This document shows positions 1-64,000 of a DNA stretch of 64,000 bases, piece after piece (the stretch's first letter is position 1; the number at the start of each line of letters is the position of its first letter). Source of the DNA: Pavona decussata (Eukaryota). A program made the position numbers and the translations under genes. Under the pieces are notes generated by a model. It had not been told where the DNA came from. It ran no database searches and worked only from the letters and a program-made list of their open reading frames with translations. The stretch lies in NCBI GenBank assembly GCA_977016875.1, contig CDRNST010000070.1:1550001-1614000 (forward strand), written 5' to 3'.

Positions 1-13344: not shown

Positions 13345-13808
13345 TTTAATGGTAATGTATTTATATACCGCACTTATCAGATAGCCTCGCTCATGGCGGT
13401 TTACAATTCTTCTGTGGGGTGAGATCGGACCGGTCAGCATGCATGTAAAGCCGCCACTGGCAGGCGCTAGCAGTCCATATTTTGATCTCACCCACCCACG
13501 CAGCCCACGCACAAATGTGAAAGACAGGTGAAATCACAGAAAGAGATAGACCACCACAGCGGGGACTACGTCCCCTACCCTTTTCGAACAGTGTGTGGGT
13601 TCTTTAACGTCCCCCGATTATTAGGAACAACTAACTGTTATGAGACTGGACCTACGGTTTATCGTCCTTAGTGCAGATGTCATAAGTACAGCACTTTCTC
13701 CTCAGTTAGTTTAAGACCCTGAGTGTTGGTCCGGCCGGGATTTAAACCGTCGCTCCTGACCGTCGCCCTCCCGCACGGTAGTCCAATGCTCTCACGACTG
13801 AGCGAACC
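13345..13808 (-). mobile_element. tRNA-derived SINE (second family)
   Basis: Minus-strand head CGGTTCGCTCAGTCGTGAGAGCATTGGACTACCGTGCGG...GGTTTAAATCCCGGCCGGACC (A-box-like and B-box-like), a central body, and a LINE-like tail ...AAGTGCGGTATATAAATACATTACCATT. Confidence 0.75.
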
Positions 13809-14836
13809 GATTGACAGTTACGTTTTCGGGCGGAAAAATTTTTTTTTACTAGGACTTTTATAAAGCTACTACCACGCAAAAGTCCCTCTTCTGAGGAATT
13901 AACTCAGATGGAGTTTTTTTTATCCGATTTTTTGACCACTCCAACTGAGCGATCGGATAGTGACGGCAGAATCAGCCGGCGGTCACCATACGCAGCTCTA
14001 GTAATCCCCCTCTTTTTTAATTATTCTTTTTAGTTTTCTTATTGATGTTAATCCGCTTATTTAATGCGTTACAAATGGTCCGGGGAAACGTCTCTGCTTC
14101 TCCTTGAAGTAAACCCACCAAAACAATTCCACCTGAAAAATTGTCGGCTGAGCTCGAGGGAAGACGTGGGGTTAGAGATTGCGTGTGCTGGATTACTCCA
14201 AACAAAAATATATCGAGGCATAAACTCTGCACAGCAGGACAAATGTGGTACAAATTTCAGTAAGGAAGGTACGACTTTTGAATAGATTTTGCAAACATGG
14301 TCGTTCTGCACTGCCAACTCGTGAAAATGTTACACTACGAATTCACAGTCACTTATGAATTAATTTATCAATAAACAGTTTCATGTCCCATGCAGTGAAA
14401 ATCAGGTATTTTACACCACCAATTTGTTGCTAATTCTTACTGAAGTTCTGTATGAGAAGAAGTATCTTGGGCCCCCCGGCCTGTTGTGATAAAACGGCCT
14501 TCTAAGATCTCCAAGGGGGGTCACTGGTACCTCATCACGGTCAGTTTCTGAGAATAAACTCCGAAGCGTTGCTACACGGCTTTGTTCACAAACTAAGGCA
14601 TCTTCGTCTACAAGAACGACAACCTCTTAGCAACTTATTATAGTTGTTCTGTCGTCATAGAACTAAAGATGGGCAATGTAAGGGTCAAATGAAGACAATT
14701 AAATAGCTTTCAAATCGTTTTCCCTCGTCAAGACTTTTTGACAAAGCATTGTTTACTTGAAGGGCGACAAGTGTCCAACAGGTAGAGGGTTAAATGTTTC
14801 ACCAACAGAAAACGTAATTAATAAACGAGGTTCGCG

Positions 14837-17800
14837 ATGTCTTGGACCTTCGATGTGTCGTCCTTAAACATTTTCCTGAAATGTTATGTCATGACGACCT
14901 TTGTCCAAGGGATGCTGCACCCAAGAGAGTCCGAAACTCGACAGCTGAAATCTTTGGACGGAATGTGGGATTTCCGGGCAGATATTTCGTCATCCGGGTT
15001 TGAAGAGATGTGGTACTCTATGCCCTTGGCGCAGGTAAGTGATCTGTTTGGTTTAAGAAAATTTTCTCGCTTTGGCTTCTTCGGACATTTCAGATGTTTA
15101 TCTTGGTGTTTCAATAATCCTGTGTCAACTTTAAAATACTGATGGATTGGATTAGAAAACGAAAGTCGATTGCACTCGAAAAATCAGGGTAATTGGCAGA
15201 TTGTTTACAAATTTTATTAAAAGTAGTGTTTTGTTTTACTACCTAGGCTAGCTGTTTCTAATGGGCCGTTTCGTTATTTGATCGACTCTACCATTGATAC
15301 AGAAAATCTGGGACTGAAAAATGTTGCGCTGAAAGCCTAGTATGCTGTGTGGAATGCCGAAAATCTCTATAATTCAGCCTCCCTCTCTAGCAAATTAAAG
15401 CCCCTGTTTGGAGGTCAGGTTTTTAATAAGCCGTCCTACCTCCACTTTGGCTTCCATGTTAGAAAACACAAAAGAGATATTTTTAAAAAAGTCCAGGCGT
15501 ACAAATGATCAAAATATCAGTCAGATTGTCTATCGGAAACGTTCGGGTCAAGAATATACACTGACGTATTATATTGTGCCGAGGTAAGAATGATCTTCTG
15601 ATACACGATCCATTACCGCTTGGTTTCAGAGAGCTGTGAAGAAACATTTTGGAAACGCTACTTCAACTTTTGATCAAAACTTATAATTTCAAATAGCCCC
15701 CTCTCTAAAAAGCCTACCCTTCCCTTCACTCCTCGGAAAAAAGCCCCTGGGAGCATATAAATAGAGCTTACAGCTGAGGTTCCAGCTGACTGGTGGACCG
15801 GGGGATATACGATTTTAATATTTGCAGGCCGAGTCTTCACACATGAAAAAAATTTCGTCATTACTGTGCAGTTAGCAGAACTGGGTTGACTTCCGGCACT
15901 TCTTAGTTGCTATTTCAGACAAACCAAAAAATTTTATATCTGGCACGTACATGCAATGTACATTGCAAACGTACAAACATACTACAGTAGAGTCGGGCAA
16001 AATAATGGAAGGCACGACAAATTATTGTATATAGCGTCAATACTCTATCGATGGTACTGGATGGAATAAAAATGTATTTTGGAGTTGCAATGCTGTGAAT
16101 AACTTATTTCAGAGATATACTGTTGATTTATCGAAAATTCCATCAGCTTGGCTATATTCTTCTGAAAAAACTGAGTGCGAAAATCACTCGGTCAGTAAGT
16201 TGATATCGATTTAAATTGAGTCGTAGTACGTCACTTATTTCCAGGGAGCCATTATCGAGCTAGCGTTCAATGAAAATAATGAAGTTTATTTATACTTTTT
16301 TACTGTCAGCCATGGACAATGAGAATCCACTTAGAAAGAGTAGAAGTAGTAGTAGTCTTTTATTTCCACGATTTCCTTTGTTGACCTAGTCAGGCACGAC
16401 TAGTCAGTAATCAGAATTCGTGACTGCTCATTTCCATCCACGAAAGCAGGTGATGTCCGATTGTACAATAACCTTTTTTCCACTCACGCATTGAGTCGTC
16501 TTTTCCATGTTTTTTCTCACGTTCTGTAAGGGGATTATTGACGCCGGTATGGATAATGTAGAAGACATGTCTGGCAAAGTTTCAAGCCGTTTTTACAAAT
16601 TACGTCAATGAGTGGGCCAGACTCATTGACCCTCTTGACTCCCATTTCTTGCCGCGAGCTCTCACCAAAATGTAGCGTCATGTGTCTCCGTGCAGACGTT
16701 TTACAAAATAATGTTTATCAGTAGGGGATGTAGTCCTTGGTTTGATTCAGTGTTGTCCGGCCTGTGGTTAGGCTGAATTAACGTGAATGACGTTCGATGT
16801 GGATCAGTCATCTCTCAGTGCATTGCTAAGCGGTTTTGAACCATTTCCGTTACTCATTTATGGACTGTGTGGCTTGAAAAAAGTAAAGAAGATCAGAAGC
16901 TTAAAAGGAATTCGAGATTGAGACGCAATCGTGGAACACAACGTGCCGCCTTTCTACGCCGTATGGCCGGTGGCTGCTTTTGCGCATACGTTCTGCGCAT
17001 CTCAAGATTTTCCAAGAAACTCAGATTTCTTAAAAACTGCGCCTACCGAATTCAAAAGTATTTCTGTGCAGCTTATGACAACGTGTGAAAAGATGATTTT
17101 AGCAAGGGCTATTGAAATCCCAAAAAAAAACTTAGGGGTTACCACGTATTTTTCAGGGATAATTAACCTTCAATTTTTTTAGTAAAACCTTTTAGAATTA
17201 TTGTTGCTCAGTTAATATAATAAATATGTTTGAAAATGTGTGCATGGTTACCCCCAATTTTTGTTTTTGAATTTCTTTTCCCTCATGATCATAGGCTGTG
17301 CAGAAGTACCTTTCCGTCTCCTATCTGAAAACATCACCAGTGTTTTGCAGCCCCTACTGGTCGTGTCTGTCTGAAAATATCTCAGTGTGACCAAAAATAG
17401 AATTTATTCCAATTATTCATCTGGTTGACCCCTTTAAAAGGCTAATAGGTGTTTTACTGAAATTAATCGTTTTATACTAATCACCGATTTGGGGGTGCAT
17501 GGGTCACTCCAACGAATTAAAGGCTAATTTGTCGTCCTATGTCAGTTAAAGCTTTATGAGAACACGTGTTTTCTTATAAGGTTGTTTTCCGTTTGTAGTG
17601 GAGTAGCTCGGACGAATTCGTTTACTTAATTAACGTTTGACGCTTAAAATTAAATAGTTATGGCATAAATATCAGCTTAGTTTGAGAACAATGCGGGCCG
17701 GATTTTCGGCACTGTCATACCGCAAGTGCACGCTCCATAACTGAGTTTATACAGTGTTTCTAGCTCTCGGTATTCGTGGTATCAAGAATTAAGAGGATAA

Positions 17801-20800
17801 GAAAGCCAATTACTGACTTAGTTTATATCCTATCTATTTAGCGTGTACGCACGAATTAGCAACTTAAGGGCATTTAGCACCCTTCCAAATGCCATTAGCA
17901 CCTCATTCCATGTTTAGCGAAGGCTCTTCTCTCGGTTATTTTAAAGAAAATGTGTTGTTTTTTCGGAAGATTGATCAAGTTTTACAGTAAAACAATTATT
18001 CGCTGTTTATGATCAGGTTGTGCTCTATGAAAGTGTGGTGCTCATAATCGAGGTCATTAGAAACTGATCATGGTGGATACCTACTTAGGATTAAAAACGT
18101 GGCATTCAATCTGAGTGATGGTAACAGCTGTGCCGAAGTTCCTGCATTTGAATGGATGGCATTCCAGAAACTGGGAACAAACTCGCTGTAAACATTTCAT
18201 AGCTGAGAATATTGAAAGCGATAGCTGCGTCGACCAGCACTGTGATGTCGTCTACCTTCTGGAACTCTCCTTCATGGTAGAATCCTTGCGATGCACCCAA
18301 AGTTAACAGCTTGCGGCATAGCAAGCATTTACGTGCTTTCTTTCTGTCCTCTTCCACCTCCTGCCAATTTTCTACCTTTGCCTCAACGTTTGCCAAGCTA
18401 ACAGATGCAAAAATAAAAATCAAGTGTTTCATAGTAAGGGGACCTCAATGAGGACAAATCTACGTTCATCACTGGTTTTTCTGCAGTCCTAATTTCTGTC
18501 CTTGAAAGTCGCACGTTTCTGATTTATACTGAAGCCTAAGAAAACAAACCTTACAGCTTCTCGGCGCTCAAGCTCTGCTACATATCCCCTATTTTAGAAA
18601 TAACCATTGCTAAGCGCTGCAAATATTTTGTTGGGTCATCCATAGGTATTAAATAAAATTCACACCACTGTACCACTCAAATGTCTGTATGCTAACATTT
18701 AGAATAATTAACAGCTGTGTTTTACAGTTGCATATATTTAGGTTTTTGTCAGCTTCCATAGAGTACTTGATTTGATTTGCAAAAAGTAAGCTATTTAGCA
18801 CCAAGCCGGCTTGCGTCCAAAAATCCGGCTTGTTTTTAATATGCTAGTTTTGTTTCAATGCAAATGTTCCCAGAATCTCCTGACAGTTAACTGAAAAAAC
18901 AACAACATATGATCAGTGAAAACTTCATGATTTCAGCCCGTAAAACGTGCTTATGTTTTGTATTTGTTTGACGCTGTGTTGGTGGTCGTGTATGTCCAAC
19001 TGCAGGAAGCGAGTTATTACATTTCTGTCATTTCTCGCAGAGTGGAGACATCTTGTCGATGCCAGTTCCATCCAGCTACAATGATATCACAGAAGAGCGT
19101 TGGCTTAGAGACTTCATTGGTTGGGTTTGGTACGAGAAGCTGTTTTATGTGCCTCCTTCTTGGAGAGCAACCTCCAACAGAGTGGTGTTACGGTTTGAGA
19201 GCGTGTTTTATCGGTGCAAAGTGGTAAGCTTAAGCATAAAATACCACCCTTTTAGGGTCATAAAAAAGTATAATACTCCATCACGCAATCCCATTCTTTT
19301 GGCGTATTTTTAATGTTTACTGGTAATTCAATGCCTGATTCTCAAAGCGGGGCCCAAATTTGATACCAAAACTTGAACATGTCCAGGCCAAATCCTTATC
19401 GCTCAGAAGAAAAACTATCCATGGACACCAGGGCGGGATCATTGATTTTTTGTGCGCGTTTTAAATGACGGCTGATGAATGTGTTTGTTGATATTTATCA
19501 CACCAAACTCCAAAAGAAATCCGTCAACCTTTTAAACAATTTACGCTTATTACAAGATGTATTTTATTCAAAAGGTTTACCCTGTATGAGTATCTGAAAT
19601 ATCATAAATTATAAAGCAACTTCTTTTCCTTATTGATTAGTACATACGCTAAGAGGGAATCGGTGATGTGACGGTAAAGGAAAATGACTTTCTTGGTTAG
19701 GAATCGAATCAGTCAACATATAACTGTAGAAAGAAGTGTCAAATAGTCAAGCTAAACGAATATCGCAAATCGCTCCACAGTGGTTAAACAATAAAGAGAT
19801 CTTAGAACACGAGGGAGGAGATCTGCCATTTGAAGTCGATATCTCCAAGGAATTAAAGTCAGCTAGCAGAGACTCGCACAGACTTACAGTCGCTGTGATT
19901 AATACTCTTCCATTCACTCAAAAGGCCGAATTGGACAGAAGGTAAGACCACGTTAACTCTCACTGTGATTCCACTTGATAACATCTTTGCCTCGGTCCAC
20001 ACTAGTGCGGAAATTTTTGAAAACGTTTAAAACCAGGCAGATATCAAATGTTTTCCGTCCACACTAGCTTTTCTGAAACATTTTGAAAACGGAACTCTGC
20101 TGTTCATCGCTGGTTTGGCTCCCCCCAACCTCGTCTCCAGTCGTCCTTTCAAACTGACTTTAGACGATTTTTAAATGTATGTTCTTGATAAGGAACTTAT
20201 GGTTTTATCCATCAGTACTAGGGAATGCCACAAAGCAATTGGTTTATTGAGCAAAAACCAATGGCTTTGCATGTGCATTTTACATATTGGTACGTTTCTT
20301 TCCCGTCCTCTGCAAAACAACAACGTGAAATGATCAAATTCAAGGTTTTGTAGACAACGTGAGCATATGACTGTGAAGTTTTCATTTTTTTTCTTAACTT
20401 GAACACCGTTCTACGAATTCAGTTCCTGGATTAAGTTCGAACGCCTTGTGCGAGTTGGAATAATCGCAAAATAGCTCTTATAATATAAATTCGTATTTTG
20501 ACGTGTTCGTTGGCGCTGTCGTCGTCGCTGTTTTAGTTCTCTAAATATTATGTCAGCTGTTAATTGACTACATTTGTTTTTTGCATTTTGTTCTCAGCTC
20601 AACCTACTGCGATTCATCAAATGATTATTTAACAAAAGTAGACTTCTCAGGAATCCACGGCTCCGTAAAGCTCTACACCACTCCTGAAGTGCATGTAGCT
20701 GACATCACTTACGTTACTTACCATAATTATAACAAAGCCACCATCAAATTTATGACGGAGGTTGAAACAAGCGATAACGGGAACAAAAATGGCATCGTCA

Positions 20801-23800
20801 TGACCTATGAGTTGTTGGACAGGGAGGGAAGGGTTGCTGCTTTTGGGAGTGGGGCAAAGATGTTCAGTGGTGAGATGACAGTGTTTAACCCCACCCTGTG
20901 GTGGCCGATTGGTATGAGCGACACGCCGGGTTATCTTTATACACTAAAGGTAAACTTTAAATCAAGGCGTATACGCATGCTCACTATTCTTGACTCCAGG
21001 CTTTTACTGGAGCCCTAGTTTTTCGAGGCTGTAGCCAATAATGCTGGATAGAGGCCACTGGCCTTGAAAACGTTTGGATTTATTATGTTTTCAACATGCT
21101 AAATTTCATTTTAAGTGTTCTTCACTCTTCTTCTTGTAAAAATGAGACTCTAACAATAGACAAACTTCAGTACTAAAAAAATGGCTGCTGATGGCAGGAG
21201 ATTGTCGTTTCACCACAATACAGTCAAAGCTTGCCGTTTTTTGAGTGACATCTTTTATAAACGGTCGCCTCTCTTAGGCGAAAACTTGTCCGTTTTTCTA
21301 ATTGTCTTGGTCAAATCATGCGCTGATGCTTGATGCTTGCAGTTTAGTTCTCTTGTGCTGAACTCGATGATGATAAAATGTTCTAGTAGCTAGTAGTTCA
21401 AGTCAGGCGTAGAGACGCCATGGAAACGAAACATTGGACAGCGCCGAAATAATGCAACGGACCGGAGGGATAGAACTTGAAATAGCCTGAGGAAATAAGT
21501 AAGAGACGATCATCATCATCATCATTATTACTATCGTTATAATTTTTACTTTTTAATTTCCTCTAACTTTTTTGTAGATTTTAGCGTCATATAAGAACAT
21601 GTATGATGTATATACACTTCCGGTGGGCTTCAGGACCGTCCGCGTGGAGGGTTCCCGATTCCTCATCAATAACGTCCCTTTCTACTTCAAGGGTTTTGGT
21701 AAAATACAGGACAGTGACGTAAGTTTTTTTTCAACTTGTCTGCCCTATTTCTCAACTTGAAGTCTTTATCTCGCACCTTTGCTCAAGAACTGCATGGAAA
21801 AAGCCCCAGTAGACAGAGAACCAAACGTTTGTCAAATTTTTGAAAACAAGTTATTCAAACCCAACTTGACAACGGCTTATGAAAATATCTAACGTTTGTT
21901 TCTTGTTACAATGGCCTTCACGTTTTCAATATAAATAAAGTGATGAATTAACTGCTTTGAAAAATAACCACGTCAACAAACCGGTGAAATCAGCCACACA
22001 CGAAGAGGTAGCCTGGGCGTTTGAGGAAGTGGCGGTAGTAGAACACGTTTTGGTGCATTTATAGCAGAGTTCAAATTATGTTTTCTTTTCGGAAAGAAAG
22101 GTCACAGTCCCCCAAACGGGAATTTCAATAGTGTCTAACTGTTCCCTTACTACAGATTAGAGGACTAGGCTTTGATTACCCCACTCTGATTAGAGACTTC
22201 AATCTGATGAAATGGTTTGGCGCTAATTCCATACGCACAAGTAAACATCCACCTCCCATCGAGCTTCTGGATCTCACTGATAAGCATGGCATCGTGGTTA
22301 TAGACGAGAGTCCGACAGCCGGATCAAAAAAGATATTTTTGTATGTATACATCGAATTGTGACCTTAGTGAAATTATATTTCCGCTGGGTTCTTAACCAA
22401 GCTTAAACTGTCAAACGGGGAAGACGACGGAAGACAAATAAGTTGGCGATTGCTAACGATTACGATCGACCCTCTCAAGCCATGTCTGATTGCCGATTTT
22501 TCTTATGCCTTAGCATGTAACCTTTCAACAGCTTAAAACAGTTTAAAAAAACAGGGGGAAAGTTTAAGAAAAAGATTTTCTAAAGTACTAACCCACACAA
22601 AAGTTTCATGTTGAGAGCTTACTCCCGCTTTATTGCTGCGTCTCAAGCAAGCTGTTTTTCTCCCAGGAGGGGGAANNNNNNNNNNNNNNNNNNNNNNNNN
22701 NNNNNNNNNNNNNNNNNNNNNNNNNNNNNNNNNNNNNNNNNNNNNNNNNNNNNNNNNNNNNNNNNNNNNNNNNNNNNNNNNNNNNNNNNNNNNNNNNNNN
22801 NNNNNNNNNNNNNNNNNNNNNNNNNNNNNNNNNNNNNNNNNNNNNNACGATTACAATGATAATGAGAAATGATAACAAAATTCAAGGCATAAAGGTATGT
22901 GCGTCCCCAACAGGTGTTTTTTTTTTTAACTGTATTGGTCTGAAAATGGCTATCAATTTGAGGTTCAGGTTTGATAATGGCAATCTATTTAGAGTGGTCC
23001 TAGGTCAGAACATTCATGGGTCAATCGACCCTGGAACTAGCTTTCACACGACGCTTAAACGGGGGAATCACTTCACATGCAAATACTTTTTTTGTTTTCT
23101 CATACATTCTTCGCAAGAGCCTCCATTCAAAGCGAGAATACGAATGTGGTCTATTTTGGAAGTGAGTTGTTGAACATATATTTTTTTTTTCTGAAAATAG
23201 GTAAGGGGCTCAAGAGGCGGGCCGCAAACGGCACAGCAAACACTTTGAGGAGTACCCCTTGGGGATATTCTTGTTCCCGACTCTTTCTCTTCCGTTTTCG
23301 TCTTTTTGATTCTCCTCCATGCCAGTTCGTTTGACATGGAATTTCTATTTCTAGGGATTATATATCTGATCACACCGCAAACCGACACCTTGATTTAATG
23401 ACAGAATTGATACAGCGGGACAAGAACCATCCCTCCGTGGTCATGTGGTCTGTAGCTAGCCATCGATCGGATTCACGCAATGAAAACTTTGCGAAACACC
23501 TGAGACGAATGATGGAGTTTACCCGAGAGATGGATATGCAGAGACGCCCTGTAACTTACCTAATTTCATCAGATTACAAGCTGGGGATGGTGGAGGACCC
23601 TGTGGTATGTTTTATCAAGAAGTAATAAAACTAAGAGAGTATGTCCCAAAACTTTCCCTAATCCGGCCTGGAATAGAAAGTATGGGTAATACACTCTGTT
23701 ATCTTGATCGTTTCATGGTCCTAGATGGAACGCCGGATTTCAAAGAACAAAACTGTTTGAGGTCGGTGACGGAGTACGAACTCCATTTTTCCTCTCATAG

Positions 23801-26800
23801 ACAGCCGACCAAGCGCGAGCAATCATGTGTTCCTCTTTCGTCGGATTTTCACCGAGAGAAAGAGTAACAGATTGTGTTTAAACAATTATTACGTCGGGAT
23901 CGAGATGTTTTTGCCGCAAGAACCTTTCTCCAACTGTCTGTTGTTTAATTATTGGTGTAGAATATATGGCTACAAGTAGAAGTATCGCGATTCCCCTATA
24001 GTTCTGTCTTACGCTAGAGACGTCAATATCACGCGGTATTGCCGTCTCACTTTTGCCGTCTGTGATTGGTTCCAAAAGTGTAATTGAACATTGCGACACT
24101 GAGCTGGGTTACTCACGTATGCATCAAAATCGAATACGGAATATATTTTCTCCCAACTAACCGTCAATATAATGCGGTATTGCCGACTCAAAATCGCAAT
24201 TAGTTTATAATATTGCTGAAGAACAACCTGGTAGCCAGTCATCATTGATCTAAAATTTGGTGTCAGTTTCAGAGGGTGTTTCTTTCCTCCATCGTGATCT
24301 TGCTCTACCTTCACCTTGCCTCTTTTCACCCAGATATTAAATAATGTAGATTAAGATGTGTAAATGTAGATATGTAGGTGATGTAGTTGTAGATATGGAT
24401 GTGAATGTAAATGTAAAGGGGTAATAGTGTTCAGTGAACTCTCGGGGAGGAATATTAGAATAATACTTCCCGTTAATTCATACTAACTGTAAGCGCCGGC
24501 AGCGTTGCCAGGTGTGGCACCAGTACTTTATTTACCTTCATACATACCTTAACTTTTTTTCACTCGTATTGGAGAGTAGCTGAAAGCTCACTTCTTCAAG
24601 TTGAATTAAAAAGAAATACATATACAAAACCAACAAAAAAGGAATATAAATAAAATTTGGAATAGAATGCGAGAGATCTAAATACAAGAATACTTAATTC
24701 ATTACCTTAACTATTAGGATTAAGTATGTGTTAAACGTGGGCTTGCCTCCTCCTCCTATTAAGTCTGACATTACACAAAAAAGTTAATACCTGAAAACTA
24801 ATTTTTTTTTTTTTCACAGCTTAAATTCTGCGATGTTATTTCCTTTAGTCGTCACTATGGATGGTACTGGCACCCAGGCAAACCTGACCTAATAGCCAAG
24901 TCGTTAGAGGAGGATCTGCGTGGCTTACATAGAGTGTTTGGTAAACCAGTACTTATGGCTGAGTATGGCACCAGCGCTGTTAGCGGAAAACATAAGGTGA
25001 CCAAGACTAAGACAGTTAAATAGTACAGTCGACCCCATTTGGACCACCGTAAACTGTGTTACCGCCTCTTATCTTCGTCCAGAAAAAAAACCTCATACCG
25101 TCATTTTCTTATATGAAGCCGGGGTTTCATTGTACAATTGAACCTCGATATAAGGAAACCTCTCTTGGGTGGATCCCAGCCACATACAAAACTTCTAAAT
25201 CGTATACCATTAGCGAATGCCATAGTTCAGTATACTAAAGAGGGTTTTGACTATTGTAATAAGACAGTTCAAACTTTGGATGAAATCCTGAACGGTTCAA
25301 GCGTTCGATTTTTTCAAAAGAAACTAACAAACCTCTCAGTGTAAAAACTAGTACTAGTTCTGTGTTTCTGTTTCTGTCCCACTGATCTTTCCAAACGAAA
25401 TGTTAGGTATTTGTCTGGTTTCGACCATGGGAGCATTTGTTAGTGATCATAAATTAAAACGCTTAGATTAAGTTGACTTTCAATTGCAACGGATTTTGTT
25501 GCAAATCACATTGAAAATCTACGCCTGTTTTAAACATATGACTTATCAGGTCCAAACCGTTGGATTCTTGAAATGCTAACTGTAACAGTCTAGATAAGCA
25601 CCAAGCCTTATCACTTACTGACCTTTATCGATTGGATTAGTATAGCGATTTCGTTTCAGCTAAAGTTTTTCTCTATTTATTCCTTACTACAGCAACCATC
25701 GTTGATTTACTCAGAAGAATATCAGGTAAAGCAGTTCCTTTAAAACTTTGCATTTTTGACTTATTTGTTTATAACAGTGGTGTTGCCATTTGTTTGATTA
25801 TCCTGCTGGGAGGGTAGGACCTTATCTGCGAATTTCCGTTGTGCCACCATTATCATCTTTTCGTTCTTTCAGTTTTACTTCGTTATCATTTTCATCTTCA
25901 CCCTCCCCCATCTTCTTCCCCGTCTTTCTCATCCTTCTCGTCATCTTCATCGTCTGTTCATAGTTATCGTCGTCTTCCTCGTCGTCGTCAGCAGCAGCAT
26001 CTTCATCGTCACCATCTCTCCTAAGATGGCGCCCTGTAACGCACATGCCATATGCACTGTCTCCATAGGATGCTCATTCTACCCCCATGAGATTAGCTAC
26101 ACGAAGAATATGTGATTAAAAAGTGAGCAATCAATCAAGGTGGTGAATAAGAAAAAAAGGAGTTGTAAAACATCACACGTGCATGTTAACCATAAGGTTA
26201 TACATAAAGAAAAGTGTCATGGTAGAACTGTGAAGGACATTAATTAACCTGAGTTTATTTTTAATGCTTCGATTCTTAGTTTAGATTATTATGTTACCAA
26301 TTCTTTTTATCTCACGTTTAATTTTAATATGTCTGTGCTATTAATATTACCAAATATATAGACAATATGTATAGTCTTTTAATTAACATATGGTTTTTAT
26401 TGATTATGATTTCAGCCTTTAACTGTTATATAGGATAATATATACATGTATAGGGAATATTTATTTTTAACAGCTACACATGGATTTATACCAGCGTTTA
26501 CTTTGTATTCGCTGATCCATTTTGTAGGATAGAGTCATTCATTTAATTTTGAAAACTTTTTACAGGTAGATACGATGAAGAGATACTTTCCTGTGTTTGA
26601 CCAACTCAGAAAAGAGTTTTTAGCAGGAGAAATGATCTGGACTTTTGCAGATTATAATGTTCTAGAACGTACGTATTATAACATGACGATTTATCACTAA
26701 TCAGTCACTCGAGTTTTACAGCAGGGAAGATCACGAGTTAACAGAGAACTTAAACTGCGCTAGAGTCCTTGTACCATCAACTAATCACCTGGCTCATATC

Positions 26801-27592
26801 TGAGATATAGAGGTTCATCTTCAGAACAGACTTTCTCTATTAACAGTTCCTAAAAATCGTTAAACAGAGCATTTCGCGGCATAAGGGATGCCACTCTCTT
26901 TGTTTCACTTCCTTTGAAGCACGAAATGCAAATTACACGTATTCTAGTGATGACAAACTGTTAAATCAAATATTCCGTTTACGTTTACGTCTTTCAATTT
27001 TCCAGATTAAAAAAAAACTGAATATTACCTCAACAAAAGAAAAAAGAAGTTTCGAACTTTCTTTTGAAACTGAAACAATTTTCGAACTTCGTTTCGAAAA
27101 CGAAACAAACTTTTTATAGTTGCATGACGGTCTGTCAGTTGTTTACACTTACTGGTTGATTAACAAGTAAAGGTGAGGGTGGAAAGGCCCACGCATGCCA
27201 AGAACTTTTGTGTTCACAAATTAAACATACAAGACAGAATACTGATCAAATACGAAACAGCTTCAAATTTTTTGCACGTTATTTTCCCTTCAGCTAACGA
27301 ACTCATGTCAGCTAACACCAAGGGTCTGTTAACTCGTCAAAGGCAACCAAAGGCTTCAGCGCATGCTCTCCGGCAGAGATACCAGCACTTGGCCATGGAC
27401 GCGCATCCACGATTCACTGGTGACGAGTTGCTGGACATCCTGATAAGATTTAAGCCTCACCATGGTAACGAGTACCCCATCACTTTTAAACATCATCGGT
27501 TGCCTGCTTTGATACGAGAGGAAAGAGTTAATACCACTATACGGAAACGCTCCGCCGTAGACGATACAACCGCATTCTACGGAGCTAATTAG
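14837..27592 (+). CDS. GUSB: Beta-glucuronidase-like protein (GH2, GUSB family), about 693 aa, divergent paralog with altered catalytic residues
   Basis: Eleven GT-AG, phase-consistent exons: 14837-15034, 19041-19223, 19781-19941, 20598-20949, 21578-21718, 22156-22340, 23355-23604, 24820-24996, 25693-25725, 26566-26668 and 27294-27592. Motifs collinear with GUSB: [101 protein letters not shown]. No stops or frameshifts in the joined model. AATAAA at ~28021. This is a GUSB-like paralog rather than a confirmed ortholog. Confidence 0.93.
22676..22846. other. Assembly gap (N run) in GUSB-like intron 6
   Basis: 171 N. The flanking exon phases are compatible without a missing exon. Confidence 1.
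25839..26015. repeat. Low-complexity (TCA/TCG/TCT)n tract
   Basis: Degenerate trinucleotide run in GUSB-like intron 9; it explains the spurious acidic and Ser-rich ORFs in the track. Confidence 0.8.
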
Positions 27593-28159
27593 CAAAACAC
27601 TGACGTTTACTAACGATACAACGTCCCGATGGCATTGGATAACTAAGCGCAGAAACGTAGTGCCTTAGCGAGTTATAAAACTACAGGAGGCCCCTAGGAG
27701 CGGCCACGGGCCATTTTCGCTCAAATGTTTTCTTGAATGTTGCAGCCCGTAAGAGGTGACGTGGCCAAATTTACATACGCCTTGTATGTCAATATTGGCA
27801 TGTGCAATCGTATTTTGCTGTCGAAGTCCTAAGTTATGGCAAAATATTCGAAAGAATGACCACCCCTCTTTCTTTTCCGAGAAAATAACTAGAGACCCAT
27901 GCCTTAATATTCTTGACCGCTTGTTCTTTGGACGTTTAGGGGCAACTCACTTTCAGACGAATTTAATCGTTTTTTGGGCAATCGGATTGGCCGTCGATTT
28001 ATTTTATGTGAAAAGATTTAAATAAATATGAACGTACTTGCAATTATTACTTTTTTAAAACTTTTTGAAGTATTTGTTCTGTAAATAGGACATCTAATAA
28101 AGGTACACTAACTATTTAACGTTCCCACTCTCTCACTGACCACCATTTTTAAGCTTGTA

Positions 28160-28592
28160 GGTTCTGTTTACAAGGAGGAAGGGTAACCCTAGTGCTATGG
28201 TTACCCTAGCAGGAGGGTTAAAGACAGCCCGTGTTTACAAGCAAAATTTCACAGGTAGGGTCACCCAAAATTGTAAAATTGGCCTGAAGACCATTCACCC
28301 GAAACATTTTCGGTTTCTATGTGTGAGGGTATTGAAAGCTGGGTCGTACCCGTTCCGCCATTTTGAGCCCTCTTTTCAACTTTTCAAAGAGTCTGGAAAC
28401 AAGTAAAAAGTTGTCCCGGGTAGGCGAGGTATCCCCAGCAAGGCGTTGTCAAGACCTTGGCGCTAGGGTAACCCTAGCGCCCCAATTAATTAGAGTTATC
28501 CTGGTGCCAGGGTAACCCTATCTGCCTTGTAAACACGTCGCGTAAAAAAGGAAGGAAAGTGCGAGTGCTAGGGTAACCCTAGCGCTAGGGTA
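28160..28592. mobile_element. MITE with GGGTAACCCTAG subterminal repeats (Harbinger-like), right end truncated
   Basis: Starts AGGTTCTGTTTACAAGGAG and carries many palindromic GGGTAACCC(TAG) and TGTTTAC/GTAAACA motifs. Confidence 0.6.
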
Positions 28593-28759
28593 TTGTTATC
28601 AGTACTTGTTTGTATTGAAATAATTGCATGTTGTTTTGTTAATTGTTGTCCTGCCGCTTTTGCTCGAGCGGATAGGGAGAAATCGCATGTTATTAGACCG
28701 CTAGCGCTAGCTTATAAACCGTTTCTAAGCGCCTAACAGTGTTGAACATAGCCATGAGG

Positions 28760-29680
28760 CCTTTGCTAGCAAGGACTAGTAGTAATACTAGTAATGGCCG
28801 AGGCTTAGAAATTGAAAAGATGTCATGTACGGGCGCATTGTAGGAAGAGGGAGGGAAAGATTTCCTCACAGCCCCTGACATTAATTATGAATACATTTTG
28901 CGATGCATATATATAATGTATGGGACTGTGCAGAAATCTTTCCAAAAGTCCTTCTGCCATTATCACTTGACCAAGTTTCCTTATGTGGTCCTGAACGGCA
29001 TGAAACTGGAATTACCGAATCCCTGTCAACTGCCAGCAATGCATCTTGACGCTTTCCGTTGTTTGTGGCCAGCGTTCACTGCCAGTAGTGGTAAACATAC
29101 ATGTTGCAGCTGTTCCCTTGGTGTGAACTCGGCTTCTTATGTTTTTGAGTTACCTGCAAGCTTGCTACCAGTTACTTTATCAGTGAAATAGACATCGAGA
29201 AGCATTGTAATCTCTCCTTCTGCAGAAGCGAGATGAGTTTGAGGTAACTGAGGTTTCATTTCTATCCATTTCGTAGGCAAAGGTTTAGTCACTAACGTAG
29301 CAATAATAAATTGTATTCGAGATTGAATGGAAAGGTGCCGCACTTTCCGGAGGTAATTGTGCAGATCTAAAGAACTTGAATGAAGTGAAAGGCAGACTTT
29401 AGGAAGATCTGACTTTTGATATGAATGTTTTTTTGCTTTATTGTCATTATTTTTTTTGAAATAGCTTGGACTTTTGTCTTGATCGATAGTAAGTATGTCA
29501 TCGCGAATTGAAATAAGTGCATTAATTTTTTCGTCGATCGATAGTAAGTCTACTATCGAATCAAAACGCTTTCGCTTAACATAGCATCTTTCCTGTGATG
29601 TCACTTGTTGTCGATTTGGTGGCCTTTTTCGATTTGTTTCGTTGAAGATGGATATTATAGCTGCTGAAACTCGATCGACA
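28760..29680 (-). pseudogene. Degenerate intronless coding remnant, possibly LINE ORF1-like
   Basis: A 155-aa open stretch (29137-29604) with no ATG start, extendable upstream (AAIISIFNETNRKRPP...) and continuing in other frames after stops. It loosely resembles the N-terminal winged-helix region of cnidarian CR1-type ORF1; the family is not confirmed. Confidence 0.3.
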
Positions 29681-31481
29681 TATTGTTTGGAAAGGCAGCG
29701 CTAGCGGCAAATTGATGGCAAAAATGTAAGCCTGCAATTAGGTTCAGGTATAAAAAGTTTGTATTTTAACAATAGTTACAGGATGCTTGCAAGCTTTACT
29801 CATAAAATGATTCGTTAAGAGTCGATCGTGAACATGTTAGCAAGCTTGGCTTGCTGTTGTTTATAAATGTATGAAAAAAATTAACCTCCGTAAGCCGTGA
29901 GCTAATATTTTTGTTACTTCTAAGTTAAGGTTTAATTTTGAGCCCTGAATTAATCCACGAAAAAATCTGTTTAAAGTATTCTTTCTATATATATTTGCAT
30001 TTTCTACCACAGTTATCGAATGAGATACCGTATTCTTTTTATTTTTTATCTCATGCTCATGTTTTTAGTAGAATTTTGTTGTAATAAAAGAAAAATAGTT
30101 TATGCATATTGATATGGGCTTAGATATGCAAATGACTTTATATTGTGGACTCTTGAAAAATAAATTAATATTTTAGGTTAGCGACACGAATGCACTTTTT
30201 CTGCCACCTGGTCAGAATTAAATATATTTTATAGAATTTTAATTTTATATATACAAATAAACCACGAGTGGTATGTAAAATTTGAATAAAATAAAAAGTA
30301 AAGAAGTCTTCATGCCATAATTAAATCTTGTGTAATAAGGAAATATTGAAAAGTTTGATTTAATTGCCTACCTTGTATTTGGTTTTCAGACTCATTAAGT
30401 TTATCCAAAAACATAGTGCTTAGTCCCCTTGTGGTTATGTAGCAGTATCAACAAACAGCTTTTTAAAAATTGTGAATCTCACTATACAGGAAACAGACTA
30501 AGCTGTTACTGCACTCAGACAGGACCGGCCGTCGATTATAAATAAAAAAGAGATCTCTAGTTGTCTCTTAATGGTAACCCCATCCCCCTCCCCCCTTTAA
30601 GATGTTGTCTTCATTGCCTAGCTCCCATTCTATCAGAAGTAAAATAAAAAAAAAAATCAAACCTCCCTGTGCTTTTACTAGCTGATTGCCAACAGTATTT
30701 AAATAATACCATCTCAAATTTGCAGGCCAGTTAATGATGTTCACCAGATAGGTGGTATTTTATATAAGTCCCCTATCCCGACCCATGGTGGGTCCCTCTC
30801 AAGTACACTAGTTGTAATAAATACCACTTCCATTATAATCTTCAATTTTAGGCCACTTTCCTGGGGTACTATATAACGTAGTTAATAACTTACTGCTGGC
30901 TGTTGCAAACATGGCTATCTCAAGCCCTGGTGGACAAGAAACTCATGTACATGTATAAAAATGACAAGGAGATGCAATTTACAATATTATTAATACAACT
31001 TTATTTAACGTGGTCAGTATACACTAAGCTAAAAATACAGCTAAGATAGCTAAAGCCAGTTTACTGGTATGCCACGATACACAAAACACAAATTAAATTT
31101 TAAAATATTTTCAACTCCAGAAGAATTTTTGGATATCAAATTCAACCTTTTAGTAATTTAGATTCTTCAATGTAAATGTATGCCCTGTATTTTTTTGGGT
31201 GGTGAGATTCACTTGTTGGTACAGTGTAACTGTAGGTTCAAGATAAAGAGTTTCTGGGTAATTTTTGGTTTAAAAAGGAAACTGAAGATATTAGTTTTCC
31301 AGGTTTAGCATTATACGTGCATATTAGGTCTGCACATTGACAATTAATGGAGCTTAAAGGTATTTTGTGGTGTTAAATCATGGCTTCATCAGCACATTTC
31401 CACCATTAAGATGCACCAGGGTGTCAGTCTTCTCAACAACAACAACATGTCAGTGACATGATTGTATTTTTTTTATTGCAG

Positions 31482-34400
31482 AGTTCATGTATGCACATGG
31501 AATGTCAAGGTAACACAGCCACCAGATGAAGACTTCAGAGCTTTTTTGCGTCTCGACAATGATCAAGAACTCCCAGATATTGTTGCTGTTGGGTTAGTTG
31601 TTCAAACCCTTTTTGGAAATACAACTGTTCTGTTTGTCTAGCTAATTTGTGTCAACCTTGAATAGTATTAAAGCAGTAGTGGCTGACACATCAAGTACAT
31701 GTAACATTTAATTTCAGACCTCAATAAAGGGGTGAACTCTTTTTACAAGGGGAAGCCTTACAGAGATTTAGAAAGGGGAGATGATAAATTTCCAATAAAC
31801 AAATTACTTTTTAATTTCTATCACCCTACCTAAAATGATGATGGTGAATTGATGACAATGATGGAGACTGCAAGACGCCTTAAACGGATCACTAAATCAG
31901 ATATGAGAAGTAGGTTATAACTACATTTCATTCAGGATGTTACAAGCATAGAACGACAACGAGCACATCCGAATCCCCAATGAGAATCAATCCCACGGCC
32001 ATGATTGATCTGCACACCAGTTGGTTGTTTAACCTGACTGAGAAGGAGACCTGTGGCTAAGTGTGTGTGGGGGGGGGGGGGGGGGTAAATGATCTTTACA
32101 AAATACACATCTTGCAAAATTTTAGTCAAATATCTAGGATTTTGCAGTCTCAAACTTAATTTTTGCATGGGCCATCTTAGAATTTTATTCATTTTGGAAG
32201 CCCAAGAAAGTCTCAGTCACTTGCAGCAGCAATGCTAGTCTCATTGGATTTCCAAATTGTCATTTGCCATTCCTAAATTTTGAGCTCACATAATATTTAT
32301 ACTTCTGAGAACCATGTATAAAGTCATTGGGTTGTGTTTTACTGGTAACTGTTTTAAACTAACAGTTTACGTGTAGCTTTTTTACTCTAGCTCAAACTAA
32401 TGCTACAGCTGTAATTATAAGTTAGATCTATGTTACTCTATGAATTCAGTCTGTTTTTAATCAAGTATCTGAACTTTTAGCTTGCAGGAAGTTGATGCTA
32501 AACCACAGTCTTTACTAATTGAGTATATAAAAGAAAACTCTTGGGTGAAGATACTACAGGCATATCTTGGTGCATATGGTCTGGTCAAGGTACATAAAAT
32601 AATAATTTATTGGACTAAGTAAATTTTGTAACAGATGTCATATATTACTTTCTGTAGTTGTAAATCATACCATGGAATCTAATGCTTTACTTCCAACAAA
32701 TGTCTGTCATCTACATGTACTGTACATGTATCAATACCCCTGCGACCACAAGGTCTGACACCTGACTTTTAGTTGTAGCTGGTCATAATAATTTGTAATA
32801 ATAATGATAACAATAATTGTAATAATTATAGTAATAATCAGAATTTTTTCCTGCAGCTCAAGTCCATCCGCATGCTTGGGATGGTGCATCTAGTGGCTGT
32901 TCATACAAGACATCTTGCATTTGTTCGTGACATAAGGCCTGGTTATTGCAAAACAGCCCTACTTGGCCTTCTGGTAAAGAAAAACTTTGACTCTATACTA
33001 ACTAATTACCTCTGTCTTTTATGAATATTTTGAGAGTGTGGATAGCTAAACTTAGTAGCGAAAGCATACACTATTAACAGGGGCACCCAACAGATCATTT
33101 CTGTAAATTATCTGTTTGGAAGGCCCTCAATCCCCTACAATTTTCTAAAGGGAATTTTCACCTCAAACTTTCGTGATATGGGAAATTTAAGGCCAAGTGT
33201 TTTCGAATTGATGAAAATGTTGTTTCGGGTGCTGAAGAAAGGTCAGCTAAGATTTTCGGAAAGGAAATAAGACCTAAGGTTCGATAAGGTTTTCAAGGAA
33301 TGGACAAAGATGCCCTAGTAATTTCGAAAAGACTCAGGTAGCCCTAGAATGACCGAACAGATAAAAATATGATAGCGCGGCCTAAAATGAACTTACAGAG
33401 CTTTAAAGGCACTCCAGATAGCCTAAAATAGCGAATTCTGTCGTTGGGTGCCCCAGTGTATTAATAACACTAGTGCTAGGCCCCTCTTCTATGAATTACC
33501 CATTGTGCTCTACTCTTCTCCCACCAGTGTTATTGTAGATTGAAGCCCAGAGTTATCACCTAATTTGTGAGATAAATTAGTTTATTGTTGTTTTGAGGGT
33601 TTTTCTGACTTCTGTTGATCTTTCAGTCTTCCCCCACAAAACCAACGGTCCTTGTGGTCTTAAAATTTGATCTGGTATCTGATCGAGGGACACTGTTTAG
33701 TTTTCCTTCAACTATTAACTTAACACTCAGTAAACAAAACCAATTTGGAATTTTTTTTTTTTTTTTTCACCTCTTTTGGTTTCAGGGTACCAAGGGAGCA
33801 GTGTCATTGCGATTTACTCTTTATGGACAAAGCTTCTGCTTCATTAACAGTCACTTCTCTGCTCATGCTGAATATGAAGAACAAAGGAATCTGGTAGTAC
33901 ATCCAGTATGTTTTTTTCTGCACTTAATTAAATAGTTTTAATATGATAAGTAAACAAATAATCTTTTTTTTTCTGATACTAACCAGTATCTGTCTGATCA
34001 CGAGTACAACAGAAAATGCAGTATTGTTTAAAGTACTTGAAAACAAATCTTAATACCAAAAGTATTAAAGTGATTTTGAGCAAGTCAACAACAAAAAATG
34101 GTCCACAAACCTCTCTGTTATATCCTGCTCCAAAAGCTAAAAGCCTGTCAATTCTGATCATTGCCTTGACCACATTATAGCCATACATGTATTTAGGTGA
34201 CTGAAAACATTTTTTGCAAAGGGCTTGAACCTTCCTGGTTCACAACACATCAGGGCACATTTGTTTGTTAGTGTTGCACAGCACGCTTTGTTCTCACTTT
34301 TGGTTGCCTCATTTTGTGTCTTTTGAATTGCTCTCTCTACAGGAATATGAAAGTATAAGTCAGAGTTTGACGTTTGCAAATTGTACACCACAAAAAGCTA

Positions 34401-37400
34401 TGGAACACAGGTATGAGTAACAGTGACTAGGAAGAATTTTCTCACAAGCATGCCAAAAGGATTGGTTATGTGTACATTCACAGGTGCTCAGTCAAATTTT
34501 TTGTTCTTTTGACAGCTATGTGTTTTGGCTGGGTGACCTGAACTACAGGATAAATGAAACTATTGATAATATTAAAGGGCTTTGTGGAAAACAAGAATAC
34601 TCAGCATTATGGCAGCATGATCAGGTATTTACATCTACATGTAATTCATAATTTTATGAAATGTGCTGTAACTCAAACACAGTTCCATACTGCCGGAAAT
34701 TCGGTTCTAAACACAGATCCAAACACAAACACAGTTCCATATGGAAATTGATCAGATTAATGTTATATTGTATGTAAATGTCTTTTGGAGAGTTCATAAG
34801 TTCATTGTCAGATTGTTTGAAAATGTGCATTTACAACAGACAGTGGAAGTTTAAGACAGTTTCCGTTGTAGGTAAAAAATATCTTTGGTTAAAAAGAAGT
34901 TGTAACAGCAAAAACAACATCTAGACTTGCATCAAAATTCGGGGACTGTGTTTTATGTCATCACCAACTGTCTCACTCACCCAACTATACCATCTTACAG
35001 TGTACATGTAATTATAGTATGATACCAGAAGCATGTAACTTACAAATGTAAGTTCATATAATATGCTTCTGATGAGCTCTTAAATGTTGTTGAGATTGCA
35101 TGAATTTTCTGGCTCCTACAGTGTATGCTGGCTCCAGATACCTGTTACTCACACACACTAATAAAACGAAAATAATAACCTCTGGCACCCAGTGTAGCAG
35201 ACTGACTATTTGTACACATAAAATGGAACTTGGCAATATCGCATCAGTATTGACTTCAATGCAACCATTGACAGCTACTAAAAACTACTTATTCTTGTTT
35301 AACACACCTTGTGAGTGTATCTAGTATTTTTAACTTCAAGAAATGTTTTGATTGACCTAAGATATGGCTAAAATAATTATTTCTCTGATAAGCTCTTACA
35401 AGGTCAGAAAGATGGCAAATGCTTTGTAAACTTCCATGAAGGAGAACTTAAGTTTCCACCAACTTACAAATACAACCCTGGTACAAATGAGTGGGACACA
35501 GAAAGGTAGGTTATACATGTATGAGGCTGTTTATGTAAACATTTTTACAGGATTGATTGGGCTTAACAAAACACACTTAGTTAGCAGCCTAATTAATCAC
35601 TGAGCTAAAACTAACTCTAACAGTCCAAGGATCCTATGTTTGGGAGGCCTTATCATTAGNNNNNNNNNNNNNNNNNNNNNNNNNNNNNNNNNNNNNNNNN
35701 NNNNNNNNNNNNNNNNNNNNNNNNNNNNNNNNNNNNNNNNNNNNNNNNNNNNNNNNNNNNNNNNNNNNNNNNNNNNNNNNNNNNNNNNNACACGGCACAA
35801 CATTTAAGTTTGGAAGACATGTTTCGGATACTTCAGTATCGATCGTCAGTTCAAGGATGTTTACAAGTTTTTTACCAAATGTAAAGCATGTAACAAAGAA
35901 GTGTTGATTATACAAGTACACTGTAAGTTGTAGAAATAATAATAAAGCGGATACAAATCTGACAAAATATTACATAATACTTAAGGGATACAACAACAAT
36001 AGCGAATACAAATGACGGGGTACGGAAAAAAATCTATGAAATTGTTGCGTAATGCTAAAGCAGTACAATGAAATACTTCTATGAAAAACGAAAAAAAAAC
36101 TTAGTAATGACTAACATGAAAGATGAAAATTAAAGTAAGAGTGTTAAATTTAATTTCCATCTTTCTTGTTCTTCATTGCTGCGTTTTTGTTTTGTTTTGT
36201 ATTTTTGGTGGGGAGAGGGGTAGAGTCGAGTATCGGGTTTTACACTATTGTAAGATCGAGAACGAACTTTCTGCAGTGGGAAATACCGTAAACCTGCCTG
36301 GACAGACAGAGTTCTGTGGCAAACGTCAGAGGAGAAGAAAAATACTTTCCAGCTGGAGTGTTACACCTCACAGCAGTCATACCTCACCAGTGATCACCGG
36401 CCTGTTGGGGCTACGCTCATGGTGGACCTAAATGTAAGCTATTTTTTTGGATACTCGCTTTACTATTTTTAAGAAAGTTTAGAGACTGCTCGTAGTCTAC
36501 TTATTTTTAGGTGTTGTTGTAATTGTTCCTCATTAAAATAAAATATTCGCGGTCATTCAACCAATTGTATAGCTGCATTGCGACTTTATCTTTATTTGGT
36601 AAGTCATTCCAATTGTTTTGTTCATCTTTTAGGTGACCCTATGTTTTCGGCAAATAGGCGGAGCAAATATTTGTCTTCCAAAGCCGTTTTCGTTCGGCCA
36701 GTTTTGCAAACGTAGCCCGATATGACCGTAAACTGCAATTACCTCTTAATACGAAAACATTTACCATGAAAATAGCAATTATTTCTCCTGTTTTGCACCT
36801 GGCTGAATAATAAAGTAGGAAATATTTGGGCTGCTTTGACCTTAAGTACTTCAACTGCCGTAAAACGTAGTGTTGATCAATCGATCACTAGACATACATG
36901 TACTTTACAATTTAACAACCTACATTAATTTTGCACTTGGCAGTGAAGATGCGGTTCGCCTTGTTTTTTCGTATTAAAGAGTTTTTGACTGACTGCTCTT
37001 AAGGGGGTAAGATTTTTTTCTTTTCATTGGAAGCCTGAGTTTTATCGTTCAACGGTAGTGTCACCTTTATTTAGAATTACACTATTTCCAAAACCTCTCT
37101 TTTATTTTATCATTATCATTAAGGACTCGATCTCGTCGATGGAGGACCCCATCTCATGGAAGTTAGACCTTATGAGTCTCCCTTGGTATGGAAACGAGGT
37201 TAGTAACTAAATTCTGCTCAGTAAGAACTTGTATTTTCACTCAGGAAAACTGCGAAAGTCAAAGGAATTTAAAATTATTACCGCTGAAAAGTACTATTAA
37301 ATTTAATTTGTTGTTGTTGTTGTTGTTGTTTTCTAGGATGGCTTGTGTGTATACGTTGTGAAGAATTACAAGACCTACAGTTGGGATTGGATTGGCCTTT

Positions 37401-39832
37401 ATCGGGTTAGTGATTTGGTCTTGTGTTACACGAAGTTTTGTTTGTTTGTTTGATTATGGCAACACAATGGCAACTAAGCTATTTTACAGCTGGAAAAAAA
37501 ATCGTCGTGACACCACCACCTAGCCAATTATACCAAGATTATGCAACGACATAAGGCAACGTATTTCTAATCAGTTGCAAGGCGTAATGACGAGTTCGCT
37601 CGTCATTACGCCTTGGTGTGTAGAAACTATAAAGGTCGCAAAACGGGCTGCCAGCATGTTGGTTCTGATTGTAAATGCAAGGTGCAAAAATTAGTTTGTG
37701 GTCAGTCAGTGTAGACGAGGCCGGTTTTTTTTTTTTTTTCTCCAAAGTATTTAACTTCCACTCAATATTACTCAGCTTTTACGAAACAAAATGTCATACA
37801 TGTACGCAGGGGACTAAGGAGAGACTGCAGGTACCAACGCATTAGATACAGGGAAAACTAGAGCAAGAGATAGTACTGACTCCCATCCGTGTCCCCTATT
37901 GGTAGAGGTCAACAGAGGGTCTTCCCTGGGCTTTTTTTATTATTATTATTATTTTACACGTAAATAAAGTTTATCTGGCTATGGAAATTTGAGCGGATTC
38001 GGATTCAATAAGAAAGGAGAGTCATCAAGAGTGCTTGAGACTTCCCAATCGATATTTGTGATTCTGGTGACCCCACGAGAGTCGCCTTTTTTACCCCTTT
38101 GGAAAGTGTAGAGACTCGGTCTCGTTCAAAGGGAAAGTATCACGAAACGAAAAATTTGATGTCATTTCAAAACCCAAAAATGTTTGTCTGTCAGCAGTAA
38201 CAAAGAAATAATTGTCAAGTGTGTTATAAATTATCACCGCAGTGCAATAAAATTGTCGATTAGTGCCTTTGGCCAGAGACAGAGTAGGTCGGAATGGACT
38301 GAAACTTGAAAAATGTTAGGCTAATGCTTTTCAAGTTCTCGCATTTTTGTTTCCAAAATGCGCTAGAACAGATCACGAGTTGTTTCTTTCAAGAATATTG
38401 AGTTTATTTCTTTCCTCTCGTCATTCTAGCTGGTTGAAGGTCTTGTTTCATCATTTTTAATAAAAGTTACCGAAAACCCCATGAGATTTCCCCTTTAACC
38501 CTTTAACTTTTTCAAAATAACGCAAATGCCTTATCGTAGGTGGGCTTCCAACACGTGTACGATTATGAAATGTACGAGTGGGCCGTGGGGGATGGGGACG
38601 AGTATGGAGAGAATGGCTGTGCGGTGCTGTTCGATTGTCTGCCCGAGGAAGCTGGACATTATGTTATGTGCTATTACAGCTATAGACTGGACTGCATTAT
38701 CTCCGTCAGCGACTCATTTGAGGTAAGATACCAGAGCTGAGTGCGTATTGCATGGGGTAAAGAAAAATCTTCATCAACGGTATTGGTTTGATGTAAGCAA
38801 TAGCCAAACGTCTCTTACCCTAACCCTACCCCCCCCCCCCCCTCCGCTACCCTTTTGCCTACCATCGACTGTTGGATTAGTAATAATGATAGCATTTAAT
38901 AATGTTTATTAATTGATATTGCGCAAATTAAAATACTACATCAAATGCGCATCACATTAAAACTAAACTACCAACTAGGGTTAAAACCACGACAACAAAC
39001 GCCAAGAAAAACGTCACCTGACGATTTAAATTCATGTTATTTGAACTACTTCGCGATTACTTCGACTCTTTCAACTTGTGCAATGTGATCGAACTATGCA
39101 AAATTACTAATTGGTAGGAATAGCGTTGGGAGAACAGAAATTTATCTCCATTTGCTCCGTTGTTTTTGCCCATTAAACTCACTATTTTGTGTCGTTCTCG
39201 CTGCCATCGCAGTTGGCGTTGCTTCAGTTTCCTATTGCAGGTCGTGGCTGATCAACTTGGAGAAGGAGGTTTCCGCTTTTCATAAGTACCATAGTTTTGT
39301 TTCTCCCCTGAATGGGGTGGGGGCGGGGGAGCTAGGTTGTCCATCAATTCGTGGCCTGTTCCAGGTGTTCAAAAAGTGGAGAGTGGCGAAATGAAAATTG
39401 AAACGCGAACGAATAATAGAAGCGAGGAGACTGGAGAGAGAAGGCACCCTCTTTCCCCAGTCTCTTCTCCTTTTTTTCCGGCTCCACGCACGGTGGGGAG
39501 CGGTGCGAAGTAAATTGCGATGCATCTGAACGCCTGGGATAGGCTTTCAATTCGCGGGTACCCATTTAAACGATTGAGTGGAAAGGGTTGAGTAAACGTT
39601 CTCCTACTCATACCGGAGGCGTGGTCACAACTCGACGATTTGGCTAGATTCGAACTATAAGACCTATAAAGACCTATAAAGCTTTCAAAGGGCCGCGTCT
39701 GATATAGTACGTTATTTTTTTCGTTTGTGTGTGCTAAATCTTGAACTGAAATCCTGACAGATTCTTCCACCACGAGATGAAGATAAGGATCCGGTGGAGG
39801 TTCAGGTTGAACAGCCAACAGAAGATGTGTAA
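31482..39832 (+). CDS. INPP5K: Inositol polyphosphate 5-phosphatase K/J-like (SKIP) with C-terminal SKICH domain; first coding exon not resolved
   Basis: Exons 31482-31592, 32481-32589, 32857-32973, 33786-33893, 34343-34410, 34516-34624, 35393-35505, 36277-36433, 37124-37198, 37337-37405, 38540-38722 and 39761-39832 (GT-AG, phases consistent). 5-phosphatase motifs: VCTWNV, GLQE, FINSHFSAH, VFWLGDLNYR, FPPTYKY, RKPAWTDRVLW, SDHRPV. SKICH motifs: SWDWIGLYRVGF, CYYS. Candidate first exon ATG GCA AAA AT|GTAAGC at ~29715-29725. Confidence 0.93.
33078..33456. mobile_element. MITE (hAT-like) in an INPP5K intron
   Basis: TIR cores GGGGCACCCAAC (33080-33091) and GTTGGGTGCCCC (33443-33454), with imperfect 8-bp flanking repeats ACTATTAA and TGTATTAA. 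Confidence 0.65.
35660..35789. other. Assembly gap (N run)
   Basis: 130 N. Confidence 1.
35811..35854 (-). ncRNA. Minimal type I hammerhead ribozyme motif, partly degenerate, of the Penelope-like-element type
   Basis: Minus strand reads TTGAA CTGACGA TC GATAC TGAA GTATC C GAAAC ATGTC TTCCA. It has the CUGANGA and GAAA cores, a hairpin stem II, palindromic stem III (ACAUGU) and a GUC site, with one mismatch each in stem I and at the base of stem II. Confidence 0.65.
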
Positions 39833-39907
39833 AAACAGCAACAACAACAAAGTTTTGACTTGTTTATAGCGAAGTTCGCGGTGCAATCCAACCCACAGGG
39901 AACCCCA

Positions 39908-39953
39908 TTTTGTTTGTTTGTTTGTTTGTTTGTTTGTTTGTTTGTTTGTTTGT
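39908..39953. repeat. (TTTG)n microsatellite
   Basis: About 11 units in the INPP5K 3' UTR. Confidence 0.9.
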
Positions 39954-40726
39954 AAACGTCCTAAGTAGTTATTTGGACACGGACAGCTATTGAAAGATCC
40001 AGAACCAACGCATTTTGGAAAGTGTTCGTAGCTGTTGAGATTACTAACGAACGTTTCCGAAGATACGGATTGTTAGTGTCCATTCCTTCCAACCTTGATG
40101 GCTACCGCAGGCATGATTTTCCATCAAATTTTGCCTGCGCGTTTCTTCACTTATGTGAAAGGTTCCCTACTGTATCGAAACTTGGGTGTCAATTTATGCC
40201 CCTAAAAGTGACAAAGAAGTAATATATAAAAGATATTTTGTGATGTTATTGCGACACATCTAAAGCTAACGCAAAATAGAATTTTAGTTTCTTTACAGAT
40301 TGAAAATAACGGGATGTTTTGCCGCCAATGGTTTTAATTTATCGCGAAGATGTTCATGTAACTTTGAAACATTAGGTTTTGTATATTTGGATTGTCCTCA
40401 AGGTCATATTTTCCCTAAGTTAGGTGTTGCTATTGTTGCAATTACTACTCGTTACTGTGGGGGTAGGAGAGAGGCCTCACGCTCGCCACACGCGCGAGGT
40501 CTGTCGTACTTGGGGAAAATTTTGTGACGTTGCAATATACTCGCCTCCTATTCTACGCCGGCAGATCACGTGCTTTGGGTTCGTCAAGGGTAATCGATAA
40601 ATGGCGAAAGGATCCGTTGTGGGTGATCCATGTTTAATGAATTTCCTGTCAAAACATTACGTGTTTTAATAACGACAACATCCGTAATCAGTTCTGGCAG
40701 TTTTATGTTTCTAAATCTTTTCAAGT

Positions 40727-40994
40727 AGTCATAAGTGTTGTAGATAGCATAAGTGTCGTATTGTTAGTAGCACAAGAATTGCACTGAAGTGTAAGTAGAC
40801 TAGTATAAGTTCACTAGAAGACAGCGTTATTTCTGTAAGTAGTGCGGTCATTGTAAGTACTTTTAGTTTTGTAAGTATAGTAAGTATTGTTAACAATGTA
40901 GATATAGTTATTTTAGTTAGTATTGTAGGTAATGTTAGTAGAGTTCAGTATTGTAAATGACGTGTCATGTAAGGCAAATAAAAATTGTTAAAAA
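40727..40994 (+). mobile_element. 5'-truncated LINE 3' end insertion, specific to duplication copy A
   Basis: GTA/AGT-rich tract ending in AATAAA and an oligo-A run, flanked by the 14-bp TSD AAATCTTTTCAAGT (40713-40726 and 40995-41008). Copy B has the empty site at ~59375-59390. Confidence 0.85.
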
Positions 40995-42898
40995 AAATCT
41001 TTTCAAGTCCCAAGGAAATAAGAATTAATGCCAGACTGATGGTGCAATGAAACAGTTCGGGCATTCGCTCAGTCATAAATACACATTGTCCTGATTAAAC
41101 AAATCAGCCTAAGCATTTGAATTCTTTCACTAAATGGGACAATCAAAAATGCGGTTTATGCGTGGTTCAATTCTTGCTTTAATTACTTCCCCTCCCCTTC
41201 AACTCTTGGGACAAAGTCGGCCCTTTCTGATACCAGCTTTTATCGATTGCCCACACCGGGCGAAACTGAAGCCAGCAACCAACGCATTTGATAGTATTCA
41301 TTTAATAATTACAAGCTTGTTCCTGTAAAAAAATACTCAGAGACAGAGGAATACGTATATTGTACATACTCTGTGAGAAATGTAAGTGATTCCGTTCATT
41401 TTTACTAATGCGAAAACGCTTGATGAATTTGTAGGTTTTAAGCAAATGCCGAACAGGAGTAACATTTCTATATTACTGAATAGTCTTAGTTGAGAGTACA
41501 AGTTATGATTTAAACACAAATAAGGTAGGCAGATATTTTAATGTAAGACGATATACTGTAATAAACTGATGTGTATAAAGCTGTTAATTCAGTTAAGTAA
41601 AAAATAAAAGTAGGACAAAATATGGTGAGTTTGTTTCAGTGGTACTATTTCTAAAGAGAGAAATTATGACTTACGAGTAGTACGTTTGTCGTGTTCGTCC
41701 GTAAAACATCCCAAACGAGTCGATGGCGATCCATAGCGAAAGACAATCCTGCGTGTAAAAGGCATGAAAGTGGCACGGTGGAAGCAGCTCACAAATTGAC
41801 TTGACAAATAAAAAGCCAGAAATGTTCTGGCAAATCAGGGGCGGGAAAATCTAAACCGTCTTGGAACTGTCACTGATAAGGTAGGTCCCCAGTCTCAGGA
41901 GTTTTACACCCGTCTTTTCTCTTCGTCTCGCTCCGTGCGTCTGACCCTGGGCCGGTCTCCAATGGTCTCCAAGCATGAAAACGCGTATGAACAACACCAT
42001 GGAGACGAGTTTGCAGTATATGGAGAATAGGCCTTGTAGTCGTGGTTTTTATAGGAATTCTGGTGGTATTGCATTTTGTTTAAAAGGGGTGATGGAGATT
42101 TCTTTCCAAAAGCAAACAGACGTGAAAAAGTCAGATTTGATGTTAACAACTTCTGACAAGAAAATATAACGTGATCATGTTCTCTTGCTTCGTCAAGGGA
42201 ACTCGCATTTCATTCAATTGTTACGAGGGTAGATCTTTTAAGTTTCCGGTTCTCTTTTTCCTAGTGAGGGAACTGCCTACAACCAACTACAGATGCAAGA
42301 AAACTGAATTGTAGCCGAGTAATTCCTATTCCTCAAACCTTCAGGAGGAAGGTTACCGCATTCCTTTAACGGCTGTAGCCAATGGCTTGCGCTTTCTCGT
42401 CTTAACATCTGTTTGGTTTTTCTTGTGACACAACACTCAAGAAACAATGCAAATGTTGTCGTTTTTCTGATTCAAACCAGTACAAGGAGAATTCCAGTGC
42501 TAACAAACCAGATTAACATGACAATGGTATTCTAATTCATTTACAACAAATTTATTCAGAACCAACGTCAAATTGTAACGTTAAGTTGCAAGTTACAACA
42601 CTGCATAAACTGAATAAAAAGGCATTAAACAAACTTGTGCTAAAGACGATATAAAACAAGTTACCTTTTGCAAAGACTGTAAACTAGTTGCCAATCTATG
42701 ACTAGTTTTGTGGTAGTTTACCGAGTAGACGAGAGGCCAGAGTGTTATTCCTGTTAATTTCTACCAAATTTGTTCCAAACCAAATGAAATTACGAACATG
42801 AATTGCCTCAACTGAATAAAAAGGCAAAAAAGGTACCTTTTACAAAGACTTTAATGTAACTACTTGGCCATCTATGCCTAGATTTGTTATAGTTTACT

Positions 42899-43316
42899 GT
42901 GGGTCTCAATGGGTTAATTGTTAGTTGTAAAGTGACCAAAAATTTTAGTCGTTTGGCGTAATAGATGGAAAATTTTAACTGTTGGTCGTTAACAAAAAGT
43001 TAATCGTAAAAAAATTCCTATCCAAAATTTGCATTTTAGAGATTGTCAAGATCGCTTGTTAGGACTTTTTGTGTCTTGTGTAGTGGCTGATGTACCCTAT
43101 TTCAGGCTATTTTAATCCGGGAAAGGTCGTTGGAGACCTACAGACCTTTAAAATGTCTTTTTGCAACAACGAAAACTAATTTTGAACTTTCAGTAAATTA
43201 ATCGACTTTCTTTTCAGATGTCTGTTAACCGTAACGGAGAGAAATTAACCGTTAGCCGTAGAGCAACCAAAGTATTAGCCGTCAACCGTAGATACCTCCA
43301 CCCCATTGAGACCCTC
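42899..43316. mobile_element. MITE (copy A)
   Basis: TIRs G(T/A)GGGTCTCAATGGG and CCCATTGAGACCCTC. Also present in copy B, so it predates the duplication. Confidence 0.75.
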
Positions 43317-43518
43317 TATTTTTTCAAATTTATTCCAAACCAAGTGAAATTACGAACATGAATTGCTACCGACTGAAAAGGAAAAAAATACCTAACGACT
43401 ACAACAATTAGAAAATACAAAACGTTAACGTCCTTCAAAACGTTAACAAACTGCATCGGTAATCAAGAGCTAGACGTATAATGCTTGACACCAATGCCTA
43501 GCTAAGGCCTTTGATGGA

Positions 43519-43767
43519 CTACAGAGTCGGCGAGAGACCTGCAGCAACGCACGCAGCCATGCACACTCCCTGGGCAGCATTACAAGCCAAGATAGCAGCT
43601 GGAACACCCACTCCTCCGGTGGAGACCCCTGCTACACCCCCAGCGGCAGCTACACAGGCCGTCCACACTGTATTACAGCCAGTCTGACAAATGGCATAGC
43701 CCAGCGGACCTGAATTGACAGTGGCGAAGAGGGCAAACAGAATGAAGGTCTTTTTAACAGCATCCAT
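43519..43767 (-). CDS. Small secreted cysteine-rich peptide, 82 aa, resembling the 'zygote-specific class V' family (paralog A)
   Basis: Translation MDAVKKTFILFALFATVNS|GPLGYAICQTGCNTVWTACVAAAGGVAGVSTGGVGVPAAILACNAAQGVCMAACVAAGLSPTL: signal peptide followed by CX3CX6CX23CX6CX3C. A splice acceptor TTTCAG lies 12 nt upstream of the ATG. The ORF is preserved in the paralog. Confidence 0.88.
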   Translation of the reverse strand: MDAVKKTFILFALFATVNSGPLGYAICQTGCNTVWTACVAAAGGVAGVSTGGVGVPAAILACNAAQGVCMAACVAAGLSPTL

Positions 43768-44021
43768 AGCTCTTCTTTTCTGAAACAAGACATTATGAAA
43801 TGAGAAACAGTGATTAACTTAACGGTAACTGTACTGAAGTGAAGGTTTGTTGGTGGGTATGTTTTGCACTGATTACTAGCTTGATACACTGTTGCCCTCA
43901 AAATGTAGTATAACGATTTTCGGCACCACCCTCAAAAACACAGTATTTCCTAGAATTATGCCCGAATTCTAGTAGATACAACTATGAACCAAACTGAACA
44001 TCATAGGGAAAAAGCGCTTAC

Positions 44022-44078
44022 CCGGCCTTCTTGAACAGGTATTATAACAAAGCGAAATTTCTTATCTTAGGAGTGGAC
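44022..44078 (-). other. Putative non-coding 5' UTR exon of peptide paralog A
   Basis: Minus-strand polyT-CAG acceptor (AG at 44080-44079) and GG|GTAAG donor (44021-44017), pointing to the acceptor at 43781-43780. Confidence 0.55.
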
Positions 44079-46329
44079 CTGAAAAAAAAAATGAATATAT
44101 TAGTCTAAATCGACAGATAAAATAGTAGTTAATACTTCTACATGACTTTCGTACAGTTTAATTTTTCCTCGTTGCATGCGCTAAATTTTACAAAAATCCA
44201 GATTCCCTACGACAAATATAAGAATAAGTACAGTAGTGTGAAGCATTTGTTGGAATCAAAGGCCTTTCAAGTAATCATCTCAATAAAATCTTGTGAACAA
44301 CTAGCGTCTTGTTTGGCAAAGTCTCACCTCAAACTTTAAAACACTGGAAAACTGGTTCGCTTTATAGTTTTAGAGGTAAATATGTGGTTTAAAGCCAGGC
44401 TGAAATAAAGATATCTAGCATTTTCTGAACGCCAACAGCAGCTGGGAAATTTGGGGAATATGATATTCCTTTCCCTACTGAAAGTTTCTGCAACGTAAAG
44501 TTTCAAGATTGGAGCACTTGCAGAATTATTAAAGTACACTGTTTTCGACTGTGTCGAAAGATTAAGGCAAGCTAGGAATTTATTAAAGCCAAGACAGGCA
44601 GCTCGTGTTCATTATTTGAGGGGGTAGTGATCTATTCCCTAAAGGTTTCTGCTAGCTTCTAAAAATTCAACTTAAGAATCCGAACAGGTCTTAGGATACA
44701 CAAATATCCCCTTCAAATGCCCGTAAACGATCTAGGAACACAGCAAACGAATATTGTTTTCCTAAATATTCTTGTTGGGTGACTCCGATGCCTACGATAG
44801 ATACAAGAATAAGAACAGTAGCAGCTGTTCGTTTAGACTAAGTATCTGCTCGGGGCGAGTCTCACTATAGCTCGATTCTGAGAAAATAATACGCAAAGCT
44901 CTTTTTTGGACCCGCTCAATCTTGTCACTGAGATTTCTTTCTAGTAATCGTCTCACTGAAATCTTATGAACAACTGGCGTTTCGTTTGGCGAAGGCTCGC
45001 CTAAAAATTTTGTAACACTGGAGTTTGCTTTGTTTTTGTAGATGCAAATATGTCGTTAAAAGCCAGGTGAAATAAGGACAGAACTAACAAACAGTATTAG
45101 CTCACAAATGCGCCTAAAGACTAGGAGATGAGAATAAACAGCCCTCGATCTCTGGGCGCCTGCCATTCTGGTCTTCATGTCCTTAGTTTTACATGATGAC
45201 TCAGTCTGAACGATCATGCAACTTACCTCGAACAGAGGCAAACAAAAGCACGAACCCAGTATTTTACAGAAGAAGCCGAACTCTGATGTCGATCAAACGA
45301 ACACAAGGATATTTTACTCTGCAGCGACGTGACACCCAAGAAACGTCCTTATCACTTTCTTTTTTTCTGGGAAACATTGACAAGTGCATGTTGCGATCAT
45401 CTTGCCATGTGAAACCTCTAACAGTATATTTTATTGGGCCTCAGTGCATATCCACTGCATGTTTTTTGACTGATTTATTTACTGATGTAGTCTGGTGCCA
45501 TACCGCGCCGTGAATTACTTAAAAAGTAATGAGCAGAAATTGAATTTTATGTGGTATTTAATTGGTAGCCGAGTGAACCTGGCTTTGGACGGGTGTGATA
45601 TAGCTAATGTTAGGTTGGTTGTAAATAAGTCTTGCAGTCGCATTTCAACTCTTTGTAACTTAGGGAAGTGGTCAAAACTACTATACTCTCAGTAACAGGA
45701 CCCACCAAACCACAAAATAGATGGTGGTCTCTGCCTCCATCCCTGGTGTCTTTATTGCATAGCCACCCCTCTATCCAGCAGTAAAAAAAGACAGTGAGAT
45801 TCAACCTCACTTTTCTTGTTGTTTTCTAGAAATGCTGACTCTTACTAGCTGAATATTTCTGTATCAACTCAAATTTTACTGAAGCCAATAAAATTTTGTT
45901 TCTAGTGTTCACGAGACAGGTGGTGTCTTTGATAACCCAGCTACTCCAGACAAGGTGAATCCTAGCTCTTCGAATTAACTTGTTATGACCAGTTACCTTA
46001 ACGATTTGTACCTGGGGCAATCCATAAAGCATGCGTGAATTAAGGTCTCTGTGGTAAGTGTAAGTGTTTTCTTATTCGCCCGATGTTATGAAGATAATAG
46101 AATGATGCAATACAAACTTAAGTTTGTGAGTGCTTATTATCAACTTTCCATCGAACCAAGAACCAAGGCTTCTAACAACTGTCGATCTCGTGACATTGGA
46201 ATTACTGGGTCCGCAGTAATTGGCTTGCGCTGTTGCGGGTTCCCCGCCATATTGTGTTCTTATTGTATTCTTGATCATTATTGTAACGTATTATCCGTTG
46301 GCGAAGCTATAATAAAAATAAATTTCCCA

Positions 46330-46745
46330 CAGTACTGAATAATTGTTGTCGGGTTCCTACAATAAGAAACTGTTTTTTCGTCGTTTAGAAGAACTTTGTC
46401 GTGTTCCATGCATAAGCAGGTATCCATTATGCAGTTTTGCATCGCTGTTTACTATATCGTCTTGTTGACTCGTCCATTCGTCAGGCTTGAAAGAAACAAA
46501 TAACTGTGAACAGGCATCAGCATAGCAGTGAGCGTCTGGGAGAACTTGATTGATAATGTTAATTATTTTCGAAGATTAAATAATGTACAATAGGAGGACC
46601 GACACAAGACCTTGTGGAACGCCCCAGTCAAATACAAGACTTTCAGAGAGGGTACCAGAGATGGAAACACGTTGTCTTCTGGTAGTCAAATACGAGGTAA
46701 ACCAATCTAATGGTACGCCAATAATTCCAAATGAAAATTGGAGCC
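46330..46745 (-). mobile_element. Degenerate CR1/L2-type reverse transcriptase fragment (array copy)
   Basis: FGIIGVPLDWFTSYLTTRRQRVSI...GVPQG, then HCYADA (a decayed YADD), then DKVLLNDEK; frameshifted. Confidence 0.85.
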
Positions 46746-48881
46746 TCAGTTCGCAGAACTGGTCCGCTGTTTTCGTCTGAGTCGAAAGATTAAGGCCAGC
46801 TACGGATTCTCGGAAAGCCGACACAGGCAGCTCGTGTTTATTATTTGGGTGGAAGGTGATTTGTTTCCTAAAGGTTTCTGCCAGCGACTTAGAATTCAAC
46901 TGCTTAAGAAACTGAACACTGAGGTGTAGGTATACACAAATATCCTTAATAAACGATCTAGGAAAGAAGCAATCGATATTTTTTCCTAAATAATGTCTTT
47001 GGGTGCCTCTTATGCCGACGACAAATACAAGGATAGCAACAGTATCGGCCATCCTGCAAGGGCATCCATCGCTTCGTTTAGGTGAAGTATCTGTTCGGAT
47101 CGAAGGCCTTTCAAGTAATCGTCTAACTAAAATCTTGCGAACAACTAGCGTCTTGTTTGGCGAAGTCTCACCTCAAACTTTTGTAACACTGCAAACTAGC
47201 TTGCTTTATTTTAGAGGCAAATATGTCGTTTAAGGCCAGGCGAATAAGCCGAGATATCAAGCATTTTCTGAAAGCCAACCGCAGCTGGGAAATTTGGAGA
47301 ATGTAATATTCCTTTCCCTAAAGAGTTTCTGCAACGTAAAGTTTCAGGATTGGAGCACTCGCAGAATTAAAAACGCTGCTTTCGACTGTGTCTAAAGATC
47401 AAGGCCAGCTAGAGATTCTCGGAAAGCCAACACAGGCAGTTCGTGTTTATCATTTATTTTGGGGGATAGTGACATATTCCCTAAAGGTTTGTACTAGTAG
47501 CTTCTTAAAATTCACAAATATCCTTTTCAAATGCCCGTAAATGATCTAGGAAAATAGCAAACAAATATTCTTTTCCTAAATATTCTCATTGGGTGCCTCC
47601 GTTGCCTACGATAAATACAACAATAACAGTGGCAGCCATTCGTTTAGGCTTAGCATCGGTACGGGGCGAGCCTCACTATATTTCGATTCTGGAAAAAGAA
47701 TACACAAAGCTCTTTTCTGGACCCCCTCAATCTTGTCAGTGAGCCGATAACTTTCCAAGTAATCGTCTCACTAAATTATCTTGCGAACAACTAGCTCTCT
47801 GTTTGGCGAAGTCTCGCCTAAAATTGTCAGTGTAGCTCTGGAGTTCGCTATGTTTTCGTAGAGACAATTATGTCGTTTAAAGCCAGGTAAAATAAGGACA
47901 TCTAACATTTTCTGAAAGCCAACAGCAGCTCGAAAATTTGGAGAGTAACATATTCCGTTCCCTAAAAGTTTCTGGAACATCAATTTTGAACTGAAGAATC
48001 TGAACAGAACTAACGGACGGTGTTAGCTTACACAAATGCGCCTAACGACTAGGAAATGATCTGGGAACAGTATAAACAATATTGCCTTCACTGGGCGCCT
48101 GCGATTCTGGTCTTCATCTCCTTAGTTTTACATGAACTAATTGAATGAAGTTTGAAAGATCATGCAACTTACCTCGAGCAAAGGCAAACAAAAGCACGAA
48201 CACAATATTTTACAGAAGAAGCTGAACTCAATATCGACCAAACGAGCAGAAGGATGTTTTGCTCTGCAGCGACGCCGCACCCAGGAAATATTGCCGAGAA
48301 CTTGTTTACGGTTTGGTAGGGTACCCCTTGCATAGCAAATTAGTTACTAACCAATCAAAACACACATCAAGAGTTTCTGCATTTTAATAATAATAACAAT
48401 AATAATTCCAAGAAAACTGCTTTCCATCAAGTAAACATACTTCTTCCCAAGTGTTCAGCATCGACAATATCGGGCTTAACATACGAGCAACTTTACGAAG
48501 CGCTCTGAGTCCAAAAATTAGGGCCAGCTACGGATTCTCGGAAAGCTGACACAGGCAGCTCGTGTTCATTATTCGGGGGATGGTGATTTGTTTCCTTAAG
48601 TTTTCTGCCAGCGACTTAGAATTCAACTGCTTAAGAAACTGAACACTGAGGTGTAGGGATACACAAATATCCTTACAAAACGATCTAGGAAAGTAGCAAT
48701 CGATATTTTTTCCTAAATATTATCTTTGGGTGCCTCTTATGCCGACGACAAATAAAAGGATAGCAAAAGTAGCGGCCATCCTGCAAGGGCATCCATCGCT
48801 TCGTTTAGGTGAAGTATCTTTTCGGATCGAAGGCCTTTCAAGTAATCGTCTAACTAAAATCTTGTGAACAACTAGCGTCTT

Positions 48882-49466
48882 ATGAAAGAAATGTGATGGT
48901 ATATTTCCAGCCTGGTGAATGAATGAGAATGATGTTTATTCAAGAAAGTGACGCAGGCATACTCGGAAAAAAGAAATCCGAGTGCTCCTATCAGGAGTCG
49001 AACCTAAGACCTTCCGATTACTAGTTCGGATGCTCTACCACTGCTCTACCTAGTTTAATGGCCTTAGCTCCCACGAGTCTCCTGTAGCTCAGTGGTAGAG
49101 CATCCGAACTAGTAATCGGAAGGTCTTAGGTTCGACTCCTGATAGGAGCACTCGGATTTCTTTTTTCCGAGTATGCCTGCGTCACTTTCTTGAATAAACA
49201 TCATTCTCATTCATTCACCAGGCTGGAAATATACCATCACATTTCTTTCATATACCACACGTTCGACATTCAAATCCTAGCAGTATGCAGGATGTTTGTC
49301 CCATGAACCTAGTTTAATAGCCTTAGCTCCCACGAGTCTCCTGTAGCTCAGTGGTAGAGCATCCGAACTAGTAATCGGAAGGTCTTAGGTTCGACTCCTG
49401 ATAGGAGCACTCGGATTTCTTTTTTCCGAGTATGCCTGCGTCACTTTCTTGAATAAACATCATTCT
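48882..49466. mobile_element. TSD-flanked insertion of a tandem plus inverted tRNA-Thr(AGT)-like Pol III element
   Basis: Flanked by (C)AACTAGCGTCTT at 48869-48881 and 49467-49479; other array units have the empty site. It contains a 163-bp inverted arm (48881-49043 is the reverse complement of 49090-49252) and ~1.6 tandem copies of a 259-bp unit carrying TCTCCTGTAGCTCAGTGGTAGAGCATCCGAACTAGTAATCGGAAGGTCTTAGGTTCGACTCCTGATAGGAGCA. Confidence 0.9.
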
Positions 49467-50175
49467 CAACTAGCGTCTTGTTTGGCAAAGTCTCACCTCA
49501 AACTTTTGTAACTTTGGAAACTAGCTCGCTTTGTTTTAGAGGCAAATATGTCGTTTAAGGCCAGGCGAATAAGGATAGCTAGCACATTCTGAAAGCCAAC
49601 AGCAGCTGGGAAATTTGAAGAATATGATACTCCTTTCCCTAAATAGTTTCTGCAATGTACAATTACAATTTATTCTAGCGCAAATTACTCTGACACCTCC
49701 TTTTTCCTGTGTTAACAACATTCCGCTACCAAAATTCTCAGGAGATGCTACTGAGCGAGGATGTAAACAATTTCCTTAGACAATTCAACTTGACGGCGGC
49801 TTTTCCCAAACTGAATACTGTAATTTTGCAAATGACTTACATGTTGCCATTATTGTTAACAGGGATCGCGAACGTATGATCGTGTTCAGCATCGACAATA
49901 TCGGGCTTAACATACGAGCAACTTTACGAAGCGCTTAAGAAACAGTTCCACACAGAGTCGGATATTTGGCTATTATTAATAAAGACAATAACTCCTAAAT
50001 AAGAAACAATCTGAAAATGAAAGCGTAGCGCAATTCGCAACGGAAATACGTAGACTCTGTCAGCGGCTAGATGTGCTTTGCCAGCAAAGCGGCTTTTTAC
50101 ACGGCTTTCACTGGGCGCCTGCAATTCTGGTCTTCATGTCCTTAATTTTACATGAATTAATCCAATGAAAGACTC

Positions 50176-50206
<31 letters not shown>

Positions 50207-50399
50207 TAAAATTTATATAACGCAAATTACATCAACATGATTAAATACCCTCGCTGCAAGTGCATGTTGCGATCATCTTGCCATGTGAAAGCTCTAACAT
50301 GGTATATTTTTATTGGCCTTCAGTGCATATCTATTGGATGTTTTTTGACTGATTTATTTACTGATGTAGTAAAGAACCAAGGCCTCTAACAACTTACAA

Positions 50400-50670
50400 T
50401 CGTCGGGCTTGAAAGAAACAAATAACTGTGAACAGGCATCAGCATAGCAGTGAGCGTCTGGGAGAACTTGATTGATAATGTTAATTATTTTCGAAGATTA
50501 AATAATGTACAATAGGAGGACCGACACAAGACCTTGTGGAACTCCCCAGTCAAATGCAAGACTCTCAGAGAGGGTACCATAGATGGAAACACGTTGTCCT
50601 CTGGTAGTCAAATACGAGGGAAACCAATCTTATGATACGCCAATAATTCCAAATGAAAATTGGAGCCTCA
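50400..50670 (-). mobile_element. Degenerate CR1/L2-type RT fragment (array copy)
   Basis: Paralogous to 46480-46745. Confidence 0.8.
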
Positions 50671-53149
50671 GTTAGCAGAACTGGTACGCTGTTTTCCTCT
50701 GAGTCCAAAAATTAGGGCCAGCTACGGATTCTCGGAAAGCTGACACAGGCAGCTCGTGTTCATTATTCGGGGGATGGTGATTTGTTTCCTTAAGTTTTCT
50801 GCCAGCGACTTAGAATTCAACTGCTTAAGAAACTGAACACTGAGGTGTAGGGATACACAAATATCCTTACAAAACGATCTAGGAAAGTAGCAATCGATAT
50901 TTTTTCCTAAATATTATCTTTGGGTGCCTCTTATGCCGACGACAAATAAAAGGATAGCAAAAGTAGCGGCCATCCTGCAAGGGCATCCATCGCTCCGTTT
51001 AGTCGGGTGAAGTATCTTTTCGGATCGAAGGCCTTTCAAGTAATCGTCTCACTAAAATCTTGTGAACAACTAGCGTCTTGTTTGGCAAAGTCTCACCTCA
51101 AACTTTTGTAACTTTGGAAACTAGCTCGCTTTGTTTTAGAGGCAAATATGTCGTTTAAGGCCAGGCGAATAAGGATATCAAGCATTTTCTGAAAGCCAAC
51201 AGCAGCTGAGAAATTTGGAGAATATGATACTCCTTTCCCTAAAGAGTTTCTGCAACGTAACGTTTCAGGATTGGAGCACTCGCAGAATTAAAAACGCTGC
51301 TTTCGACTGTGTCTAAAGATCAAGGCCAGCTAGAGATTCTCGGAAAGCCAACACAGGCAGTTCGTGTTTATCATTTATTTTGGGGGATAGTGATCTATTC
51401 TCTAAAGGTTTGTACTAGTAGCTTCTTAAAATTCACAAATATCCTTTTCAAATGCCCGTAAATGATCTAGGAAAATAACAAACAAATATTCTTTTCCTAA
51501 ATATTCTCGTTGGGTGCCTCCGGTGCCTACGATAAATACAACAACAACAGTAGCAGCCATTCGTTTAGGCTTAGCATCTGTACGGGGCAAGCCTCACTAT
51601 AGCTCGATTCTGGAAAAAGAATACGCAAAGCTCTTTTCTGGATCCCCTCAATCTTGTCAGTGAGCCGATAACTTTCCAAGTAATCGTCTCACTAAATTAT
51701 TTTGCGAACAACTAGCGTTCTGTTTGGCGAAGTCTCGCCTAAAATTGTCAGTGTAGCTCTGCAGTTCGCTATGTTTTCGTAGAGACAATTATGTCGTTTA
51801 AAGCCAGGTGAGATAAGGACATCTAGCATTTTCTGAAAGCCAACAGAAACTCGGAAATTTGGAGAGTAAGATATTCCGTTCCCTAAAAGTTTCTGGAACA
51901 TCAATTTTGAACTGAAGAATCTGAACAGAGCTAACAGACGGTGTTAGCTTACACAAATGCGCCTAAAGACTAGGAAACAATCTGGGAACAGTATAAACAA
52001 TATTGCCTTCACTGGGCGCCTGCGATTCTGGTCTTCATGTTCTTAGTTTTACATGAACTAATTGAATGAAGTTTGAAAGATCATGCAACTTACCTCGAGC
52101 AGAGGCAAACAAAAGCACGAACACAATATTTTACAGAGGAAGCTGAACTCAATATCGATCAAACGAGCAGAAGGATGTTTTGCTCTGCAGCGACGCCGCA
52201 CCCAGGAAATATTGCCGAGAACTTGTTTACGGTTTGGTAGGGTACCCCTTGCATAGCAAATTAGTTACTAACCAATCAAAACACACATCAAGAGTTTCTG
52301 CATTTTAATAATAATAACAATAATAATAATTCCAAGAAAACTGCTTTCCATCAAGTAAACATACTTCTTCCCAAGTGGCCCCCAAGGAAACTGGTAGCTT
52401 TGCGGTGCCCTGGGATGTACAATAATAATAATTACAATTTATTCTAGCGCAAATTGCTTTGCCACCTCCATTTTCCTGTGTTAACAACATTCCGCTACCA
52501 AAATTCTCAGGAGATGCTACTGAGCGAGGATGTAAACAATTTCCTTAGACAATTCAACTTGACGGCGGCTTTTCCCAAACTGAATACTGTAATTTTGCAA
52601 ATGACTTACATGTTGCCATTATTGTTAACATGGATCGCGAACGTATGATCGTGTTCAGCATCGACAATATCGGGCTTAACATACGACCAACTTTACGAAG
52701 CGCTTAAGAAACAGTTCCACACAGAGTCGGATATTTGGCTATTATTAATACAGACAATAACTCCTAAATAAGAAACAATCTGAAAATGAAAGCGTAGCGC
52801 AATTCGCAACGGAAACACGTAAACTCTGTCAGCGGCTAGATGTGCCATGCCAGCAAAGCAGCTTTTTACACGGCCTTCACTAGGCGCCTGCGATTCTGGT
52901 CTTCATGTCCTTAATTTTACATGAATTAATCCAATAAAAGAGTTTAATAATAATAATCATAATAATTAAAAGTTATATTGCCCAAATTACATGAACATGA
53001 TTAAATACCCTCGCAGCAAGTGCATGTTGCGATAATCTTGCGATGTGAAACCTTTAACACAGTATATTTTTATTGGCCTTCAGTGCATATCTATTGGATG
53101 TTTTTTGACTGATTTATTTACTGATGTAGTAAAGAACCAAGGCTTCTAA

Positions 53150-53635
53150 CAACTGTCGATCTCGTCACATCGGAATTTCCCACAGTAATCAAAGAAATCA
53201 AGATTAACTTTGAATAATCATGGTTGTTGGGAAGTTTTACAATAAGAAACTCTGTTTTTTCGTCGTTAAGAAGAAGTTTGTCGTGTTCCATGCATAAGCG
53301 GATGTCCATTATACAATTTTGCATGGTGGTATAATATAGCGTCCTGTTCACTCGTCCAATCGTCAGGCTTAAAAGAAACAAATAACTGTGAACAGGCATC
53401 AACATAGCAGTGAGCGTCTGGGAGAACTTGATTGATAATGTTAAATATTTTCGAAGAGTAAATAATGTGCAATAGGGGGACCGAGACAAGACATTGTGGA
53501 ACGCCCCTTGTCAAATGCAAGACCCTCAGAGAGGGTACCAGAGATGGAAACACGTTGTCTTCTGGTAGTCAAATACGAGGTAAACCAATCTAATGGTACA
53601 CCAGTAATTCCAAATGAAGATTGGAGCCTCAGCTC
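53150..53635 (-). mobile_element. Degenerate CR1/L2-type RT fragment (array copy)
   Basis: WFTSYLTTRRQRVSISG, GVPQ, HCYVDA, DKLLLNDEKTEFLI. Confidence 0.85.

Positions 53636-64000: not shown

Follow-up and report, generated by a model that had tools for sequence, protein, structure and literature searches.

An intact, expressed beta-glucuronidase paralog of stony corals with histidine in place of the acid/base glutamate

When a gene of the beta-glucuronidase (GUSB) family has an open reading frame and replaced catalytic residues, the question arises whether it is a dying copy, an enzyme of altered chemistry, or a protein put to another use. This question is raised by a gene in a 64,000-nucleotide stretch of the coral Pavona decussata (contig CDRNST010000070.1 of GCA_977016875.1, positions 1,550,001 to 1,614,000), which is called the window here. 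A preliminary description had proposed, from the letters alone, that an intact paralog with a rewired active site is encoded there. Public databases name these genes "beta-glucuronidase" or "beta-glucuronidase-like", and the literature searched contained no paper on a GH2 or GUSB pseudoenzyme or on these coral accessions, nor any biochemical data on the protein. Searches were run exon by exon, with natural database orthologs standing in for the full-length protein.

Gene structure, transcription and fold

The locus is an intact GH2 beta-glucuronidase gene of 11 exons and about 693 codons, with neither stop codons nor frameshifts (Table 1). Exon 1 starts at the first ATG of the open frame and ends at the donor CAG/GTAAGT; its junction residues agree with the ortholog models of NCBI, and counterparts of the exon are present in the loci L017, L020, and L021. 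Exon 5, read as ILASYK at its start, agrees with the ortholog models as well. The 33-nt microexon is kept at every orthologous locus. Neither Rfam nor tRNA scanning gave a match within the gene.

Table 1. Positions in the window of the exons and selected features of the paralog (a slash marks a splice site).
Feature	Position	Strand	Content
GUSB paralog gene	14837..27592	+
Exon 1	14837..15034	+	Start codon; hydrophobic, signal-peptide-like N-terminus; jelly-roll domain begins
Exon 2	19041..19223	+	GH2 N-terminal sugar-binding domain; acceptor CAG/AGT, donor GTG/GTAAGC
Exon 3	19781..19941	+	Acceptor CAG at 19778-19780; donor AG/GTAAGA
Exon 4	20598..20949	+	(V)DF(S)G replacing FDFFNYAG; Ig-like GH2 domain; acceptor CTCAG/C, donor AAG/GTAAAC
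Exon 5	21578..21718	+	TIM barrel begins; K-I-Q-D replacing K-H-E-D; acceptor TAG at 21575-21577
Exon 6	22156..22340	+	R-T-S-K-H-P-P-P replacing R-T-S-H-Y-P-Y; PF02836 match, E 1e-15
His codon, Tyr386 position	22246..22248	+	CAT, in exon 6
Assembly gap (N run)	22676..22846		Within intron 6
Exon 7	23355..23604	+	Acid/base motif W-S-V-A-S-H-R
Ser-His codons	23458..23463	+	AGC CAT, in exon 7
Exon 8	24820..24996	+	S-R-H-Y-G-W-Y; nucleophile in M-A-E-Y-G
His codon, Tyr504 position	24853..24855	+	CAC, in exon 8
Nucleophile Glu codon	24961..24963	+	GAG, in exon 8
Microexon	25693..25725	+	33 nt, 11 residues; flanks CAG/ and /GTAAAG; RNA joints
Exon 9	26566..26668	+	10-residue motif; RNA joints on both sides
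Exon 10 (11th exon including the microexon)	27294..27592	+	A-N-T-K-G; C-terminal tail; stop TAA at 27590-27592
N-x-K	27314..27322	+	Retained, in the last exon
Tail core	27497..27553	+	19 residues

The GT..AG joints of exon 5 to 6, 6 to 7, 7 to 8, 8 to the microexon, the microexon to 9, and 9 to 10 were found without mismatches in spliced contigs from two RNA runs (coordinates including 21718>22156, 22340>23355, 24996>25693, 25725>26566, and 26668>27294), and the first four junctions were assigned from consensus splice sites and agreement with the NCBI ortholog models. The earlier claim of a complete 11-exon frame with clean splice sites and zero disablements thus held, six of its junctions being present in RNA contigs, and the gene is expressed as a spliced transcript. 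One RNA contig spans 23355-23603 with 0 mismatches, and the RNA shows no difference from the genome at the Ser-His codons of the acid/base motif. We also considered whether the run of N in intron 6 conceals an exon or breaks the frame; this was ruled out, since the joint 22340>23355 (runs X1 and X2) skips the gap in frame. The protein alignment is unbroken across this intron.

The N-terminal sugar-binding, Ig-like, and TIM-barrel domains were recognized by profile, which places the protein in GH2; a jelly roll, an Ig-like domain, and a TIM barrel are common to it and canonical GUSB (GH2, EC 3.2.1.31; human structures 3HN3 and 1BHG). The window exons matched PF02837 (weakly, in exon 2, where ortholog identity is 80-87%), PF00703 (exon 4, E 2.4e-5, 25.5 bits with a cut-off of 23), and PF02836 (58 and 51 bits), and the Stylophora ortholog P0157 matched PF02836 at 6e-59 and PF02837 at 2e-18. 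An AlphaFold2 model of P0157, used in place of the window protein, had a mean pLDDT of 74.7 and a pTM of 0.78, with values below 50 in the pocket loops 344-350, 543-552, and 588-604 and in the variable loop of exon 3. Its top PDB match was human GUSB 3hn3 (E 1.5e-65; TM 0.77 by query and 0.87 by target), in agreement with the scaffold proposed from the letters, and its identity to human GUSB was 37% in the structural alignment.

Replacements in the catalytic pocket

Catalysis by human GUSB requires Glu451, Glu540, and Tyr504 as essential residues (PMC3834196), and a seven-residue rubric for glucuronidases (PMC12660308) asks for the two Glu together with the N motif, the Y motif, and NxKG. Under this rubric, the window protein has the nucleophile Glu and N-x-K-G, and it lacks the N, the first Y, and the Glu that serves as acid/base. 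The change of WSVANEP to WSVASHR was reproduced in our analysis: HMMER aligned Ser-His to the Asn-Glu of the human, Clostridium, and Dictyoglomus beta-glucuronidase structures. The acid/base position (human Glu451, Escherichia coli Glu413) is occupied by His in 15/15 distinct orthologous sequences, while the preceding residue (human Asn450) is Ser in the window gene and S, N, or H across the clade. Conservation of the pair Ser-His was therefore found for its His and not for its Ser.

The other replacements read from the window were compared with 100 canonical metazoan GUSBs. The changes KHED to KIQD, RTSHYP to RTSKHP, and N(S/R)YYxWY to SRHYGWY, and the loss of the Arg before N-x-K, were upheld by this comparison, as was the retention of NTKG, GWY, IW, and the nucleophile of AEYG. 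The proposed loss of an Asp in the change from FDFFNYAG to LTKVDFSG is alignment-dependent and doubtful (Asp207): all orthologs keep (V/L)-D-F-(A/S)-G, and MAFFT aligned its Asp to the canonical one with a 3-residue deletion.

Across the clade, Tyr504 and Tyr386 are both fixed as His, KHED as K(I/R)QD, and Arg600 is lost (Leu in the window gene), and the residue at His385 is variable. The codons of the two new His at the Tyr386 and Tyr504 positions vary synonymously among orthologs, the former being CAT or CAC depending on the species. The nucleophile motif M-A-E-Y-G (human Glu540) is invariant, and Trp587 is retained with the next residue changed from Asn to Thr. Tyr505 is shared with canonical GUSB. 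At the Tyr508 position, Tyr is found in the window gene, Asn in Oculina, and His in the locus L024. The Lys of N-x-K-G (N-T-K-G in the window gene) is invariant in the clade, and its Asn is Lys in Montipora.

Among 167 columns that are near-invariant in the 100 canonical metazoan GUSBs, 27 carry a replacement in every one of the seven clade members, roughly half of them within known active-site motifs, and the remaining 140 are not replaced in every member. Identity of the window protein to the canonical GUSBs of corals is approximately 47-50%. Beyond the pocket, the end of exon 3 encodes a replaced loop, variable among orthologs, which is the counterpart of the lysosomal-targeting loop of human GUSB. 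The exon structure is mostly shared with canonical GUSB, except that one intron is lost: exon 7 corresponds to two exons of the canonical genes fused together.

The C-terminus carries a unique, basic tail, which is predicted to form a long helix and is the most conserved part outside the protein core. The 19-residue tail core is invariant and clade-specific. The tail matched no Pfam family, no second copy of it was found in the Pavona decussata genome, and the only full-length database proteins that have it belong to the four ortholog clusters of stony corals.

Conservation, selection, and origin of the clade

NCBI models represent orthologs in Acropora, Montipora, Oculina, and Stylophora (XP_022808391), and additional coral assemblies, at least four in number, contain the gene too. 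In four coral assemblies besides that of Pavona decussata, each of the 11 exons is open, and stops and frameshifts are absent in five species. Intact orthologs with the same His are present in at least nine coral taxa, which include both major stony-coral lineages, and the clade appears from the sequences in current data to be limited to stony corals. Pairwise dN/dS, pooled from per-exon codon counts that contain one intronic codon (CAG, before exon 3) and start exon 5 six codons late, with negligible effect, is 0.07-0.14 in all ten pairs (dS 0.7-2.6), indicating purifying selection. The TIM-barrel exons are constrained as strongly as the others (pN/pS 0.15 for exon 8 and 0.09 for exon 9).

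These data bear on the possibility that a duplicate is decaying in this genome alone, that the locus is an unprocessed pseudogene, or that the Ser-His codons result from an error of base calling or assembly. Loss of catalytic residues and the presence of an assembly gap inside the gene span could be taken in its favor. However, the gap is intronic, the 11 exons are undisabled, the spliced mRNA is identical at the site, and the same His recurs in intact orthologs under dN/dS of about 0.1, so that decay or sequencing error has been ruled out by RNA, orthologs, and dN/dS and the probability left to it is negligible. Since a copy with replaced catalytic residues is conserved and expressed, the gene should be regarded as encoding a repurposed protein rather than as a dying gene. 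On another contig of the same genome lie two GUSB genes in which every standard motif is present, and the housekeeping function would thus be covered by these canonical copies. Neofunctionalization of a conserved scaffold, as the preliminary description had suggested in preference to decay, is supported by RNA, orthologs, dN/dS, canonical copies, and fold. Of the features of a pseudoenzyme, replacement of the essential Glu451 and Tyr504 was found together with dN/dS of about 0.1 and spliced RNA.

In the phylogenetic tree, the clade has support of 100/100, with a stem of 1.06 substitutions/site and inner branches of at most 0.17. The entry P0115, which resembles the product of a primate GUSB pseudogene, was set aside. 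Origin from the 'A-type' GUSB of anemones and corals, with which a T-G-D-E-L-L-D motif is shared, was neither favored nor rejected by the AU test (p 0.087), and midpoint rooting of the long branch is uninformative. A sister form, L023 (ENA ERZ25766962), resembles the clade in a 15-residue motif of the tail, a Q-R-R-P-V-T insertion, and the signatures C-D-V-I-S-F-N-R, S-V-L-Y-T-E-E-Y-Q, and Q-P-K-A-S-A-H. It differs from the clade in retaining NEP, KHED, RTSHYPY, NRYYGWY, TEYG, and NRKG, in keeping the intron that splits exon 7, as the canonical copies do, and in an identity to the clade of just 51-54%. Because L023 has the tail with a canonical pocket, remodelling of the pocket appears to postdate the duplication.

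Possible functions and their meaning for coral biology

The gene is a third GUSB paralog, expressed and anciently conserved, and we consider, with a probability of about one half, that its product is now a non-hydrolytic protein binding uronic acid. The uronic-acid ligand is proposed from the retained N-x-K-G; against it, Montipora has Lys for the Asn of this motif and Oculina lacks the Tyr508 equivalent. After duplication, the unique basic tail was acquired, and the pocket was rebuilt, apparently later, along one long stem branch, with Glu451, Tyr504, and Tyr386 becoming His, KHED becoming K(I/R)QD, and Arg600 being lost. His385 and Asn450 were freed to vary, Glu540, Trp587, Tyr505, and N-x-K-G were retained, and strong purifying selection followed. 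The protein probably enters the secretory pathway via its N-terminal signal-like segment, as judged by hydrophobicity. Standard retaining hydrolysis of glucuronides by two glutamates would no longer be possible, and the protein may bind a ligand bearing uronic acid while hydrolyzing it very weakly or not at all, with a putative new binding chemistry of fixed His and retained Glu. The conserved tail may serve localization or the binding of a partner.

Such a protein could be counted as a pseudoenzyme of GH2, in a position similar to that of the chitinase-like lectins. These pseudoenzymes of GH18, YKL-40 and Ym1 among them, and other binding proteins derived from glycosidases have lost the catalytic acid, are under purifying selection, and coexist with active paralogs, and in these three respects the coral clade is alike. 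It differs from them in belonging to another family and fold clan, in keeping the nucleophile, in having invariant His residues and not Leu or Gln, and in that its ligand binding is only proposed.

A less likely reading, which we regard as tentative, is that the protein is still an enzyme with new chemistry, using the nucleophile Glu with His as acid/base or possibly a metal-binding His-His-Glu center. It might cleave glycosides with good leaving groups, perform transglycosylation, or act on a different substrate or in a different reaction. Myrosinases, the GH1 thioglucosidases, have Gln in place of the acid/base Glu, use ascorbate, and are active on activated substrates; the GH3 enzyme NagZ uses an Asp-His dyad; and Klotho consists of GH1 repeats, each without one catalytic Glu. 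Myrosinases and NagZ are the precedents for an altered enzyme. Like myrosinases and Klotho, the coral clade falls among the TIM-barrel retaining glycosidases of clan GH-A in which the acid/base Glu is replaced and the nucleophile kept. Unlike them it belongs to GH2 and not to GH1, and it has His where myrosinases have Gln, with a second His for the catalytic Tyr.

Where human GUSB has Glu451 and Tyr504, the clade has invariant His, while the former catalytic neighbors Asn450 and His385 vary, which points to selection for the His itself. Retention of the nucleophile Glu, Trp587, and N-x-K, and the constraint on the TIM-barrel exons, also argue for an altered enzyme. Replacement by invariant His, not by arbitrary residues, next to a strictly kept nucleophile Glu agrees no worse with a new catalytic center than with simple loss of catalysis, and a protonated His could act as the general acid at acidic pH. 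Against this reading, at least five residues of canonical glucuronidase catalysis are changed together, including the essential Tyr504, and the literature searched gave no example in GH2 of His as the acid/base. The more specific proposal that a GH2 barrel has become a new catalytic or metal-binding center, made of two invariant His and the nucleophile Glu with a uronic-acid carboxylate still held via N-x-K, is doubtful.

Since GUSB is a homotetramer, the protein might otherwise be a non-catalytic subunit or partner of the canonical GUSB tetramer or, via its tail, of another protein, regulating activity, stability, or location. Conservation of the scaffold, with 140 of the 167 columns not replaced in every member, and the conserved tail with its predicted helix are consistent with such a role, but a purely structural partner would leave the conserved remodelling of the pocket unexplained, and we regard this as improbable.

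On the basis of their sequences, the members of the coral clade are almost certainly not active lysosomal glucuronidases. Because of the labels in databases, they are counted as such in coral annotation, pathway reconstruction, and expression studies. Active parents, a sister form with a canonical pocket, and a constrained, remodelled descendant provide a natural experiment on how the pocket of a retaining glycosidase is repurposed. Since the clade is known only from skeleton-building corals, of both major lineages, it is a candidate for coral-specific biology of acidic glycans, and mucus, the skeletal matrix, and partner recognition are candidate contexts. If a new catalytic or metal-binding center of this kind is real, it would represent chemistry undescribed in GH2, for example reactions on acidic polysaccharides, such as cleavage, transfer, or elimination, that are mediated by His or assisted by a metal, and such substrates would bear on coral mucus, the skeletal organic matrix, and symbiont recognition.

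Gene structure and transcripts

An open GH2 beta-glucuronidase (GUSB) gene of 11 exons and about 693 codons was delineated from stop-to-stop frames and splice consensus (see the table below). Its exon translations match three GH2 Pfam domains, and both its fold and its sequence place it in GH2 and in the GUSB subfamily. From exon 5 onward, GT..AG joints were found in assembled RNA contigs of two same-species runs from one sample (X1 and X2), and a single contig of 1425 nt runs from exon 7 through the last exon and matches exon 7 without mismatch. The joints place the N run at 22676-22846 within intron 6, with the frame unbroken across it, and together with this contig they establish that the gene is transcribed and spliced and that the S-H codons of exon 7 are present in RNA. 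The first four junctions, upstream of exon 5, were placed putatively, from splice consensus and from NCBI ortholog models, whose residues at the junctions are identical.

Exons of the divergent gene (window positions) and canonical GUSB genes of the same assembly
Feature	Position	Strand	Evidence or content	RNA joint to next exon (GT..AG)
Whole gene	14837-27592	+	stop-to-stop frames, splice consensus	
Exon 1	14837-15034	+	open frame, splice consensus	
Exon 2	19041-19223	+	open frame, splice consensus	
Exon 3	19781-19941	+	open frame, splice consensus	
Exon 4	20598-20949	+	open frame, splice consensus	
Exon 5	21578-21718	+	open frame; 3' joint in RNA	21718>22156
Exon 6	22156-22340	+	open frame; RNA joints both sides	22340>23355
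Exon 7	23355-23604	+	open frame; RNA joints both sides; W-S-V-A-S-H-R	23604>24820
Exon 8	24820-24996	+	open frame; RNA joints both sides; M-A-E-Y-G	24996>25693
Microexon, 33 nt	25693-25725	+	revealed by RNA joints	25725>26566
Exon 9	26566-26668	+	open frame; RNA joints both sides	26668>27294
Last (11th) exon	27294-27592	+	open frame; 5' joint in RNA	
Canonical GUSB, contig C42	about 920.9-931.7 kb	-	loci L013-L016	
Canonical GUSB, contig C42	about 935.1-947.8 kb	+	loci L013-L016	

An unspliced copy of about 95% identity, with the same S-H codons followed by Gln, was found in two coral metatranscriptome runs; its source is a near relative. Three differences in exon 6 (22248, 22259 and 22272; a synonymous change and the replacements Ile to Asn and Asp to Glu) are common to X2 and one metatranscriptome, which suggests a second allele or haplotype. 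At 23980-24215 in intron 7, contig depth in the two coral metatranscriptomes is 500-600 vs 5-30 nearby, and many loose-ended contigs terminate there, carrying 5-9 mismatches per 130 nt. Rfam and tRNA scans had no match in this segment, which has the look of a mobile element that is highly repeated or transcribed.

Remodelled active site

The codons AGC CAT (23458-23463) encode the S-H of W-S-V-A-S-H-R, which HMMER aligned to the N-E of glucuronidase structures from human (1BHG/3HN3), Clostridium perfringens and Dictyoglomus, and GAG at 24961 encodes Glu at the nucleophile position of M-A-E-Y-G. The codons and alignment bear out the preliminary description, according to which the acid/base motif is replaced and the nucleophile kept. 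All other motif changes listed there are present, but the loss of Asp from FDFFNYAG hinges on gap placement: (V/L)-D-F-(A/S)-G is kept in every ortholog, and MAFFT pairs its Asp with the canonical Asp beside a three-residue deletion.

In the clade formed by this gene and its stony-coral orthologs, the acid/base position is His in 15 of 15 distinct sequences, preceded by S, N or H. Also fixed are His at the positions of Tyr504 and Tyr386 (human numbering), Gln for the Glu of KHED, Thr following the conserved Trp, and loss of the Arg that precedes N-x-K. The nucleophile Glu and the N-x-K Lys never vary; Montipora has Lys in place of the N-x-K Asn, and at the position of Tyr508 Oculina has Asn and the orthologous locus L024 has His. 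In human GUSB, Glu451, Glu540 and Tyr504 are required for catalysis, and residues 179-201, including Lys197, are implicated in lysosomal targeting (PMC3834196). Two of these three catalytic residues are replaced in the coral protein, as is the counterpart of the targeting loop. It holds only part of the seven-residue GUS rubric, which asks for the two Glu residues, the N and Y motifs and NxKG (PMC12660308), and by this rubric is not a beta-glucuronidase proper.

The Stylophora ortholog (P0157), a natural protein folded in place of that of the window, gave a model with mean pLDDT of 74.7 and pTM of 0.78 from a 28-row alignment, and its top Foldseek match is human GUSB 3HN3. Confidence is good in all three domains and low in several pocket loops, in the replaced loop 170-195 and in the C-terminal tail, which is modelled as two helices.

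Two other proteins were noted at these positions. P0065 (601 aa, from the representative search) is GH2 glucuronidase-like with A-W-S-V-A-H-H at the N-E position, and lacks both the nucleophile Glu and N-x-K; it is unrelated and probably microbial, and appears to be an independent pseudo-glucuronidase. The second GUSB paralog of the crinoid Antedon mediterranea (P0183) keeps NEP, has Val for Asn after the conserved Trp and has lost the Arg before N-x-K (motif G-N-T-K-G), a partial and independent remodelling at the same pocket positions.

Orthologs, paralogs and origin

With exon 7 as query, a word search gave eight ORFs of exon size, 61-81% identical and all with His at the acid/base position. 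The whole gene lies on the ortholog contigs L017, L018/L019, L020, L021 and L024, with the same exons, including the microexon and fused exon 7, and no stops in the aligned exons. An exhaustive search among representatives and another word search added full-length or partial database proteins named beta-glucuronidase(-like) from Stylophora pistillata, Acropora cervicornis, A. millepora, A. palmata, A. muricata, Oculina patagonica, Montipora foliosa and M. capricornis, a set with members from each of the two major stony-coral lineages. Beyond the orthologs, identity falls from 72% to 48%, the level seen for canonical GUSBs from animals, corals and anemones among them. In current data the clade is restricted to stony corals, as judged among annotated proteomes in databases, where corallimorpharians and others may be missing.

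Several irregularities accompany these records. L020 has two identical exon 9 copies (14732-14833 and 15063-15164, 330 bp apart) and L018 an additional exon 6 fragment upstream of exon 5 (7312-7365), which are local duplications or artefacts of those metagenome assemblies. The A. cervicornis model P0155 (KAK2574053) omits the 11-residue microexon, unlike the RNA-supported structure, and an older Stylophora model, P0273 (PFX32897, 764 aa), continues past the tail into unrelated sequence. One match, P0115, resembles a primate GUSB pseudogene product.

Pfam search of the 602-Mb assembly found only three GH2-barrel loci, the present gene and two on contig C42, which stand head to head with about 3.5 kb between them. 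Exon-by-exon tBLASTn recovered KHEDAD, RTSHYPYA, WSVANEP, NRYYAWY, (A/S)EYG, IWNFADF and GN(R/K)KG in both; YFDFFNYAG is complete in one copy, and the alignment of the other begins at NYAG. Since both have standard motifs, canonical function is covered and the present gene is a third, divergent copy. Of the pair, only the minus-strand copy has the C-terminal motif T-G-D-E-L-L-D-x-L-x-R-F, which is common to sea-anemone GUSB and the divergent clade. Origin of the clade from the hexacorallian A-type GUSB, with T-G-D-E-L-L-D in common, is neither favoured nor rejected by an AU test (p 0.087).

Exon 7 corresponds to two exons in the C42 copies and in L023, one intron having been lost precisely in the divergent clade. 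L023, a 13-kb contig of 2x coverage (ENA ERZ25766962), carries at 4584-12250 a GUSB gene with the otherwise unique tail of the clade (15 protein letters) and several other clade signatures. It keeps this intron as well as NEP, KHED, RTSHYPY, NRYYGWY, TEYG and NRKG, and is likely a sister or ancestral-type form; its identity is 51-54% with the clade and 50-56% with canonical GUSBs. Its combination of tail and canonical pocket suggests that duplication and tail gain came first, followed by pocket remodelling and intron loss. The tail matches no Pfam family, and we found no second copy in the genome and no further full-length carrier in the protein database.

Constraint and possible function

For the window gene and four genomic orthologs, dN/dS (Nei-Gojobori, pooled from per-exon codon alignments) is 0.07-0.14 in 10 of 10 pairs, with dS of 0.7-2.6, and pN/pS is at most 0.29 in every exon. 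At two of the new His positions, both CAT and CAC occur. The spliced RNA, the orthologs with the same His and these dN/dS values rule out decay and artefact. In the maximum-likelihood tree the clade has 100/100 support, a stem of 1.06 substitutions per site and internal branches of at most 0.17, which amounts to a burst of change and then constraint. An alignment of 100 canonical metazoan GUSBs has 167 columns with at least 97% invariance; at 27 of these, none of the seven clade members has the canonical residue. In most of the 27 a new residue has become fixed, and about half fall in known active-site motifs. As a qualitative judgement from the alignment, this supports the earlier proposal that the scaffold is conserved and the changes cluster in its pocket.

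The gene encodes a conserved, expressed GH2 protein in which the acid/base Glu, the Asn that partners it and the catalytic Tyr are missing and the nucleophile Glu and N-x-K-G are kept. Hydrolysis of glucuronides by the standard retaining route would be lost or crippled. By analogy with chitinase-like lectins, the protein would most likely bind a ligand that bears uronic acid, in the secretory or endolysosomal system. The chief alternative is a new catalytic centre on the old scaffold: the new residues are invariant histidines adjoining a strictly kept Glu, and the remaining former catalytic positions drift; we regard it as rather unlikely. A partner-subunit role is possible and compatible with either ligand binding or catalysis.

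Databases automatically name these coral proteins as glucuronidase, and in the literature we found no paper describing them. The gene is a glycosidase-derived pseudoenzyme or neo-enzyme, and its clade is unusual in the invariant changes of Glu to His and of Tyr to His, the unique conserved tail and, in current data, a distribution limited to stony corals.
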